Part shown: positions 1-64,000 of the stretch, one piece after another
Layout of the letters: the number at the start of each line of letters is the position of its first letter
Numbering within the stretch: the stretch's first letter is position 1
NCBI GenBank assembly: GCA_964014485.1
Contig: CAXHAT010000001.1
Span: 66,946-130,945, forward strand
Direction: 5' to 3'
Origin: an uncultured Deferribacteres bacterium
GTDB lineage: Bacteria; Zhuqueibacterota; Zhuqueibacteria; Zhuqueibacterales; Geothermadaptataceae
DNA length: 64,000 bases
The notes under the pieces: generated by a model
What the model was told of the DNA's origin: nothing
The model's input: the letters and a program-made list of their open reading frames with translations, nothing else
Database searches by the model: none
Translations under genes and position numbers: made by a program

Positions 1-175
1 GTTGCCGCATCATTTCAGTCATCAATCGCGCTGATTCAAATTCTACCGGATCAGCCGCTTGCACGCTGGAAAGTACAGTGACGCCAGGCACAAGATCGGC
101 GTTAGCCTGGTCGTCATCTTTGACGCCGCAATTGGACAAAAGAAAGGCAAGGAGAATCCACGAGTATTTTTTCAT
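1..175 (-). CDS. Putative lipoprotein, 5' part only (runs off the window start)
   Basis: Manual translation from ATG at 175 gives MKKYSWILLAFLLSNCGVKDDDQ..., with a lipobox-like LSNC; open to the window edge, just downstream of the aminotransferase. Confidence 0.6.
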   Translation of the reverse strand, partial: MKKYSWILLAFLLSNCGVKDDDQANADLVPGVTVLSSVQAADPVEFESARLMTEMMRQ

Positions 176-189
176 AAGATCAGGTCACG

Positions 190-1311
190 CTAATACATTT
201 TCATCAGAAAATCGAGGCTTGTCAAAGCTTCAATCGCGTTTTTCGTATTTTTACGACCAAACCCGATTCGAAAATGTTGATCGCCGCAGTCATAATTTAG
301 TGAAGGCAGCAACAAAACCCCCGCTTCTTGCCGCGCCTGATCACAAAACGCCTGTGATGAAACGCCGTTTTTCAATCCCGCAAAACCGATGCACCCGGCT
401 CTCGGTGGAATCCAGGAAAAAAGATGTGAGTTTTGTTGAAAAAACGAATTTACGGCTGCGATATTTTCGCGGATGATCTTCAGATTGCGCGATAAAATCT
501 TTTCTTTACGGCGCAGCGCAAGAGTCGCCAACCACTCCGAAGGTGCGCTGTTGCAGATCGTCGTGTAATCTTTGAACGCCGCCATTTTCTGATAAATCGC
601 AGGATTCCGCGTCGCGATCCACCCAATCCGCAAGCCCGCCAATCCAAAAGCTTTGGACATAACGCCAAGCGAAACCGCATTTTCATAAAGGTCACAGGCA
701 GCCGGAAGCCTGTCCGCTTGATCATACTCAAGAAAGCGATAAACTTCGTCGGAAAAGACAATGATATTTTTGCGCCTTGCTAAATCGATCACGGCTTCAA
801 AATCTTCCTTCGCCATCAAATAGCCGGTTGGATTGTGCGGGCAATTTAAAACAATTGCTCGCGTTTTATCGGTGATCATTTCTTCTAATTTCGCAAGCGA
901 CAAGCGCCACCCGTTCGATTCTTCCGCGCGCCATTTGGACACATGGCAGCCAACAGACTTCGGTAATTCAAGTAAGGATTGATAGCACGGAGAGTGGACG
1001 ATGACGTGATCGTCGGACTCCAAAACGGCGTGCATAAAAGCAAAAATCGCTTCTTCGGCGCCGGAAAAGACCAACGTTTCAGAAGGGCGAATTTTCTCGT
1101 ACAGCTCCGAAATCTCATCTCGCAATTCCGGATGACCAAGAGATTCCGTGTAGCCGAGCCAAAGCTTTTTCAGGCCGGATTCCGCTCCATTTTCCAGAGC
1201 CAGAATTTCGTCGACGCTGAAAGACTCGCAATCGGAGCAACACAGCAAATGCTCGACGTTAAACTCGTACTTGGCGAAGTAACGCTCGAGCTTAAAATCA
1301 GAGAGTTTCAT
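190..1311 (-). CDS. PLP-dependent aminotransferase class I/II
   Basis: NCPHNPTG, SDEVY and GVMSKAFGLAGLRIGW (PLP lysine); start chosen at MKLSDFKLERY. Confidence 0.9.
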   Translation of the reverse strand: MKLSDFKLERYFAKYEFNVEHLLCCSDCESFSVDEILALENGAESGLKKLWLGYTESLGHPELRDEISELYEKIRPSETLVFSGAEEAIFAFMHAVLESDDHVIVHSPCYQSLLELPKSVGCHVSKWRAEESNGWRLSLAKLEEMITDKTRAIVLNCPHNPTGYLMAKEDFEAVIDLARRKNIIVFSDEVYRFLEYDQADRLPAACDLYENAVSLGVMSKAFGLAGLRIGWIATRNPAIYQKMAAFKDYTTICNSAPSEWLATLALRRKEKILSRNLKIIRENIAAVNSFFQQNSHLFSWIPPRAGCIGFAGLKNGVSSQAFCDQARQEAGVLLLPSLNYDCGDQHFRIGFGRKNTKNAIEALTSLDFLMKMY

Positions 1312-1347
1312 ATTCAAAAATCAATCTTGTGAACCGAGTCTGCAAAG

Positions 1348-3864
1348 CTATTTTTTCGATAAAAATCTTTCCGTTTCCCTGAAAACGTCTTCCCGTGCAC
1401 CAACGACAACCTCGGTTTCGGGTAATGAAGCCAAGAACAATCGCCCATAGTTTTTGCTGACCACACGCTGATCGAAAATCAGGATGGAGCCGTAATCGGT
1501 TTTTGAGCGAATCAACCGACCGAAACCTTGCTTGAATTTCAGCACAGCCTGCGGCACGGTGTAATCCATGAACGAGCTGCCGCCCTGTTTTTCTATCGCT
1601 TCAACGCGCGCTTCGATCACCGGTTCGCTCGGCACGCGAAACGGCAGGCGCGGAATGATGACATTGATCAGAGCGTCGCCTTGAACGTCCACGCCTTCCC
1701 AAAAACTGTCCGTCGCAAACAATACCGAAGATTTGTCTGAGCGAAAACGTGAAAGCAGGCGATGGCGATTTTCCGCCCCCTGCTTGAGCAGCGTGATGTT
1801 CGACGCCGCAAGAGGCGCTTCAAGCGCGTTAAACATTTGGTTGAGCAAACTATAAGAAGTGAACAAGACAAAGGCGCGCCCTTTTGAAGCCAAGACGCCG
1901 TTCTGCAAATAATCCGGCAAAACCTGCGCAAAACGCTGCGCATTTGGGGGCGGAATATCGGTGGGAATGCCGATAATCGCTTGTTCGTGATAGTCAAAAG
2001 GTGCAGACAAAATGCGCTCGGTCACGCGCCCCGCGTCCAAACCATGCAAGCCCAATCGCTGACCGATGTACTCAAACGATTTGTTGACGGAAAGCGTCGC
2101 CGAGGTCATGACGACGGTAGGAAAACGTTGAAAAACAGCGTTTCGCATGATCGGCGAAACGTCGAGCGGCGCTGTGTGAAAGCGGACGATTGGGCCGTAC
2201 CGGCTTGCGCGCGCTTCCAACCAGCGGATATTGGTTTCGTCGTTTTCAAGCATGACGGCTGAGAGTCCGTTGGCGAATTCTTCGAGTCGTCCGGCCTGAG
2301 CATTGAGGTCTACGGCGGAAGAACGCGCTTCTTTTTCAAACGCCTCCGGTACGCGTGCGAGGCGTTTGTTCAGCTTATCAATCGCATTCGGAATTTCATA
2401 CAAAGCAGCCACGACGTTCTTGGATTCCTGAGCCAGCGCAGCCCATTGCTCGCCCCGTCTTACCTGCTCCTGAATTCGCAGCTTGACTTCCTGATATTGC
2501 GACGCGTTATTTCCGGTTAGCCAATGAAACACGCGGTCGACCAATTCGCTCAAGGATCGTCGTGCAATGTCTACTTTGGACTTGGCTTCTTCAATCGATT
2601 CGTCGAGATCGTCGAACAACTGAGCCCCGACGGACGCATAGTTTTTGTTGAGTTTGGCGTAGAGAAAAGGCAGCAGACCGACAACCTTTTGGTTCTTAAC
2701 GCGCGTCAAACGATTCAATGCGCGGAGCACGCCAAGCCAGGTGATGCGCACGCCGAAATAACGCGACGCCACGTCCTCGAGATTGTGCGCTTCGTCAAGA
2801 ATGACGCGTTCGTACTTGGGTAAAACGGCGACCTCGCTCGCGTCCCCGACGCTTGAGCGAACCGAAAGATCCGCAAATAGCAGATGGTGATTTGCGACTA
2901 AAATATTTGCCGTCGTAGCCCTGCGCCGAGCGTTGTAGAAAAAGCATTTGCTATAGTAAGGGCAGCGCTTTTTTAAAGACGTGTCGCTCTCGGATTGAAC
3001 CTGTTCCCAAACCTTGTCGCTCGGATTAAACGCGAGATCGGATTTACTGCCGTCTTTGGTCTCCTGCGCCCAGCGCGCGAGCTGAAAGACTTCGGATTCG
3101 GCGTTTTCAATATCGAGCAAAGACGGTTGTTTGACCGCTTCATTAAGCTTTCGCAAACAAATGTAGTTTGATCGACCTTTAACCAGTTCCGCTTGAAATT
3201 TTTGCGGCACGACTTTCTTCAGCAACGGGATGTCTTTTTCGATCAATTGTTGCTGAAGGTTGATCGTGTTGGTCGAAATGACAACGCGCCGTTGATTTGC
3301 GATGCTCCACAAAATCGCCGGGAGCAGGTAGGCAATGGTTTTTCCTGTACCGGTTCCCGCCTCGATCAAGGCAATCTTTTCGCTATTAAAAGCTTCGGCT
3401 ACGCTCGCCAGCATTTCCCGTTGCGGCTCACGCACTTCAAAGTTTTCCAGTTTCTGCGCCACCATTCCGCCGGGAGCGAGATATTCTTGCAAAGCCGCTT
3501 CATCAATTTGAGCGGCTTCCTGGTGTACGGCGGGTTCGACTGAAACGAAAACGTCGTCCGCTAAATTGTTCACAATGTAAAAACCGATCCCGTCGTTTCC
3601 GAGACGGCTCGCAATGCTGTTGTCCGCTTTAGAAGGGGTAAGATGGCCGGAAGGATGGTTGTGAATAACGACGTCGCCGGGGCGACAATTGGAAGTAATG
3701 GCAGGAACCTCGACGGAATTGCCTCTGGCCAGAACCTCGGCGCTCTCAACTAATTTTTTGTTGCTTGTGCGACCGACAAAAAACACTTCAACCCCGCCCG
3801 CTTCAGCAATCGCGTCGCGAATGTAAACGCAAACTTCTTCTGAAATGTATTCGCGAATGTTCAA
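1348..3864 (-). CDS. DinG/YoaA-family ATP-dependent helicase with N-terminal JAB/MPN (RadC-like) domain
   Basis: HNHPSGHLTPSKAD (JAMM-like), EAGTGTGKT, ILDEAH, MTSATL, FWEGVD, KQGFGRLIR. Start placed at TTG 3864 because the longer ORF runs into a REP repeat. Confidence 0.88.
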   Translation of the reverse strand: MNIREYISEEVCVYIRDAIAEAGGVEVFFVGRTSNKKLVESAEVLARGNSVEVPAITSNCRPGDVVIHNHPSGHLTPSKADNSIASRLGNDGIGFYIVNNLADDVFVSVEPAVHQEAAQIDEAALQEYLAPGGMVAQKLENFEVREPQREMLASVAEAFNSEKIALIEAGTGTGKTIAYLLPAILWSIANQRRVVISTNTINLQQQLIEKDIPLLKKVVPQKFQAELVKGRSNYICLRKLNEAVKQPSLLDIENAESEVFQLARWAQETKDGSKSDLAFNPSDKVWEQVQSESDTSLKKRCPYYSKCFFYNARRRATTANILVANHHLLFADLSVRSSVGDASEVAVLPKYERVILDEAHNLEDVASRYFGVRITWLGVLRALNRLTRVKNQKVVGLLPFLYAKLNKNYASVGAQLFDDLDESIEEAKSKVDIARRSLSELVDRVFHWLTGNNASQYQEVKLRIQEQVRRGEQWAALAQESKNVVAALYEIPNAIDKLNKRLARVPEAFEKEARSSAVDLNAQAGRLEEFANGLSAVMLENDETNIRWLEARASRYGPIVRFHTAPLDVSPIMRNAVFQRFPTVVMTSATLSVNKSFEYIGQRLGLHGLDAGRVTERILSAPFDYHEQAIIGIPTDIPPPNAQRFAQVLPDYLQNGVLASKGRAFVLFTSYSLLNQMFNALEAPLAASNITLLKQGAENRHRLLSRFRSDKSSVLFATDSFWEGVDVQGDALINVIIPRLPFRVPSEPVIEARVEAIEKQGGSSFMDYTVPQAVLKFKQGFGRLIRSKTDYGSILIFDQRVVSKNYGRLFLASLPETEVVVGAREDVFRETERFLSKK

Positions 3865-3946
3865 GGTCGTTGATCCCGGGGTTAAAATATCACTGTTCAG
3901 CAAACCAACCGCGATTGCGGTCTTGGTCAAAAAGCAACTCACTCCA

Positions 3947-4025
3947 GAGTCAAACGCTTCAGCGTTTGAGTGCATCTTACCGTCACCGGCGACGATAAAT
4001 CGCCGCACTCCGAAAAGAATGACTC
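3947..4025. repeat. REP-like doublet, GCACTCC family, copy 1
   Basis: gagtcaaacgcttcagcgttt...ggcgacgataaatcgccgcactccgaaaagaatgactc; near-identical copy at 53655-53732 and a degenerate copy at 4277-4336. Confidence 0.8.
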
Positions 4026-4026
4026 T

Positions 4027-4221
4027 CTGATGTTTCGCATGTGTCGTTTGTTACGTACGATCAGAATCTTAGGACAACTTTTGATTCTCATTAGCTCCGT
4101 TCTTCAGAGCGGAGATTCTTGAAGACGGTCGTTCCACCTCTTCCACCGGGCTGAAGCCCGGCGCTAATGAGACGATGTTTGCTCTAAAATTCAGAATGTG
4201 CGTTGCCGCGCGTAACATCAG
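4027..4221. mobile_element. MITE-like element, copy 1 (ends CTGATGTT...AACATCAG) with an internal REP doublet
   Basis: Terminal inverted repeat; both arms are homologous to 46896-47138; internal tctcattagc...gctaatgaga inverted pair. Confidence 0.7.
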
Positions 4222-4525
4222 CTACTCAAAAGCTTTACAATCGCCCAAACTGAGTCCGTCAAGAACGCTCCAAAACCAAGCGCTTCAGCGTTTGAACAGG
4301 CGATAATGAATTATCGCACGTCCCAAAAAGCGACTCAGGAACATGAGCAATTAAAAAATGAAATATACCGCCGCCGAACATGCAGACAAGCGAAAACGGC
4401 CAACGGGCTGGCCGTTTTTCACCGCTCCGTCAGGTCGTTCTTCCCAGCGAATAATGCTTGAAAGATGCGGGAATGCGTCGTACATTCGCCGCCAATATCG
4501 TCGAACTGACGTTTTAAAGGAAAAA

Positions 4526-6466
4526 ATGAAAAGAACGTTTCTGACCTTTGCCGCGCTTTTTGTCGCCGTCCCGCTCTTGGCCCAAAAGCCCATCATTTAC
4601 AAAATTTCTTTTGAAAACGCCGCCCACCACGAAGCCGAAATTTCGGTTCAATTCAGCGACGTCCCGGAAGGTAAGCTTGAGCTGCGCATGAGCCGCTCCT
4701 CGCCCGGGCGCTACGCACTCCACGAATTCGCAAAAAACGTCTACAACGTCCGCGCGGTTGACAGCAAGGGAAAGCCGTTGATCGTCTCACGACCGAATCC
4801 TTACCAATGGGACGTTTCCGGGCACAGCGGAACCGTGAAAGTGAGCTACACTTTGTATGCCGACCACGCCGACGGCACCTACGCCGCCGTCGATGCATCG
4901 CACGCTCATTTGAACATGCCTGCGACTTTTATGTGGGCGCGCGGCATGGACGAACGCAAAATCAGAATTGAGTTTTCACCTCCGCGCGACAGTAACTGGA
5001 AAGTGGCGACCCAGCTTGCGCCAACGAATGATCCTTTCATGTTTACCGCGCCGAATTTCCAATATTTTATGGATTCTCCGACTGAGCTAAGCAATTTTAT
5101 GCTGCGCGAATGGCCGGTCGATTCGCCGCACGGCGAGCAGACAATTCGGATCGCGCTTCATCACGAAGGAACGGAAGCGGAGGCCGATGTTTACGCTGAA
5201 ATGGGCAAGCGCGTTGTCGACGAGCAAATCGCCATCTTTGGCGAACTGCCCAAGCTGGATTATGGAACGTACACCTTTATCGCCGATTATTTGCCGTGGG
5301 TTTCCGGCGACGGCATGGAACATCGCAACTCAACGATTTTGATTGGAACGAATCCGCTGAAAACGCGCGCTGTCGGGAATTTGGGGACGCTGTCGCACGA
5401 GTTTGTGCATACCTGGAACGTCGAACGCATCCGCCCGAAATCTCTGGAGCCTTTCAATTTTGAAGCCGCAAACATGTCCGGCGAACTGTGGTTTGCCGAA
5501 GGTTTCACCAGCTACTACACGCCGTTGACCATCCATCGCGCCGGGCTAACGAGCCTGGATCGTTTGGCGCGCAGCTATTCCGGGACGCTCAACTATGTTT
5601 TGAATTCACCTGGCCGAAACTTCTTTTCGGCTGTAGAAATGAGCATGCAAGCCCCGTTTGTCGACGCGGCTCGCGCGGTTGACGAGCACAATCGAAACAA
5701 CACTTTTATCTCTTATTATTCGTTTGGCGCTGCGATAGGCCTCGGGCTTGACTTGGCGCTGCGGTCGAAATTTGAAGGCTTGTCATTGGATAATTTAATG
5801 CAAGCCATGTGGCAAAATTTCGGCAGATCGGAAACGCCCTACACGAACGAAAATATTCGAGAAACACTGGCGGAAATTACCGGCGATCAAGCATTCGCAA
5901 CGATGTTTTTTGACAAATATATTTTTGGAAATGAAGTCCTGAATTATAAGAGTTTGCTCGCAAACGCAGGCTTGACCCTGAAAAAGAGAAATCCCGGTAA
6001 AGCGTGGGCGGGTGCGGCTTTTCTGCGGTATCAGGACGGAAAAGCCTTGGTTAGCGGCGCGACGCGAATCGGTTCGCCTTTTTATAACGCCGGGGTAGAT
6101 CGCGATGACAAAATCATCGAAATTGACGGCATGGAAATGTCTTCGCAGGATGAATTTAAGAAACTGCTTGATTCGCACGAACCGGGCGACGTCGTTGAAA
6201 TTTCGTACTGGCAGCGCGGCCAGGAAAAAACGGAAAAGCTGACTTTTGCTGAAGACCCGTCGCTTCAAGTCGTTCCTTTCGAGCACCAGGAGCAAGAGAT
6301 CACCCAAGAGATCGCAGCCTTCCGAAAAAGCTGGCTTGGCTCGAAAGCTAAAAATCAGCGCCCCGAACTGGTCAAGCATTGCCATCGATGTAAGCGAGAG
6401 TTTGCCTTTGCTTTCGAATATTGCCGATTCGACGGCGAGACGTTGATGATTACGTCGGACAAATAA
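4526..6466 (+). CDS. M61-family glycyl aminopeptidase with PDZ domain and C-terminal zinc-ribbon-like tail
   Basis: Signal peptide MKRTFLTFAAL, SPGRY, GMEHRNST, HEFVH...WFAEGFTSYY, PDZ-like GSPFYNAGVDRDDKIIEIDG. Confidence 0.9.
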   Translation: MKRTFLTFAALFVAVPLLAQKPIIYKISFENAAHHEAEISVQFSDVPEGKLELRMSRSSPGRYALHEFAKNVYNVRAVDSKGKPLIVSRPNPYQWDVSGHSGTVKVSYTLYADHADGTYAAVDASHAHLNMPATFMWARGMDERKIRIEFSPPRDSNWKVATQLAPTNDPFMFTAPNFQYFMDSPTELSNFMLREWPVDSPHGEQTIRIALHHEGTEAEADVYAEMGKRVVDEQIAIFGELPKLDYGTYTFIADYLPWVSGDGMEHRNSTILIGTNPLKTRAVGNLGTLSHEFVHTWNVERIRPKSLEPFNFEAANMSGELWFAEGFTSYYTPLTIHRAGLTSLDRLARSYSGTLNYVLNSPGRNFFSAVEMSMQAPFVDAARAVDEHNRNNTFISYYSFGAAIGLGLDLALRSKFEGLSLDNLMQAMWQNFGRSETPYTNENIRETLAEITGDQAFATMFFDKYIFGNEVLNYKSLLANAGLTLKKRNPGKAWAGAAFLRYQDGKALVSGATRIGSPFYNAGVDRDDKIIEIDGMEMSSQDEFKKLLDSHEPGDVVEISYWQRGQEKTEKLTFAEDPSLQVVPFEHQEQEITQEIAAFRKSWLGSKAKNQRPELVKHCHRCKREFAFAFEYCRFDGETLMITSDK

Positions 6467-6503
6467 ATTTGGTCTTCTGCGAAAAACCAACTGACATGTT
6501 GAT

Positions 6504-7223
6504 ATGAATCTACGTCTGAAAGCTGCGATTTTTTCTTTAGCTGCGTTTCTAAGCGCCGAAACCTTATGGGCGGGAGACGCTTCGAAACTCAAGGTTATCG
6601 GCTTCTCGCAAGACGGAAAATACCTGGCGTTTGAAGTGTACGGCGTTCAAGACGGCAGCGGTATGCCCTATTGCGAGGTTTACCTGGTCGATGTTGAAAA
6701 GAATGATTTTGTCGGTCGTCCGGTCAAGCTATCCGGGCACGAGGGAGACGGCGACGATTTGGCTTTGAACACTGTCCGCGAGCAAGTTCGCGGACAAGTC
6801 GAGAGCCGCATCGCTGAATTGGAAATCAGCGGCGAATTTCAAGGCGAGTTGGTCGTTCACAACCCAATCGCCGATCTTTCAGACGACGGCTGTCACGTAC
6901 GTTTTTCCAGCCATCCGGTAACGTACAATGAACCCGAAGCGCACGTTTATGAAGTTTTTTTAGAGCAAGAAGCAACTGGGGACACTTGCTACTATTTTCC
7001 GGCGCAAATTTTTACCCTGAATTTGAAGCATCAGGGCCGCATCAAAACGCTGCAAAAGGACGCTCGTCTGCCAAAATCGCGCGGGTGCGTTTATAAATAT
7101 CGCATTGAGCGCGTCATCTGTTTTCAGAACAAAATCGTCGTTTTTCTCAACTCTTACCGCCCCGGCTTCGAAGGCCCGGAAGTGCGTCACCTGGTTGTGA
7201 CCGGCACGCTCGATTTTCCATAA
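6504..7223 (+). CDS. Secreted DUF2259-like protein
   Basis: Signal peptide followed by GFSQDGKYLAFEVYGVQDGSGMPY; C-terminal PGFEGP. Confidence 0.75.
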   Translation: MNLRLKAAIFSLAAFLSAETLWAGDASKLKVIGFSQDGKYLAFEVYGVQDGSGMPYCEVYLVDVEKNDFVGRPVKLSGHEGDGDDLALNTVREQVRGQVESRIAELEISGEFQGELVVHNPIADLSDDGCHVRFSSHPVTYNEPEAHVYEVFLEQEATGDTCYYFPAQIFTLNLKHQGRIKTLQKDARLPKSRGCVYKYRIERVICFQNKIVVFLNSYRPGFEGPEVRHLVVTGTLDFP

Positions 7224-7234
7224 AGCCGTCCTAA

Positions 7235-7945
7235 ATGCTCGCCAAATTACAGCAACTTTATTCCGGATTTTATCTCGACGCGCCCGTTGGAAACAACGCT
7301 TTTTCGTGGAATCTGCGGCAACACAAATCGCTCTATGTTCCGACTCTCATCGAAGGAAGATTGGATGATTTGGCGGTGGGCGAAAATATCACCTTTTGCG
7401 AAGTCGTTGACGGGCGGGAGCAAGCGCACCTAGGGTTGCGGCGGTTCATCTATTTCCAAAAAGGCGGAAAGCATTTTTTTATTTTCGACAATCACAACCA
7501 CGCGTTTTGCTTCTGGGTTTTCGGAGTATTGAAGCGCTTGTTTCCAAAAGGTTTAAGGCTTGTCCATGTTGATCAACATTCCGATATGCGCGAACCGGAG
7601 ACCTGGTTTTCCGATGCGTTTGATTTGAACCAGGCATTTGACTACACAAACAACGTTTTGAACGTCGGCAATTTCATCAAGCCCGCCTTAAAAGCCGGCG
7701 TTTTTTCCGATGTTGACGTCATCGACGGCGAGTACGCTTTGAATAAGCATTCTTACAATGAAAAGATCGTGCTTGACGTGGACGTTGATTTTTTTGCTCC
7801 GGAAATGGCTTTTATCGACCACGACTTGAAAATCAAAAAAATCAGAGAATACCTCCAGATGGCGGACTTTGTCACCATCGCGACCAGTCCTTTTTTTATC
7901 GATCAAACACTGGCCATAAACGTCATCAAGGAATTGCTGGCATGA
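7235..7945 (+). CDS. UPF0489-family (arginase/deacetylase-like fold) protein
   Basis: DNHNHA, HVDQHSD, LDVDVDFF and TIATSP motifs. Confidence 0.75.
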   Translation: MLAKLQQLYSGFYLDAPVGNNAFSWNLRQHKSLYVPTLIEGRLDDLAVGENITFCEVVDGREQAHLGLRRFIYFQKGGKHFFIFDNHNHAFCFWVFGVLKRLFPKGLRLVHVDQHSDMREPETWFSDAFDLNQAFDYTNNVLNVGNFIKPALKAGVFSDVDVIDGEYALNKHSYNEKIVLDVDVDFFAPEMAFIDHDLKIKKIREYLQMADFVTIATSPFFIDQTLAINVIKELLA

Positions 7946-8946
7946 ATTTTAACGCTTTCGCAGCCGCAGAAGCTTCGGCTCAATTTGCGCCGTTCGCCTA
8001 TCCGCCAAAACCGCTTTCACACCTTGATCTTGAAATTGAAATCACGCATTGCGGCATTTGCCACAGCGACGTGCATTTGTGGCAAAACGATTGGGGAATC
8101 ACGCATTTTCCTTTTGTTCCCGGCCATGAAATTGTTGGGATCGTTCAAAAGCGCGGCAAGAACGCGAAGCAATTTGAAATTGGCGATCGCGTCGGCGTGG
8201 GCTGGCAATGCGGCTCCTGCCACAAGTGTGAGTTTTGCGACCGCGGCGAGGAAAACTTGTGCGACCGCAAAAAAGCGACGTGCGTCAAAAATCACGGCGG
8301 ATTCGCGGACAAGATTCGCGTCGACCATCGATTCGCGTTCAAAATCCCGGGAGCGCTGAGTTCGGCGGGTGCGGCGCCGCTGCTTTGCGGCGGAATCACA
8401 GTTTATACGCCGCTCAGAGATTTTGGGGTGAGCTCAGAAATGAAAGTCGGCGTTGTCGGCGTCGGCGGCCTCGGACATTTGGCCATTCAATTCGCCGGCG
8501 CAATGGGCTGTGAAGTGACGGCCTTCTCGACTTCTCCAAATAAGGAAAGTGAAGCAAAAAAATTTGGCGCACATCATTTTGTCGATTCTCGTAACCGTGA
8601 AAAAATGAAAAAAACACAGCGTTCTCTTGATTTTATATTAACCACGGTTTTTGCTGATTTGGATTGGCGCGTTTACGTCAACGCGCTGCGGCCGCGAGGC
8701 AAGCTTTGTTTTGTCGGCGTGCCGGAGCAACCGATCACGATTTCTCCAAGCCAATTGATTGAGGGGCAGCGCTCCATTTGCGGCAGCCCAATCGGCGGGC
8801 GGGTGATGATGCAGGAAATGTTGCAGTTTGCCGCACGACATAAAATCGAGGCGCAAATTGAGACGCTTCCTTTTTCAGAAGTGAATGCGGCGATGGCCAA
8901 AGTGCGAGACAGCCAAGCGCGTTACAGGGTTGTTTTAAAGAATTGA
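7942..8946 (+). CDS. Zn-dependent NAD(P)H alcohol/aldehyde dehydrogenase (CAD/Ahr-like)
   Basis: CGICHSD, GHEIVG, structural Zn CxxCxxC-x7-C, GVGGLG; ATGA overlap with the upstream gene. Confidence 0.92.
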   Translation: MNFNAFAAAEASAQFAPFAYPPKPLSHLDLEIEITHCGICHSDVHLWQNDWGITHFPFVPGHEIVGIVQKRGKNAKQFEIGDRVGVGWQCGSCHKCEFCDRGEENLCDRKKATCVKNHGGFADKIRVDHRFAFKIPGALSSAGAAPLLCGGITVYTPLRDFGVSSEMKVGVVGVGGLGHLAIQFAGAMGCEVTAFSTSPNKESEAKKFGAHHFVDSRNREKMKKTQRSLDFILTTVFADLDWRVYVNALRPRGKLCFVGVPEQPITISPSQLIEGQRSICGSPIGGRVMMQEMLQFAARHKIEAQIETLPFSEVNAAMAKVRDSQARYRVVLKN

Positions 8947-8956
8947 GGCCTTTTGT

Positions 8957-9024
8957 AAGGAGAGCAAGGCTTGCCTTGATTGTACGCTAAGCTTTTAAAA
9001 GGCAAAGCAAGCTTTGCACTCCTT
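8957..9024. repeat. REP-like inverted doublet (GCACTCC family) between convergent genes
   Basis: aaggagagcaaggcttgccttg ... caaagcaagctttgcactcctt. Confidence 0.6.
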
Positions 9025-9036
9025 CTGGCGATCCCG

Positions 9037-11529
9037 CTATTTTTCCGGCTGAAGATGCGTCACGTGCTGCGCAACGGATTCGACTTTTGGCCGTGAATAG
9101 AATGCCGGAAAATACCGTCCCTCCGCCCAGAGTTTAAACAAATCTCCGTAGTGCGGGCTATTTGGATCGCCTGACTGACCGGGCGAATTTGTGCCCACCG
9201 AATTATCCCAATTTCCCGTGTCAGCAATAATTCTGAATGTGCCGCCGGAGCGTTGATTGTCCGAGTTTGACGTGTTGTTCACGGTGTAGCCGTATCCGCC
9301 GCGCGGCAAAGGCCCAACGTTGAGTTTTTCCTTCATAGCTTCCGTCACCGCGCCGCTCAGCATGTGTTGAATTTTGCTGTGATGATATTTCGCCTGGCCG
9401 TATTGCCATCGTCGCATGTCTGCGCCCAATTTATTGGTCAATTTTTCAAGCGCCTGTGACAAGCTGTTGAGTAAAAGTTCATCCCGCGCGGCGACCGGAT
9501 TTTTGCCGAATGCTCCGTCGGGAGCAACCAACCATTCGATGAGACGAACGCGCGACACACCGCCGAAAAGAGCCGCATCTTCGAGAGAAATTCGTAAAGC
9601 GATGACATTTTGCGCCAGTTTTTTCTCCCACGCTGCGTAAATTCCTGCTTCTACAGAATTTGCATCGAGAACGAAATCCCAATCCAAAAGCATTCGCATC
9701 GCTTCCGCGACGCGCCGGTCGTCAGATTTTAGATTCTTGAGCAACGGGACAATTGCCCGCGCAACGAGAGAGAGCTCGTCGTGCTGCAAAAGCATGTTGT
9801 CGGAAAGCGTAAGTTTTCGTCCTGAGCCCAGCACTTCTTCGATGCGGTGAAAGCGGAACGGGTCTGACCAATTAAATCCAATGTGGTAGGGGTAATCGAG
9901 CGGGACGTTGTTTTGGTTGGCGGTTGCAAAATGGCCTTTTTCAGGGTTGTAAACATTCGGCAGAGATTTTACCGGTAAAAAGCCTGTCCATTCAAAACGG
10001 CCGTCGCCCGGGACGGGAAGAACGCCTTGCCAATCGTTGCGCACGGGCGTGAATCCGACCGCCTGCCAGCCGATGTTACCGTTTTTGTCGGCCCAAACCA
10101 TATTTTCCGGCGGCGTTCCGGAAAAACTGCACGCCTCGCGAAATTCTTCAAAAGTGGCTGCTTGATCCATGCGCAAGCTGGCCAAATAGGGCGCGGTTCC
10201 GATTTCCAACCATGCCGCGCGCAACGCGTAAGCCTTGCTATTTTCTGCGTCTTCGTACAATACCGGGCCGTGTCTTGTGTATTTTAGTTGAACAGTCTTT
10301 GGCTCTTGACCTTTGACGGGGATACTTTCTTCGATCATTTCCATATCCTGCCAACGTCCCTGATATTTGTACTGGTTTGGGTTTTCAGGATTTGTGTCGT
10401 AGGTGTACAAATCTTCCTGATCGATAAGAAAAATTGTCAATCCCCATGCGCCGTGCTCATTGTGGCCGATTGAAAGTCCGGGGAGTGCAGGCTCGCCGCC
10501 GCCGATGGCGTTCCAGCCCGGAGCATTGAGGTGGGCCCAGTAACGCAGCGAGGGAACCTGCAGACTGCGATGGGGATCATTGGCCATAATCGGATAACCG
10601 GAAAACGTCTTTTCGCCGCTCAACACCCAGTTATTGCTGCCGATGGTGTTAACAACCTCGTTGACGTCACCAAACAGTTTCAAAAAGTAATCTCGGGCAT
10701 TTTCCGGCTCTCCTTGCGCCAATCGTCCTTGAATCTCCTGGTTAAAAAGCGCCCCGGTTTTGGGAGATTTGCCACGATGCTCGGCTTGGGCAATATCTTC
10801 GGGCGTAAAGGGCGGCGGAAACCGAGATGCGTTGTATATCTCCAGAACGTCCTGCGTGATGAGTGACAAGTCAAGTCCTGGTTTCACCTCAAGGTCTGGC
10901 TGCCCGTGGTGGTAATTGTTGATTTCGCGAACCTTGTCGGCCCCGAGCTTGTGTACGAGTTGCGCGGTCGCGACTTCCGCTCGTGCGCCAAAAAACAGGC
11001 CGTTGTGCCGCGAAACCACGATTTCCGGCGTCCATTCGCCGGGCTGAATTCCGAGCAATCCAAATTCAATTGGCAGCAGATCGGGGTTTTGTCGCGTCAG
11101 CTCAATGTAGGCGTTTATCCCCGCAACAAAAGAAGTGATAATCTCACGCCCGTCTTCGTGATAGTGCGCCATTTCTTGTTCAATCGGCTTGCGCAGCTTG
11201 AGCAGCCTCGCTCCAATGTCGTGCTGCAGCGCTTTTTCACCCTGAATTTCCGCCAGCAATCCGAGCGCGCGTCTGCGCCACATCTCGAATTGGAAAAGCC
11301 GATCACGCGCTGCATTCCAGCCTTGCGCGAAAAACAAATCGGGCTGGTTTTGTGCGTAAATGTGTGAAATCCCCCACCTGTCCTTGATGATTTCAACCGT
11401 CTCGCTCAAGCCGGCGATTTTCAGAGTGTCGACTTTGTCACCATAGGTGGCCGTCCGCCCTTCCGGCGTAAAGTTCAGGATGACTCCCAAAGCCAATGCT
11501 TTGACCAAAAGCCTTGATCGATTTCGCAT
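9037..11529 (-). CDS. Penicillin acylase family (S45, Ntn-hydrolase)
   Basis: DRWGISHIYA, GSNNW nucleophile, ANDPH, PGQSG...HYGD. Confidence 0.92.
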   Translation of the reverse strand: MRNRSRLLVKALALGVILNFTPEGRTATYGDKVDTLKIAGLSETVEIIKDRWGISHIYAQNQPDLFFAQGWNAARDRLFQFEMWRRRALGLLAEIQGEKALQHDIGARLLKLRKPIEQEMAHYHEDGREIITSFVAGINAYIELTRQNPDLLPIEFGLLGIQPGEWTPEIVVSRHNGLFFGARAEVATAQLVHKLGADKVREINNYHHGQPDLEVKPGLDLSLITQDVLEIYNASRFPPPFTPEDIAQAEHRGKSPKTGALFNQEIQGRLAQGEPENARDYFLKLFGDVNEVVNTIGSNNWVLSGEKTFSGYPIMANDPHRSLQVPSLRYWAHLNAPGWNAIGGGEPALPGLSIGHNEHGAWGLTIFLIDQEDLYTYDTNPENPNQYKYQGRWQDMEMIEESIPVKGQEPKTVQLKYTRHGPVLYEDAENSKAYALRAAWLEIGTAPYLASLRMDQAATFEEFREACSFSGTPPENMVWADKNGNIGWQAVGFTPVRNDWQGVLPVPGDGRFEWTGFLPVKSLPNVYNPEKGHFATANQNNVPLDYPYHIGFNWSDPFRFHRIEEVLGSGRKLTLSDNMLLQHDELSLVARAIVPLLKNLKSDDRRVAEAMRMLLDWDFVLDANSVEAGIYAAWEKKLAQNVIALRISLEDAALFGGVSRVRLIEWLVAPDGAFGKNPVAARDELLLNSLSQALEKLTNKLGADMRRWQYGQAKYHHSKIQHMLSGAVTEAMKEKLNVGPLPRGGYGYTVNNTSNSDNQRSGGTFRIIADTGNWDNSVGTNSPGQSGDPNSPHYGDLFKLWAEGRYFPAFYSRPKVESVAQHVTHLQPEK

Positions 11530-11563
11530 TCGTTTCTCTCTCCCTCGTTTTGAAAGATGAATC

Positions 11564-11995
11564 TTACTCACCGGCTGTTATTTTGGCGTCAATCGAATAT
11601 CTGCCCGGCCCGCTGATCAAAAGCGCAATGTAGGGAAAAAGAAAAAGAATCGCTTTTTCCATGCGAGAAAACGGATCGCTGATATGAACGACAAATATGG
11701 CCACAAGCATTGTGATGATCAGCGGGATGACCGCGAATCGCGTTGCAAAGCCGATCACGACGGCGACAGCGCAGAAGAATTCGGCAAAGACGGCCAAAGT
11801 CAGGCTGATTGGGCTGCCGAGACCAAGCGGGTCGGGGAAGGAATCCAGACGTTCGCCGTAGCTCATCAATTTTCCCCAGCCGTGCCCGATCACCATAGAT
11901 GCGCCGAACACAATTCGAATAATAAGGAGGGACAGGTCGATTCGCGCTGCGGGGATTTCAGGATCGAAAAAGTACTTTTTCCAGAATGATTTCAT
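11564..11995 (-). CDS. DoxX-family membrane protein
   Basis: RIVFG...HGWGKL, AEFFC, GFATR, GPGRYSID. Confidence 0.88.
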   Translation of the reverse strand: MKSFWKKYFFDPEIPAARIDLSLLIIRIVFGASMVIGHGWGKLMSYGERLDSFPDPLGLGSPISLTLAVFAEFFCAVAVVIGFATRFAVIPLIITMLVAIFVVHISDPFSRMEKAILFLFPYIALLISGPGRYSIDAKITAGE

Positions 11996-12225
11996 CTTAC
12001 ACTCCATTTGTTGAATTGAGAACCCAAGAGCGCAATAAAGGAGCATTTTCAAAAGAAAAAGTAAACTAATTTGAGATGGAAGCTTCGAACTGGGGGGTAT
12101 TTCGAAAAAGGGGATGAAGGTAAGCGCTGGCTTCAGCGCCTACCATTTACGGCTCAAAGTCAATTCAACCGGGAAGGCGCGAGCGGGTAAAACCGCTCGC
12201 AGGCGGATGCAAAAGATCAAAACCT

Positions 12226-13698
12226 TTAATACTGTCCTTTTGAAAAATACCGCGAAAAAAGCAAGTCGCTTAACTTCACGGCTTCGCGACAGTATGGGCG
12301 AATTTCCCTGGCAGACAATTCTTCGTTTAAAATTGTCTTTGCGGTTTTCCAACTGTCTTCGGACTCAATCCGTTTGATAAACTTTTTGTACGCTCTTTGA
12401 TCCTTGCCAAAGATTTTTTTAACAAAGAGCGTCTCGGATTTCTTATCGATGATTACATGCAAAGAAGGGTAAGGGCCGGGAGGTTGATACTCGAGCTGAG
12501 AGCGATTGATTGAGGCGGTGGCGGTATCATCAAATTCAAAGTTAGAGCGGAAGCTGCGGCCAAAATTGTCAGTCGCGTCAAAAGCGGCATTATCATTGTC
12601 TTGAGAAGACGAATCGCCCATCGACGGCGTTCTGTCATTTTCTTTTGAGCTTTTCGGCTTTTTCTCGTTTCCGGCCCCGTTTGATGCATTCGAATTATCA
12701 CGTTTTCCGAAAAAAAATCGCATGTATCCAGTCTCATTTTCAGGGTTCATTTCCGAATGCCGCGCCGGCTGCGTGACCGTAAGGGCGCGGCTCACCGTTT
12801 GTCTGTCTGAATCATTCCCCGTTAAGACGTCAGAATTTTCTCTCTCGCTCGTCAACGCAGCGGCGGCGGGTTCGTCGATATATTGAACAGGTTCGCCAAT
12901 ATCATCTCCTCCTTCGGCCAGTCTGCCTACAATCAGATGTCGTTCGAGAAATTGTTGGAACGCTTCAAAGGACCAGGTCTCCTTTTGAGATCGCTCTTCA
13001 AGAAAGCTTGCGGCGTAATCGTGCAGGCCGCGTTCTACAAGCATGCCGTACATCAAGTCTGCGGAGAACTCGTGGACGTCGGTTTGAAAAACTTCGAAAT
13101 AGAATCCCCAAAGCATTTCTAAATCCGAACAAAGCGAAGCGACGGGATTTCCCGCATAGAGGTCGGCTTTCAGCTTTTCCGAGACGGCATTGTAATCTTC
13201 TTTTGAAAAATAGTTTTTGGGGTCTTTCTCAAGCTCCGCCAGCAAAGCTCGGACGAAAGGAACGTCGCCGCTCAAACCACGCAAAACATCGACGACTTCT
13301 TCGCTCAAGCGCTCGGGCTGCGTTCGAAAAAGCATGGATTTAACAGTAGAAACGGGGCGGGTGATCAAATCGAAGCAAAGCGTAACGGTAAAGCGAATCG
13401 TCTTTCGGACTTCTTCGGGCCGAAAACGCACTCGTTCGATAAGGTGATCTCTCAGAATACGAATGTGATTCTTAAAAGCAGGTTCAGAAAAATCGAACCG
13501 ATTGCTCTGAATGATTCTGATGGGGCGTTCTTTGAGAAAGACATTGCGAGCCTCCTTGCGGAGTGAAACGCGCAAAATATTAGGTAAGTTTAAGTGCTCA
13601 AGTTCCTTGAAGGCAATGAATTGCTTATTGCTGACAATTCTTTGCTCAAGTTCAGCGATGAGCTTTTGTTTCTCCAGGCGCCAATAGTCGGCATTCAT
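12226..13698 (-). CDS. Hypothetical protein (helical N-terminal domain, disordered linker, FCB-type C-terminal helical domain)
   Basis: 490-aa ORF; C-terminal FVKKIFGKDQRAYKKFIKRIESEDSWKTA resembles uncharacterised Bacteroidota-type C-terminal domains. Confidence 0.7.
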   Translation of the reverse strand: MNADYWRLEKQKLIAELEQRIVSNKQFIAFKELEHLNLPNILRVSLRKEARNVFLKERPIRIIQSNRFDFSEPAFKNHIRILRDHLIERVRFRPEEVRKTIRFTVTLCFDLITRPVSTVKSMLFRTQPERLSEEVVDVLRGLSGDVPFVRALLAELEKDPKNYFSKEDYNAVSEKLKADLYAGNPVASLCSDLEMLWGFYFEVFQTDVHEFSADLMYGMLVERGLHDYAASFLEERSQKETWSFEAFQQFLERHLIVGRLAEGGDDIGEPVQYIDEPAAAALTSERENSDVLTGNDSDRQTVSRALTVTQPARHSEMNPENETGYMRFFFGKRDNSNASNGAGNEKKPKSSKENDRTPSMGDSSSQDNDNAAFDATDNFGRSFRSNFEFDDTATASINRSQLEYQPPGPYPSLHVIIDKKSETLFVKKIFGKDQRAYKKFIKRIESEDSWKTAKTILNEELSAREIRPYCREAVKLSDLLFSRYFSKGQY

Positions 13699-13843
13699 TT
13701 TTAATCCTTGCCATTTCGTCCTGTGCTCGGCAAAAGGAATCGAATCCCTTTCGATTTTCCGTTAAAATAAAAAGCGCGGCAGTGCATTACGCTTGAAAAA
13801 ACTCACTCCCCGATACTCATCCTGAGTTCGAGGGGCGAATGTT

Positions 13844-16369
13844 TTATTGATCTGAAGTATAATCGTTGTCGTTCTGAGGTGCGCCGTTTGTGTTCAAGTC
13901 AACGTCTGAGGCGTTTTCATCTTGATCATCTTCGTCTTCTCCTTCGTCAGCAACAACTGTTGCAACGTCAGCGATGACGTCTCCATCATCGACTCGAATC
14001 AATCGAAACCCTTGTGTATTTCTGCCGATAACGCTGATTTGGCCAATGTTTTGGCGGATGATAATTCCCTTTTGCGTGATGATCATAACATCGTTATCAT
14101 CGACGGCTTCTTCAATCGCCACCAACAGTCCGGTTTTATCATTCGTTTTCAGCGTGATGACGCCCTTGCCGCCTCGGTGCTGCAGAGAATAATCTTCGAC
14201 GAAACTGCGCTTGCCATATCCGTTCTCTGTAACAATAAGAACGGTTCCATCGCCCGAAACGATAACCATCCCAATCAAGACGTCATTTTCAGACAACTCG
14301 ATTCCTTTTACGCCGGAAGCGGTTCTTCCCATCTCGCGAACTTCGCCTTCGTTAAATCGAATCGATTTTCCCTGGCGGGTCGCAAGCATAATTTGCTGAG
14401 AACCGTCGGTCAGCTTCGCGGCGATCAATTCGTCGTTTTCCCGAATAGATATAGCATTTATGCCGCCTTTGCGCGGATTTCCGTAAGCTGACAGCGCGGT
14501 CTTTTTAACAATTCCGCGCGCCGTCGCCATAACGACGTTTCGTGCATCGTCGAACTCACGAACGCTTACAAAAGCAGCAATTTTCTCGTCGGCGTCGAGA
14601 TTGAGCACGTTAACCAACGCTCTGCCGCGCGACGTTCGGCCAGCCAAAGGCGCTTGATAGACTTTGAGCCAATGGCATTTTCCTTTGTTGGTAAAAAACA
14701 AAATATAATTATGAGTTGAAGCGACAAACAGATGCTTTATGAAAGCTTCGTTTTTGGTTTTTGAGCCCGTCAGTCCTCGGCCGCCGCGATTCTGGCTGCG
14801 ATATTCCGTGAGAGGAACGCGCTTGATAAAACCGTCGCTGCTCATCGTCACAACCATATCTTCCTCGGCGATCAAGGATTCAATGCTGATGCCTTCTAAC
14901 GATGGAACAATGTCGGTGCGGCGCTCATCGCCATATTTGTCCTTGAGAGCAAGCAATTCTTCCTTGACGATCTGCATTCGCAATTCACGATTCGCCAAAA
15001 TGCTTTGCAGCTTTTCGATCAATTGCAAAACTTCGCGATATTCTTGCTCGATTTTATCGCGTTCAAGACCGGTCAATCTTTGCAAACGCATATCGAGAAT
15101 CGCTTGCGCTTGAATTTCGCTTAAGCCAAAGCGTTCCATCAAACCGGTTCGCGCTTCGGAAGGGTTGGCGGACTTTTTGATCAATTCAACTATTTCGTCG
15201 ATATTGTCGAGCGCTATTTTTAAGCCTTCCAAAATGTGCGCGCGTTTTTCCGCTTTTTCCAAATCGAATTTCGTTCGACGAACAACGACTTCGTGGCGAA
15301 AATCGATGAAATGCTGCAAAACTTGCTTGAGCGTCAACACATGCGGGCGGCCATTGACAAGCGCCAGCATGATGACCCCAAAACTCGTCTGCAATGCCGT
15401 GTGCTTAAAAAGATTGTTGAGCACAACATCCGGCACGGCGTCGCGCTTCAGTTCAACGACCACGCGAATGCCTTCACGATCCGATTCGTCGCGAATATCG
15501 GAAATGCCTTCGATGCGTTTTTCGCGAATTTGCGCCGCTGTTCTTTCAATCCACCCGCGCTTGTTGACCTGGTAGGGAAACTCGTTGACGATAATTCTTT
15601 CACGCCCGTTGTTTAGCTCTTCAAACTGCGTCTTTGCGCGTATCGAGACAATACCTCGCCCGGAGCGGTAAGCTTCGTCAATGCCTTCTTCGCCGTAAAT
15701 CGTTCCGCCGGTTGGAAAATCCGGCCCTTTGATATGTTCCATCAAGCCTTCGACGGCGATTTCCGGATCGTCAATAAGCGCGGCGATGCCGTTGATAACT
15801 TCATCGATATTGTGTGGCGGGATGTTCGTCGCCATTCCGACGGCAATTCCTGACGAACCATTGACCAGCAACGTAGGCAGCACGGACGGCAGAACGGTCG
15901 GCTCTTTTAGCGATTCATCGAAATTCGGGGCAAAATCGACAGTGTTCTTTTCGAGGTCACGCAGAATTTCTTCAGCAATGCGGGTAAGACGCGCTTCGGT
16001 GTAACGCATGGCCGCCGGGTTGTCGCCGTCAATAGAACCAAAGTTGCCTTGGCCGTCGACAAGCGGGTAGCGCAACGAAAAGTCTTGCACCATCCGAACC
16101 ATCGCATCATAAACGGCTGAATCGCCGTGCGGATGGTATTTACCCAACACTTCACCAACGATTCTTGCTGACTTTTTGTAAGAGCTGCCGGGTCTCAAAT
16201 TCAAGTCTAACATGCCGTACAGGACGCGGCGGTGGACTGGCTTCAATCCGTCGCGTACATCCGGCAGCGCCCGCGAAACAATGACCGACATCGAATAATT
16301 GATGTACGATTCTTTCATTTCGTCTTCGATGAAGACCGGAACGACTTTGCCTATTTCAAAATTACTCAT
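13844..16369 (-). CDS. gyrA: DNA gyrase subunit A
   Basis: [29 protein letters not shown] catalytic Tyr, GyrA-box QNRGGRG, beta-pinwheel repeats, acidic tail. Confidence 0.97.
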
Positions 16370-16511
16370 GAACAATCCGTATTATTTGCTTGCAGAAAAC
16401 CCGCTGATGCAAAAGTTAAATCCGCTAAGGTTTTTTGTGTTTTTTTACAGCACGAAAACATCTTGGAGTTTTGATGTTTTTGCGCGACAGAAGATCAAAT
16501 AATACAAATAT

Positions 16512-17642
16512 TTACCGCAACTCGCAAGCAGTTTGTTTTTCTTTAAAAGGCAGGCCGTCAATTTCCTTCCTTTGCTTAAGCGCAGGAGTGGAAGTATGAG
16601 TGAACCATTTTGGTTGGGGATCAATGAAATATATCAAATCGTCCCGGCTTAAGCAGGTTCGTTTCGACTGTTGTTTTTCCGCAAGAGAATAACTAACCCA
16701 TGCTGACGGGGCTAATTTTCTCGCCAACAGATCGTCAACCAGTTGCGCGATTTCTTTTTCAGGTAGTGAGGCGGGAATTTGACATCTGATATTTCGCGGG
16801 TACTTGAACCCTCCTCTTTCTTCGTAGAGGCCGTTTTGGATCGCCAGCTTAGCCAAATACAGCACGGCTCGAACAGCGTCTTTTCGGCCTGGCTGCGCCT
16901 GAACGACCGTGTCATTTCCTTCTTGTGCATATCTCATGGCCTGCGGAAGAAGATGTTTGCGGGCTTCTTCAAAAAAATCATACCCGGCAAAAGATGAATC
17001 TTCAAATGCTGATTCATAAGCGTCGTTCACAGCAGAGCTTGATACTAACGGCTCAAAGTTTTTCACGACGCGTTCATCCGAGTCGTGAAAAATTCTGTTT
17101 AGGTATTGCTTCCAGTTCAAATCTGAAGTCACTTGCTGAGATGCTGCTGCAGCAATATTGAGTTGCCCTTTTAGCCAACCGACAAATCCGACAGCATCCT
17201 GGCCGGTTAGCTCTATCATCATGAATGGCTCGTGGGGCCGCACAAATTCGTTTTCGCCTTTGTACGTCAATTTCACTGGCAACAACCCGCCAAAATCTCT
17301 CAGCACTTGCCGCCAAAAGCCAGCGTTTATCCATAAACCATCGCTTCGGCTTTGATCTGCATTCTCAAGCGCCCGTATTGTTTCGTCGATTTCCAGACGC
17401 GTTACCCGAAGCTTTAGACGGTTTTCAATAACGGTTTCAAAACCATGGAGCAGGATGCGATCATTATCCATCGAAAATCCATTTTTTGCAGCACAATCTC
17501 TAAAAGCAACATGAAAGGTTTTTCTTTGACTGGAGAAAAACTGTCCGGGGAGTTCTTGTTGATCGCTTGATGTTCGCAACTGCAAAAGGCGGTATTTGTA
17601 TTGAAGTCTTGCAGATTGAGAAATTCCTTGCGAAATGTCCAT
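16512..17642 (-). CDS. Divergent, internally deleted nicotinamide phosphoribosyltransferase (NAMPT/NadV)-like protein, probably inactive
   Basis: DRILLHGF...VTRLEIDE...WRQVLRDFGGLLPVKL...VRPHEP and GFKYPRNIR...LSRDD follow the NAMPT pattern; catalytic motifs are absent; AGGAG RBS; lies downstream of nrtR. Confidence 0.65.
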   Translation of the reverse strand: MDISQGISQSARLQYKYRLLQLRTSSDQQELPGQFFSSQRKTFHVAFRDCAAKNGFSMDNDRILLHGFETVIENRLKLRVTRLEIDETIRALENADQSRSDGLWINAGFWRQVLRDFGGLLPVKLTYKGENEFVRPHEPFMMIELTGQDAVGFVGWLKGQLNIAAAASQQVTSDLNWKQYLNRIFHDSDERVVKNFEPLVSSSAVNDAYESAFEDSSFAGYDFFEEARKHLLPQAMRYAQEGNDTVVQAQPGRKDAVRAVLYLAKLAIQNGLYEERGGFKYPRNIRCQIPASLPEKEIAQLVDDLLARKLAPSAWVSYSLAEKQQSKRTCLSRDDLIYFIDPQPKWFTHTSTPALKQRKEIDGLPFKEKQTACELR

Positions 17643-17657
17643 GATTCATTACTCCTG

Positions 17658-17678
17658 AAAGTGTCTTTTTTACACTAA
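17658..17678. promoter_or_regulatory. NrtR operator 2
   Basis: aaaGTGTcttttttACACtaa, GTGT-N7-ACAC palindrome next to the RBS of the NAMPT-like gene. Confidence 0.8.
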
Positions 17679-17733
17679 GTTGTTTATAAAAACAGCCGAT
17701 CTTTTGTTCGTCCTTAAAATCAGATTGCAATGA

Positions 17734-18387
17734 TTATCTGAACAGCGGGATCGTTTCCAGTGATCGGCTTACGGCTTGATACAACATTGCTGGCCGGGCT
17801 TTTCTCCCCAACCGTTTTTCTCCAGTGGGCTTGATGATATTTAAGGAAAGAATTTTTTTTCGAAAATTTCGTTTGTCGATATTTCGCTGGAGGCAATATT
17901 CATAAAGTTTTTGCATTTCCGTGAGAGTGAACTTTTGAGGAAGCAAGAGCAGCGCAATGGAAGTGTAATTAAGTTTCGAAGCTATCCGCTCTCTGCAAAC
18001 GCTCAAAATCTGATCGTGATCGTAGGCCAAATCATGGATGGAAAACGCATCTCTCCACTGGCCGTAAGTATATTTTTCACACGGTTCAAACAACGCAACG
18101 TCAGACTCCGGAAAAGCCATGTATGCAGTGGCGATTGACCTGCGCCGAACGTCACGATCCGGAGCTGAGAACGTATAAACCTGCTCGAAAAACGCTTTCT
18201 GCGATCCGGTCGCTTCAAAAAAAACCCGCCGGGCGGCCGTCCTAAGGTCCTCATCGCTTTGCAAGAGAGAACCAGGCAAGGCTAACTTTCCGGAAAACGG
18301 TTCAAGCTTTAACTTGACAATGTAGACCAGCAGCTTGTTTTCCGCGAAACGAAAGATTGCCATATCGATTGCCGCAAAAGGGTTCAT
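17734..18387 (-). CDS. nrtR: NrtR-family transcriptional regulator (degenerate NUDIX + wHTH)
   Basis: ALPG...AARRVFFEATG, FEQVYTFSAPDRD, LAYDHDQI, FTLTEMQKLYE, DKRNFRKKI, RPAMLY. Confidence 0.9.
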   Translation of the reverse strand: MNPFAAIDMAIFRFAENKLLVYIVKLKLEPFSGKLALPGSLLQSDEDLRTAARRVFFEATGSQKAFFEQVYTFSAPDRDVRRRSIATAYMAFPESDVALFEPCEKYTYGQWRDAFSIHDLAYDHDQILSVCRERIASKLNYTSIALLLLPQKFTLTEMQKLYEYCLQRNIDKRNFRKKILSLNIIKPTGEKRLGRKARPAMLYQAVSRSLETIPLFR

Positions 18388-18394
18388 GGCGACA

Positions 18395-18423
18395 AGTATA
18401 GTGTCCTTTTTACACGAAGTCAA
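18395..18423 (-). promoter_or_regulatory. Sigma70 promoter of nrtR with NrtR operator 1 (18398-18418) in the spacer
   Basis: Minus strand reads TTGACT-17 nt-TATACT; the spacer contains GTGT-N7-ACAC; ATG lies 7 nt after the -10 box. Confidence 0.8.
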
Positions 18424-18514
18424 GTTGATTCTTTCCGCAATGCCTTGAAAAATTCAATGCGCCTGAGGTACGTTAGAAGAAACCCGCCTCACTCAAAAGA
18501 AATCTTAGCGTTTA

Positions 18515-19479
18515 TCACGGTGAAAACTTTTCAATACTATTTCTTATCGGCGCAACAGTTTTCAAATATGCGAAAATTGCTTTCAAGTCCCGATCTTTCA
18601 TCCCTGAGAGTTCGAACCAGGGCATCCTTGTTGTAAATTCCCCGCTATTGATCTTTACGGGCTGAACTTCCGGGTTTGCAAACGCCTTGAATCTGGCAAC
18701 AAACATCGCTTCGCTCCATAGCCCGACGCCGGTTTCCGTGTCCTGAGTCAAGTTGGTTGAGCGTACGATCCCGCCGCCCGGAATCGGAAATTCATGTCCG
18801 CCCGCGAAATCCATGCCTTCAACAGGCTCACCCATTTCAATTGGCGTGTGGCAAAAATGACATCCGGATACTTGGCTCAAAAACTTTCCATAGTTCACTA
18901 AATCTGTTGTGTCAGGCTCTTCAACTTCAACATATGGAGCAGGGACGGTCTTGAAAATCAAGCTGAACGGAAAGGCGATTTCCGGCTCGGGAATAGTGTT
19001 TTCAACCGAAGGGAGAGAGCGCAGATACGCGATAATGGCATAGACGTCTGAGCGCGGCAAGTTTTTGTAAATTGCATAGGGCATCATCGGCGCAAGCCCA
19101 TTTCCATCCTTGTCAATTCCTGCAGTAATGGCACGAAAAATTTCACCGTCCGTCCATTCCTTCAGGTTTGCGGGGGTGAGATTAGACGCGTAGACCTTGC
19201 CGAATTCATCTTCGACAAGTCCCCGCCCGCCCCATTTGCTCCATTTACAAGCTTTGGAGGGTAATAAGCCCAATCATGCTCCGAGTGACAATCCATGCAT
19301 AAATTCACATGATTCGCCAAATACTTGCCGCGCATAACGAGTTCTTCCGTTGATTCTATGGCAATATCCGGCGCGGCTTCAACTTTTGGAAAACTGAAAT
19401 TGATAAAAGCAGCGCCCGCAACGACCAACACAACAACAAGGACTACCAATATCCCGAGAATTTTCAAAAGTTTTTTCAT
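18515..19479 (-). pseudogene. Membrane-anchored diheme cytochrome c, split by a frameshift near 19221-19224
   Basis: 5' ORF has a TM anchor and CMDCH; 3' ORF has NLTP, MPY, CHFCH and MPW. The frames join if one G is added to the G4 run. Confidence 0.8.
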
Positions 19480-19745
19480 CACACCACCTTCCACATTGAG
19501 TGCTACTCTGAGTACAAAACTTGTTCTTGTTTATCTTAAAAAATATGCGAAAGAACTGCGAGATCGAGCAAAGAAAATTTGACTGAAAAGCATTATGGCT
19601 TCTGAAAGAATTGAACGGCCTTTCAAAATCCTGATGATTCGCCGCGCAATTGCTGATCAAATGGAGGTCGACAAACACGCTCAGCCAGCAACTTTGCAGC
19701 ATATTAACCGCTCAACGATTATTGCTTCAAATCGTATCTATGCTT

Positions 19746-19760
19746 TGGCACAGACTTTGT
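19746..19760 (+). promoter_or_regulatory. Putative sigma54 (-24/-12) promoter
   Basis: TGGCACA-GACT-TTGT. Confidence 0.55.
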
Positions 19761-19771
19761 GAAATAATTTA

Positions 19772-19885
19772 CCACATTCGCATGGATGCGAATGCGTCAT
19801 ACACTCCCACACCCACTCTTGTTTGCCGGAATTCCCCGCCGGCAAAAAGAAAAACCCGACCTGCAACTTGCAGCTCGGGTTTTTT
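19772..19885 (+). ncRNA. Candidate small RNA with GGA-loop hairpin
   Basis: Lies between the sigma54-like promoter and an intrinsic terminator; three hairpins; no credible ORF. Confidence 0.45.
19850..19885. terminator. Bidirectional intrinsic terminator
   Basis: aaaaacccga-cctgcaacttgcagc-tcgggtttttt. Confidence 0.75.
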
Positions 19886-19925
19886 ATTCTAAATCTGAAT
19901 GATCTTTATTTTCTGCCGGTAGCAG

Positions 19926-22784
19926 TCATTCAACCGGAAACACGACTATTTTCTTCGCCAGGAAAACGCCTTGAATATTCAAACGGTAAAAATAAACGCC
20001 AGGTGCGGCCAGGTTGCCGTTCGTATTCCGTCCTCGCCAAACCACATTATGAATTCCCGCGACTAGATTTTTCTCAGAGTAAATCGAGGCCACCCGTTGT
20101 CCGAGAATATTGAAAATATCTAAAGAAACCGTAGCGCTATTTTTAAGCGAAAATCGAATCGTGGCGCCTTTCTCGAAAAGAGCCTTCTGAGCAATCGGAT
20201 TTGGAAAACTTTGCGATAGTTCAAATTTTGCCGGAACGCTTGTTTCAAAACTTCGGGATGAAATATCTGTCGGCGTTTTAGCGCTCAAAATTCTTAAACG
20301 TCTTACAATTACTTTCCCTGATCTTAAATCGACAACGCCTTCAACTTGCGAGCCGTCAGTCAATTCATCGACTGAACCCGGCAGCCCATGTTCATCGAGA
20401 ACCAGAACGTTCGGCTCCCAGTCAAAAGATTCGGGGCCGATTTCAAAGTGCAAGTCGTCGATTCTCTTGTAAGCGCCGGCGATTATTTTTCTATCCAACG
20501 CCCATATTGTATCTGCAAACGCAAAGCCTTGTAATCCAATCCCCACGACTTCTACAACCTCATTCTCGCGAAGATTTGAAGGTGCGGCTGTTGAACCGTC
20601 CGCATTTATGACGATTACCGAAGGCTCAAAACTGATGACTGTTTTGTTTATCGCGAGCTCAGTTTCGTTGATTGAAAGGATCGCCCCGGTTGTGCGAACT
20701 TCTCTTGCCGAGGATGAAGTTTTCTCAATAACCCACGCAAAACCAGGCCCGTTCTTTATGGCAATCGCCTGAATGCGTACAGCAGTGTTTACCGAAAAAT
20801 GTGAGTTAAATTCTTCATAAACTATACTGTCGCCCCGTTCATCTCGCAAGAGAGCCATTGGCGTGATCAAAATTCTTTCCCCTAATACGCTAACCGTGTC
20901 AGCGTTTACTGCGTCAATCCGGCCTTCAAGGAAAAGAGCGTCGTCGACCTCTCCTACTATCTGAACAACCTCGGCAATGTATTTCGTTTCGTCAAATTCG
21001 CTCTGATTTGCGGTCACTTCAACTATCGAGCTGTCTGTGATGCTTGCAATGCTCGTTTCCTCGTTGTTTTCGTCCAGAAAAACGGTCGATGCATCGATTT
21101 GAACTTCCACTCCGCCGGCAACGATAACGCTGTCCTCAACAACATTGACAAAACTTTGAACCGCAACCTGATCAATTCGCAAACCTGTGACTCGCACATT
21201 AAGCGCATTAAACTCATTTGGCCCCAGAGGCAATGCGGTTACTTCTACTAAATCGGAATCTTCAAGGTCAGAAAAGAAAATGGGTAGCAGCTGCCGGTTT
21301 TGAATTATCGTCAGGTCATTTATTTGAAACTTGTTGTCGTCAATATTGAAAGCGTTCTCAGCAATCAATGAGATTTCACCGGCAATCGTAACCGCTTCTA
21401 CATCTGCGTCTTCTACAAAAATTTTTCGGGTTTCAAGCACGCCCTTTGTTGTCTCGCCGTAGAGAGCTGTAACTATTTGTCCGACCATCAAATCATCATG
21501 CGACAGAAATTCCGGTTCTTCTTCAGAATTCAGCACGATGGTGCGTTCGGTCAACTCAAACTCCACCGTCTCAACGCCGATCTTCTTTTCGGATACAAAG
21601 GACAAATCGCCTTGAACAGTAAGATACGCGCTTGAATCGTTTATCCGGCTAACCTCGGACATGAGCAAAACATCACCTTCGCGAGCAGTTGCTTTCATTC
21701 GAATGTGTTCGCCAAGTCGCAGTTCGCTAAAGTCGATTTTTTTTGAATCGAATCCGTAGATCTGGTTTTTTCGGGTTTTCGGAATTTCGTATAGCGTTGA
21801 AACGACTTCCAGTGTGTCGGGCAACTCGCCGTCTAATGAAATTATGCGATTTATGAAGCCTTCCACCGTGACGTCTTGATTTACAAATTCGCGACTAACG
21901 ATGCGCAGACCTTTGACGTATTTGAAGCCAGTGGCCACCGAAACGGTTGAAATTTTGACCTGCATCCCCGGTTTAAATTCGGAAAGCGGGATGGTTTCTT
22001 CACTCTCATCTTGTACTGCGGTAAACGGCAGAATGCAAAATCTCGAGCCCGTCGCGAAAATTGTTGAGTCATCGATCGCGTCAAGGGTCGTGGTCAAGGT
22101 TAAAGTTTGTTCATCATCCGGACGTCCAACAATGAGAATGCGTCTTGCAAAGATTGTATCGCTATCGAATTTTTCGCCTGCAATTTCGACTTTTTGTCCG
22201 ACTTCAAGTTCGCCGACGTCCAAAAATTCGCCAAATTCTTCGACAATGGTCGAATCATCGATTTCAAAAACGACTTTTTCTCCGACAACAATCGACTTGC
22301 TTAAAAAAGCAGTGATGATTCCAGTGACTGCAAGGTCGCCTTGAATCTCAGCATTGGCAGCAACTCTGACGTCCGCTTTTGAGCTGAACTTAACTTTTCG
22401 ATCGTCTTCGATGTCCGCTCTGAATCTCCACGAGGTGAAGCCTCGCTCTAATTTCTCAAGCGGCAGCGCGAGTGTAAAGACGCCGTTAAAATGATTAACA
22501 AACTCGCCTTCTATGGTCGTTGAGCGTTTATCGCCGATTTTTGAGCTGATTGACCATGCGTTTTCGTCGATGTCCGTAAAGTCAACTTGCGGAAAAATGA
22601 CGCGAGCAAAAAGCGTATCGGAAAACGCAAAGGACTCATCGAATGTGGAAAAATCCGCGCTGCGAGAAAGCTCTAACGTTTGGCCGTGAAGGAGCGCAGG
22701 AAATAAGATGAACAAGCCCAACCCAACAGCCAGTAAGCGTCTTTTTGTGGAGTTTTTGAATATATGAAGGTTTTCTATTTTCAT
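19926..22784 (-). CDS. Secreted protein with about nine DUF5666-like repeats and C-terminal FlgD-Ig/T9SS-type sorting domain
   Basis: Signal peptide; repeated ~72-aa units (x-G-x-I...T-x-I...L-x-x-G-x-x-V-E-V); FELSQSFPN...IFNILGQRV...WRGRN...GVYFYRL. Confidence 0.8.
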   Translation of the reverse strand: MKIENLHIFKNSTKRRLLAVGLGLFILFPALLHGQTLELSRSADFSTFDESFAFSDTLFARVIFPQVDFTDIDENAWSISSKIGDKRSTTIEGEFVNHFNGVFTLALPLEKLERGFTSWRFRADIEDDRKVKFSSKADVRVAANAEIQGDLAVTGIITAFLSKSIVVGEKVVFEIDDSTIVEEFGEFLDVGELEVGQKVEIAGEKFDSDTIFARRILIVGRPDDEQTLTLTTTLDAIDDSTIFATGSRFCILPFTAVQDESEETIPLSEFKPGMQVKISTVSVATGFKYVKGLRIVSREFVNQDVTVEGFINRIISLDGELPDTLEVVSTLYEIPKTRKNQIYGFDSKKIDFSELRLGEHIRMKATAREGDVLLMSEVSRINDSSAYLTVQGDLSFVSEKKIGVETVEFELTERTIVLNSEEEPEFLSHDDLMVGQIVTALYGETTKGVLETRKIFVEDADVEAVTIAGEISLIAENAFNIDDNKFQINDLTIIQNRQLLPIFFSDLEDSDLVEVTALPLGPNEFNALNVRVTGLRIDQVAVQSFVNVVEDSVIVAGGVEVQIDASTVFLDENNEETSIASITDSSIVEVTANQSEFDETKYIAEVVQIVGEVDDALFLEGRIDAVNADTVSVLGERILITPMALLRDERGDSIVYEEFNSHFSVNTAVRIQAIAIKNGPGFAWVIEKTSSSAREVRTTGAILSINETELAINKTVISFEPSVIVINADGSTAAPSNLRENEVVEVVGIGLQGFAFADTIWALDRKIIAGAYKRIDDLHFEIGPESFDWEPNVLVLDEHGLPGSVDELTDGSQVEGVVDLRSGKVIVRRLRILSAKTPTDISSRSFETSVPAKFELSQSFPNPIAQKALFEKGATIRFSLKNSATVSLDIFNILGQRVASIYSEKNLVAGIHNVVWRGRNTNGNLAAPGVYFYRLNIQGVFLAKKIVVFPVE

Positions 22785-23034
22785 ATTTTTAAACAAAAAT
22801 GCAGAGAGGCCATCGTTCGAAAAACAACTTCAGCTTCCTGCATGTTTAGAGTAATTTATCGGAAAAATCAACGAGTGACAATGGAGGCGCTTCGTTTTTC
22901 ACGGAGTCTAAAATTTTCTCAACGGCTTGGCGTATCTCCAGTGGACGAAACTTCAACAAATCGACGATTTAGCCCAATAACGCTTCATGTTACCAATTAT
23001 ACGTTTGTTTCGGCAATGCGTCAACAATGAATCG

Positions 23035-23049
23035 TCAACTACTGTGCCA
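23035..23049 (-). promoter_or_regulatory. Putative sigma54 promoter for the DUF5666 gene
   Basis: Minus strand reads TGGCACA-GTAG-TTGA. Confidence 0.6.
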
Positions 23050-23122
23050 ATTGAAGCTTTGGGTAAAGCAAACTTCGTCAAAAGAGTCTTTGTGACGTTC
23101 TATTAATTTTTGTATAATCGGC

Positions 23123-23171
23123 TGTGCATTATATGCGCATAAATTTTCGAGAATTGCGTAATTTTTGCACA
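23123..23171. promoter_or_regulatory. Tandem enhancer (UAS) sites for a sigma54 activator
   Basis: TGTGCA-N5-TGCGCA (23123-23139) and TGCGTA-N5-TGCACA (23155-23171), centres 32 bp apart. Confidence 0.6.
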
Positions 23172-23199
23172 AAACCGGCTTTTAGCGTGCGTTCTGAAA

Positions 23200-24264
23200 A
23201 TGAACATTAGAAAATACTCTTACCAATACTTTCAAGGCTTTTTCCGTGTTGTGTTTTGCTCCGCTATGCTTCTGATGTTAATGCAATGCACGGAGGATGC
23301 GCCTCGCGACAATCCACTGGACCCGCTTTCAGCGATCTATCGGCCGATCAATGCAATTATTGGCAAATGCACAACAGTCTATTCCGCCGCTCAAATTGTT
23401 CCAGGCGTTGAGATTGACCTTTTCCCGTTTTCATCTCAGACAGTTGCGGACACAAGCCTCGGATTTGAAACGACGACCAACGATGATGGAGAATTTGTTT
23501 TTGAAAGACTTGCTCCCGGCAAATACCTTTTGCGGTTTCGAAAAGAGGGCTTCGCTGAAGAAAAATTAGAAGCAACGCTTGACGCCGGGAAGGTATTTTC
23601 TGTTGACGTTGGACTTGACCAACTTCCCGTGATAGATTCTCTGCGGCTTTCAACAGTATTCTCAGAGCTGAACGACGCCGGACAAACCAACACCAATCTT
23701 GAAACGTTTTTTGGCGTTTCCGACCCGGACCGAACGCTGGATATAGAAAATTTGACTCTGACCATCCCAGACCACTCAATCTCAAAGGACTTGACCCCGG
23801 GACGAGATCGCGATAAGTGGGAAACCGTTATCCCGCTGGACTCAACATCGCTCGCAGGGAAAACGGAAAAACTTCTCGGAGCGCCGATTTTCATCGACAT
23901 TGAAACGGAGACAAATTCAAAAAGGCGGTCAACCAGGTACGGGCCGTTTTTCATTACGCGCTTCGTCAGACATGAAGTTCAAATTATTTCACCCCGCGAC
24001 AATATCACCGTCGGCCAAAGGCCGACTTTTTTATGGCCGGAACCTCATTTTCCTTTCAGCTACAAAACGGCCATCGATGCAAAACGCATCATTTCATTTG
24101 ATACGTTCGAAGAATTTCTATTTGAAAACATCCAGGACACGACGCTGACGCCTTTTGTGAACCTTACAGTCGGCGATTATTTTTGGGTGTTGGAATTTGA
24201 AGATGAATTTGGAAACAAGAGCCGAACGAAACCGGCGACTTTCAAAATAAGGGCGAACGAATGA
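23200..24264 (+). CDS. Lipoprotein with carboxypeptidase-regulatory-like domain
   Basis: LMQC lipobox-like, [37 protein letters not shown]. Confidence 0.75.
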
Positions 24265-25739
24265 GCAACCAATTTATCGAAGATCCTCTCAAGGCGCTCT
24301 CGGATATTAGCGAGACCATCAACACGATTCACAACATCGATGATTTGCTCAAAAAGCTTCTTGACACGGCGTTAAAGACGGTCAACGCACAGCGGGGGAT
24401 GGTGCTGCTTTATGACAAGGATGAACCAGGTAAGCTTAACGTCAAAATTTCTTACAACATTGACGCGGATTCAAAACAGCCGCTCGACCAATTTTCACAA
24501 AGTATTGTTGATGCAGCGACAGATTCAGGGCAGACCGTCATTTCGTACAATGTTCTGGAAGACGAGCGCTTTAGTACGGCGCAAAGTCTTGCGAGACAAA
24601 GAATAGTTGCGGCCGCCGGTCTCCCGCTTCGGATAAAATCAAAGCCTATCGGTGTAATTTACATCGACAGCTCAGAATCACGCGGCCAATTTCGCCCGGA
24701 AATGGAGCCGTTTCTCACAGCTTTTGCGCATCAAGCGGCAATCGCTTTGGAAAATGCGCAGATGTACGACCGCCTCAACACGGAAAATACACGTCTGCGA
24801 AAAAACCTTCAGGAAAAAAACGCCATCTCAGGCATGATCGGACGCAGCCCGGCGATGGAGGGCGTCATCGATCTTATCACAAGCATTGCTGATACGGATG
24901 CAACAGTGCTGCTGCTTGGCGAAAGCGGCACAGGAAAAGAAGTTGCGGCAAGGGCGCTTCATTACAACAGCATGAGAAAAGAAAAGCCTTTCATCGCCTG
25001 CTTCTGCGGCTCGCTGCCCGAAGCATTGCTTGAGAGCGAACTGTTCGGGCATAAAAGAGGCGCTTTTACCGGCGCGACCCACGACAAGAAAGGGCTGTTC
25101 GAAGAGGCCGAAGGCGGCACTTTTTTTCTGGACGAAATTGGCGACATTAGCCAACGCGTTCAAGTGCAGCTACTGCGCGTTTTACAAGAGCGCGAAGTCA
25201 AACCGATTGGCGAAAACCGCTCGAAAAAAGTCAACGTTCGCATCGTTGCCGCCACGAACAAAGACCTCAAAAAAGAAGTTGAAGAGGGCACGTTTCGGGA
25301 AGACCTTTATTATCGTCTCAACGTGATCACGATCAAAATGCCGCCGTTGCGCGCCAGGGGCAACGACGTTGTTCTCCTCGCGCAATATTTTCTGACCAAC
25401 TTCACGCAAAAATTTAATAAAAAATTGTCCGGCTTTTCAGAAGACGGCGTCGAAGCGGTTCGCGGCTACGCCTGGCCGGGAAACGTGAGAGAATTGGAAA
25501 ATTGCATCGAGCGCGCCGTGTTGCTTGCAAAAAGCGAATTCATCACAGCGAAAGACCTCCAAATTCAACCGGGCAACCCGCAACCGATTCTGCCGTCCGG
25601 CTTATCGATGAAAGACTATCAAAAACATATTGTTGAGCAAGCATTGGCCGACCACCAAAGCAATATCAGCGAAACGGCCAGCGCCCTAGGCGTTTCGCGC
25701 CGATGGCTGCATTATCGCATCAAGGAATGGGGATTATGA
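24261..25739 (+). CDS. GAF-domain sigma54-dependent transcriptional activator (bEBP) with Fis-type HTH
   Basis: [43 protein letters not shown]. Confidence 0.95.
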
Positions 25740-27466
25740 AAAAGGTTGGACGATACCATGTCGTCGCGGAATTAAAGCGAAATATCCAGACGACGACGTG
25801 TCGCGGATATGATCCGCACGAAGAAAAGTTCGTTCTGCTCAAAGTTTCTAACTTTCCCGCCGTTGAACAGGATCGAGACGAACTAGACAGAATGCGCACC
25901 GAAGCGGAGATGTATCGCCAACTCCGCCATCCAAACATCGCGCGTTTTAATGAAGCGGGCGTTGAAAAAGTTTACCCTTACCTGGCGATAGAATTTATCG
26001 ACGGCGCCGACCTTCGAACGCTCGTTAACGCCGCCGACCGCTTTCCTCTCGACATTGCGATCTTCTTCATCTACGATCTGCTGTCCGGCTTAGACTATTT
26101 GCATCGTCAGAAGATTGTACATCGCGATTTGAAGCCTGAGAACATTATGATCGACGCCGGCGGGCTGGTTAAAATTTGCGATTTCGATCTGGCGCTTGAT
26201 CTTTCAGAAACGCAGGAAATTGAAGCGGAAATATCCGGATCAGTGGGGTACTTGGCGCCTGAAACGATTCTTGGAGACAAATCTTCTTTTAGCAGCGACT
26301 TATTTTCGCTCGGCGTCATCGCCTACGAAATTCTCAGCGGTTCACGCCCGTTTCAAAGCGATTCAATTTCAAACGAAACGCAAGCCACGATTCACCGTGC
26401 GGCGATACCGCTGACGCAGCTCAATCCCTCGGTGCCGACGAGGTTGGCCGGGTTCGTAGAATTATTACTCACCAAGGAAGCCGCCGGAAGACCTCAAACA
26501 GCGGGCGAAGCGCTCTCCGTGCTGAAAAACATGTGCAACCTGCCGCCCGAATCCGAATATCGGTCTGCAATGACGACGTTCGTCAGCGCACCAAAAGAAT
26601 ATGCCAGCGCGTTTACAAAACAATTGGTCGAAACGCTGACCGACATGCCTGCCTTCGATTTTAAAGCACGAAAAACGCCTGCGTGGCTGGCCCTGTCCAT
26701 TTTTGCCGTTTTGTTTACCCTCGCACTTCTGGCAGTCCGGGAATTCTTTATATCGCCTGACCCAAATCCTGAAAAAATTACTGTGATAGACGGTCCGCCT
26801 CAATTGCGTTCAAATTCGTCAACAAATGACGCCCAGCCCAGCGAAAAAACGCCGAACCAGAATATTGCGCAGCCTCCGTCTCAAGATAATGAAGCACAAA
26901 ATCGAGAAGAGTCAAACTCAGAACCGAAAAATCCAATCGAAGAGACGGAAGACCCCGCCGTCGTGCGTTCCGTTGAGCAACCCAACCCGCCGCCGGTTGA
27001 GAAAAAGGCGTTTTTGGGAAAGGAAGTGTTTTTTGCAACCAGACCATGGTCGTTCATTTCAATTGACGGAGATTCCGCAGGCGTTCTGGAAAACTCAGGA
27101 ACGTTTTTTCTGGAAAGAGGGACGCGGAAAGTTACATTCCAAAACCCCCAAATGCCGATCGTGGATTTCAACGTTGAGGTTGGCGAGGAAAGCCCGGATA
27201 CATTGCAGTACAACCTTTTCAATTATATCGGCGAGTTAGCGCTCATCATCAGCCCGTACGCTGAAAACGTCAAAATCAATGGCGAGTCCATCGAAGGCTA
27301 CAGCAATAGAAAACCCATTTGGCTTCGTCCCGGCGAGCATGATCTCGAAATCGTGAACACCGCTGCGCGATCCGAGAATTTTTCCACGATTATTTCACTA
27401 AGAGCCGGACAAAAACGGACTTTTCTGATTAACCTGTTCGTGCCGACCATACAGGAGCAGCATTAG
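25736..27466 (+). CDS. Membrane Ser/Thr protein kinase with extracytoplasmic PEGA-like domains
   Basis: [32 protein letters not shown], one TM helix; ATGA overlap with the bEBP gene. Confidence 0.88.
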
Positions 27467-27474
27467 CGCTCAAA

Positions 27475-28410
27475 ATGATGAAAAAGTCATTCATAAAAAT
27501 TTGGCTTGGCGAAAAGAATATCCAAATAAATCGCCGCATTCTGACTTCTTTTTCATGTCGACCACGTGCTCTTTTTTATTCGAGTCGTGTTTTTTTTATG
27601 TATGCGATTTTGTGTTTGTGCCTGGCAAATTCAAAGGAAGTCTCGAGTCAAACAACTCCGGAAAACATCGTCGCAAGAATTTACCAAACAATTCGAGCAG
27701 GCGATTTTGTTTCAGCAAAAGGGATGGCAGATTCCGCCTTGGCTGATTTTCAAAAACTTGCGCCCGCGCAGCTCGCCGCACTGCATGCAACGCGCGCCCT
27801 GTTGCACGATTTTTCAGGAAATAATCAAGGTGCGGTAAACGAACTGACCCTGGCTGCTCAACTCAATCCTTTTCTCGAACTCGACCCGCTATTTTATTCG
27901 CCGGGACTACGTGCACAGTTTGGGGAATTGAGTAAAAAGTTTCAATCGCAGACAGAAAACGCGAAAGACGATCTTCCGCCTGGTAAGGGAGAGATTCGGT
28001 ATATTTCAGTGCCGGACCCGCGAATCAGTGCGGCTTGGCGCTCGCTTTTTATTCCGGGTTGGGGGCAGTTTCATAAGCAGCAAAAAAAGCGCGGGTACAT
28101 TTTGGGCGGCTTAACGATATTATCCGCCGCCGTAGCGGTCAGCAGTTATTCTTGGGAACAATCGGCGCACGACAAATATCTCGTCGCGGTAGACCCCCTG
28201 GAAATTGAAGCAAAATATGAAGACTATGACCGTTTCTATCGCCTGCGCCGAACGTTTACGGCGACAACAGCACTTCTTTGGAGCATCAATTTTTTGGACG
28301 CCGTTTTTACGCCAAAATCACGCTCAAAATCTATTGCTTTCCACCCTACATCTTCCTCAGCCATTGCATTCGCGGACGGCTTTCGTGCAAGTCTGCAAAT
28401 TCAATTTTAA
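27475..28410 (+). CDS. TPR-like / DUF5683-like membrane-associated protein
   Basis: Helical N-terminal region, AAWRSLFIPGWGQF motif, terminal Phe (LQIQF); true start may be further downstream. Confidence 0.7.
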   Translation: MMKKSFIKIWLGEKNIQINRRILTSFSCRPRALFYSSRVFFMYAILCLCLANSKEVSSQTTPENIVARIYQTIRAGDFVSAKGMADSALADFQKLAPAQLAALHATRALLHDFSGNNQGAVNELTLAAQLNPFLELDPLFYSPGLRAQFGELSKKFQSQTENAKDDLPPGKGEIRYISVPDPRISAAWRSLFIPGWGQFHKQQKKRGYILGGLTILSAAVAVSSYSWEQSAHDKYLVAVDPLEIEAKYEDYDRFYRLRRTFTATTALLWSINFLDAVFTPKSRSKSIAFHPTSSSAIAFADGFRASLQIQF

Positions 28411-28436
28411 ATCAATCCGTTCATGACTAGTCGAGT

Positions 28437-31313
28437 TTAGTGGTCGCAGTCCTGAACGTCAATGCTCGATTCCTGAAATGGTCTGATTTCGACCCTGCGG
28501 TTCTTGGCGCGGTTTTCTTCAGAATCATTCTCCGCTAGCGGGAAATTATGGCCGTAGCCTCTGGCGACGAGATTTCCGGGATCGACGCCTTGGGCGACAA
28601 GAAAATCGCGCACATACTTTGCTCGTTTTTGGGAAATCTTCAAGTTCGCGCAATATTGCAGAGCGCGTCTTTCTTCCGGGACGTTTTCCAGGCTTGCGAA
28701 GCCGGCAATTTCAATTTTCGCCGATGCGTTTTCTTTTAAGGAATTCGCTATCTCAAGTAGTGCGGATTCTCCTTCGTCATCTAAACGAAACTCCTGAAAC
28801 GAAAATCGAATATCCGAAATGTGAACGCTTGTTTTATCGGCCTCATTCATTGTGCTTGTCTCGCTTCCATCATCAATGAGATGCTCTTCCTGCAACGCAT
28901 CGGAACTTTCCTTCGGCGCGGGCGCGAAATCTATCGGCTCGTCAACGCTGACGGATTGCGCGGCCACCGGCGCCGCTTTCGTCGGTTGAGCAAGTTCATC
29001 CATGTGCCAATTGTTCTGCTCGTCCGTTTCGAAAATCCGATTATCGCGATCAACATAAGCGACAATGTTCGGAAATTGCGGATCGATGGGAATTCTCAAG
29101 CTGTCCGTTTCTCCGGGGGCCAAACGATGCATGGTAAATTCGGAAATCAACTCGCCTTTTTTCATAAAGCGATCGACATAAAAGGAGCCGCCGCCATCGT
29201 TGCGCGGATTCGCCGCCATCAACAAAACGCCTAACTCATTCTGGCTTTGAGGCGAATGATAAATGCTGACCAGGAAACTCTCAGCAGTTTTTTCGCCTAT
29301 ATTTTTAAAAATGATGTTGGCAAAATCCGTTGATGAGCGTCTACGAGAATCTTCTAAAAAATCAAGTTCGACGCGGCAATAATTCAGCGACGCGAGAGAT
29401 GCGTCACGCAAAATTTCTTCGCTATACCCCTTTTCAACAAGCTGCGATCCGCGCACGCCTCGTGAGATAAGAAATGCTTTAATCTTTTGGGCGCGCTGCA
29501 AAGCGAATTCCGCATTAAATGAAATCTTCTTTTCTATATCTCTGGAATGTACAACGTCAGCGTGGGCGGATATTTCAAACACGCCGCTTGGATAATTTCT
29601 GATCAAAATCGCCCATGATTCCAATTGCGCCGCCAGTTCTTCCGAAATATTTGCGCTGTTTGCCGGAAAGTAAACGGGCTTCACATCCACGTCCGGCGTT
29701 TGCAAAAGCTGGGAGAGCGCGAAGGACTCAACGCTGACTTTCAAGTCCGGCTTGATCACGTCCGGTTTAACAATAAAGCCCGCAACGCGAACCCCTTCTC
29801 GGCTAGCGATGCGAAAGTTTCTTTTCGCGTCGTAGGCCAAAACGCTCCAAAAATAATCGCCGTGTCGTAAGGTTTCTTGAAAATGATAGGCGAGTTTATC
29901 TTTGCTCGCCTTGAGCCGACGGTCGCCAAGAATATTGACGTCGGAATGCAAGAGAACGTCGTTTTCAATATTGTAAATTTCTAATTGTTGATCGAAAGGC
30001 CCTGAGGGTGTGGCGACCGAATTCTCCCGGCTCACGGTCTGGATGGGGCGAGAAGCGCGCAGAAGTTCGTTTATGGCGGCGTTGTCGTTTTCCAGGCGCT
30101 CGAAAACGTTGACGAGGCTGAGACTGTCTTCTCGGGCGAGCAGCAGCATGTAATTGACTTTGCCGTTTTGGGCAAGATCCGGCGCTCTTTCCCACTCAAG
30201 CTTCACTGTATCTTTCGCAGCGACAAAGGATTTTTCCGTTTGCCGCCATTCGAATTTTTCAAGACGTTCAGATTGCAGGTGGACGCTTGCGTGGCCGCGC
30301 GGAGAAGAAAACGCGCTGCCGCCAATTGCATTGACGTCAATCCGCAGTGATTTGTCGTTGGCAAGAGCTTTGGCGAACGGCCCGAAAGACGCGCCGTCAA
30401 AATGCAGGCTGAGACCGGCGGCGTAACGTCCGCTGTTGGCTTGCCGCGTTCTGTAACCGCCTTGGAAAGCCAACATTTTGCCGAGGGTTTTTGAGAGCGG
30501 CGAAAGCAAGCCGCGAATTTCCACCCCGAGATTGGCTTCTGAAGAATCCGATGAAAACGCATGATAGCCGCCGAAAAGCGAAAACTGTAAACCGTTGTGT
30601 TTTCTAAAATGCAAACCCGCTCCGAAAGCGCTCGCAGCCTCTAAAGAAACGGCTGCATTTTGAAAAAGCAACGGCCCGCCCAAGTGCGTCAATGCGGCTC
30701 CGGCTGAAAAAAAGAAGTCTTCGAAAATTCCGTCTTCACTTAGCTTTAGCACCGGAGAGCGATACAGCAGGCCAACGTCGAACAGCGTTTTCTGCGCACT
30801 CTCGCCCAGGGAGCTTACACGCAGAAATCGAGCATTCGCCCCGATTGACAAGTTGTTGGAAACGACTGAAACGGGAAGTCCGACAGAAAAACCGGGCGTC
30901 GTCCAGGTGATGTTGGGCGCTCCAAAAAAGCCTTCACCGATTTGCGGGCTGAACTTTTGATAATCCGCGATTGCCGCTAACACGACAAAATCGCTGATCG
31001 GATTTTTAAAAGACAGGCGTTTACCAAAAAACAACGCCGCTTGGTTGACGCCTCCGCCCCAATCAGAAAACGCCGCGGCCATTTGCCAATCACGTAGAAA
31101 ACCGGTTTGCCCCGGATTTGAAAAAGTGCCAAAATCGCCTTTGAAATCAGCAATCGCGCTGTTCGCAAGCGCGGCGGTTCTGCCTCCAAATTCATTTTTG
31201 CCGGGCGAAACTTGCGCGAATGCTCCGTTTTGCAGCGCCCAGCCTAAAATGATGAGGCAGGTCAAATAGAATTGCGCCGCGAAAACCGCACTTTGCCGCA
31301 GAGATCGAAACAT
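28437..31313 (-). CDS. PorV-like barrel / CARDB / double OmpA-C domain outer-membrane protein
   Basis: GGRTAALAN...FSNPG, DVGLLY; PDLKVS...YVDRDNRIFETDEQNN; ISQKRAKYVRDFL...GYG...NRRVEI. Confidence 0.78.
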   Translation of the reverse strand: MFRSLRQSAVFAAQFYLTCLIILGWALQNGAFAQVSPGKNEFGGRTAALANSAIADFKGDFGTFSNPGQTGFLRDWQMAAAFSDWGGGVNQAALFFGKRLSFKNPISDFVVLAAIADYQKFSPQIGEGFFGAPNITWTTPGFSVGLPVSVVSNNLSIGANARFLRVSSLGESAQKTLFDVGLLYRSPVLKLSEDGIFEDFFFSAGAALTHLGGPLLFQNAAVSLEAASAFGAGLHFRKHNGLQFSLFGGYHAFSSDSSEANLGVEIRGLLSPLSKTLGKMLAFQGGYRTRQANSGRYAAGLSLHFDGASFGPFAKALANDKSLRIDVNAIGGSAFSSPRGHASVHLQSERLEKFEWRQTEKSFVAAKDTVKLEWERAPDLAQNGKVNYMLLLAREDSLSLVNVFERLENDNAAINELLRASRPIQTVSRENSVATPSGPFDQQLEIYNIENDVLLHSDVNILGDRRLKASKDKLAYHFQETLRHGDYFWSVLAYDAKRNFRIASREGVRVAGFIVKPDVIKPDLKVSVESFALSQLLQTPDVDVKPVYFPANSANISEELAAQLESWAILIRNYPSGVFEISAHADVVHSRDIEKKISFNAEFALQRAQKIKAFLISRGVRGSQLVEKGYSEEILRDASLASLNYCRVELDFLEDSRRRSSTDFANIIFKNIGEKTAESFLVSIYHSPQSQNELGVLLMAANPRNDGGGSFYVDRFMKKGELISEFTMHRLAPGETDSLRIPIDPQFPNIVAYVDRDNRIFETDEQNNWHMDELAQPTKAAPVAAQSVSVDEPIDFAPAPKESSDALQEEHLIDDGSETSTMNEADKTSVHISDIRFSFQEFRLDDEGESALLEIANSLKENASAKIEIAGFASLENVPEERRALQYCANLKISQKRAKYVRDFLVAQGVDPGNLVARGYGHNFPLAENDSEENRAKNRRVEIRPFQESSIDVQDCDH

Positions 31314-31587
31314 TGCCGATTACCGGGATTTGTCGTTTTAAAATTAGTCGGTTTGTGCCTAAAAAAGCTTTCTTCTCTCCTTGAATCTACCGGCACGGGC
31401 GACGTTTCACGTAAACGGGACAATCGCTTCAAACGGCGTTCGTGGGCTTGGTCTTGTCTAGCAGCGCTTTTTTGTTAAAAATGAATCAATGACGGATGTG
31501 GCGGCGGTTCAATTCCGGGCAGTTTTTGACCTTGACAAATCTCAGAACTCAGTCAAGATTTGGATGAATTATCGGAGGATTATGTAA

Positions 31588-34500
31588 ATGAAAAAGCAAG
31601 CGATGCAACTACTTGCAATCATGCTGACGATTTTCCTGGCTTCAACTTCGTTGGCCAGGCAGAAAAAAGACGACAAGGAAAAATCCGGCCTAAATTCCGG
31701 GCTTTTGTCCGGGTTAAAAATGCGCGGCATTGGCCCGGCGCTTATGTCCGGGCGCATCGGCGATATTGTCGTTGATCCGCAAAAACGCAGCACGTGGTAC
31801 ATCGCCGTTTCTTCCGGCGGCGTTTGGAAAACCGTCAACTCCGGCGCGACCTGGAGCCCGATTTTCGATAAATACGGCTCCTACTCTATCGGTTGCCTGG
31901 CGCTCGATCCGAACAATCGTTTTGTGCTCTGGGTTGGGACGGGCGAAAACAACAGCCAACGCAGCGTGGGTTATGGCGACGGCGTCTATAAATCTCTCGA
32001 CGGCGGCAAGTCATTCAAAAAAATGGGTTTGGACAATTCCGAGCACATCGGGAAAATTTTGGTCGATCCCAGGGATTCAGAAGTGGTTTACGTCGCGTCG
32101 CAAGGGCCGCTTTGGTCTTCCGGCGGAGATCGCGGCTTGTTTAAAACAACCGACGGCGGAAAAACCTGGGCAAACATTCTTGAAATCAGCGAACATACCG
32201 GCGTGAACGAAGTGCATTTTGATCCGCGCAACCCTGACGTTCTGTACGCCGTCGCTTACCAACGCCGGCGTCATGTCTGGACTTTGATTGACGGCGGCCC
32301 GGAGTCAGGGGTGTATAAATCGACGGATGCGGGTGCAACCTGGCGCAAAATCAACAAGGGCTTGCCGAGTGTTGACAAGGGCCGGATTGGAATGACCATT
32401 TCGCCCGTCAAGCCGGACGTTCTTTACGTTATTGTGGAAGCGGCGCAGGGTAAGGGCGGCTTCTTTCGCTCGACCGACGGCGGCGAAAACTGGTCGAAAC
32501 GGAGCAGTTACGTCAGCGGCAGCCCCCAGTATTACCAGGAAATTTTTGCTGACCCGCACAAGTACGGCCGCATTTATTCCCTCGACACTTTCATGATGGT
32601 CTCCGAAGACGACGGCAAAACGTTTACAAGGCTTGGCGAGGCTTTTAAGCATGTCGACAATCATGCGCTGGCATTTGATCCCAATGACGAAGACCATCTC
32701 ATCATCGGCAGCGACGGCGGATTGTACGAAACCTGGGATCGCGGCAAAAATTATCACTATTTCGCCAATTTGCCGATCACCCAGTTCTACAAAGTCGCCG
32801 TGGACAACGATGCGCCTTTTTACAATGTTTACGGAGGCACGCAAGACAACGCGACGCAGGGCGGGCCTTCGCGCACCAACAACATTCACGGCATTCGCAA
32901 CAGTGACTGGTTCGTCACCGTTTTCGGCGACGGCTTCGGCGCGGCCATCGATCCAGAGAACCCAGACATCGTTTATTCGCAATGGCAGTACGGCAATTTG
33001 ATCCGCTACGACCGCAAGACGGGCGAGCGCATAGACATTAAGCCGCAGGAAGAAAAGGACGGCGTTCCGCTGCGCTGGAATTGGGACTCGGCGCTGATCA
33101 TCAGTCCGCATTCCAGTTCGCGGCTGTATTTCGGCTCGCAAATCCTTTTTCGCAGCGAAGATCGCGGCAATTCCTGGCGCGTCGTCAGTCCGGATTTGAC
33201 CCGTAACATGGATCGCAACAAGCTGGAAGTCATGGGGCGCGTTTGGGAAGTGGACGCCGTTGCCAAAAACAATTCCACCTCGTTTTACGGCACAATCGTC
33301 TCGCTGGCCGAATCCGAATTGGCCGAAGACGTCATTTACGTCGGCACGGACGACGGCTTGATTCAGGTGACCGAAAACGGCGGCGAATCGTGGACAAAGT
33401 ACGAGACTTTCCCCGGCGTGCCTGAGATGGCCTACGTCAACGATATTGAAGCTTCCGCTCATGACGCGAATACTGTTTTCGCGGCTTTCAATAATCACAA
33501 AATGGGTGATTTTAAACCCTACCTTTTGAAGAGCACAAATCGTGGAAAATCATGGGTTTCCATCGCGGGCGATCTGCCGGAACGCGGTTCGGTTTACACC
33601 GTTGTGCAAGATCACGTTAACCCGGACTTGCTGTTCGTCGGAACGGAATTCGGCATTTTTACGACGGTTGACGGCGGCGAAAAATGGCTGCAAATGAAAA
33701 GCGGCATGCCGGTGATTGCCGTGCGCGATCTGAAAATCCAACGACGCGAAAATGACTTGGTCGCCGCCTCTTTTGGCCGCGGATTTTTCATCCTGGACGA
33801 CTATTCGCCGCTGCGTGAGCTCAACGAAGCGCTGGTCGAGAAACCGGCGCATATTTTTCCGGTTAAAATAGCGCAAATGTATGTCCAATCAGCGCCTTTG
33901 GCCGGGCAAGGAAAGGCGTTTCAGGGCGCGAGCTTTTACACTGCGCCCAACCCGCCGTTTGGCGCGACTTTCACGTACTACCTGAAAGAATCTTTAAAAA
34001 CCCAGCAGGCTGAGCGGCGCTCTGAAGACAGCAAAAAAGCGAAAGAAGGCATAGACGCGCCTTATCCTTCCTGGGCGGATTTGAAGGCGGAAGATCGCGA
34101 GGAAAAGCCGTCCGTCACACTGGCCATTCGTGATGAACAAGGCGGGGTCGTTCGTCGAATTAAAGGCAAAACATCGAAAGGCGTGCATCGCGCAACCTGG
34201 GATTTTCGCTATCCCGGACTCACGCCGACACGCATGAATCGCGAGAGCAACGGCCCCATGGCTTTGCCTGGAAAATATACCGTGAGCCTGGAGCAGCACA
34301 TCGGCGGCGAAACGACCGAACTTGTCGCGCCAACGGCGTTCGAAGCAGAGGCTTTAGGCGCTCCGACGATTCCGGTTGCTGACCGCGCCGCCGTTCTGGC
34401 TTTCCAAAGAAAGACGGCGGAGTTGCAGCGCGCCGTCATGGGCGCAAACTCGGCGCTGCGAGATGCGGCGGAGCAGATTCGATTCATCAAGAAAACCATC

Positions 34501-34857
34501 GAATCATCTACGACGCTGGATATTTATTTGCGCAACGAAGCCCGCAATATCGAGCTTAAAACAAGCGACTTACAGGAAGCGATAAACGGCGACAGAACGC
34601 AAAGCCGCCGCAGCGAACCGGCCCCGCGCGGGCTGATGAGTCGAATTCAGCAAATCGTGCGCGGGCACTGGTCGACGACCGCCGCGCCGACAGAGTCGCA
34701 CCGGCGGAATTATGACATTGCCGCCGATGAATTTGAAATAGTTTTGGGAGATATTCGCAGACTTGTAGAAACGGACTTGCCTGCGTTGCACGGTAAACTC
34801 GAAGCCGCCGGAGCCCCCTGGACGCCCGGGCGCGGCGTACCGGATTGGAAAAAATAA
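31588..34857 (+). CDS. Secreted BNR/Asp-box (VPS10/sortilin-like) glycosyl-hydrolase-family protein
   Basis: RGIGPALMSGRI and many S/T-x-D-G-G-x-T/S-W Asp boxes. Confidence 0.88.
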   Translation: MKKQAMQLLAIMLTIFLASTSLARQKKDDKEKSGLNSGLLSGLKMRGIGPALMSGRIGDIVVDPQKRSTWYIAVSSGGVWKTVNSGATWSPIFDKYGSYSIGCLALDPNNRFVLWVGTGENNSQRSVGYGDGVYKSLDGGKSFKKMGLDNSEHIGKILVDPRDSEVVYVASQGPLWSSGGDRGLFKTTDGGKTWANILEISEHTGVNEVHFDPRNPDVLYAVAYQRRRHVWTLIDGGPESGVYKSTDAGATWRKINKGLPSVDKGRIGMTISPVKPDVLYVIVEAAQGKGGFFRSTDGGENWSKRSSYVSGSPQYYQEIFADPHKYGRIYSLDTFMMVSEDDGKTFTRLGEAFKHVDNHALAFDPNDEDHLIIGSDGGLYETWDRGKNYHYFANLPITQFYKVAVDNDAPFYNVYGGTQDNATQGGPSRTNNIHGIRNSDWFVTVFGDGFGAAIDPENPDIVYSQWQYGNLIRYDRKTGERIDIKPQEEKDGVPLRWNWDSALIISPHSSSRLYFGSQILFRSEDRGNSWRVVSPDLTRNMDRNKLEVMGRVWEVDAVAKNNSTSFYGTIVSLAESELAEDVIYVGTDDGLIQVTENGGESWTKYETFPGVPEMAYVNDIEASAHDANTVFAAFNNHKMGDFKPYLLKSTNRGKSWVSIAGDLPERGSVYTVVQDHVNPDLLFVGTEFGIFTTVDGGEKWLQMKSGMPVIAVRDLKIQRRENDLVAASFGRGFFILDDYSPLRELNEALVEKPAHIFPVKIAQMYVQSAPLAGQGKAFQGASFYTAPNPPFGATFTYYLKESLKTQQAERRSEDSKKAKEGIDAPYPSWADLKAEDREEKPSVTLAIRDEQGGVVRRIKGKTSKGVHRATWDFRYPGLTPTRMNRESNGPMALPGKYTVSLEQHIGGETTELVAPTAFEAEALGAPTIPVADRAAVLAFQRKTAELQRAVMGANSALRDAAEQIRFIKKTIESSTTLDIYLRNEARNIELKTSDLQEAINGDRTQSRRSEPAPRGLMSRIQQIVRGHWSTTAAPTESHRRNYDIAADEFEIVLGDIRRLVETDLPALHGKLEAAGAPWTPGRGVPDWKK

Positions 34858-34861
34858 AACG

Positions 34862-34935
34862 GTAGGGGCGCTTGCATTACGCCTGCATCATAGAAGACCA
34901 TTCAGCAGCAGAGGCGTGATGCATCGCATCTCTAC
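34862..34935. repeat. REP-like doublet (GTAG family)
   Basis: gtaggggcgcttgcattacgcc ... gaggcgtgatgcatcgcatctctac; related to 37516-37543 and 49276-49302. Confidence 0.6.
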
Positions 34936-34964
34936 AACCAAGTAGTAATCACGCAATAACTTAT

Positions 34965-35282
34965 TTAAATCGCGATTTCAGTATAGTCACTTCGTGTTGC
35001 GGAATCGATTATGGTTTGAATGGTAGAAATTTTCTTTTGAATGCGCGGCCATGAAGTCGTAAGCAAGACTATGACCGTGATTTTTCTGGTGGAGAGATTT
35101 TGTTGATAACGTAAATTTTGGTCAGTTGTGATCAGCAATTCAAAATCGTCTTTTTCAGCCGCTTCAAGCAATTTGCCGTTTGACAGATTTGACCAACCCA
35201 TTTCATAGGCAACACGAATCTCATGATTCTCCAAATGCTTACGCAGGGGAATTGGAACGCCTTGATCAAACAGGATTTTCAT
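34965..35282 (-). CDS. DUF5615 PIN-like toxin (VapC45-like)
   Basis: MKILFDQGVP, NGKLL, LITTDQNLRYQQNL. Confidence 0.85.
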   Translation of the reverse strand: MKILFDQGVPIPLRKHLENHEIRVAYEMGWSNLSNGKLLEAAEKDDFELLITTDQNLRYQQNLSTRKITVIVLLTTSWPRIQKKISTIQTIIDSATRSDYTEIAI

Positions 35283-35506
35283 TAACCGACCGGCTCTGCA
35301 AGCGTCGCCAACTCATGGTCGAGAACGGCTTCGATCTGCGAGCGCTTGACGCCGGGGAACCATTCCATGAATTGCTCGATGGACGCGCCGTCTTTAAGAT
35401 TCTCGAAAAGCGCCGAAACCGGAACGCGCGTTCCTCGAAACACCCAAGCCCCGCTGACTTTTTGTTTTTGTCGCTCCACAGCGTGGCAAGTTTTCCAATC
35501 AATCAT
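35282..35506 (-). CDS. DUF433 antitoxin (VapB45-like)
   Basis: KVSGAWVFRGTRVPVSALFENL...WFPGV; AAGGAG RBS; stop codon overlaps the toxin start. Confidence 0.88.
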   Translation of the reverse strand: MIDWKTCHAVERQKQKVSGAWVFRGTRVPVSALFENLKDGASIEQFMEWFPGVKRSQIEAVLDHELATLAEPVG

Positions 35507-35682
35507 GAACAAGCTCCTTACTCAAAATATCCAGGCAGTGGTCAAAATTTAGCAAACCATTTTGAACAAGACAATCATCTGTATTCGTTTCTTAAAAATA
35601 GTCCTTTTTTTATTCAATGGCACGTTGATTTTGCGCCAGCCTCTCCCAGGATTCCAAGCTTAATCCGCCTTGCGTCATTACG

Positions 35683-36405
35683 ATGAATTTCTTCGATCAA
35701 TCTGAATATAATATTCGCTGCGAATGGGGCGAAGAAGGCGTCAAAGCGCTGGCGCCGATCAGCGATGTGGTGATTATCGTCGACATATTGTCTTTCTCAA
35801 CCAGCGTTGATCTTATCGTTTCGAAGGGCGGAACGGCGTATCCTTACAGATGGAACGATGATTCCGCCGGCGATTACGCTCGCTCAGTCGATGCGGAATT
35901 GGCAGGCCCGCAAAATCCAAACGGCTTTTCACTTGCCCCGACAACTTTGGAGAACATCCCGGAAAATTTGAGCATTGTTCTCCCCTCACCGAACGGCTCA
36001 ACGATAACCTTACTCGCGCAAGAATCTATCGTCCTCGCGGGCTGCCTCAGAAATTGTCGGGCCGTCGCGGAAACGGCGATGGGCTTTGGGAAAAACATTG
36101 CCGTCGTTCCGTGCGGCGAAAGATGGAGCCAAAACAATTCTTTGCGGCCTGGTCTTGAAGATTTTATCGGCGCCGGGGCCGCAATCAGATTTCTTGAAGG
36201 TAGCCGATCTCCTGAATCCGAAGCCGCGCTCACGACTTTTACATCTTTTGAAGATTCGCTTTTTGGAACAATCAGTCGTTGCGGCTCAGGCAAAGAGAAG
36301 CTGTCAAAAAACAAGGAGCGCGACGTTTTTCTCGCCTCACAATTCAACGTCAGCCATTATGCGCCCCGACTTATCGACGGCGCCTACAGAGCGAACCCCG
36401 AATAA
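35683..36405 (+). CDS. 2-phosphosulfolactate phosphatase (ComB)-family protein
   Basis: VDILSFST, LPSPNGS, GCLRN, GERW, EDFIGAG. Confidence 0.85.
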   Translation: MNFFDQSEYNIRCEWGEEGVKALAPISDVVIIVDILSFSTSVDLIVSKGGTAYPYRWNDDSAGDYARSVDAELAGPQNPNGFSLAPTTLENIPENLSIVLPSPNGSTITLLAQESIVLAGCLRNCRAVAETAMGFGKNIAVVPCGERWSQNNSLRPGLEDFIGAGAAIRFLEGSRSPESEAALTTFTSFEDSLFGTISRCGSGKEKLSKNKERDVFLASQFNVSHYAPRLIDGAYRANPE

Positions 36406-36417
36406 AATTCATCACAC

Positions 36418-37440
36418 TTATTTCGCGCCCTCAATCGCGGCGACCAAAGCGAGCTCATCTTCCAAGGCGTCCGAAAAAGCTTCGACGACAACGCCGTTTT
36501 TGTCGATGACGACATGCGTTGGAAAAATGCTGACCCCATAGTTTTGCACGACGTCTTCCGCCGCAGGAATGACTTGGTAGGCAAATTTGTAGGCGTCCAA
36601 AAACTTTTGCACCGTCGCTTTATCGTCAAAAGTAATCGCCAGAAACTTAACCGGCTGACCGCGATATTTTTCAACCAGTTTATTCAAAACCGGGAGCTCG
36701 ACGATGCACGGCTTGCAGGCTGCGAACCAGAAATTTAGTACGACGACGTTGCCGCGCAGCGAAAGCAAATCAACCGGCTCTCCAAACCAGTCGTTTTTAC
36801 TGAACGGGGCGGCCTGATCTCCTTTTTGCGGCCCCTGCTGCATTTGTTGTTGCATCATCAAAACGCCAAATTCCTGAAGCGTCATCTTCTTAAAGCCTTC
36901 AGGGCCCTCGAAAAAGGCGTCGTCCAAATCTTCCTTCGAAACACTTTCAACAACGTAAACCAATTCTCCCGCCGGGGTCTGGGTGGAAAATTCGAGCACA
37001 AAGCCTGGAATTTTTCCAAGTACTGAATAGGGCGCACGAATTTCTTCCGAAAGCCAAACGGTTTCTTCGCCTTTCCCGGAAATTAGTTTTGCTTTCTTGG
37101 CTGCGTAACCGGCAATCGTTTTTTGCTCGTCCAAAAATTCGACTTCGACGCTGTCTTCGAAAGGAGCTTCCAAAGCGATGTCTTGCCCTAGCATGTTGGC
37201 AAAAATTGTATTCTGCTTATTTTCTGCATCTACGATGGTCGTCGCTCCGCCGCCGTCCTCGATTTTGACGTATTTCGCGTTAAACGAGAAAGTTTGCGTT
37301 TGGGGCAATTGAGCGCTCAACGTAGAATCGATTTGCGTTTGGAGTTTGTAGGTAACAACCCCCGAAGTCATTTTGTCCTGACCGCAACTTGCCAGGAAAC
37401 AAAACAGCCCCGTGATTAGCAAAAGTTTTTTTAAAACCAT
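36418..37440 (-). CDS. Lipoprotein: DUF4412/GLPGLI-like domain fused to TlpA-type thioredoxin
   Basis: LASC lipobox; KTIAGYAAKKA; LNFWFAACKPC; FPTHVVID. Confidence 0.8.
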   Translation of the reverse strand: MVLKKLLLITGLFCFLASCGQDKMTSGVVTYKLQTQIDSTLSAQLPQTQTFSFNAKYVKIEDGGGATTIVDAENKQNTIFANMLGQDIALEAPFEDSVEVEFLDEQKTIAGYAAKKAKLISGKGEETVWLSEEIRAPYSVLGKIPGFVLEFSTQTPAGELVYVVESVSKEDLDDAFFEGPEGFKKMTLQEFGVLMMQQQMQQGPQKGDQAAPFSKNDWFGEPVDLLSLRGNVVVLNFWFAACKPCIVELPVLNKLVEKYRGQPVKFLAITFDDKATVQKFLDAYKFAYQVIPAAEDVVQNYGVSIFPTHVVIDKNGVVVEAFSDALEDELALVAAIEGAK

Positions 37441-37515
37441 GATTTTCCTCCCAGATTTTGGCACATGGGCGTATGGCCCTATACCTCTTACAATGATTAA
37501 AGAATCCGGTATTGC

Positions 37516-37543
37516 GTAGAGACGCGATGCATCACGTCTCTAC
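37516..37543. repeat. REP hairpin (GTAG family)
   Basis: gtagagacgcgatgcatcacgtctctac. Confidence 0.7.
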
Positions 37544-37551
37544 CGTTCATA

Positions 37552-40185
37552 TTATTCAGGGCTGCTGACAAGCGCATTAAAAACAAACTTGAACGTGCCG
37601 TGCGTTTGCACACGATGCTGTGCGCGAAAACCGATGAGCACAACTTTTCCTTTGCCGTGGCCGACCGATACAATCGCCGCTTTTTTAGCGATCTTTTCCT
37701 CTCCAAGCAACCAGCCGCTCTGCAAAACGTCACGCTCCACAAATGTCGCAACGCGTTCAATACGATGGTTGATGTCGCTCGGTCTGACTTCAAAAACGAG
37801 ATTTCCAATCAAGAACATCGCCAGCCCTTCTTTCGGCATGCCGTAACCCAACGGATTTGTGTTGTCGATATAAATACGAAGCGTCGAGCCGGGCGACCAG
37901 AATTCCTTGGAAGGCACGCCCGCCACAACGTTTCGAACAGGCAGCTTGAATTTTTCAATCGGCAAAGCGCTTGCCCTGCCAAACGTCACCAAAGTTCCGC
38001 CGCTCTTGACGAATTCTTCGAGCGCCTTAATGCCCTCTTTGCCAAAACCGCTGCGATATTCCGGCGGATAAGAAGCCGGGTTGCGACGCAAATTTGCACC
38101 TGGCGGATAATCGCCCGTCATCGTTGCCGTACCGTCGTCCGGCAGAATGAGCACGTCGTACTTTTTGTTTAAATCACCCGCCTTCAATTCTTTATCCATA
38201 ATCGATGCGTAAGGAAATTCGAATTTTTCCAACAGTAACCGCGTCCAGCCTTCGTCCATGTTGCCGCCTAGATAGCGCTGGTACATGCCGATGCGCATAC
38301 GCTCGAGCTGACGACTGACCGGAGCTGCGTCGGCGTTGAGCGCGCGAAAATCCGCGCCTGACTTTTCCGCCGCTTCCTGCACAAGATCGTCCGGGGCGGA
38401 GGCTGGTACGATGAAATCTCCTGCGCGTAAACCTTCCATGGATTCGTCAACACGCCGCACGGCAACCTTGCCGTTCCAGAGCAAATTGACGGCGGTGAAG
38501 CTGTCATTCAAACGTCCGTCGAGCACATAACCTCGCTCGCCTTTTGAAACGCGTCCGGCGGGCTTGATTTCTTCTTTGACGAGTACAAGATCGGCGGCGA
38601 CAGGAACCGTTGCTTCGTCTACGCGCACGCCCATGTATTCAGCGATGTTGTCGGTGGACATATCGTAGGGCCGGATCGGGTCGCCGTTACGACTCCGAGT
38701 GTAAGTGTTGTCTGGATAAAAAGTACGGCCCAAAAGCCAGCGGAGCACGCCGCGTTTTGGCTGCGCCATTGAAACGACATGCGTTCCGGGGCCATAAATG
38801 CGGCCTTCGTGGGTGAATGATTGCGGAGCCTTTCTAACCTCCGCCCCTTGTCCCAAAATCTTGTTAATCAGTTTGTTCGCCGTCAAGGGATCGTGCTGGG
38901 CGGCGGGAATAATGAACGCTTTGATTTTCCCGTTCTTGCCGCGTTCCGTTTGTCGCGTCGCCTTGAGATACGCGTTGCGAAGAACTGTTTCACGATTGCG
39001 CGCGGCAATATCGAGGCATGCGATTGCGGATATTTTTTGCTGTTCAACAATATCGCGCACCCGCCACCAACCGCCCGGCCAGGGATTTGGAAAAGTCGTT
39101 TGCGCTTCATATTCCGGCATGCCGCGCCGCGAACCTCGTAATTGGTCGGGATGAAGAAAAAGCGGCGTCGCCAGTCGGGCGCTGGCCGACTCCGTCAGCA
39201 TGCCCGCGATATTGTGAAACGGCGTAATCCAATGAAAGCCGAAGTGTCCCCAGCCGGAATAAATCGCCGCGTTCACCACGCCGGATTTACCCGCTTCTTC
39301 TTCCTTGTAAGCGATATGAGCGCCGTACCACGCCATCTCGCGCCATACCAGTGGATCGGCGCCGGGGCGGATCGGTTCGGCATAGGGCGGCACGTAAAGC
39401 CGTGCGCCGTATGCGCCCATTTGGTGGTGATCGATGTAAGCCTGTGGAATCCATTCTTTGAACATGATTTGCGCGCCGTAAACTGACTCAATCGTGTTCT
39501 GCATAAAAGCGTCGCGGTTGTTATCGTGGCCGATGTAATGATGGTAAAGTTGCGGCAAGCCGACGCCTTCGAATTCCGTGCCGACGGTTTTGTTGTACCA
39601 GTCCGTGACCATTATTTCGCCGTCAGGGTTAAAACACGGGATCATGATAGCGATCGTATTGTCGAGAATGCGCTGCATCTCTTCGTCGTCGCGCGTCAGC
39701 ATGTCATGCACCAATTCCGCCGCCATTTGACTCGCGGCGACTTCCGAAGAATGCAAGCCCATCGATTGTACGACAACGGCGCGCCCGTTTTCAACGGCGT
39801 TCTTGATCTCATCTTCCGAAGCGCCGCGCGGATCGCTCAACACGGCATTGAATTGGCGAAGCTCTTCAAGTTTTGCCAGGTTATTCGGCGAGGAGATATA
39901 AAGCGCCAAAAAATCATTCCCGAGCGTCGACTTTCCCATATTGACGACATTCATGCGCGGACTCTCGTCGCCAAGCAAATTGTAATACTCAACCAGTTTG
40001 TCCCAACGCGCCAGTTTACGGTCGGCGCCCATTTGAAAGCCGAAGAACTCTTCAGGTGACGGCAGATTTTGGCCAAAGGCGGGAAATGATGAAACCAGAC
40101 AAAAGAAAAGGCAGCTTGCGACAAATTGCTTAAAAAAACCTTTTCGCTCTAAAAAATTCAGGGAGATGCGACGCATTCGTTTCAT
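37552..40185 (-). CDS. M14-family zinc carboxypeptidase with C-terminal GATase-like domain
   Basis: HSSE, NPDG, HDNNRD, DHHQMG, DEGWTR. Confidence 0.88.
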   Translation of the reverse strand: MKRMRRISLNFLERKGFFKQFVASCLFFCLVSSFPAFGQNLPSPEEFFGFQMGADRKLARWDKLVEYYNLLGDESPRMNVVNMGKSTLGNDFLALYISSPNNLAKLEELRQFNAVLSDPRGASEDEIKNAVENGRAVVVQSMGLHSSEVAASQMAAELVHDMLTRDDEEMQRILDNTIAIMIPCFNPDGEIMVTDWYNKTVGTEFEGVGLPQLYHHYIGHDNNRDAFMQNTIESVYGAQIMFKEWIPQAYIDHHQMGAYGARLYVPPYAEPIRPGADPLVWREMAWYGAHIAYKEEEAGKSGVVNAAIYSGWGHFGFHWITPFHNIAGMLTESASARLATPLFLHPDQLRGSRRGMPEYEAQTTFPNPWPGGWWRVRDIVEQQKISAIACLDIAARNRETVLRNAYLKATRQTERGKNGKIKAFIIPAAQHDPLTANKLINKILGQGAEVRKAPQSFTHEGRIYGPGTHVVSMAQPKRGVLRWLLGRTFYPDNTYTRSRNGDPIRPYDMSTDNIAEYMGVRVDEATVPVAADLVLVKEEIKPAGRVSKGERGYVLDGRLNDSFTAVNLLWNGKVAVRRVDESMEGLRAGDFIVPASAPDDLVQEAAEKSGADFRALNADAAPVSRQLERMRIGMYQRYLGGNMDEGWTRLLLEKFEFPYASIMDKELKAGDLNKKYDVLILPDDGTATMTGDYPPGANLRRNPASYPPEYRSGFGKEGIKALEEFVKSGGTLVTFGRASALPIEKFKLPVRNVVAGVPSKEFWSPGSTLRIYIDNTNPLGYGMPKEGLAMFLIGNLVFEVRPSDINHRIERVATFVERDVLQSGWLLGEEKIAKKAAIVSVGHGKGKVVLIGFRAQHRVQTHGTFKFVFNALVSSPE

Positions 40186-40509
40186 ACGACCTTCCTTGAT
40201 CAAGATGAATTTTTCAGTTTTTTTCACTACTTGACACTTTTTACAAATTGCCGTTTAGGCCCGGCGAGAAAGCTTCGAATTGTCATTCTGAAAGAATCTT
40301 TGTTAGCGTCTGGCACAGATTATTCCCGAACGTTCAAGGGCTAGGGCCCAAAAGATGCATACAGCATGACAATTTTGGATTTTTTGAAACGCTCGGAAAG
40401 TTGCTGTAAAAAGTGTCAGGTAGTAAAGTTTTTTTGAAGTAGGTACAATAATACCGCGAATGCAACCAGAAACAGCCGCCTTTTTTCGACGCAAGCCTGA
40501 ACGAGTTTC

Positions 40510-41961
40510 ATGAAGCCCTTTTTTCAAAAATTCAAAAACGCCGCGCCTTTGAAAATCGCTTTCAACGAGATTATCCCGGACGACTCCACAGACGCACGAA
40601 TTCGCGAGCGTGCAGTCTATTTTTATTACGCACGCAAAGTTGTGCGACGAAGCCTCGACGGCAAATTGCGCGTTTTCCGCCAAAAAGCGATGCAAGGCGC
40701 ATTGAATTCTCAGGACTATGCCGTTATGAACGAAATCTTCGAACGGCTCAAAAAGCGTAAAACCGCCCAGTTAGAAAACCGTGACAAGAAGCCTGAATCA
40801 GCAGCGTTTTATCATTATGCGCGAATCAACAGCTATGCGATGCTTTTGTCGCAAATTTTGTTCGTACAAAACTGCGTTGTTGAAGAAATTCCGGTTTGTA
40901 TCGACGAAACGTCAGCGGCGGGAACCATTGATAAGCTGACGATTTACCTGCTTGACTGCGCTCAAAAAAACCATGCGCCGATTCAGAAAATCGACGCGCG
41001 TTTTTATGCGACGCTGTTTTTGTTTCAAACCGCGTTCGACCGGCTTTTTGTGCCTGATGAAAATATTGTTGCTTATAATTTTGAATCCGGGGCTTACCAG
41101 GTGACGGCGCAATATGAAAAACATACTGCTTGGCTGGAGCTCTCGAATAAAAAAGTACTCGCCGCCTGCGACGCGGAAAAAGCGCTTTGCCGCAACCTCA
41201 CCACCGGCTGGAGCGACGGCATTGATTTGGCAACTTGGGACAAGCTCAATGCATATTACTACGCCGCCATTTCTCCAACCACTGGCGAAGCGGCGCTGTT
41301 TACCAAGAACTACGACGTCCTTCTTGAAAGAATGCTGCCGCAATTCACTCTGTCTAAAATCAAGTTGGCGGAGGATGTTTTGGACTGCCTTCAGCCGAGA
41401 GAGAAACTCAACGTTTTGGAAATCGGCGCCGGGTCGGGCGCTTTTGCAATTGATTTGTTGATGGCGTGTAAAAGGCGAGACATTCCCTTCGAAAGTGTTG
41501 AATACTTCGGCGTTGAGCCAAGCGAATACATGCGGCAAAATTTTCGGGCGAGCGTAGGAAGGAAAATCGGCAGTCAAGATTTTCCGAAAAACTGGCGACT
41601 GGTGGAAGGGCGGTTAGAAAACGTCAATTCCGAGCCTAAAAAGTACCTTCGGGCGGAAGAAAACAACGTCATCGTTTTGAGTTTTAGCATTCATCATTGC
41701 TTCTACGACAGCGCCGTTTCATTTTTGGAAAATCGCGAGATCAAGCGTCTCGCTCAAGCTGTTTTTGTGTTGGAAGGCGTGAGAGAGCACGGCTGGACCA
41801 AGCCGTACTACATGTGGGCCGATTGCGAAAGCCCGGAAAACTTTAATAACGTCATCCTGCGCGGCGCTTGGGACGAAGAAACGCTCTGGATCGAGCCGAA
41901 TCGCCCGCTGCCGGGAACGTGCGTCACGACAGGGTGGAGTTGTTTGCGGAAATTGACATAA
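40510..41961 (+). CDS. Class I SAM-dependent methyltransferase with uncharacterised N-terminal half
   Basis: VLEIGAGSG, GVEPS, FSIHH in the C-terminal half. Confidence 0.7.
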   Translation: MKPFFQKFKNAAPLKIAFNEIIPDDSTDARIRERAVYFYYARKVVRRSLDGKLRVFRQKAMQGALNSQDYAVMNEIFERLKKRKTAQLENRDKKPESAAFYHYARINSYAMLLSQILFVQNCVVEEIPVCIDETSAAGTIDKLTIYLLDCAQKNHAPIQKIDARFYATLFLFQTAFDRLFVPDENIVAYNFESGAYQVTAQYEKHTAWLELSNKKVLAACDAEKALCRNLTTGWSDGIDLATWDKLNAYYYAAISPTTGEAALFTKNYDVLLERMLPQFTLSKIKLAEDVLDCLQPREKLNVLEIGAGSGAFAIDLLMACKRRDIPFESVEYFGVEPSEYMRQNFRASVGRKIGSQDFPKNWRLVEGRLENVNSEPKKYLRAEENNVIVLSFSIHHCFYDSAVSFLENREIKRLAQAVFVLEGVREHGWTKPYYMWADCESPENFNNVILRGAWDEETLWIEPNRPLPGTCVTTGWSCLRKLT

Positions 41962-42228
41962 AAGCTTTTGGGGAAAATTCAACTCGGCATGATCTATAAA
42001 AAAGAGTTTAAGAAATTAAGTATGTGAACAATATTTTTCGAACAATTGGTCTATTGTTTCTTAAAGATTTAAGTTGGCAAGAATATCAAAATATTTAAGT
42101 CCACATACTTAGTTCGAGTTTTTTCATTTTTATATCATTTCCTTGAATCCCCGTCCTTTCCCCCGCCTGTCATGCAGGGAAAGCGATAAAATTGGTACTA
42201 CTCTCAACTCAAAAACCGGAATTGAATC

Positions 42229-45015
42229 ATGCCAGACGCAAACGCTCTCATTACCAAAGCGCTCCCCGAGCTGGCGAAGTGGGGATATGAAAAGTACAGA
42301 CAAAGCCGCGCCAGCTTTGAAGACCTGGCTCGCAAAACCCTCGCCGACATTCTCAAAAAACGCAATAAAAACGAACGCATTGTCGACAAGACGATTGAAA
42401 ATCTGCTTGCCGATCCGGCCCTGCAAAATTGGCTCGACGGCGCGCAATTGCCGAGTGATCTAACTTTTGAGAAGCTCGCTGGTCGCGTCAAGATCGATCC
42501 TTTTATTTTGCGCGAATTTTTGCTCGCATTTGAAAAGAAAATCGCCGCTGATCCACAACTGCGAGAAGAAAAAAAACAGAGGCTCGCTGCGGAAAACGCG
42601 CAATTCAACCGCCAAACAAGCGAGATTCTGGAAAAACGGTATGAAGGCCCGGAACAGGAACGCCAAAGCGCCCTTGCGGATTACCGCCAAAAGGTGCGAA
42701 AAGAATTTTCCAACATTACGCTGTTCGGCGACCGTGCGGGCGGTGATGGAGAAGAAAGCGTCATCGAGCGCATGTCCGACATGACGCGCGGATTTGTGCC
42801 GCTGCATTTGAAAGCCTGGCGGGATGAGCAACCGGGCGCCGACGATTCCGCTCTTGAGCTCGAAGACGTATTTTTTAAAAACAGGAAGCGTCTGATTCTG
42901 GTGCGCGGTCTGCCCGGCGGCGGCAAAACCACGCTCTTGCGCTACCTCGCATGGCGTTTTGCCGCCGATAAAAGCGGCGCGCTGCCTATCTATGTTCGCT
43001 TGGAAGCTCTCGAATTGGAAGAAGAATCGCTGACCGAATTCATTCGGATCGAGATCGGCAAGCGATGGACGACGCAGGCTATGGAAGAAGCCCTTCTCCA
43101 CAAAAGCTGCTTTTTGGAAACGCCGATGATCCTTTTGCTCGACGGCGTTGATGAAATCAAGGATTCCGTCAGCCATCAAGGTTTTGCCAAAGCCTTGCGT
43201 AATTTGACGCGTAAAAACAGACGTTGCAACATCATCGTCGCCTCGCGCCCGATTTCACTGAAAAAGCAGGATTATCCTGAATTTGAGACTTACGATCTCG
43301 ATAGACTGACGCAGCCGATGATAGATGATTACGTCCAAAAATGGTTCGGCGTCGAGCAAACGAAAATCGGTCTTTTGCAAAACACTTTGAAAGAAAAGCC
43401 GCGTATCCGCGAACTGGCCGAAATTCCGTTTTTGTTGAGCATGATTTGCTTCACTTTTGACGACGAGGGTGCCGCGCTGATTAACCGCCGCAGTGCGCTC
43501 TACGAAGCCTGCACCAACCGCCTGCTGGCGCGCATGTACAAGGTTGACGACGCGCCGAAACTCACCGCGCCGCAGGAAGAAACCCGCGCCATGCTCAAGG
43601 ATTTGGCCCTGCGCTTTTTCCTCTGGCAGGAATCGGAATTTCCCGCCGACCAGGTTAATGTGCTCGGGAAGCGTTCGCTCTCTGCCGAGGCGCTCAAAGC
43701 TCCCGCTGAAACGCTGGACGATTTGCAGCTCAAAACCGGCTTGATTCAACATGCGCAGGACGGCTTTTCCTTCGTACATCGTTCGCTGTGGGAATATTTT
43801 ACCGCGCTGGCCTTGCACGATAAAAACGACGTGAAATTTGTGACCAAACACGCCGCCAACCCGGACTGGGAAGAAGTGGTGCGTCTGTTTGCCGGACTGC
43901 TCGAAACGCAGGAGGCAGTGCAAGCGCTGGTCGACGGCTTATGGAACATCAACAAGCCCCTCGCTCTGCGCGTTTCCACCGAAGTGGAGACTGAAGCGGC
44001 GGCGCTGCTGAAGCCGTTGATTGAAAAAGACGGCGGCGGCAACCAGGATTTGCTTTTGTTGATCGACTTCATCGACCAGTCGCTGCCGCTGGTTACGAAA
44101 GAAGCCGGGCAAAAACTGGCGGACGAAACCTTGCGTATTCTGTTTTCCGAGTGCGGCGTGACCGACTGCCAGGCGCTCTACCACGCCCACATGCTGCTGG
44201 AAAAACTGAACATGGAACCAACCGAACCCGGCGGGTTGATCTATGACTTGCTCGACCTCGAAAACGCCGCGCAACGCCAACAAGACCTGCTCGCCGATCC
44301 CGAAAACCTGTTCGAATGGATCGACGTTGAAGGCGGCGAGTTTCGAATGGGCGACAAGGACGGTTATTATACGAATGAGGAGCCGGAGCGCCGCGTGCGC
44401 GTGAATGGCTTTCGCATGATGAAGCATCCGGTTACCAATCGCTTGCTGCGCAGCGTCGATTTTCCCTTTTTATCGCAAACGGCGGCGGATTATGCGAGAG
44501 CTCAGAGCGAAAAGCGGCCATTGGTCGCCGTGACCTGGTTCGAGGCGTTCTACTTTTCGCTTTTTATCGGCGCGCGCCTGCCGACCGAGGCCGAATGGGA
44601 ATTCGCCGCGCGCGGCGGCAAAGGCGCGCCGCACCAGACGTACTATTTTGGCGATGATGAGAATGCATTGCCGCAGCACGCCTGGTTTTATGAAAACTCC
44701 GGGCAGCGTGCTCATAAGGTCGATGAAGCGATCGCCGAAACGAAGCCGGGCGATGATCATCCGCTCGGACTGGCGAATATGCTGGGTAACGTGTGGGAAT
44801 GGTGCGGCGATTGGTACGGCGATTATGAAGCTTCGGAAGAGGTTGTCGATAACCCGACCGGTCCTGAATTTGGCAGTCGGCGTGTTTTGCGGGGCGGCGC
44901 TTATGACGCTCTCGCCTCCTACGTGCGTTGCGCTGTTCGCCTCAGCCTCATACCCGCGCTCATCGATTATGGCGTGAGTGTGCGCTGTGTTCAGGACGGT
45001 TCTCTTTCCCTTTGA
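42229..45015 (+). CDS. NACHT NTPase + FGE-sulfatase (SUMF1/CLec) domain protein; DGR target
   Basis: GLPGGGKT, LLLDGVDE, ASRP, FVHRSLWEY; RLPTEAEWEFAARG, NMLGNVWEW, RVLRGG; VR at the 3' end. Confidence 0.92.
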   Translation: MPDANALITKALPELAKWGYEKYRQSRASFEDLARKTLADILKKRNKNERIVDKTIENLLADPALQNWLDGAQLPSDLTFEKLAGRVKIDPFILREFLLAFEKKIAADPQLREEKKQRLAAENAQFNRQTSEILEKRYEGPEQERQSALADYRQKVRKEFSNITLFGDRAGGDGEESVIERMSDMTRGFVPLHLKAWRDEQPGADDSALELEDVFFKNRKRLILVRGLPGGGKTTLLRYLAWRFAADKSGALPIYVRLEALELEEESLTEFIRIEIGKRWTTQAMEEALLHKSCFLETPMILLLDGVDEIKDSVSHQGFAKALRNLTRKNRRCNIIVASRPISLKKQDYPEFETYDLDRLTQPMIDDYVQKWFGVEQTKIGLLQNTLKEKPRIRELAEIPFLLSMICFTFDDEGAALINRRSALYEACTNRLLARMYKVDDAPKLTAPQEETRAMLKDLALRFFLWQESEFPADQVNVLGKRSLSAEALKAPAETLDDLQLKTGLIQHAQDGFSFVHRSLWEYFTALALHDKNDVKFVTKHAANPDWEEVVRLFAGLLETQEAVQALVDGLWNINKPLALRVSTEVETEAAALLKPLIEKDGGGNQDLLLLIDFIDQSLPLVTKEAGQKLADETLRILFSECGVTDCQALYHAHMLLEKLNMEPTEPGGLIYDLLDLENAAQRQQDLLADPENLFEWIDVEGGEFRMGDKDGYYTNEEPERRVRVNGFRMMKHPVTNRLLRSVDFPFLSQTAADYARAQSEKRPLVAVTWFEAFYFSLFIGARLPTEAEWEFAARGGKGAPHQTYYFGDDENALPQHAWFYENSGQRAHKVDEAIAETKPGDDHPLGLANMLGNVWEWCGDWYGDYEASEEVVDNPTGPEFGSRRVLRGGAYDALASYVRCAVRLSLIPALIDYGVSVRCVQDGSLSL
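44878..44998 (+). repeat. DGR variable repeat (VR)
   Basis: Aligns to 45206-45323, with differences almost only at TR adenines. Confidence 0.93.
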
Positions 45016-45041
45016 GCGCTCTTTACTCTTTTTACACTAAT

Positions 45042-45056
45042 ACCCGCCCTGCGGGT
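45042..45056. other. Post-VR hairpin/cruciform (DGR target-recognition element)
   Basis: acccgc-cct-gcgggt, preceded by a pyrimidine-rich tract and followed by cgaaaattttt. Confidence 0.65.
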
Positions 45057-45095
45057 CGAAAATTTTTTTTGAAATATGGCCCATTCCAACTTCAC

Positions 45096-45182
45096 TTCTC
45101 GTTCCAACGCTTTGCGTTGGAACGCAGCGCAGGCGCTTCGCGCCCGGAGATTACATTCCCACGCAAAGCATGGGAACGAGAA
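45096..45182. repeat. REP doublet (CTCGTTCC family) between VR and TR
   Basis: ttctcgttccaacgctttgcgttggaac ... ttcccacgcaaagcatgggaacgagaa. Confidence 0.85.
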
Positions 45183-45205
45183 ATTTAAAAGGCGTGATTC
45201 CGGAG

Positions 45206-45323
45206 CAGCGTGTTTTGCGGGGCGGCGCTTATAACAATAACGCAAACAACGTGCGTTGCGCTGTTCGCAACAACATACCCGCGAACATAAACAATGGCGT
45301 GAGTGTGCGCTGTGTTCAAGACG
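45206..45323 (+). repeat. DGR template repeat (TR)
   Basis: AAC/AAT-rich copy of the VR: tat aac aat aac gca aac aac gtg ... cgc aac aac ata ccc gcg aac ata aac aat ggc. Confidence 0.93.
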
Positions 45324-45483
45324 CCGGATAAAATGGATGCCGGAGTCCGGGCGATCACGGTCTCCCGGAGTGTGCATGCCGCCGTCCAGGAATCAAGCCT
45401 GTCTTGTTCCGTTTTTTCCGGAAGGAGACGAACACAAAAACCGCACAGGCGCGGCTAGTAGGCCCCTCGAACGTCGCGCCTGT
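45324..45483 (+). ncRNA. Structured spacer 3' of the TR (putative DGR RNA 3' domain)
   Basis: ccggg...cccgg stem and terminal acaggcgcg...cgcgcctgt stem (45445-45483), in the position of DGR TR-RT spacers. Confidence 0.55.
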
Positions 45484-45520
45484 TGTATTTACCCGCGCTC
45501 GCTCTCGTTCCAATGCTTCG

Positions 45521-45668
45521 TTCTCGTTCCAATGCTTCGCGTTGGAACGCAGCTTAGGCGCTTCGCGCCAATTTCACGCGCCGGGATGAATCGCCGGGCC
45601 TGGGAGCCGAGAGAGTGGGCGCGAAGCGCCGGGAGACTTCATTCCCACGCGAAGCGCGGGAACGAGAA
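45521..45668. repeat. 148-bp REPIN, left of the RAYT
   Basis: Direct repeat of 46269-46416 with CTCGTTCC/GGAACGAG ends; partial REPs at 45504-45520 and 45680-45693. Confidence 0.88.
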
Positions 45669-45717
45669 GGCGTCGATGGCATGGGAACGAGAATGTTATA
45701 AAGAAAGGAGCCTGTTC

Positions 45718-46257
45718 ATGGGGCGGTCGCGTTATAAAATCTTCGAGCAGGAACGTCCGCATTTTTTCACCAGCACGATTGTTCAATGGCTTCCGCTTTT
45801 CGCGAGTCCTCATGTTGTTGAAATCATTTACGAATCCTGGAAATTCATGCAAAAAGAAGAACGATTCGTCATTTACGGCTACGTGATTATGGAAAACCAT
45901 CTGCACTTCATCGCCTCATCGCCGACGAACTTGAGCAAGGAAGTCGGCGTCTTCCGCTCTTACACGGCGCGGCGGACCATCGATTTGCTGGAAGAGAAAA
46001 AAGCCAAACGCATTCTGCGCCAATTGAACTATTACAAGCTCAAACACAAGAAAAATCGCAAGTATCAATTCTGGCAAGAAGGCGCGCATCCTGAGGCGAT
46101 TCTGAACGACAAAATGATGATACAGAAAATCGAGTACATGCATTACAATCCTGTGAAGCGCGGCTATATCGATGAGCCGGTGCATTGGCGTTATTCCAGC
46201 GCTCGGAATTATGCCGGAGCGGAGGGGTTGATGGATATTACATTGTATGAATTATGA
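45718..46257 (+). mobile_element. REP-associated tyrosine transposase (RAYT, Y1 HUH)
   Basis: HFFTST, YVIMENHLH (HUH), FWQEG, YMHYNPV, WRYSSA; AAGGAG RBS; flanked by REPINs. Confidence 0.92.
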
Positions 46258-46268
46258 ATCATTCCTGT

Positions 46269-46416
46269 TTCTCGTTCCAATGCTTCGCGTTGGAATGCAG
46301 CTTGGGCGCTTCGCGCCAATTTTACGCACCGGGATGAATCACCGGGTCTGGGAGAAGAGAGAGTGGGCGCGAAGCGCCGGGAGACTGTATTCCCACGCAA
46401 AGCGTAGGAACGAGAA
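46269..46416. repeat. 148-bp REPIN, right of the RAYT
   Basis: Direct repeat of 45521-45668. Confidence 0.88.
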
Positions 46417-46446
46417 TAATGGTTCTACTAAAAGTCTGAGTAGAAA

Positions 46447-46797
46447 ATGACGAAAAAAAACGAGTTTGTTGAGTACCTGATCGAGCTGCTACAAGATTTT
46501 GGGTCTGTGACGGCAAGGGCAATGTTTGGCGGTTACGGCCTGTATCATGAAGGCTTGATGTTCGGACTTGTGGCGGATGATACGCTCTATCTGAAGGTTG
46601 ACGACCAGAGCCGTTCGACTTTTGAAGCGGAAGGTCTCGAGCCGTTCATGTACGTAAAAAACGGCAAGGCGATGGCGATGTCCTACCATCAAGCGCCCGC
46701 TGAAGCGTTGGAGAATCCACGAGAAATGCAACATTGGGCGACGCTTGCTTATGAAGCCGCTCTCCGCGCTCCGCGAAAAAAGCCGCGCAAGAAATAA
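46447..46797 (+). CDS. TfoX/Sxy N-terminal domain protein
   Basis: RAMFGGYGLY, DTLYLKVD, MSYHQAP. Confidence 0.88.
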   Translation: MTKKNEFVEYLIELLQDFGSVTARAMFGGYGLYHEGLMFGLVADDTLYLKVDDQSRSTFEAEGLEPFMYVKNGKAMAMSYHQAPAEALENPREMQHWATLAYEAALRAPRKKPRKK

Positions 46798-46895
46798 AAT
46801 GACGCGCTTGAGATCATTGTGAACAATCTTCCACATCTCGGGCGTTTTTTCTGCGCCTCTCGTCTCTAATTTCGCAACCCGCAAGCATCTTTTTT

Positions 46896-47138
46896 ACTGA
46901 TGTTACCGCGTCTCGTTTGGCGTGCGTGATCAAAGCACGTAGGCAACTATTGATTCTTATTAGCTCCGTTCTTCAGGATACTGTTGGCGTTTTTCCCCAG
47001 GGCTTCGCCCTTCGCTATTACATTCGACCCCTTTGGGGTCAGTCTTTGGAATTCGCCAACAGTATCCTTCAGCCTGGCGCTAATGAGACAAAATTTGCCC
47101 CGAGATTTAGGCTATGCGTTGCCGCGTGTAACATCAGT
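46896..47138. mobile_element. MITE-like element, copy 2 (11-bp TIR ACTGATGTTAC) containing a nested TIR element
   Basis: actgatgttac...gtaacatcagt flanked by T runs; inner gatactgttggcg...cgccaacagtatc flanked by direct cttcag. Confidence 0.72.
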
Positions 47139-47637
47139 TTTTTATTTTAAACCTTGAACTTTGAGCGTAATCCGTACCGAACGATAACAAAGATTATTTT
47201 TAGAATGACACGAGGGCGGCTTTTTCGACGGTCTCGTTTAGCTTTGAATTTTTCCGGCCGTTTGCAGAAAGTTTAATTTTCTGCAATTTAAGAGCAGGCT
47301 CAGGTTCCGCAACTTCACCGTCGCATTTGTACATTTCACTGATGTGCCGCGGCGCTATTCTCGTAAGATTTTCTTGTTCCACCTGAGTTTGTTTTTTATA
47401 TTCGCTGCTCTTTTTGTGACGGCCCAGCAACATTTTGACCCGACGCTTGAACCAGGCCCGCTTAACGATCTTTTCCAGCCTGACTCCAAAAGGATGTGGT
47501 TGGTCTGGCGACTTCTAAACCTGAAACATCCTGTCCGCGGCGCAGCATTTTGATAAATCATTACTGTAATGAATCTGCGTCACCCTTTGAAAAAACAACT
47601 GTGGTCTTCTGTGATCGCGCAACAGGTGAGAAATGCT

Positions 47638-49245
47638 ATGGAAACTAATCGAGTATTAGCCCTTCCCCAAAAAACGCAGCCTCTTTCCAAAACTCATAAA
47701 AACAAGCTTTTGGAAGGCCAGATTTCACGGCTGAACAGAATCGGCATCGCGCTTTCGAGCGAGCACAATCTGAAAAGACTGCTCGAAATGATCGTTGAAG
47801 AAGCGCGCCATTTTACCAACGCCGACGGCGGCAGTCTCTACATACGCGAGGGCGACAAGCTCAATTTCATTGTCGCGCAAACGGAGTCCCTGCGCGGCAA
47901 GGCGCCCAGCGGCGGCCAAAACGGCTTTCGTTCTTCATACTTGCCTTTGACAAAAGAAAGCATCGGCGGCTATGTTGCGATTACCGGCACCATCCTGAAT
48001 TTGGACGACGCTTACTTGATTCCGCCGACAGTAGAATATCGCCTCAACAAAGATTTCGACAACCGCTTTGACTATCGCACAAAATCGATGTTGATCGTTC
48101 CAATGCGCGACCATGAAGATGACATTATTGGCGTGCTGCAATTGATCAATTCCCTCGACGAAAATAAAAAAGTCATCCCTTTTAAACCCGAATACGAAAC
48201 CCTCATCCACTCCATCGCAAGCCAAGCGGCGGTCGCGATCCGTAACGCCAAACTCATTGAAGAAATCAAAAATCTGTTTCGATCTCTTGTTCGTTATTCA
48301 GCCCGAGCGATCGATGCTCGAAGTCCGCACACCGCAGGTCATTCCGGGCGCGTGGCAAAATATTGCGTTCGCATCATGGAAGCGATCAATGAAGTTGAGA
48401 AAGGACCGTTAAAAGACGTCAGCTATTCCGCCCAGGAAATTGAAGAAATGCGCATGGCGGGCTGGCTGCACGACATCGGAAAGATTGGCGTGCGAGAATC
48501 TGTGTTGGAAAAGCGCAACAAGCTCACCGATGAGAAGATGGAAGCGATTGCAACGCGCTTCGCTTTTATCAAATCGCTTGAAATCATTCGAAACGAAGAG
48601 CCGGTTTCGGCAAATACGAGCCGTCAAACGAACGGGCACGCTCCTCTAAACGGCGTTAACGGCGCCTGCGCCAATAGAATTACACAAATTGACGACGATC
48701 TCATTTTCCTGAAACGGATCAATCTGCCCGGCTTTTTGCAGGAAGATGACCGCACTCGCCTCAAGGAAATCGCGGAAAAAACCTATGTTGATCTGAATGG
48801 CGAAACGCATTACTTTTTAACGCCGGTTGAGTATGAAAATCTTTCCGTGATTCGCGGCAACTTAACCAACGCAGAATATCGCGAAATCCAATCTCACGTC
48901 GACCAGACGTTGTCGATTCTTGAAAACATTCCATTTACCAAAGATTTGGAAAATATACCCAAATTCGCCGCGGCGCATCATGAGATGCTCGATGGCAGCG
49001 GCTACCCGCGCGGACTCGTTGGGGATCAAATTCCTCTTCGCGGCAGGATCATGGCGGTAAGTGACGTTTATGACGCTTTGACTGCTTCGGATCGCCCGTA
49101 CAAAAAAGCCGTCCCGATTGAAAAGAGTCTGGCAATACTCCGCGATGAAGCGGATCGCGGGCGTTTGGATTCCGTGATCGTTGAATTATTTATCGAGAAA
49201 AGACTCTACGAACGCCGCTCCGAAACCGAGGATGACGACGAATAG
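47638..49245 (+). CDS. GAF + HD-GYP cyclic dinucleotide phosphodiesterase
   Basis: ADGGSLY GAF, HTAGHS, LHDIGK, HHEMLDGSGYP, DVYDALT, RPYK. Confidence 0.92.
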   Translation: METNRVLALPQKTQPLSKTHKNKLLEGQISRLNRIGIALSSEHNLKRLLEMIVEEARHFTNADGGSLYIREGDKLNFIVAQTESLRGKAPSGGQNGFRSSYLPLTKESIGGYVAITGTILNLDDAYLIPPTVEYRLNKDFDNRFDYRTKSMLIVPMRDHEDDIIGVLQLINSLDENKKVIPFKPEYETLIHSIASQAAVAIRNAKLIEEIKNLFRSLVRYSARAIDARSPHTAGHSGRVAKYCVRIMEAINEVEKGPLKDVSYSAQEIEEMRMAGWLHDIGKIGVRESVLEKRNKLTDEKMEAIATRFAFIKSLEIIRNEEPVSANTSRQTNGHAPLNGVNGACANRITQIDDDLIFLKRINLPGFLQEDDRTRLKEIAEKTYVDLNGETHYFLTPVEYENLSVIRGNLTNAEYREIQSHVDQTLSILENIPFTKDLENIPKFAAAHHEMLDGSGYPRGLVGDQIPLRGRIMAVSDVYDALTASDRPYKKAVPIEKSLAILRDEADRGRLDSVIVELFIEKRLYERRSETEDDDE

Positions 49246-49275
49246 TAAACGCTTCATAAAATTAGCACACCAAAT

Positions 49276-49302
49276 GTAGGGCGTATAGCAATACGCCGCT
49301 AC
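49276..49302. repeat. REP hairpin (GTAG family)
   Basis: gtagggcgtatagcaatacgccgctac. Confidence 0.6.
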
Positions 49303-49316
49303 CTTCGTAGTATTTC

Positions 49317-49345
49317 AAAAGCCCTCAGACATTGAGGGCTTTTTT
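49317..49345 (+). terminator. Intrinsic terminator
   Basis: aaaagccctca-gacat-tgagggctttttt. Confidence 0.8.
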
Positions 49346-49395
49346 ATTTGCCGCCGTTTTCTATATTTGAAGTTCAAAAATATTGAGTTTGGCCT

Positions 49396-50730
49396 ATGGA
49401 TTTATTCGACAATATTGGCAAGGAACAGGCGGAAAAAGACAAGCCGCTCGCCGATTTCATGCGTCCCAGGGATTTGGCGACGTTTTTTGGGCAGGAGCAT
49501 CTCGTCGGCGAGAATGCGCCGATTGCCGGATTGTTGGAAAACAAACAGCCGATTTCCATGATCTTTTGGGGGCCGCCCGGCGTTGGAAAAACGACGCTCG
49601 CCCGGATTTTCGCTAATGCTTGCGACGCTGAGTTAATCGAATTAAGCGCCGTCACCAGCGGCGTTGCGGACGTGCGCGAGGCGCTCAAAAAAGGCGATGC
49701 GAACAAGAGCTTGGGCCGCAGCACGATTCTTTTCATCGACGAGATCCATCGCTTTAACAAAGCGCAGCAAGACGCGCTTTTGCACAGCGTTGAGCGCGGA
49801 ACAGTCGTTTTGATCGGTGCGACGACGGAGAATCCTTCTTTTGAAGTGATTTCAGCCCTTCTTTCCCGCTGCCGCGTCTATACTTTGAAATCGCTGTCAG
49901 ACGAAGCAATGCACGAGCTGTTAGCGGCGGCTTCAGAAGCCTATTTTTCGAAGCATGGCGAACCGATTGAAATTGAGAAAACCGCGGCGAAAGGCATTAC
50001 ACAACTGGCCAACGGCGACGCTCGCGAATTGATTAACGGCTTGGAATTGGCGGCGTTCTTAACCAAGAAATCGGACGACGGTGTTCGGCGCATTTCTCTT
50101 AAAGCTGTGAATTCCGTTTTTCAGCGCAAAACATCGCGCTACGACAAAAACGCCGATTCGCACTACGACACGATTTCAGCATTCATCAAAAGCATTCGCG
50201 GCAGCGATCCAAACGCGGGTTTGCATTATTTAGCGCGTATGCTTGAAGGCGGCGAGGAACCGTTATTCATCGCGCGACGTTTGATTATTTTGGCGAGTGA
50301 GGATATTGGCAACGCCGATCCGCAGGCTCTTGTGCTTGCGACTTCAGCTTATCAGGCCGTCCATGCGATTGGCATGCCGGAAGCGCAGCTCGTTCTTGCG
50401 CAAGCGACAACCTATTTGGCTTCGGCGCCGAAAAGCAACGCCAGTTATGTCGCACTAAAAGCGGCGAAAGAAGATTTGCAGACAAAAGCCGTCGCGCCTA
50501 TCCCGATGCATATTCGGAACGCGCCGACAAAATTCATGGCGGAGCAAGGCTATGGCAAAGATTATCAATATCCGCACGACCACCCCGGCGGATTTGTAGA
50601 GGAAGACTATTTGCCGGAAAATTTGCAGGGAAAAATTTATTACCAGCCTACCGGAAGAGGGCAAGAGGAGACGATTCTAAACAGACTGAAGCAGCTATGG
50701 AAAAAATACGCTGAAAACAAGGATGTATGA
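49396..50730 (+). CDS. rarA: Replication-associated recombination protein A (RarA/MgsA)
   Basis: PLADFMRP, GPPGVGKT, DEIHRFNKAQQD, ATTENP, SAFIKSIRGSD, EDIG. Confidence 0.95.
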   Translation: MDLFDNIGKEQAEKDKPLADFMRPRDLATFFGQEHLVGENAPIAGLLENKQPISMIFWGPPGVGKTTLARIFANACDAELIELSAVTSGVADVREALKKGDANKSLGRSTILFIDEIHRFNKAQQDALLHSVERGTVVLIGATTENPSFEVISALLSRCRVYTLKSLSDEAMHELLAAASEAYFSKHGEPIEIEKTAAKGITQLANGDARELINGLELAAFLTKKSDDGVRRISLKAVNSVFQRKTSRYDKNADSHYDTISAFIKSIRGSDPNAGLHYLARMLEGGEEPLFIARRLIILASEDIGNADPQALVLATSAYQAVHAIGMPEAQLVLAQATTYLASAPKSNASYVALKAAKEDLQTKAVAPIPMHIRNAPTKFMAEQGYGKDYQYPHDHPGGFVEEDYLPENLQGKIYYQPTGRGQEETILNRLKQLWKKYAENKDV

Positions 50731-50782
50731 ATTTGTTTTCACACAATCGTCTTCACACGAGCAACTGGGGCTTCCCCAAAAA

Positions 50783-50872
50783 CAGCCTGAAGGCTGAACT
50801 ACAAACCACTGTGCTTTCGCTGAAATCAGAGTTGAAGCGAACTCCGTCGTTTGTAGTTCAAACTTTAGTTTG
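50783..50872. repeat. REP pair (GTAGTTCA family) overlapping the lptD 5' end
   Basis: cagcctgaaggctgaactacaaac (50783-50806) and inverted gtttgtagttcaaactttagtttg (50849-50872). Confidence 0.7.
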
Positions 50873-53519
50873 TATAATTTTCATGTTTTCTTCAGAACTC
50901 TTCGCCCAAACAGACTCAACGAAAACGCTATCCCTGACAAACGGTCGCGGCCAAGCCTCCGCGGACTCCAATTTGGCCGTCATAAATCCTGCCAGCAGCG
51001 GGCTCGATGCACCAGTATCTTACGACGCCCGATCCATCTATACTGATTTTATCACGCAAAGGTCTGTTCTTACCGGCGACGCAATTGTAAAATACAAGGA
51101 AATCACCATTGAAGCCGGACGCATATTTGTCGATATGCCGAACAAGATGCTCATCGCCGAGGCCGTTGCGGAAACGCTGACCACAAGCCAGGACTCTCTC
51201 GCCCTTGCTGAGCTTGACAGTTTTGAAGTGCACGTCGTCGGCCACCCGGTTTTGATCGAGGGCAACGAACGGATTGTCGGCGACAAAATGGAGTTCAACT
51301 TTGAAACGCAGCGCGGCCGCATCGTTCGCGGGCGGACGAAAATGGAAGGCGGGCACTTCACCGGCGATGCAATCAAGCGCGTTTCTGAAAAAGTTTTCAA
51401 CGTTCGCGGCGGCACCTTCACGACTTGCGACAAGGAAGACAGCCCGCATTTTCATTTTTGGGCGCAAAAAATGAAGCTCATCGAGGGCGAGCGAATTATC
51501 GCCAAACCGATTGTCTTGTTTTTTGGCCAAATTCCAGTGTTGGCTTTGCCGTTTGGCATGTTTCCGACCGAGACCGGGCGGCGCAGCGGCATCATTATTC
51601 CGAAATATGGTCAGACTTCAGACGAAGGGCGCTCCTTGCGGGACTTGGGTTATTACTGGGCGATCAGCGATTACATGGATGCGCGCCTGACCGCCGATTT
51701 TTTTGAAAAATCCGGCTGGATCATGAACGGCAATTTCAATTACAATTGGCGCTATCATTTTCGCGGCAGCATTTCAGGCTCGTTAACGCGAAAGAACTTT
51801 GCAAGCACCGGCAGAAACCAGCGCACCTGGAATGTTCGCGTCAATCACAGTCAGGAAATCAACAAGTCTTCATCTTTTAACGTCAGCGCCAATTTTGTCA
51901 ATGACAATTCTTTCCTTCGTACTTTCAGCCTCGATCAGGACGAGCGCCTTCAGCGTGAAATCAGCTCCCAAGCGACCTACACAAAACGCTGGAAATCTCT
52001 ACGCTCTAACATGTCGCTCAACCTTTCCGAGACGCGCGATACTGAGAGCGGACGAATTGTGCGCAGTCTTCCACGTCTGACTTTTAATTTCAGTGAACGC
52101 GCCATTTTCGCCCGAAAGAAGCCCGGAGCAAATCAAGGCTACGGACTTGGCGGCGCAACGAGCGCTTCAGCCAGTTCCAATCAAAAAGCAAAATGGTATG
52201 AAAATATTTATTTTGGCTTTCGGACAAATGCGCAGAGCCAATTCAACCGAACGCCGGACACGGAGATCGATTCGATTTTCACTGAGGACACAAAATCCTT
52301 CGCTTCCAACGACTTCAATCTGCGGTTAAATTCGCCCAACAAGTTTTTTGGCTGGCTTTCGTTGAATCAGCGCCTCGCCGTCGATCAGGATTTTTTCGAC
52401 AGGACGCAGATTTATGAAGACTCGACCGGACTCGTCAGCGGAGAATTTGACAAGGGTTTTTTCGTCCGGCATCTGTTTAATTACGCACTTTCCGGCAACA
52501 CAAAGCTCTACGGCATGTTCTCGCCGAGCATTGGGCCGATCAAGGCGGTGCGACACGTCGTGACGCCGAGCATCAGCTTAAATTATCAGCCGGATTTTTC
52601 TTCCGAACGCTGGGGCTATTTTCAGAATTACGTCGACGCAAACGGCGATACGTTGCAAGGCGACCGATTCGCCAACACGGGCGGCTCTCGAACGCCTTCC
52701 ACGCAGATTGCCGGCATGAGTTTTTCGGTTGATAATTTGTTCCAAATGAAAACCGAAAACAAGGAAGGGAAAGAAAAGAAGTTTAATCTTTTCAATGTGC
52801 GTTTTGGCTCGGCCTATAACTTCGCCGCCGAACGCAAAAGATTGAGTAATCTTTCCACCTCACTCAGCGCAAACCCGATTAACAATCTCAGTCTAAGCGT
52901 CAACATGTCGCACAGTCCCTACCAGTTTGATGATTCCACCGGCGTGGAGTTGGACAGCTATTTGTGGGCGGGCAGAAGTTTACTCAAGGGCGGGTTTCTG
53001 CGGCTGACAAATTTGTCCATAACATCCCGCCTCACTTTAAAAGGCAAGTCAACCGGCGGCGTTGAAGCTTCGACGACGGAGCCGCCCCCTTATATTGATG
53101 ACTATGGCGGCGGTTTCGGCAATAACTTCAATCGTTTCGAGGGCGGACGGCAACAGTCTTTTGCCAGCGAAGGCGTTTCATGGCGGGCGAGTTTTTCGCT
53201 TTCGTACAGCCTGAGCAAGTTCAATCCCCTCAACCCCAGCAAGCGAGCAAATCTCAATATTTCCAACGTTGACGTCGGGCTGACCAAAAACTGGCGGGTA
53301 CAATTTCGCGGTAATTTTGATTTACAAAAGTTGCAAATGGACGGTCAAAACTGGTCGATCCGTCGCGAATTGCATTGCTGGGAGTTTTCGGTCAATTGGA
53401 CGCCAACCGGCGCCGCCAGCGGATTCTACTTTCGCATCAACGCCAAAGCGCCGCAATTGCGTGATTTAAAATACGAAAAACGCTCGGGGCGGTCTACGTT
53501 GTTTGATCGACCATTCTAA
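50832..53519 (+). CDS. lptD: Putative LPS-assembly protein LptD (Bacteroidota-type)
   Basis: FTTCD...PHFHF, GYYWAISDYMD, VRHVVTP, RELHCWEF. The start is uncertain (TTG 50832 or ATG 50727). Confidence 0.85.
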   Translation: MKRTPSFVVQTLVCIIFMFSSELFAQTDSTKTLSLTNGRGQASADSNLAVINPASSGLDAPVSYDARSIYTDFITQRSVLTGDAIVKYKEITIEAGRIFVDMPNKMLIAEAVAETLTTSQDSLALAELDSFEVHVVGHPVLIEGNERIVGDKMEFNFETQRGRIVRGRTKMEGGHFTGDAIKRVSEKVFNVRGGTFTTCDKEDSPHFHFWAQKMKLIEGERIIAKPIVLFFGQIPVLALPFGMFPTETGRRSGIIIPKYGQTSDEGRSLRDLGYYWAISDYMDARLTADFFEKSGWIMNGNFNYNWRYHFRGSISGSLTRKNFASTGRNQRTWNVRVNHSQEINKSSSFNVSANFVNDNSFLRTFSLDQDERLQREISSQATYTKRWKSLRSNMSLNLSETRDTESGRIVRSLPRLTFNFSERAIFARKKPGANQGYGLGGATSASASSNQKAKWYENIYFGFRTNAQSQFNRTPDTEIDSIFTEDTKSFASNDFNLRLNSPNKFFGWLSLNQRLAVDQDFFDRTQIYEDSTGLVSGEFDKGFFVRHLFNYALSGNTKLYGMFSPSIGPIKAVRHVVTPSISLNYQPDFSSERWGYFQNYVDANGDTLQGDRFANTGGSRTPSTQIAGMSFSVDNLFQMKTENKEGKEKKFNLFNVRFGSAYNFAAERKRLSNLSTSLSANPINNLSLSVNMSHSPYQFDDSTGVELDSYLWAGRSLLKGGFLRLTNLSITSRLTLKGKSTGGVEASTTEPPPYIDDYGGGFGNNFNRFEGGRQQSFASEGVSWRASFSLSYSLSKFNPLNPSKRANLNISNVDVGLTKNWRVQFRGNFDLQKLQMDGQNWSIRRELHCWEFSVNWTPTGAASGFYFRINAKAPQLRDLKYEKRSGRSTLFDRPF

Positions 53520-53552
53520 ATACTGTGACCTTTGGATAAGCAGAACTTGTAT

Positions 53553-53583
53553 AAAAAAAGCCACGCATGACGTGGCTTTTTTT
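53553..53583. terminator. Bidirectional intrinsic terminator
   Basis: aaaaaaagccacg-catga-cgtggcttttttt. Confidence 0.85.
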
Positions 53584-53654
53584 GTGTGAAGATGGCTTCG
53601 ATTTTTGAGAATCGACTTATCAGCGTTTGCGGTCTTGACCAGGAAATAACTTCG

Positions 53655-53732
53655 GAGTCAAACGCTTCAGCGTTTTGGGGCGCCTGTCATCGCTGGCGAC
53701 GATGAATCGTCGCACTCCGAAAAGAATCACTC
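53655..53732. repeat. REP-like doublet, GCACTCC family, copy 2
   Basis: Near-identical to 3947-4025. Confidence 0.8.
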
Positions 53733-53796
53733 ATAAGCACAAGAGCATCGGAGCCAACAAGCCAATCGAGTCTCATTCGCGTCAGCTTTGAACCGC

Positions 53797-56661
53797 TTAG
53801 AAAGTCATCGTAAAGCGTCCCATGGCAAGGCGGCCAATTCTCGGCGCACCGATAAATTCGCGGTGTTTGTCGTCGAACACATTCGAAACCGAGACGTCAA
53901 AACGAAGTCCTTGCGCTACGTTGGCCAAATCATAGCCGACGTTGAGATCAACCAGGAAGTATTTGTCAATCTCGCCGGAGTATGGACCGGAGCGGACTGG
54001 AAATCCTTTGACGTAACGCCCAGAACCTCCAAAGCTGAAACTGTTCGGCTTGTCATATGAAAAGCCGCCTTTAATTTTCAGCGTCGGCGCATTCAGCGCG
54101 ACCGCCAAATTCGTATCGGTCTCTTCGAGTTCTTCGTTGTCAAAAAAATCGTCGCTCACGATCGAGGCGTTGCCGAAAAAGCGAAGTTCGCTGTTGGCAA
54201 AATATTGAGCGGCGAGATCAAGTCCCCAAAAAGTCACCTCGCCGAAATTGCGGTAAGAGAGCATAAACTCAGGAACTTGCCCTACGCCAAGATCATTTTC
54301 GTTGGGAACGACAATCGCTACTGGCGTCTCCGCATCGGGCAACAAATCCGCCGCCAGCCCGGCGATAACTTCGCCGGCGCCTTCCGCTGTGAGTCCCGCC
54401 GCTTCTAATGCATTCGCTAAAATTGTATTATTTTCAACGCCCGTCGCAATGGCCGCACTCAAATCCGCTGCGAAATTTGGAACATATACAAGCGGCGTTT
54501 CCGGCAAAAGCGGCCCAACAAAATTTTTGCTTTGCACAACATAAAAGTCGGAAGCGAAAAGGAATTTGTCCTTGATCAAACCTTTGTAGCCAATTTCGAA
54601 CACCTGGCTGGTTGTTTGTTTAAGGGGCGGAACGTCACTGACGTCCGTGACAAACTTCACATCCCCGGTCGTCAAATCAGGAATGCCCATGACGCCCGCC
54701 GTCGTTCCTTCGACCTGAGTCAAAGCCGGATTTAGCAATCCAATAAAGAGATTAATAGCATCATCCGAAACGACGTCGGGATCGTTTAGAGGCGGCGGCA
54801 GCAGATTGCGAAGCAGCGGAATAGGGACTGTGGATAAATTATCATAAATCGCCTGGTAGGTATCGCCAAGAATGTTCGGCCCTAAAGGCTGCGCCGGCGG
54901 AACGGCGATTCCAGCCGCCGCCGGATTTGGGCTTATGGTTCGCGCGACTAGATCAGAACCAAATAGTGGAACAAAATCCGGATTGCGCATCCAGGTATAT
55001 CCGTCTCTTACGCCGCGTCCGCGAACATTTATCAGGCCGCCAAGTTGAGCTGCGACAATATCAAGAAAAACGGTCGTGTTTCCTGGCGATGAGAAGGCGC
55101 GGTTATATGTTGCGCGAAAAGAACTTTGTGCATTGGGTTTGAATACCGCTGCAACCCGCGGGGAGAACTGCCATTCATCAAAAATATTGTGGTGGTCTGC
55201 GCGCAAGGCCGCCGTGAAGTCAAATTTTGATGAAACGCGTGTCAGCGACTGCACATAAGCGCCAAATTCATTTATGGTGTCATCATCTTCGTTGCGCCCG
55301 AAAATCGTGCCTTCCGTATCCGGCTCTGACCGGTCGTAGTCCACGCCGACGATGATATTTTCCTTGCTGCCGAGATCAAAATCGTACTGTGCTTGCGCGT
55401 TAAATTGCGTGGAAAAATCAACGATGGGGTCGCCTGTGCCGTAAACAAAAGATGAATCGCCGCTGCTGTTTCTATTCAAGTAAGCTTGTGCGAAAAGTCG
55501 CCCGCTTTGCAGACGAATCTGACCATAATCATAACCAAACCCGTCACCCAGCGCAGTGCCGACGCCGGTTAAAAAGGTTGAAGTCAGCCGCGCCGTGCCG
55601 CCGTTTGCCGTAATCGACGTTGACGGCGTGAAACGATACTGTAAACTGGCGTTAACATTATATTTTTGATAGTCGTAATTACGCGGCCGCTTTTCAGTAT
55701 TATCGAGATCGTCTGGATCGTACGGGTTATAGTTCATCAAGTCATCGGAATCATTCGGGTCGAGTTCCCAGTCGTTCGCCTGAGCGTACTGAGCGGTTAC
55801 TTTGTAGCCAAAAGATTCACCCGCGGTTCCGGCATGACGAAAAGCGCCTGAAAACAAAGACCGTTCGCCGCCGCTTAGTGAAACCGTGGTGCCGGGATAC
55901 GTGAAAGGATCTTTGGTGATGTAGTGAATAACGCCGTTGGTTACGCCGGGGCCGTAGAGCGCTGAGCCTGGGCCGCGAACGATCTCAATTTTGTCGAGAT
56001 CAACCGTCATGTTTGGCATAATTGAGTGAGCGTTGACGCCGAGGGACGGGACGGCGGTCTGGCGATAGTCGGTCAAAATGTAGGTTGCGCCGGAAAAAGC
56101 ATTGTTGAAACCGCGAAGAACGACTTCCTTGCGGTCAATGCCTGTCTCCGCTACGTCAATGCTTGCGGTGTTCTTTAGGATGCTCACCGAAGACAATCCG
56201 ACTTGCGAACGCATTTCGGATGAACTGATCACCGAAATTGAAGCAGGCGCTTCAAGCGTTTTTTCCGGACGACGGGAGGCGGAAACGGAAATGGCATTAG
56301 CAAAAATGCCGGTAAGTTCAAGTGCGCCGTCAATGGTTTTGGTCTCGCCCGCGGCTAATGAAACGCTTTCGAACGTTTTGGCTCCGTAGCCGATAAAAGA
56401 AATTTCAATGAAGTAAGTCCCGGGATCAAGATTTTTTACGGTAAACGATCCGTCAGCGCCGGACGCGGCCCCGCTTGGCGCGCCTTGTGTTCCGGCGAGT
56501 CTCACAACAACATTTGCTCCAGGTAAAGCTTCACCGGACTGTGCGTCTGTGACGGTCCCGGTAATCGTGGCTTTTTGCGCCAACGCGGATGAATTGACAA
56601 AACCCATGAGAACGAGACAGACAAGACTTGCGCCCCAGCGCACGAATTGACGCTTCTTCAT
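53797..56661 (-). CDS. TonB-dependent receptor with N-terminal carboxypeptidase-like domain
   Basis: GEALPGANV, VSASRR...APASISV, IEIVRGPGSALYG, NVFD, terminal Phe. Confidence 0.92.
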   Translation of the reverse strand: MKKRQFVRWGASLVCLVLMGFVNSSALAQKATITGTVTDAQSGEALPGANVVVRLAGTQGAPSGAASGADGSFTVKNLDPGTYFIEISFIGYGAKTFESVSLAAGETKTIDGALELTGIFANAISVSASRRPEKTLEAPASISVISSSEMRSQVGLSSVSILKNTASIDVAETGIDRKEVVLRGFNNAFSGATYILTDYRQTAVPSLGVNAHSIMPNMTVDLDKIEIVRGPGSALYGPGVTNGVIHYITKDPFTYPGTTVSLSGGERSLFSGAFRHAGTAGESFGYKVTAQYAQANDWELDPNDSDDLMNYNPYDPDDLDNTEKRPRNYDYQKYNVNASLQYRFTPSTSITANGGTARLTSTFLTGVGTALGDGFGYDYGQIRLQSGRLFAQAYLNRNSSGDSSFVYGTGDPIVDFSTQFNAQAQYDFDLGSKENIIVGVDYDRSEPDTEGTIFGRNEDDDTINEFGAYVQSLTRVSSKFDFTAALRADHHNIFDEWQFSPRVAAVFKPNAQSSFRATYNRAFSSPGNTTVFLDIVAAQLGGLINVRGRGVRDGYTWMRNPDFVPLFGSDLVARTISPNPAAAGIAVPPAQPLGPNILGDTYQAIYDNLSTVPIPLLRNLLPPPLNDPDVVSDDAINLFIGLLNPALTQVEGTTAGVMGIPDLTTGDVKFVTDVSDVPPLKQTTSQVFEIGYKGLIKDKFLFASDFYVVQSKNFVGPLLPETPLVYVPNFAADLSAAIATGVENNTILANALEAAGLTAEGAGEVIAGLAADLLPDAETPVAIVVPNENDLGVGQVPEFMLSYRNFGEVTFWGLDLAAQYFANSELRFFGNASIVSDDFFDNEELEETDTNLAVALNAPTLKIKGGFSYDKPNSFSFGGSGRYVKGFPVRSGPYSGEIDKYFLVDLNVGYDLANVAQGLRFDVSVSNVFDDKHREFIGAPRIGRLAMGRFTMTF

Positions 56662-56730
56662 AGATTTCTCCTTCGGTTAAGTGAATAAAAAACAGGCAGC
56701 CAGTCGCGGCAGGACTGTAAAAAACGGCTC

Positions 56731-56759
56731 AAGATACACACGGGTCAAAGTATTGTCAA
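56731..56759 (-). promoter_or_regulatory. Sigma70-like promoter of the TonB receptor gene
   Basis: Minus strand reads TTGACA-17 nt-TATCTT. Confidence 0.6.
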
Positions 56760-56850
56760 GTTATTTGGGTTGGCGGGGTCTAACGCTCTAAATCAGCGGC
56801 GTTCGGGATTTTCGCCTTTCAAAAATCCTGAAAGCTTGCCAAATATTTCA

Positions 56851-58026
56851 ATGATTGCCAAACCTTCTGAAATCCGCGTATTCCGCAAGATATGTGAAAT
56901 CGGCCCCATTTCTCGCGCGCACCTGGCGAGAATCCTGAACAGCTCCCGCGCCACTTTGACGCAAATCGCCAATGCGCTGCTCACTTCAGGTTACGTTATA
57001 GAAGTCGGCAAAGGCGCATCAACTGATCGCGGCGGGCGGCGGGAAATTCTGTTGAGCGTTAATCCTAACGCAGGGTATATTCTGGCGCTACAGCTTGACA
57101 GGGATTTTGCCAAGGTCGGCTTGTTTGCTCTGAATCTACAGCTTCTCGAAGCAAGAACGCTGAATTACACACCGGGGACTGACCTGGAAGAAGTTCTTTT
57201 GGAAGCGCAGCACGCCCTTGAACGGCTCATCCTTAAATTCGATATTCCAGTAGAAAAAATTATAGGGCTTGGCGTTGGCGTTCCCGGCGTGCCTTCAGAA
57301 AAAAATCGCAGATTACGGGAGACGGAGCACAAAAGCTGGCAAGGCTTTCCAATCGCAGAGTTTCTGGAAAATGCATTCAATAAGCCGGTTGCTCTGGATA
57401 ACGACGTCAAAGCGTTAACGCTGGGAGAATTCAAATATGGAGCGGGAAAAGGCGCTCGTGACTTGATTTGCCTTTGGGCCGGCAACGGCATCGGCGCCGG
57501 CGTTGTAGCGAACGGCAAACTCTTACGCGGCGCCACTTCAAGCGCCGGGGAAATCGGGTACAACGAGCTGAACCTCGGCTTTCTTGACGTCCGCTCATTA
57601 TTGATTAACGGCCACCCGAGAGACTGGGGCGACGTGCTGTCACAAGCCAATGTTTTGGCGGCCATGAAACGCGGGGTTCGTGAAGGCTGGAAAACCGACC
57701 TGAGCGAGACCTCCGACATTTCGGAATTCGCTAAGGCTGCTGAAGCCGGAGATCCCCTGGGGCTGCATTTGCTAAAGCTATACGGATCGCTTCTGGGCAG
57801 CGTTTGTACGAATATGCTCTACGCTTTCAATCCTCCGCTCCTGGTTTTGCACGGCCCCCTATTCTATGACACAACGCTTCTTCCCGAAGAAGTGCGGCGA
57901 TGTATACTTGACGGCATTTTGCGAGCGCCGGTTGAGGCTGTGGAAATACGGACTGGAAGCTTTGGATCGAACGCGATGCTGCTTGGCTGCGCATCATTGG
58001 TCATTGATTCGGTTTATCCGGAATAG
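56851..58026 (+). CDS. ROK-family transcriptional regulator (HTH + ROK)
   Basis: GPISRAHLA HTH, GGRR, GVGVPG, DNDVKA, GIGAG, AGEIGY; start uncertain. Confidence 0.9.
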   Translation: MIAKPSEIRVFRKICEIGPISRAHLARILNSSRATLTQIANALLTSGYVIEVGKGASTDRGGRREILLSVNPNAGYILALQLDRDFAKVGLFALNLQLLEARTLNYTPGTDLEEVLLEAQHALERLILKFDIPVEKIIGLGVGVPGVPSEKNRRLRETEHKSWQGFPIAEFLENAFNKPVALDNDVKALTLGEFKYGAGKGARDLICLWAGNGIGAGVVANGKLLRGATSSAGEIGYNELNLGFLDVRSLLINGHPRDWGDVLSQANVLAAMKRGVREGWKTDLSETSDISEFAKAAEAGDPLGLHLLKLYGSLLGSVCTNMLYAFNPPLLVLHGPLFYDTTLLPEEVRRCILDGILRAPVEAVEIRTGSFGSNAMLLGCASLVIDSVYPE

Positions 58027-58035
58027 ACGCCACCA

Positions 58036-58058
58036 GTAAGTTTTCCAAACAAACTAAC
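58036..58058. promoter_or_regulatory. Candidate ROK (XylR-like) operator 1
   Basis: gtaagttt-N7-aaactaac imperfect palindrome. Confidence 0.45.
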
Positions 58059-58195
58059 ATTACGCCAAACTCCCATCACAAATTGTTTTTTTTGAAGAGT
58101 GGTTTAACCCGAGCTACCTAAAAACCGCCAACTCACACTCAATTACTCGAAATCCTATGTTTTTACTGCGCATTAACTGCAATTAAACGCGCATC

Positions 58196-58216
58196 GGTTT
58201 GTTTTAAAAACAAACC
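58196..58216. promoter_or_regulatory. Candidate ROK operator 2
   Basis: Perfect palindrome ggtttgtttt-a-aaaacaaacc, 40 bp upstream of TTGACA at 58256. Confidence 0.5.
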
Positions 58217-58389
58217 ATCTGTGTCGGCATTTTTAAAAGCCCTGTAAAATTCTCCTTGACATTCCACGCCGGAAGTCCTAAGTGTTTATTAAAGTTACGA
58301 CTTCTCACTGCCAGCGCTAAAGAAGATTACAGAAAAAGCCGCTTAAACCAAAGACCACAACAAAAAGCTCGTGTTTCGTGAGGCGCATT

Positions 58390-61300
58390 ATGCAAAAAGC
58401 CTTCATACGTTTGAGTTTCTTTTTACTCTTCGCTTCACAACTCTTCGCCGGGACGACTGGAAAAATTGCTGGAACAGTCAAAGATGCGAAAACCGGCGAA
58501 CCTCTGCCCGGCGTCAATATCGTTGTTGAAGGCACCAATCTCGGCGCCGCAACCAACATCGAAGGCTACTACGCCATCCTCAACGTCCCGCCCGGTTCCC
58601 ATACTGTCAGAGCAAGCTTTATCGGTTACGCCGTCGCTCGCTTCAGCAATGTCATCGTCAAAATTGATTTAACCACTACTTTGGATGTTTCTCTGCAAGA
58701 AGAAGCCTTGCAATCCGAAGAAGTTGTTGTAATTGCAGAACGTCCCGTTGTCGTGCAAGACATCTCTTCCAGCCAGGCGAACTTGAGCGTTGAAGATATT
58801 GAAGACCTGCCCGTGGTCAATGTCGCCAGCGTTGTCAGCCTGCAGGCGGGCGTACGCGGTCTTTCAATTCGGGGCGGCGGCTCGAATGAAACGGCGCTGG
58901 TTCTCAACGGCGTGACGTTGCGCGATGAACGCGATAACACTCCTTTCACCAGCGTCTCTTACACCGCCATTCAGGAAATCCAAATTCAAACCGGCGGATT
59001 TAACGCCGAACACGGAAATATTCGCTCCGGCTTGGTAAATATTGTTACAAAGGAAGGCAGCCCGGATCGGTACACTTTCAGCATGCAGTCGCGCTATCGT
59101 CCGCCGGGGCAAAAACATTTTGGCGAGCCAATCAATGATTTGAACTCATACTATGTCCGGCCCTACGTAGACGAAGCCGTTGCGTGGACCGGCACCAACA
59201 ACGGCGCGTGGGATCTTTTCACGCAGCAACAATACCCGGAATTTGAGGGGTGGAACATCATTTCGCAGCGCACCCTTGAAGACAACGATCCAAACAATGA
59301 CCTGACTCCCGCCGCAGCACAAAGACTCTATCTTTGGCAGCATCGCAAGAAACTTGACATCGCCATTCCGGATTACGACGCGGACATGAGCTTGAGCGGC
59401 CCCGTTCCTGCAATCAGTAAAAAACTGGGGAACCTTCGATTTATCGCGTCATATCGTCGGGCGCAAAACGCTTATCTTTTGCCCCTTTCCGACGACGCTT
59501 ATCGCGATTATACCGGCCAACTGAAAATCACTTCGGACATCGGCGCAGGCAAGAAACTCATGATTGAGGGCCTGCTGGCGCAATCTACGGGCACCAACAC
59601 CAATAACGCCGGACTGCCGGGAATTTACCGCTCGCCGGAAAGCATCGCCAACAACCTAGATCGCGTCAGTTTTATAGAAGCGCGCATTTTCACCAATGAT
59701 TATTGGGCGCCAAGCACGATTAAGCGGAACAATGTCGGCGCAAAATACACGCACGTTTTGAGTTCAAAATCCTTTCTCGAAGCCACGGTTTCCCGTTTCG
59801 AATCCCGCTACAGCACCAACCCCGGCGCATTGCGCGATACGTCGAGAGTCTATCTTTTTGGCAACAATCTTTTAGTCGATGAAGCGCCGTTCGGTTTTAC
59901 GCCGGATCCAAGCACCGGGATCAACGGCCTGCGTATGTCGGTCGGTTTTAGTAATTCCCGCGACAGCAGCATCGTTGCGGTTTATAACGGACGAGTGGAT
60001 TTCAGCAGCCAGATTGATCGTTATAATTACATTAAAACCGGATTCGAGTTTACCGTCACCGACAATAACGTTGATTACGCCTCCGTCGACGCCTTTCTAC
60101 CGTCCGGGCGCTCACGTTCGAAATGGCACAACTATCCGATTCGCGGCGCCTTCTACGTACAAGACAAGCTCGAATTTGAGGGCATGATCGCAAATCTCGG
60201 CCTTCGTCTCGACGTTTCCGATCCAAACACGGAATGGTTTGTTTACGACGCCTACAACCCCGCTTTCAGCTCAAAGTTTTCTCTTGGCATCGATACTCTT
60301 TTAACGAAAGAACCGACCAAAAGACAAATCAACTTGAGCCCTCGTCTCGGGGTCGCTTTTCCGATCTCCACGAACAGCAAAATGTTTTTCAACTACGGTC
60401 ACTTCCGACAGTTGCCCATTCCGGAAAACCTTTTTCTGTTACGTAGATTTTCGGACAACAATGCTGTGACGCGCCTCGCCGACCCCAATAATCCGTTGGA
60501 AAAAACGGTCGCCTACGAGCTTGGGTATGAGCACAATCTATTTGATCAATTCCTTGTTCGTCTTGCCGGTTATTACAAAGACATCTCACTGCAACCACGT
60601 TTGGTGCGTTACTCAAGCCGCGATAATTCCGTCAATTATCAAGTCACAGAGCCGAACTTTTATGAAGATATTCGAGGCTTTGAACTGACGATCCGAAAAA
60701 ATCGCGGCAGATGGGTTCGCGGCTTTGTGAATTACACCATGATGGTGGAAACGCGCGGCTTTTTTGGTTTTCCGGCAAATTCAGAAAACCCGGCGACGCA
60801 GCGTGAAATTGAACGAAACACTTCTCCGCTATATCAAATCAAGCCCGTCTCCCGTCCGTTTGCACGCGCGAACATCGATATCTTCACTCCGGTTAAATTC
60901 GGCCCGCAAATTCTGGGGCATCACATTCTAGGCGATTGGACGTTGAATGTTCTCGGTGATTGGCGAGCCGGGTTTTATTTCACCTGGTTCGGCGGCGGCG
61001 GCGCCAGCAACCCCGGGGTCGTCAACAATGTGCAGTGGAAAGATTTTCAGAACGTCAACTTGCGTTTGAATAAAAATTTCAGGTTGGGCGGCGCAGAACT
61101 GCAATTTTTCATGGATATGCGAAACGCATTAAACTATAAGTACATGTCACAATACGGCTTCGTCGACGGTCAGGATTTTGACGCTTACATGCAGTCGTTG
61201 CACTTGCCGGAGAAAATCGGCAATGAGCTTCCGTACAATAACATCCCCGGCAACGATCGCCCCGGCGATTTTCGCAACGTACGATACCAACCTTACAATG

Positions 61301-61428
61301 AAACTGCTCCCAATGATGCGAATGTAAAGGCGAACGCCTATATCGACATGCCTAATCAAACTTTCTTCACGTTCCTCAATCCGCGCGATATTTTTTGGGG
61401 CGTGAAGCTGAATTTTGATATTCGCTAA
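58390..61428 (+). CDS. TonB-dependent receptor (first gene of a SusD-less utilisation cluster)
   Basis: AGTTGKIAG, GEPLPGVNI, IRGG, TGGFNAEHG, QDKLEF, SPRLG, YELGYEH. Confidence 0.9.
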   Translation: MQKAFIRLSFFLLFASQLFAGTTGKIAGTVKDAKTGEPLPGVNIVVEGTNLGAATNIEGYYAILNVPPGSHTVRASFIGYAVARFSNVIVKIDLTTTLDVSLQEEALQSEEVVVIAERPVVVQDISSSQANLSVEDIEDLPVVNVASVVSLQAGVRGLSIRGGGSNETALVLNGVTLRDERDNTPFTSVSYTAIQEIQIQTGGFNAEHGNIRSGLVNIVTKEGSPDRYTFSMQSRYRPPGQKHFGEPINDLNSYYVRPYVDEAVAWTGTNNGAWDLFTQQQYPEFEGWNIISQRTLEDNDPNNDLTPAAAQRLYLWQHRKKLDIAIPDYDADMSLSGPVPAISKKLGNLRFIASYRRAQNAYLLPLSDDAYRDYTGQLKITSDIGAGKKLMIEGLLAQSTGTNTNNAGLPGIYRSPESIANNLDRVSFIEARIFTNDYWAPSTIKRNNVGAKYTHVLSSKSFLEATVSRFESRYSTNPGALRDTSRVYLFGNNLLVDEAPFGFTPDPSTGINGLRMSVGFSNSRDSSIVAVYNGRVDFSSQIDRYNYIKTGFEFTVTDNNVDYASVDAFLPSGRSRSKWHNYPIRGAFYVQDKLEFEGMIANLGLRLDVSDPNTEWFVYDAYNPAFSSKFSLGIDTLLTKEPTKRQINLSPRLGVAFPISTNSKMFFNYGHFRQLPIPENLFLLRRFSDNNAVTRLADPNNPLEKTVAYELGYEHNLFDQFLVRLAGYYKDISLQPRLVRYSSRDNSVNYQVTEPNFYEDIRGFELTIRKNRGRWVRGFVNYTMMVETRGFFGFPANSENPATQREIERNTSPLYQIKPVSRPFARANIDIFTPVKFGPQILGHHILGDWTLNVLGDWRAGFYFTWFGGGGASNPGVVNNVQWKDFQNVNLRLNKNFRLGGAELQFFMDMRNALNYKYMSQYGFVDGQDFDAYMQSLHLPEKIGNELPYNNIPGNDRPGDFRNVRYQPYNETAPNDANVKANAYIDMPNQTFFTFLNPRDIFWGVKLNFDIR

Positions 61429-61447
61429 ACTGAAGTTGTTACAGAAA

Positions 61448-63496
61448 ATGAAAAAACGACTTTATTACTGCGTACTGTTCACAGCATTCAGTATGCTCCC
61501 AGACGCCGCCTCCGCGCAATTCGCATCCAAATGGATGGCCGTCGGTTCCTTGCATGATTGGTACTCTGAAATCGGTTGCGAAATCGAGGAAGGGCTGTTG
61601 AAAGTTCAACAATACGGCTTGCGTTGGCCGGCTATTTACGAATTTCAGGATTCGAAAGCGGCCAAGGCAATGTGGATCGGCGCAAAAGATTTCACTGACG
61701 AGAACGGCAATGCGTTTCCGCACAAAGTCGTCCATGTTGGGCCGCGCGTTTCCGGCGACGGAGAGTTTTTCCCAATTGAATTCAGAATGACCAGCCAGTT
61801 TTCCCCGCCGGAAGTCGCCGTCGACGCATTGCAGAGCTTTGATTTGCCCGTTGATAATGACGACGTCGACGAAGCGCTCGTGCCGGATCGCATGATCGTG
61901 AATGTGACCAATTCTCAGCTCGGCGTTACAATGGAGCGCAAGATTTTTCAATTTGGCCAGCAATACCACGACAACTACATTGTTTACGATTATACTTTTA
62001 CGAATACCGGAAATACGGACGCGGACGACGACATCGAATTGCCGAACCAAACGCTCGAAGGCGTCTATTTCTTTTTTCATTATCGCTGGTCCGTCGCTCG
62101 CCAAACGCGCTACGTGATTGGCAACGCCACGGGCTGGGGCATTAATTCCATGCTCGATACGCGCGGCGACGGCGTGAAAGAAGATCCGTCGGACGAGCAA
62201 TTCCGCGCACAAATCACCTACCACGGACACTACCCGCCGTTCACTGCCTATGACAACCTGGGCGCGCCTATTTGGGCGCCGGACGGACCCGGCTTTGTTG
62301 CGGACGCTGACACCATCGGACGTTTGGGCTCGCCGCAATTCGTCGGCGTTGTGACGCTGCACGCCGATAAATCAGCGGCGGAGCAAGTTGACGATCCGTC
62401 TCAGCCTGCGACGACAATCTGGGAAAGCTCAGACCACGATTTAACCTCCGGCAACAGCGCTTTCGATCAAGTTAAAATGACGCGCGAATACGAATGGATG
62501 GAAGCCGGACACAAGTCTCCGCGCCATGTTGACGTTGTTGAGCCCAGCGGGAATTTCGCTGAACCAACCGGTGATCCGGCGCTTGGCACGCCGGGAGGAT
62601 TCTCAAACATGAACGGCTACGGCCCTTACACGCTCGAGCCGGGACAAAGCATTCGCATCGTTTTGGCCGAAGCGGTCTCGGGAATCAGTCGGGAAGTCGC
62701 GACTGATATTGGGGTGCGCTACAAAAATGGCGAAATCACGGCGCGCGAAAAAAACGAGTGGGTGCTTTCAGGACAGGATTCTTTGTTCCAGACTTTCCGT
62801 CGCGCCATTGCCAATTTTGAATCCGACTGGAATATCCCCAGGCCGCCGAAACCGCCGCAATTTTTCAATATTGACGGCAAGGGCGACCGCATTTCACTAA
62901 GCTGGGAAACTTATGATGACAATGATTCGAACTTAGCCGGTTTCCGCATTTATCGCGCTCGCAGCGAAGTAGACAGCGCTTATACTTTGATCCATGAAGC
63001 TGGCCCGGCCGAACGCAGCTTTGAAGACAGAACGCCGATTCGCGGAGTGGATTATTACTATTACATCGTCTCGGTCGGCAAAGCAGAGGATAACACGGGT
63101 GCGGGCATGACTCCCGGCGGCGCCTTGCTCAGTTCGCGATATTACACGCAGAGTTACGATCCGGTCAACCTCAAGCGTCCAGCGGTCAACGACATGGACT
63201 CCATTCGCGTCGTGCCAAATCCGTTTGTCATTTCCGCCTCGAATGAAGTTAAGTTTAGCGGCAACCAGCGCGATGAATTGAAGTTTTTTAACATCCCCGG
63301 AAATTGTACGATCAAAATTTTCACAGAGTCCGGTGAATTGGTCGAGACCATCGAGCATGACGACGGCACGGGCGACGAGACCTGGAGTTCTTTAACCTCG
63401 TCTCAGCAAGTCATCGTCAGCGGCGTTTATATTGCAGTGATTACCAACAATGAAACCGGCGAAAAGCATGTTGAGAAATTTGTGATTGTGCGATAA
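61448..63496 (+). CDS. Secreted FN3-domain protein with T9SS-like C-terminal domain
   Basis: Signal peptide; GYGPYTLEPG; LSW...GFRIYR...YYYYIV; IRVVPNPF...IKIFTESGELV...SGVYI. Confidence 0.82.
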   Translation: MKKRLYYCVLFTAFSMLPDAASAQFASKWMAVGSLHDWYSEIGCEIEEGLLKVQQYGLRWPAIYEFQDSKAAKAMWIGAKDFTDENGNAFPHKVVHVGPRVSGDGEFFPIEFRMTSQFSPPEVAVDALQSFDLPVDNDDVDEALVPDRMIVNVTNSQLGVTMERKIFQFGQQYHDNYIVYDYTFTNTGNTDADDDIELPNQTLEGVYFFFHYRWSVARQTRYVIGNATGWGINSMLDTRGDGVKEDPSDEQFRAQITYHGHYPPFTAYDNLGAPIWAPDGPGFVADADTIGRLGSPQFVGVVTLHADKSAAEQVDDPSQPATTIWESSDHDLTSGNSAFDQVKMTREYEWMEAGHKSPRHVDVVEPSGNFAEPTGDPALGTPGGFSNMNGYGPYTLEPGQSIRIVLAEAVSGISREVATDIGVRYKNGEITAREKNEWVLSGQDSLFQTFRRAIANFESDWNIPRPPKPPQFFNIDGKGDRISLSWETYDDNDSNLAGFRIYRARSEVDSAYTLIHEAGPAERSFEDRTPIRGVDYYYYIVSVGKAEDNTGAGMTPGGALLSSRYYTQSYDPVNLKRPAVNDMDSIRVVPNPFVISASNEVKFSGNQRDELKFFNIPGNCTIKIFTESGELVETIEHDDGTGDETWSSLTSSQQVIVSGVYIAVITNNETGEKHVEKFVIVR

Positions 63497-63507
63497 TTGG
63501 TGAAATC

Positions 63508-64000
63508 ATGAAAAGACGACATATACTTACCGTCACGATTTTTTGTCTGGCTTCAACCGCTCTCTTCGCGCAAGATCGCCAGAAATTAGCGCAGACGGGC
63601 ATGAAATTTCTCAGCGTTCCTACAGACGCCAGAGCGAGCGCACTGGGCGACGCCGCCACAGCAGTTGAAGGGAATTCCGCCGCCGTCTTTTTCAATCCTT
63701 CAACCATGGCGCACCAGGAAGTTTTTGCAACTGCAAACTTCGGGCGCGTGCAGTGGATTGCGGACATTGACTATATTTTTGGCAGCATGGCGCTAAGTCC
63801 CAGCGAAGGTCGTTACGGCGTTTTTGGTTTTTTTCTGCACTCGGTTGATTACGGTGAGCTTCAAGGAACAATCAGGGCGGAAAACGACCAGGGATTCGTA
63901 GATACGGACGTTTTCAGCCCTAACGCAATTGCGGCAGGCGTCAGTTACGCCAAAGGAGTAACCAGCAAATTTTCCATTGGCGGCAACGTCAAATTGGTTT
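63508..64000 (+). CDS. PorV/PorQ-family outer-membrane protein, partial (runs off the window end)
   Basis: Manual translation: MKRRHILTV...KLAQTGMKFLSVPTDARASALGDA...FFNPS. Confidence 0.85.
   Translation, partial: MKRRHILTVTIFCLASTALFAQDRQKLAQTGMKFLSVPTDARASALGDAATAVEGNSAAVFFNPSTMAHQEVFATANFGRVQWIADIDYIFGSMALSPSEGRYGVFGFFLHSVDYGELQGTIRAENDQGFVDTDVFSPNAIAAGVSYAKGVTSKFSIGGNVKLV

What the first reader, a model, noticed from the sequence alone, without database searches (positions are those of the whole stretch)
44878..46416. DGR cassette in which the avd and RT positions are occupied by REPs and a RAYT transposase
Seen: VR 44878-44998 and TR 45206-45323 align with about 19 substitutions at TR adenines (e.g. 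aac->gac, aat->gct, aac->ctc, aac->tcc), one non-A mismatch and one 3-nt indel. A post-VR hairpin and a structured TR-3' spacer are present. No RT (YxDD) or Avd ORF exists in the window. Only ~190 bp separate the target stop codon and the TR, and a CTCGTTCC REP doublet fills much of it; immediately after the spacer come REPIN-RAYT-REPIN. Known: DGRs need an RT, usually with Avd, and often have the order target-avd-TR-RT. Inference: either REP/RAYT activity removed both protein genes and froze the variant, or this is a minimal non-autonomous VR+TR unit served in trans, with the TR RNA bracketed by REPs that an HUH nuclease could cut or move. I do not know of a described DGR-RAYT association.
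Basis: partly seen in the sequence, partly recalled or inferred. Interest (0 to 1): 0.92.

Follow-up and report, generated by a model that had tools for sequence, protein, structure and literature searches.

The report
DGR cassette stripped of its enzymes
A bacterial gene-diversifying retroelement has lost its reverse transcriptase and helper gene to a deletion now filled by a small palindromic repeat, leaving the variable gene, its template and a structured RNA, most likely frozen in this genome.

Summary
VR 44878-44998 and TR 45206-45323 differ by 19 TR-adenine substitutions, one C-to-T and one 3-nt indel. No RT or Avd lies on the 131-kb contig.

Relatives carry target-avd-RT-TR-spacer. Here REPIN_a (45096-45182) sits between the first 11 nt of avd and the last 16 codons of RT, so about 1.4 kb was deleted. 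The RAYT is not in an RT slot. Its REPtron starts 6 nt after the cassette's 3' hairpin.

The spacer is a conserved, covarying DGR RNA: 25 of 47 pairs show compensatory changes.

No cognate RT was found in this genome. The best hits are 37-39% identical, against 49-61% in relatives. I therefore read the VR as frozen (about 0.6).

Three relatives hold older RT-less cassettes whose VRs kept tracking their own TR. That argues for service in trans there.

RAYT next to DGR parts recurs weakly: 2 of 30 RAYT loci, counting this one. Earlier scan notes report REP/RAYT beside DGRs on other DNA; I did not test them.

Verdict: new variant of a known kind, moderate interest.

The parts
42229..45015 (+). 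DGR target gene: 928 aa, NACHT NTPase plus a C-terminal FGE-sulfatase (C-type-lectin-like) domain. The ORF is intact.
   Evidence: ORF. Pfam FGE-sulfatase 1.9e-40 and NACHT 8.7e-13. Orthologues at 52-59% identity in G004, G011, G024 and G027.
44878..44998 (+). Variable region (VR), the last ~40 codons of the target.
   Evidence: 19 A-to-N, 1 C-to-T and a 3-nt indel against the TR.
45042..45070 (+). Post-VR GC hairpin (ACCCGC CCT GCGGGT) and T run. It lies inside a post-VR element (44999-45084) conserved in relatives.
   Evidence: Sequence. The post-VR block matches relatives at 77-81%. The hairpin arms change in step in G006 and G004.
45076..45086 (+). Remnant of the avd start (ATGGCCCATTC, codons 1-4).
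   Evidence: Aligns with the avd starts of G006 and G004 and then diverges. It opens the 52-aa scar ORF 45076-45234.
45096..45182 (.). REPIN_a: an inverted pair of REPs (arms 45096-45122 and 45156-45182) at the deletion junction.
   Evidence: 27-nt arms, 89% complementary. Same family as the RAYT-flanking REPINs (88-92% over 49 nt) and dispersed on 20-22 contigs.
45184..45234 (+). Remnant of the RT 3' end (last 16 codons and stop, overlapping the TR start).
   Evidence: Aligns with the RT tail and TR junction of G006. Same frame and stop as G006 ORF 5957-6517.
45206..45323 (+). Template repeat (TR): 31 adenines, AAC/AAT-rich. It is unique in the genome.
   Evidence: It is 76% identical to the TR of G006.
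45324..45491 (+). Spacer (Sp) RNA of the DGR. One helix joins the TR 3' end to CGTCCAG, followed by three hairpins, the last terminator-like.
   Evidence: 83% identical to the G006 spacer over 164 nt. 47 pairs, 25 with compensatory changes, 94.3% of cells paired against 38-46% in slid controls. Model R1 scores 176 bits here. Partial Rfam RT-7 match at 25.4 bits, gathering score 116.8.
45498..45691 (.). REPIN_b, 5' flank of the RAYT (arms 45498-45552 and 45637-45691, with a duplicated REP).
45718..46257 (+). RAYT (REP-associated tyrosine transposase), 179 aa, intact.
   Evidence: NF047646 98.7 bits, cut-off 80. Pfam Y1_Tnp weak at 20.1 bits, cut-off 23. Orthologues at 54-73% in relatives on other contigs.
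46269..46416 (.). REPIN_c, 3' flank of the RAYT.
   Evidence: It is 91% identical to REPIN_b over 148 nt.

Best explanation
This is a diversity-generating retroelement of a lineage whose full order is target-avd-RT-TR-spacer. It has lost avd and RT through a deletion of about 1.4 kb. Four things survive: an intact NACHT/FGE-sulfatase target gene with its VR, the post-VR hairpin, the TR, and the structured spacer RNA that in intact elements would position the TR for reverse transcription. The deletion junction is filled by a REPIN of the family owned by the RAYT that lies just downstream. The neighbouring REPtron most likely seeded that REPIN. Recombination or cleavage at REPs is a plausible cause of the deletion. 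The RAYT is a neighbour, not a DGR part. No cognate RT or Avd is found in this genome, so the VR is most likely frozen at its last variant. Shown: the parts, the remnants, the ancestral order, the conserved RNA, and the lack of a cognate RT in the assembly. Inferred: that REP/RAYT activity caused the deletion, and that the cassette is now inactive.
For: Ancestral order: G004, G006, G025, G026 and G011:C80 have target-avd-RT-TR-spacer. The window's target is sister to that of G006, support 100/99.

Remnants: the avd start and the RT tail flank REPIN_a and read as one 52-aa ORF.

REPIN_a belongs to the RAYT's REP family, which is found on only 20-22 of 465 contigs, yet three copies lie within 1.3 kb here.

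No cognate enzyme: the best RT matches to the G004 RT in G000 are 37-39% identical. The figures are 49-61% in G011, G024, G027, G012 and G019. Model R1 finds only this one spacer in G000.

The TR is one AAC-type codon shorter than the VR and than the G006 TR. I read this as a change in the TR after the last homing.

Loss by deletion is recurrent in this lineage. G012 keeps avd residues 1-34 and RT residues 270-351. L114 keeps avd residues 1-58 and half a TR. G019 has the target fused to the spacer. G006 has a TAA inside its RT.

Logan contigs bridge post-VR/REPIN_a/TR and spacer/REPIN_b/RAYT without any difference.
Against: The TR (31 A) and the spacer (all helices intact, 83% identical to G006) show no decay, and the target ORF is intact. 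Loss of function, if any, is therefore recent, or the cassette is still used.

The genome is a 465-contig assembly at 97% estimated completeness, so a cognate RT could be unassembled or unbinned.

Three other DGR RTs exist in the genome. One of them (C94) is followed by a TR and a weak relative of this spacer (14.9 bits, E 0.006).

RT-less cassettes of the same family in G011 and G024 show VR turnover after their split, so lack of an adjacent RT does not by itself mean inactivity.

One or two non-A mismatches also occur in the complete DGRs of this genome.

Nothing shows that the REPIN caused the deletion rather than landing later in a short gap.
Confidence: 0.6

Rival explanations
1. The cassette is a working non-autonomous DGR. 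Its TR-spacer RNA is transcribed from the retained upstream region and is copied by an RT (with or without Avd) encoded elsewhere: either an unassembled cognate enzyme or the divergent C94 RT. The VR is still being diversified.
For: In G011, G024 and G027 the same kind of RT-less cassette exists. Between G011 and G024 the VRs differ at 13 of 27 shared TR-A sites against 4 of 85 non-A sites (Fisher 8e-7). Each VR also follows its own TR at non-A positions where the TRs differ. The G011 VR fits its own TR (2 non-A mismatches in 115) and not the TR of the autonomous DGR in that genome (16 of 115). Those genomes have cognate RTs elsewhere. In the window, TR, spacer, post-VR element and target are all intact. 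The C94 spacer is a weak relative. Plasmid-borne avd, TR and brt are reported to work in trans (a passage of Wu et al., PMC5758913, seen).
Against: No RT above 39% identity to the cognate type was found in G000, and only one spacer of this family. The TR and VR differ by a 3-nt indel. The sister cassette in G006 is itself decaying. The window's loss is independent of the g7 loss, so the evidence from g7 does not carry over directly.
Confidence: 0.27
2. The RAYT and REPs are a functional replacement for avd and RT. An HUH nuclease would cut or move the REP-bracketed TR unit, making a new kind of DGR-RAYT hybrid.
For: A RAYT of the same family abuts a truncated avd copy next to a TR, with no RT within 16 kb, in G036:C61. 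Earlier scan notes report REP/RAYT beside DGRs in CPR genomes (untested).
Against: The TR-spacer is unique in the genome, so it has not been copied or moved. 28 of 30 RAYT loci have no DGR part within 1.5 kb. 18 of 19 spacer loci have no RAYT. RAYT orthologues in relatives lie on other contigs. From established knowledge (recalled), HUH Y1 enzymes act on single-stranded DNA hairpins and no RNA or cDNA role is known.
Confidence: 0.04
3. The missing avd-RT is an assembly artefact at the REP repeats.
For: The genome is a short-read MAG with adapter sequence left at many contig ends.
Against: Logan contigs of two runs cross the junctions with no differences: X1 record 4 covers 44999-45305, and X2 records 10 and 11 cover 45168-45346 and 45378-45720. 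These may come from the same sample as the assembly. The flanks of REPIN_a are unique remnants of avd and RT, not repeats.
Confidence: 0.03

Closest known systems
Canonical DGRs (Bordetella phage BPP-1 mtd-avd-TR-brt; FGE-sulfatase/CLec target class)
   Same: A-specific TR-to-VR differences. VR at the 3' end of a lectin-fold domain. GC hairpin after the VR. A structured RNA 3' of the TR. Relatives have Avd and a DGR-type RT.
   Different: No RT and no Avd at the locus or on the contig. The gene order of the intact relatives is target-avd-RT-TR-spacer. The target carries a NACHT NTPase.
Partial DGRs of DUSEL4 Nanoarchaeota (Paul et al. 2015, PMC4372165; passages seen)
   Same: A target gene with an adenine-mutated VR and cis elements but no RT gene. 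The authors raise the same two readings, fossil or diversified remotely.
   Different: Here the cassette keeps its own TR and spacer RNA. The deletion scar (avd start, RT tail) and the intact sister architecture are both visible. A REPIN fills the scar.
Remote (non-adjacent) DGR targets (Wu et al. 2018, PMC5758913, passages; Vallota-Eastman et al. 2020, PMC7517822, passages)
   Same: A VR far from any RT in a genome that holds several DGRs. Multidomain cytoplasmic targets with a C-terminal CLec domain.
   Different: Remote targets match the TR of a complete DGR elsewhere. This VR matches only the TR beside it, and no other TR in the genome resembles it.
REPtron: a RAYT gene flanked by its REP/REPIN sequences (E. 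coli TnpA_REP type; recalled, no paper read here)
   Same: HUH/Y1 protein above the NCBIfam cut-off. Flanked by inverted REP pairs of one family, which is dispersed over the genome.
   Different: One extra REPIN of the family sits inside a DGR at the scar of a 1.4-kb deletion.
Rfam RT-7 and the RT-1 to RT-19 motifs (Weinberg et al. 2017, PMC5737381; passages)
   Same: Structured RNA found beside RT genes. RT-10 lies between TR and brt of BPP-1. The first hairpin of the window's spacer matches the 5' hairpin of RT-7.
   Different: The score is 25.4 bits against a gathering score of 116.8, and 146 model positions are replaced by 37 nt. It is not a member by Rfam's threshold.

Membership tests
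Diversity-generating retroelement (DGR) | TR/VR near-repeat whose differences fall at TR adenines | tested here: met
   19 of 20 substitutions are at TR adenines, plus one 3-nt indel.
Diversity-generating retroelement (DGR) | VR at the 3' end of a target ORF with a lectin-like (FGE-sulfatase) fold | tested here: met
   PF03781 at residues 696-921 of 928, E 1.9e-40.
Diversity-generating retroelement (DGR) | DGR-clade reverse transcriptase in the cassette | tested here: not met
   0 of 6 RVT_1 places are on contig C1. Only the last 16 RT codons remain. The best RT in the genome is 37-39% identical to the cognate type.
Diversity-generating retroelement (DGR) | Accessory gene avd | tested here: not met
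   0 of 7 Avd-model places are on C1. Only 11 nt of the avd start remain.
Diversity-generating retroelement (DGR) | Cis elements: post-VR hairpin and structured RNA 3' of the TR | tested here: met
   The hairpin at 45042-45056 is conserved in relatives. The spacer has 25 of 47 covarying pairs, and 0 of 500 shuffles reach the observed score.
Diversity-generating retroelement (DGR) | Ongoing mutagenic homing (VR polymorphism at A sites) | tested here: inconclusive
   Only low-depth contigs of 3 runs from one study were available. They are identical to the window where they cover it.
REPtron (RAYT with REP/REPIN) | HUH/Y1 transposase of the RAYT family | tested here: met
   NF047646 98.7 bits, cut-off 80.
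REPtron (RAYT with REP/REPIN) | Gene flanked by inverted REP pairs of a family dispersed in the genome | tested here: met
   REPIN_b and REPIN_c flank the gene. The family is found on 20-22 contigs.
Rfam RT-7 RNA (RF03028) | Score at or above the gathering threshold | tested here: not met
   25.4 bits against 116.8. No family reaches its gathering score anywhere in the window.

The most novel reading that the evidence does not exclude
DGRs of this lineage (MAGs that public record titles call candidate division KSB1) exist in two forms. One is the autonomous element. The other is a stripped 'satellite' cassette (VR, own TR and spacer RNA) that RT-Avd from another locus copies in trans. On this reading the window's cassette is such a satellite and is still diversified, and REP/RAYT elements are the agents that cut the enzyme genes out of DGRs.
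Probability: 0.2. Interest if true: 0.75.

Novelty: new variant of a known kind. Interest (0 to 1): 0.55.

Why it matters
DGR surveys start from the RT gene, so cassettes that keep VR, TR and spacer RNA but no RT go uncounted. This locus, read beside its relatives, shows a series running from intact elements through partial deletions to clean RT-less cassettes. In one genus there is sequence evidence that such cassettes went on being rewritten from their own TR. If that holds, one RT-Avd pair can serve several separate templates, and DGR target repertoires are larger than RT counts suggest. The covarying spacer RNA, with a helix joining the TR 3' end to the spacer, gives a search model (R1) for finding such cassettes. 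It also gives a testable picture of template recognition. The REPIN at the deletion scar is a concrete case of REP elements remodelling another mobile system. For this genome alone the result is more modest: most likely a recently disabled DGR.

Tried and rejected
- Genome-wide self-BLAST for A-biased repeats timed out. I replaced it with scans of the RT-bearing contigs and of C343 and C250, so other TR/VR pairs in G000 may have been missed.
- Reads: 3 DNA runs of one study, held as Logan contigs at depth about 2-8. No RNA holder was listed. The contigs show no differences and break inside the VR, where VR and TR share a stretch (my reading). They say nothing about VR polymorphism or expression.
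- Rfam: only a sub-threshold RT-7 match. Nothing at gathering score in the window. No RT-type family near the other DGRs of the genome.
- Promoter and terminator scan of 44800-46500: no + strand promoter-like site and no + strand terminator call. The spacer's last hairpin has too long a loop for that scan.
- Single-sequence fold of TR plus spacer: z -1.97, unremarkable on its own.
- Exact-pattern scan of 185,579 species genomes for a spacer motif gave 6 loci, of which L114 was new to me. The pattern is strict, so this is no census.
- G077: an FGE-domain gene beside a broken RAYT, but no TR, avd or RT within 12 kb. I did not count it as a DGR.
- Literature: no paper held both 'diversity-generating retroelement' and 'REP-associated tyrosine transposase'. 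The searches for orphan, trans or non-autonomous TRs gave only Paul et al. 2015 on partial DGRs and an unrelated use of the word. Roux et al. 2021 holds none of my six terms. Subscription journals and supplements were not seen.
- Earlier scan notes: nothing for this genome or this sequence.


Full report
OBSERVATION

The VR/TR pair is real. BLAST pairs window 44880-44998 with 45208-45323 (81.5% identity over 119 columns, E 3e-26) and finds no other copy of the TR or of the 177 nt after it in the 8.4-Mb genome. The TR holds 31 adenines in 118 nt.

The VR closes a 928-aa ORF (42229-45015) with NACHT and FGE-sulfatase domains. A GC hairpin and T run follow the stop codon (45042-45070).

The RAYT (45718-46257) passes the NCBIfam equivalog NF047646 at 98.7 bits, cut-off 80. 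Inverted REP pairs lie at 45096-45182, 45498-45691 and 46269-46416.

The window is the last 64 kb of contig C1, which is 130,945 bases long. None of the genome's 6 RVT_1 places or 7 Avd-model places is on C1.

THE REST OF THE GENOME

Three of the six RT places are DGR-type and have their own A-biased TR/VR pairs:
- C135 and C74: target-avd-TR-RT-target.
- C94: two targets-RT-TR.

One RT sits beside cas1/cas2-like ORFs. I did not examine the other two.

A further cassette on C343 has target-avd-TR, then a REP of a second family, a GIY-YIG-like ORF and the contig end, with no RT.

The window's REP family occurs on 20-22 of 465 contigs. Three copies within 1.3 kb is therefore strong local clustering around the RAYT gene. 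Seven RAYT-like places exist in the genome, five above the cut-off.

RELATIVES GIVE THE ANCESTRAL ORDER

A DNA search of 41 genomes (G000 and 40 relatives) found the target 3' end, the post-VR element, the TR and the spacer in several of them. In G004, G006, G025, G026 and G011:C80 the order is target-avd-RT-TR-spacer. G004 has an intact 925-aa orthologous target, a 111-aa Avd and a 353-aa RT.

The G006 spacer is 83% identical to window 45331-45491 over 164 nt. In a tree of seven target sequences the window's target is sister to that of G006 (support 100/99). The targets of G004, G027:C818, G019, G011:C94 and G024 form the other clade (100/99). The root is midpoint only, and the G006 and G019 rows are partial.

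THE SCAR

Aligned with G006 and G004, the window keeps the avd start ATGGCCCATTC (45076-45086) and then diverges about 10 nt before REPIN_a. Three nucleotides after REPIN_a it resumes with the last 16 codons of the RT, in the frame and with the stop seen in G006 (45184-45234). The 52-aa ORF 45076-45234 listed is this scar read through.

About 1.4 kb (avd from codon 5 to near the end of RT) is therefore gone, and a REPIN of the RAYT's family sits at the junction.

The REPIN-RAYT-REPIN unit starts 6 nt after the spacer's last hairpin. Relatives carry unrelated sequence at that position.

THE SPACER IS A CONSERVED RNA

Nine spacers align into a structure of 47 pairs in 7 helices. One helix joins the TR 3' end (CAAGACG) to CGTCCAG in the spacer. 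The counts are:

| Measure | Observed | Controls |
|---|---|---|
| Pairs with changes on both sides | 25 | 5-7 (partner slid by 1-3 columns) |
| Cells paired | 94.3% | 38-46% (slid) |
| Shuffles reaching the observed covariation score | 0 of 500 | - |

These sequences are related, and the structure was derived from them, so the shuffles overstate the case. The slid controls are the fairer comparison.

A covariance model (R1) finds one copy in G000, the window's, at 176 bits. Only 150 of 786 candidates from the first look were scored. With filters off it gives a weak hit (14.9 bits, E 0.006) directly after the TR of C94.

Rfam gives a partial, sub-threshold match of the first hairpin to RT-7. 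Weinberg et al. describe RT-1 to RT-19 as motifs beside RT genes, and RT-10 as lying between TR and brt of phage BPP-1 (passages of PMC5737381).

IS THE CASSETTE STILL SERVED?

With the G004 RT as query, the best matches in G000 are 39%, 37% and 39% identical (C135, C74, C94). In the other genomes that hold degraded or RT-less cassettes of this family, RTs elsewhere reach:

| Genome | Identity to the G004 RT |
|---|---|
| G011 | 61% and 54% |
| G024 | 55% |
| G027 | 56% (cut by a contig end) |
| G012 | 57% |
| G019 | 49% |

The TR is one AAC-type codon shorter than the VR and than the G006 TR. The simplest reading is a deletion in the TR since the last homing, although RT slippage could also add a codon. 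These points favour a frozen VR.

Against that, the TR, spacer, post-VR element and target are all intact. The assembly is fragmented (465 contigs, 97% estimated completeness). The complete DGRs of this genome also show one or two non-A mismatches.

RT-LESS CASSETTES IN RELATIVES

Model R1 hits 19 places in 16 of the 29 genomes held for the order. This count includes G000 and one place in the unpublished genome G016. The 11 places above 140 bits sort as follows:

| State | Count | Loci |
|---|---|---|
| avd-RT upstream of TR | 5 | G004, G006, G025, G026, G011:C80 |
| Clean target-TR-spacer | 4 | G000, G011:C94, G024:C924, G027:C818 |
| avd residues 1-34 and RT residues 270-351 kept | 1 | G012 |
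| Target fused directly to the spacer, no TR | 1 | G019 |

A sixth locus from the exact-pattern scan, L114, keeps 58 Avd residues, no RT and half a TR. The G006 RT has an in-frame TAA, and its target has an internal deletion and a stop in the VR. Of the eight weaker places, three show a different order, target-TR-spacer-avd-RT.

By the tree, the loss in G000 is independent of the loss in the G011/G024/G027 group.

TURNOVER WITHOUT AN ADJACENT RT

G011:C94 and G024:C924 share the RT-less layout, homologous gap sequence and a REPIN of another family at the same place. Three observations bear on turnover:
- Their TRs differ at 6 of 115 positions.
- Their VRs differ at 13 of 27 shared TR-A sites but at only 4 of 85 non-A sites (Fisher 8e-7).
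- Where the TRs differ at non-A positions, each VR follows its own TR.

The G011 VR fits its own TR (16 A-site and 2 non-A mismatches in 115), not the TR of the autonomous DGR on G011:C80 (16 non-A mismatches).

The simplest reading is that information kept flowing from each cassette's own TR to its VR after the RT-less state arose. That implies an RT acting in trans. The caveats are that only two to three related genomes are involved, and that the RT-less state is inferred, not proven, to predate their split. Comparisons with G027 are weaker (p 0.10 and 0.05).

IS THE RAYT LINK RECURRENT?

Of the 19 spacer places, only the window's has a RAYT within 1.5 kb. With the window's RAYT as query, 34 of 125 genomes of the class match. 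I examined 30 loci, one of them from the unpublished G016. DGR parts lie within 1.5 kb in 2 of the 30: the window and G036:C61.

In G036:C61 a TR is followed by a second avd copy that is cut at about codon 55, exactly at the RAYT's 5' REPIN. No RT lies within 16 kb. That is one independent recurrence among 29 loci. My own rough background, a fraction of a percent of a genome being DGR, makes one chance hit in 29 unremarkable (about 0.15 expected).

G077 has only an FGE-domain gene beside a broken RAYT. G011 has a RAYT-like gene 17 kb from its RT-less cassette.

Earlier notes of this scan report REP/RAYT elements beside DGRs in other genomes, including an RT-less TR/VR pair next to a RAYT. I did not test them. 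They raise my prior that REP elements settle in DGRs, but they are not evidence.

READS AND ASSEMBLY

Three DNA runs of one marine-metagenome study hold the stretch as Logan contigs at low depth. The contigs match the window exactly and bridge post-VR/REPIN_a/TR and spacer/REPIN_b/RAYT. This argues against a misassembly, although the runs may be the source of the assembly. They give no information on VR polymorphism.

LITERATURE

- Remote targets are known (passages of Wu et al. 2018; Vallota-Eastman et al. 2020).
- Partial DGRs without an RT were reported in Nanoarchaeota, with the same two readings, fossil or diversified remotely (passages of Paul et al. 2015).
- I found no paper that joins DGRs with RAYTs, and none that describes RT-less cassettes keeping their own TR and spacer. 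Only open-access texts were searched and no supplements were read.

VERDICT

The locus is a DGR that lost avd and RT by a deletion marked by a REPIN of the adjacent REPtron. In this genome it is probably a recent fossil (about 0.6), and possibly still served in trans (about 0.27). The wider value lies in the relatives: a decay series, a covarying spacer RNA, and evidence that RT-less cassettes with their own TR can stay active.

Record titles of the loci name candidate division KSB1 (three), Cytophagia, Calditrichaceae and 'bacterium' MAGs. The lineage is therefore probably KSB1-like.

Noticed in passing
G000:C343:1-1700 (L014): A second RT-less cassette in the same genome, read on the - strand: target (VR 1272-1444), avd (894-1211), TR (687-859). 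It is followed by a hairpin, a REP of a different family, a GIY-YIG-like ORF, the same REP again and the contig end.
   Followed up: partly
G000, many contig ends (e.g. C343:1-46): The same ~46-nt string, including CTGTCTCTTATACACATCT, stands at the ends of dozens of contigs. It looks like a library adapter left in the assembly (name recalled).
   Followed up: no
G000:C94:24800-28588 (L005, L048): A DGR with two targets, an RT, then a TR (28232-28356) and a weak relative of the spacer RNA. There is no avd nearby, and the contig ends 230 nt after the TR.
   Followed up: partly
G000:C74 and C135 (L004, L002): The two DGR RTs of about 500 aa carry a C-terminal stretch. In the C74 RT it matches the N-terminal part of MutS (TIGR01070, E 2e-5).
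   Followed up: no
G000:C60 (L001): A 296-aa RT lies directly upstream of cas1- and cas2-like ORFs, so it is probably CRISPR-associated.
   Followed up: no
G036:C61:203000-205000 (L076 7000-8950): Layout: target-avd-TR, then a second avd copy cut at about codon 55 by the REPIN of a RAYT (54% identical to the window's). No RT lies within 16 kb.
   Followed up: partly
G019:C11 (L071 4580-4900); G012:C15 (L072 750-1700); L114 3900-4729: Three other decay states of the same DGR family: a target fused straight to the spacer, an avd-RT internal deletion, and a deletion that also removed half the TR.
   Followed up: partly
window 46950-47090: A long inverted repeat (CTTCAGGATACTGTTGGCG ... CGCCAACAGTATCCTTCAG) downstream of the TfoX_N gene. 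It has no Rfam match.
   Followed up: no
window 45076-45234: A 52-aa ORF that reads avd codons 1-4, through REPIN_a, into the last 16 RT codons in frame. It is a chimeric scar and probably not a gene.
   Followed up: yes

Follow-up and report, generated by a model that had tools for sequence, protein, structure and literature searches.

A probable NACHT-lectin sensor with a DGR-written tip and a deleted avd-RT module

The window analysed is a stretch of 64,000 nucleotides from contig CAXHAT010000001.1 (here C1, 131 kb) of an uncultured Deferribacteres bacterium. It carries the target gene of a DGR, followed by the parts of that DGR that are still present at the locus (Table 1). The open reading frame given in the earlier note was found exactly, both in the list of open reading frames and in the translation. 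The best homologue of the 928-residue protein is 65% identical over 100% of its length, and the names attached to the best homologues are candidate division KSB1 or Calditrichaceae. The genes flanking the locus encode a methyltransferase, a RAYT, a TfoX_N protein and a GAF-HD protein.

Table 1 Features of the locus, in coordinates of the window
Feature	Position	Strand	Remarks
NACHT-FGE/CLec gene, DGR target	42229..45015	+	928 aa, intact; list of open reading frames and translation
N-terminal helical module, residues 1-150	42229..42678	+	in the effector/adaptor slot; all-helical model
NACHT NTPase core, residues 221-373	42889..43347	+	Walker A GLPGGGKT, Walker B LLLDGVDE
FGE-sulfatase type C-type-lectin fold, non-catalytic by alignment, residues 696-921	44314..44991	+	Pfam E 1.9e-40
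Variable repeat (VR), residues 885-923 of 928	44880-44998	+	11 variable residues; TR/VR comparison
GC hairpin with 5-bp stem, and T-run, directly past the stop codon	45043..45070	+	terminator and/or DGR target-site hairpin
avd remnant, first ~5 codons	45076..45090	+	lines up with the start of avd in L026 and L010
REP-like palindromic element, 87 nt	45096..45182	.	at the avd+RT site (about 1.4 kb in L026); repeat family D2/D3
Remnant of RT 3' end and RT-TR spacer	45184..45207	+	alignment to L026
Template repeat (TR)	45208-45323	+	single copy in the genome; one codon less than VR; repeat comparison
Structured RNA element 3' of TR	45316..45502	+	pairs with the last TR bases; terminator-like stem at its end
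RAYT (45718-46257) lying between two 148-nt REP doublets (45521-45668, 46269-46416)	45521..46416	+	NCBIfam NF047646

The three-part, NLR-like layout described previously, with an N-terminal module, a NACHT domain and a C-terminal FGE-type lectin fold, is upheld by Pfam. NACHT (PF05729) matches the central region with an E value of 8.7e-13 and 48.9 bits, against a curated cut-off of 26.7. Both Walker motifs are present in the translation and lie at invariant columns of the family alignment, in which GxxGxGKT and DGxDE are invariant across 14 family members. The profile match and the two motifs are those of a NACHT/STAND NTPase. No 19-residue window of the protein reaches the hydrophobicity of a membrane helix, the maximum Kyte-Doolittle score being 1.5.

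The AF2 model of the C-terminal fold has a pLDDT of 86.9. Foldseek matches it to FGE (TM 0.77) and to the variable protein TvpA (2y3c; TMq 0.75, E 6.4e-15), and phmmer also aligns TvpA with the protein (E 4.7e-18). The Pfam FGE-sulfatase match and the TvpA fold match bear out the proposal that an FGE-sulfatase fold carries the VR in its last 40 or so codons; the VR lies inside the FGE-sulfatase domain, at the C-terminal end of the lectin-fold target. The variable residues 893-898 align with the cysteine-bearing loop of FGE, which is its active-site loop. When S. coelicolor FGE (2q17) is aligned, the first cysteine of the segment is opposite a gap and the second is opposite a variable Ala/Ser position. 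The two cysteines, which we take to be the catalytic pair of FGE, are absent from the query, and the fold is, on this alignment, non-catalytic.

The N-terminal module resembles nothing that we searched convincingly. Residues 1-150 are modelled by AF2 as all helical, with a pLDDT of 64.6, and no Pfam family matches them at E<=0.01; at E<=1 there was no convincing family and no NNH hit. This agrees with the previous description of a helical region of about 150 residues to which no family could be assigned. A phmmer search against 1.84 billion representatives returned six hits only and nothing convincing, one of them being the same protein and two being multi-stretch matches in long proteins. Foldseek found no match in the PDB at E<=0.001, and the Atlas structure rows all have TM values below 0.5. 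The best score in a wide VIA search (Z 7.5) was to a plant mitoribosomal protein and lies inside what the tool gives as background when the model is helical. Using hhalign, the probability against N-termini bearing NNH2 or NNH5 was below 1%, and N-termini bearing DUF4062 were likewise unconvincing. The one hint of an NNH domain came from Atlas feature scores to NNH2/NNH3 clusters of 0.84, which is under the tool's reliability bar. The structure and profile searches proposed in the earlier note gave no convincing match to an effector-associated family.

It is of interest that the same N-terminal slot in orthologues is occupied by TIR_2, Trypsin_2, DUF4062, NNH2 or NNH5. TIR_2 and Trypsin_2 are typical death or defence effectors. 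The suggestion that the N-terminal region is an effector or adaptor is thus favoured by its position, and is matched by no fold or family. EAD adaptors are recognised by a domain that is repeated on a second, effector protein (Kaur et al. 2020). Here, tblastn of residues 1-150 against the 8.4-Mb genome (E<=1e-3) finds the gene itself only, at BLAST-level sensitivity, and so the partner proteins that had been anticipated are not seen in the genome at that level.

The comparison of the two repeats is informative. VR and TR differ by 19 substitutions, 18 of them at TR adenines, the other being C-to-T. Adenines account for 30 of the 116 bases of the TR and 18 of the 30 are altered in the VR; given this composition, the chance that 19 hits should all fall at A is about 7e-12. 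At the level of codons 14 differ, three of them silently, and there are 11 variable residues (893-895, 897, 898, 905-907, 911, 913 and 914). Ten of the TR codons are AAY, and the previous estimate of about 14 altered codons, most of them from AAY, is therefore accurate. With 18 of the 19 substitutions at TR adenines, the comparison shows that the sequence of the binding tip stems from the TR next to it, through the adenine-specific mutagenic retrohoming of a DGR.

The repeats also differ by a 3-nt indel that had escaped the earlier note, at which the VR has three codons and the TR two. The three-codon state is found in the TRs of five relatives (L026, L010, L021, L022 and L024). A codon gain in the VR was rejected on this ground as the source of the indel, and the change is placed in the TR. 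A TR that is one codon short, both of its own VR and of the relatives' TRs, implies that there has been no homing since.

In collinear relatives the gene order is target-avd-RT-TR-structured RNA. Collinearity between C1 and L026 extends to 45086 and resumes at 45184, with the avd and RT genes of L026 lying in between. About 15 nt of the start of avd is left, BLAST homology to L026 ending at 45086, and the Avd of L026 (114 aa) has no tblastn match on C1. On the other side of the gap, 45184-45491 is 78.7% identical to 9767-10075 of L026, whose RT match ends at 9769. There is no RVT_1 match on the contig, all six matches in the genome being on other contigs. The hairpin and T-run past the stop codon are also present in L026, L010, L021, L022 and L024, with changed stem bases; scanning 44950-45750 for promoters and terminators yielded no usable result on the + strand. 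Read against L026, a deletion of about 1.4 kb has removed avd and RT, and the DGR is now non-autonomous. That the locus encodes a NACHT-CLec sensor written by a DGR, and that this DGR has lost avd-RT by deletion, is, in our judgement, very probable.

Both the TR and the RNA element 3' of it, about 185 nt in length, are intact. In an alignment of six loci (A3), 20 of the 47 predicted pairs of the RNA element show compensatory changes. A covariance model, R1, gives the element of C1 a score of 183 bits and recovers elements of this type in eight further loci, at 77-160 bits. The Rfam model RT-7 matches 45339-45419, weakly and in part (E 0.0024, under the gathering score). No second copy of R1 was found in the genome at E<=1 among the 150 of 541 first-look candidates that were scored. 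There are three complete DGRs elsewhere in the genome, on contigs C94, C135 and C74, and R1 has no hit to them at E<=10. The cognate-class RTs share 61-69% identity with one another and only 35-37% with the RT of the C94 DGR, and on the strength of this and of the missing R1 hit the C94 DGR has been set aside for now as a cognate partner. With 150 of the 541 candidates scored, a cognate RT may have escaped the search; the assembly, 97% complete, is in 465 contigs.

Since its last homing the TR has thus become one codon shorter, and the 97%-complete genome yielded neither a cognate RT nor a cognate RNA element elsewhere. We conclude from this that the tip is now probably frozen and that the protein is a sensor of fixed specificity; the balance tips somewhat towards a sensor that is no longer diversified. 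The description of the tip as hypermutable, made in the earlier note, is not supported in that form: avd and RT are deleted with a REP-like element at the junction, the contig has no RT, no second cognate RNA element was found in the genome, and the TR differs by a codon from its state at the last homing. As a counterpoint, VR and TR have a single non-adenine mismatch, and the TR and RNA element are intact. This implies either that the loss was recent, or that the cassette is still in use.

If the cassette is in use, it would be a non-autonomous satellite, whose TR and RNA element are reverse-transcribed in trans by an Avd-RT encoded elsewhere, and the tip would still be diversifiable. We regard this as possible, though on the unlikely side. 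The enzyme could be a cognate pair missing from the assembly, or could come from the C94, C135 or C74 DGRs; the resident DGR RTs are distant, and the search described above found no second R1-type element among the candidates scored. What keeps trans service in play is that RT-less TR cassettes are common in the family. Of the 19 family loci that bear a TR, 14 have no RT, this locus included, and the gaps between VR and TR in RT-less loci are 92-429 nt, too short for an RT. The forms seen among relatives, namely full DGRs, RT-less loci and fusions of VR and RNA element, amount to a decay series and count in favour of the frozen tip. On the side of trans service, six further RT-less loci from metagenomes (L052, L055, L056, L061, L067 and L078) retain the RNA element with scores of 140-160 bits, and L071 retains it with 80 bits.

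Further clues come from pairs of related loci. The sister RT-less loci L021 and L024 have one common deletion junction; of three non-adenine TR differences inside the repeat, two are mirrored in their own VRs and one is not. In the L011/L012 pair the only such difference is mirrored. These mirrored changes suggest that information was transferred after the RT was lost, but the mirrored sites number three, a small sample, and RecA-type gene conversion between the repeats could also produce them. At the present locus, the codon lost from the TR was not copied to the VR, and the available runs are low-depth contigs, unable to show variants. Genome G003 has both the RT-less cassette L021 and, elsewhere, L031 (122 bits), a complete DGR whose RNA is of the same class. 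All five of the genomes with RT-less loci that were searched encode DGR-size RTs elsewhere. Trans activity has moreover been proposed for the degenerate loci of Thiohalocapsa PB-PSB1 (PMC10907252, in excerpt).

A more general proposal would be that the non-autonomous cassette is the common state of the family. A 'master' Avd-RT encoded elsewhere would act on these cassettes in trans, recognising the RNA that they share, in a LINE/SINE-like division of labour, and satellites would arise by repeated clean loss of avd-RT, here by way of REP/RAYT. The locus would then be a satellite caught just after a mutation of its TR. We think this unlikely.

The favoured reading remains that of a frozen tip, and the protein would then work as follows. 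It is predicted to be a soluble STAND/NACHT switch protein. By analogy with NLR and Avs proteins, ligand would be bound by the C-terminal FGE-type lectin fold through the 11 variable residues; binding would license NTP-dependent oligomerisation of the NACHT core; and oligomerisation would cluster the N-terminal helical module, acting as effector or adaptor. Taken as a whole, namely a STAND/NACHT switch with a DGR-written tip, a deleted avd-RT and a frozen tip, this is our best explanation, and we consider it reasonably probable.

The role need not be directed against invaders. The same NACHT-CLec chassis could serve in kin or self/non-self recognition, or as a regulatory receptor, and kin recognition has been raised as an alternative for proteins of this class (PMC10907252, in excerpt). 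The PADLOC models, bNACHT/Avs included, do not match the protein, which gives weak P-loop hits only (mad8 E 2e-4, TRIP13 and DndD). No conserved effector gene adjoins the target gene, the neighbours varying among C1, L012 and L021. The presence of TIR_2 or Trypsin_2 in the N-terminal slot of orthologues argues the other way, and we hold a role outside defence to be unlikely. The NCBIfam model DS8_antiphage also matches over the NTPase, but weakly, with 29.8 bits, far under its cut-off of 790, and this says little either way.

It is quite improbable that the RT-less form is just one structural variant, or an artefact of building a consensus from a metagenome bin, with other cells intact and diversifying in cis: long reads did give intact-RT variants of the degenerate DGR 3 and DGR 7 in Thiohalocapsa (PMC10907252, in excerpt), and the present genome is in 465 contigs, but unitigs of runs X1 (44999-45305) and X2 (45168-45346) span the REP junction with zero differences, and no loose ends fall at 45087-45183 among those listed, the three public runs, which may include the source sample, being from one study and available as contigs at depth 8 or less, which drop rare variants. 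A unitig break at 44970-44998 is explained by a 35-nt stretch that is common to VR and TR.

DGR-diversified NACHT-CLec sensors and degenerate DGR loci have already been published (PMC10907252 and PMC7159879, both in excerpt), and the locus is a new case within this described class. The DGRs of Thiohalocapsa PB-PSB1 and clade 5D have STAND (NACHT/nSTAND1)-CLec targets (Dore et al. 2024, PMC10907252, in excerpt). In the same source, these are like the present protein in having a central NACHT and a C-terminal FGE-type CLec that bears the VR, with N-terminal extensions that either have no known domains or are TIR/peptidase. Some of the loci are 'degenerate', with the RT or accessory gene missing. 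Loci are shaped by MITE-like repeats and by transposons, and there are several DGRs per large genome. The present locus differs in its lineage, its best homologues being named candidate division KSB1 or Calditrichaceae, and in that the exact deletion is mapped, with a REP element beside a RAYT in place of avd and RT. It also keeps a private TR and RNA element, whereas trans service in PB-PSB1 was inferred for VRs that match the TR of another locus (PMC10907252, in excerpt).

TvpA of Treponema denticola is likewise an FGE-type CLec DGR variable protein, and in it too the fold ends C-terminally in the VR. It is a stand-alone surface lipoprotein, whereas here the fold forms the sensor end of a predicted cytoplasmic NTPase. 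bNACHT and Avs proteins have the same arrangement of N-terminal effector slot, STAND NTPase and C-terminal sensor (a comparison made in PMC10907252, in excerpt); unlike them, the present protein has no PADLOC match, and its sensor is a DGR-written lectin fold and not TPR or other repeats. The DGR of Bordetella phage BPP-1 (mtd-avd-TR-brt) shares the adenine-specific transfer from TR to VR into a CLec fold, and also has a structured RNA beside its TR (PMC6182149 and bioRxiv 10.1101/2023.10.23.563531, both in excerpt; for the RT-10 motif, PMC5737381, in excerpt). It differs from our family in gene order, the TR and RNA of the relatives following the RT, and in that avd and RT are gone from this locus.

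Among bacterial proteins, the DGR-written NACHT-lectins come nearest to an immune receptor that can be diversified. To our knowledge, none has been experimentally tested. The locus also provides a base-level example of DGR decay or non-autonomy, in which the enzyme genes are cleanly cut and the template and RNA handle survive, and the same outcome, loss of the RT, recurs in relatives. If trans service is true, one RT could diversify many private templates. The counting of DGR targets would then change, since most pipelines start from the RT, and minimal TR-RNA cassettes would be of use for engineering. If the RT-less cassettes are instead fossils, the loss of DGRs could be dated along the graded series that this family provides.

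It is worth adding that the locus resembles known REP/RAYT systems. The RAYT scores 98.7 bits against NF047646, over the NCBIfam cut-off of 80, and the two inverted-repeat doublets that flank it are 91% identical. Copies of the repeat are scattered through the genome, with 31 BLAST hits, seven of them near full length. What sets this locus apart is that a REP copy sits at the scar where a retroelement module was deleted.

The sensor gene, a NACHT-lectin gene, has been written by a diversity-generating retroelement (DGR) whose avd-RT module, the accessory gene and reverse transcriptase, has been lost by deletion; a REP element marks the scar. The encoded protein has a NACHT domain at residues 221–373 (Pfam, E 8.7e-13, 48.9 bits against a cut-off of 26.7) and an FGE-sulfatase domain at residues 696–921 (Pfam, E 1.9e-40). 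The earlier note proposed this architecture, and the Walker motifs that it quoted are present in the translation; in an alignment of 14 family members, Walker A and Walker B fall on invariant columns. No membrane helix is predicted in the protein. A model of the C-terminal domain (pLDDT 86.9, pTM 0.89) matches FGE (TM 0.77) and TvpA, the variable protein of a DGR (2y3c, TMq 0.75, E 6.4e-15), and TvpA is also recovered from sequence by phmmer (E 4.7e-18).

Features of the locus and of other DGR loci (window positions unless a contig of the source genome or a relative's locus, L, is named)
Feature	Position	Strand	Remarks
NACHT-FGE gene	42229-45015	+	928 aa, ORF translation
Variable repeat (VR)	44880-44998	+	direct repeat with TR; residues 885-923
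REP-like palindrome	45096-45182		within the 97 nt replacing avd-RT; same repeat family as the RAYT-flanking doublets
Template repeat (TR)	45208-45323	+	direct repeat with VR
RAYT	45718-46257		flanked by two 148-nt REP doublets, 91% identical; whole unit 45521-46416
483-aa protein	40510-41961	+	upstream of NACHT-FGE gene
Inverted repeat	46960-47095		intergenic, after TfoX_N gene
Complete DGRs	C94:24243-28356; C135:5215-9185; C74:28523-32631		each with own RT, own TR and two VRs
Second RT-less cassette	C343:687-2049	-	FGE-fold target, VR, avd homologue, TR
C343 VR	1272-1444	-	in FGE-fold target
C343 avd homologue	891-1193	-	36% identical to L026 Avd
C343 TR	687-859	-	19/22 mismatches at template adenines
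RNA element without separate TR	L055:2986-3164; L067:2711-2897		directly after the target's diversified 3' end
Y1 transposase and REP-like palindromes at RT-less loci	L021:4633-5130; L021:8675-9042; L024:1456-1748		transposase IS200-like
Three NTPase-FGE targets	L017:83-8370		KSB1 relative

VR and TR differ by 19 substitutions, 18 of them at TR adenines (18 of the 30 adenines are changed) and one C-to-T; the chance of this is about 7e-12, computed as if all 19 fell at adenines. Fourteen codons differ, three silently, leaving 11 variable residues, and the TR contains 10 AAY codons. The earlier note had thus described the VR at the gene end correctly, with about 14 codons changed, mostly from AAY, but had omitted a 3-nt indel, where the VR has three codons and the TR two. 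Since the TRs of five relatives (L026, L010, L021, L022 and L024) also keep three, the TR lost one codon after the last homing event. No other copy of this TR exists in the genome.

Variable residues 893–898 align with the loop that in a bacterial FGE holds a cysteine pair, which we take to be catalytic. The VR is therefore predicted to occupy the substrate-binding place of the fold, in line with the binding-surface location that had been proposed for it. The cysteines are missing from the protein in this alignment, and the FGE-type domain would therefore bind ligand rather than catalyse. By analogy with NLR/Avs proteins, sensing may lead to oligomerisation and then to effector action. Residues 1–150 are helical and family-specific; profile and structure searches assigned them no family or fold, and no second protein with this domain was found in the genome. 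Orthologues with the same NACHT-FGE body have DUF4062, NNH2, NNH5, Trypsin_2 or TIR_2 in this slot, which by position only supports the suggested effector or adaptor role. No partner gene was seen beside the NACHT-FGE gene, the neighbours differing between loci.

Neither RT nor Avd is present among the neighbouring ORFs, which are a methyltransferase-like gene upstream and RAYT, TfoX_N and GAF-HD protein genes downstream. The genome (8.4 Mb, 465 contigs, 97% complete) has six RVT_1 matches, none on contig C1, of which the window covers positions 66946–130945. In relatives L010, L026 and L051 the order is target, hairpin and T-run, avd, RT, TR, structured RNA; in L016 and L069 it is RT, TR, target. 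The locus is collinear with L026, a full DGR, from inside the target gene to 45086, taking in hairpin, T-run and about five codons of the avd start, and again from 45184, with the RT stop and spacer, TR and RNA element (78.7% identity over 314 nt). Between these stretches L026 carries the 114-aa avd and the RT (L026 positions 8393–9766), so that 97 nt here stand for 1374 nt. Unitigs of two public runs from one study, which may include the source sample, cross the junction with zero differences (X1, 44999–45305; X2, 45168–45346), which shows that the junction did not arise in assembly. BLAST detects the REP family 31 times in the genome; 7 of these hits, spread over 4 contigs, are near full length, and a second RAYT, 48% identical to the first, lies on contig C27.

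The relative L021 offers another example of REP/Y1-transposase elements where avd-RT has been lost. An IS200-like Y1 transposase lies directly upstream of its RT-less target, and unrelated REP-like palindromes fill its VR-TR gap.

Conservation between this locus and L026, L010, L021, L022 and L024 extends over about 185 nt on the 3' side of the TR. In this stretch 47 pairs are predicted by RNAalifold, with compensatory changes in 20; one helix joins the last TR bases to a downstream segment, and a terminator-like stem closes the element. The Rfam match to RT-7 is weak and partial (E 0.0024, below gathering). PMC5737381 describes RT-1 to RT-19 as motifs beside RT genes, one of them in the BPP-1 DGR. 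A covariance model scores the present copy at 183 bits.

Approximately 97 homologues were found, with identities up to 65%, and candidate division KSB1 is the name given to many of them. Of 21 loci from genome contigs, 10 have a TR/VR pair in which adenines account for at least 75% of the mismatches, and three of these ten have an RT. Among metagenome loci, 34 of 37 were examined (L085–L087, with 27–29% matches, were left out); eight have a pair, and two of the eight an RT. Counting the present locus, 14 of 19 TR-bearing loci are RT-less (13 of 18 without L013, whose genome, G002, is flagged unpublished). Their VR-TR gaps, at 92–429 nt, are too short to hold an RT, and Pfam scans of flanks found none within ~5 kb of L012, L017 and L021. 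Seven further RT-less loci retain the RNA element, six at 140–160 bits and L071 at 80 bits. In two of the seven, the metagenome loci L055 and L067, the element comes straight after the gene end, which suggests recombination between VR and TR with deletion of everything in between. L017 has AAA_35-FGE, nSTAND1-FGE and DUF4062-NACHT-FGE targets in a row, with a single TR between targets matching two VRs and no RT within the 8.8-kb locus.

On balance we favour, by a modest degree of belief, a binding tip that is now frozen. Service in trans by an RT elsewhere seems rather unlikely. DGR-size RTs do occur elsewhere in all five searched genomes with RT-less loci, and one of these, G003, also encodes a complete DGR whose RNA belongs to the same class (L031, 122 bits). 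L021 and L024, which have one deletion junction in common, show three non-adenine TR differences inside the repeat, two mirrored in their own VRs and one not, and the single such difference between L011 and L012 is mirrored in the VRs. The pattern is a hint of TR-to-VR transfer once the RT had gone; it involves only three sites, and gene conversion could also explain it. In the source genome, the covariance model found no second copy of the RNA element at E<=1 (150 of 541 first-look candidates scored) and no match at the C94, C135 or C74 DGRs. That the population contains intact avd-RT variants of the locus is improbable, the unitigs at the junction being those of the deleted form.

Three of the six RVT_1 matches, the RTs of the C94, C135 and C74 DGRs, contain IGxxxSQ, presumably the DGR-type motif. 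Those of C135 and C74 are long (open frames of 567–595 aa) and are closely preceded by the TR, and a NACHT-like match adjoins the C74 DGR. In the C343 cassette no RT follows; a palindromic repeat and a small ORF, which we take to be GIY-YIG-like, are found instead. The start of this contig is presumably a library-adapter-like string.

PMC10907252 describes DGR-diversified NACHT/nSTAND-CLec targets for Thiohalocapsa PB-PSB1 and related DGRs, together with MITE-like repeats, 'degenerate' loci from which RT or accessory genes are missing and N-terminal extensions that contain no known domain, and proposes trans activity; PMC7159879 links FGS domains to DGRs in NTPase conflict systems. The present locus is of the same kind as the PB-PSB1 targets, in another lineage. 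To that picture it adds a map of the deletion at base level, an association with REP/RAYT, a conserved RNA element 3' of the TR and, within the NACHT-FGE family, a high share of RT-less cassettes that have private TRs.

Two minor features of the window may be added. The 483-aa protein has SAM-methyltransferase matches (Methyltransf_28/12/23) confined to its C-terminal third, the first ~280 residues have no assigned family, and its gene is not conserved beside NACHT-FGE homologues. The inverted repeat has arms of ~20–25 nt spaced by ~75 nt.
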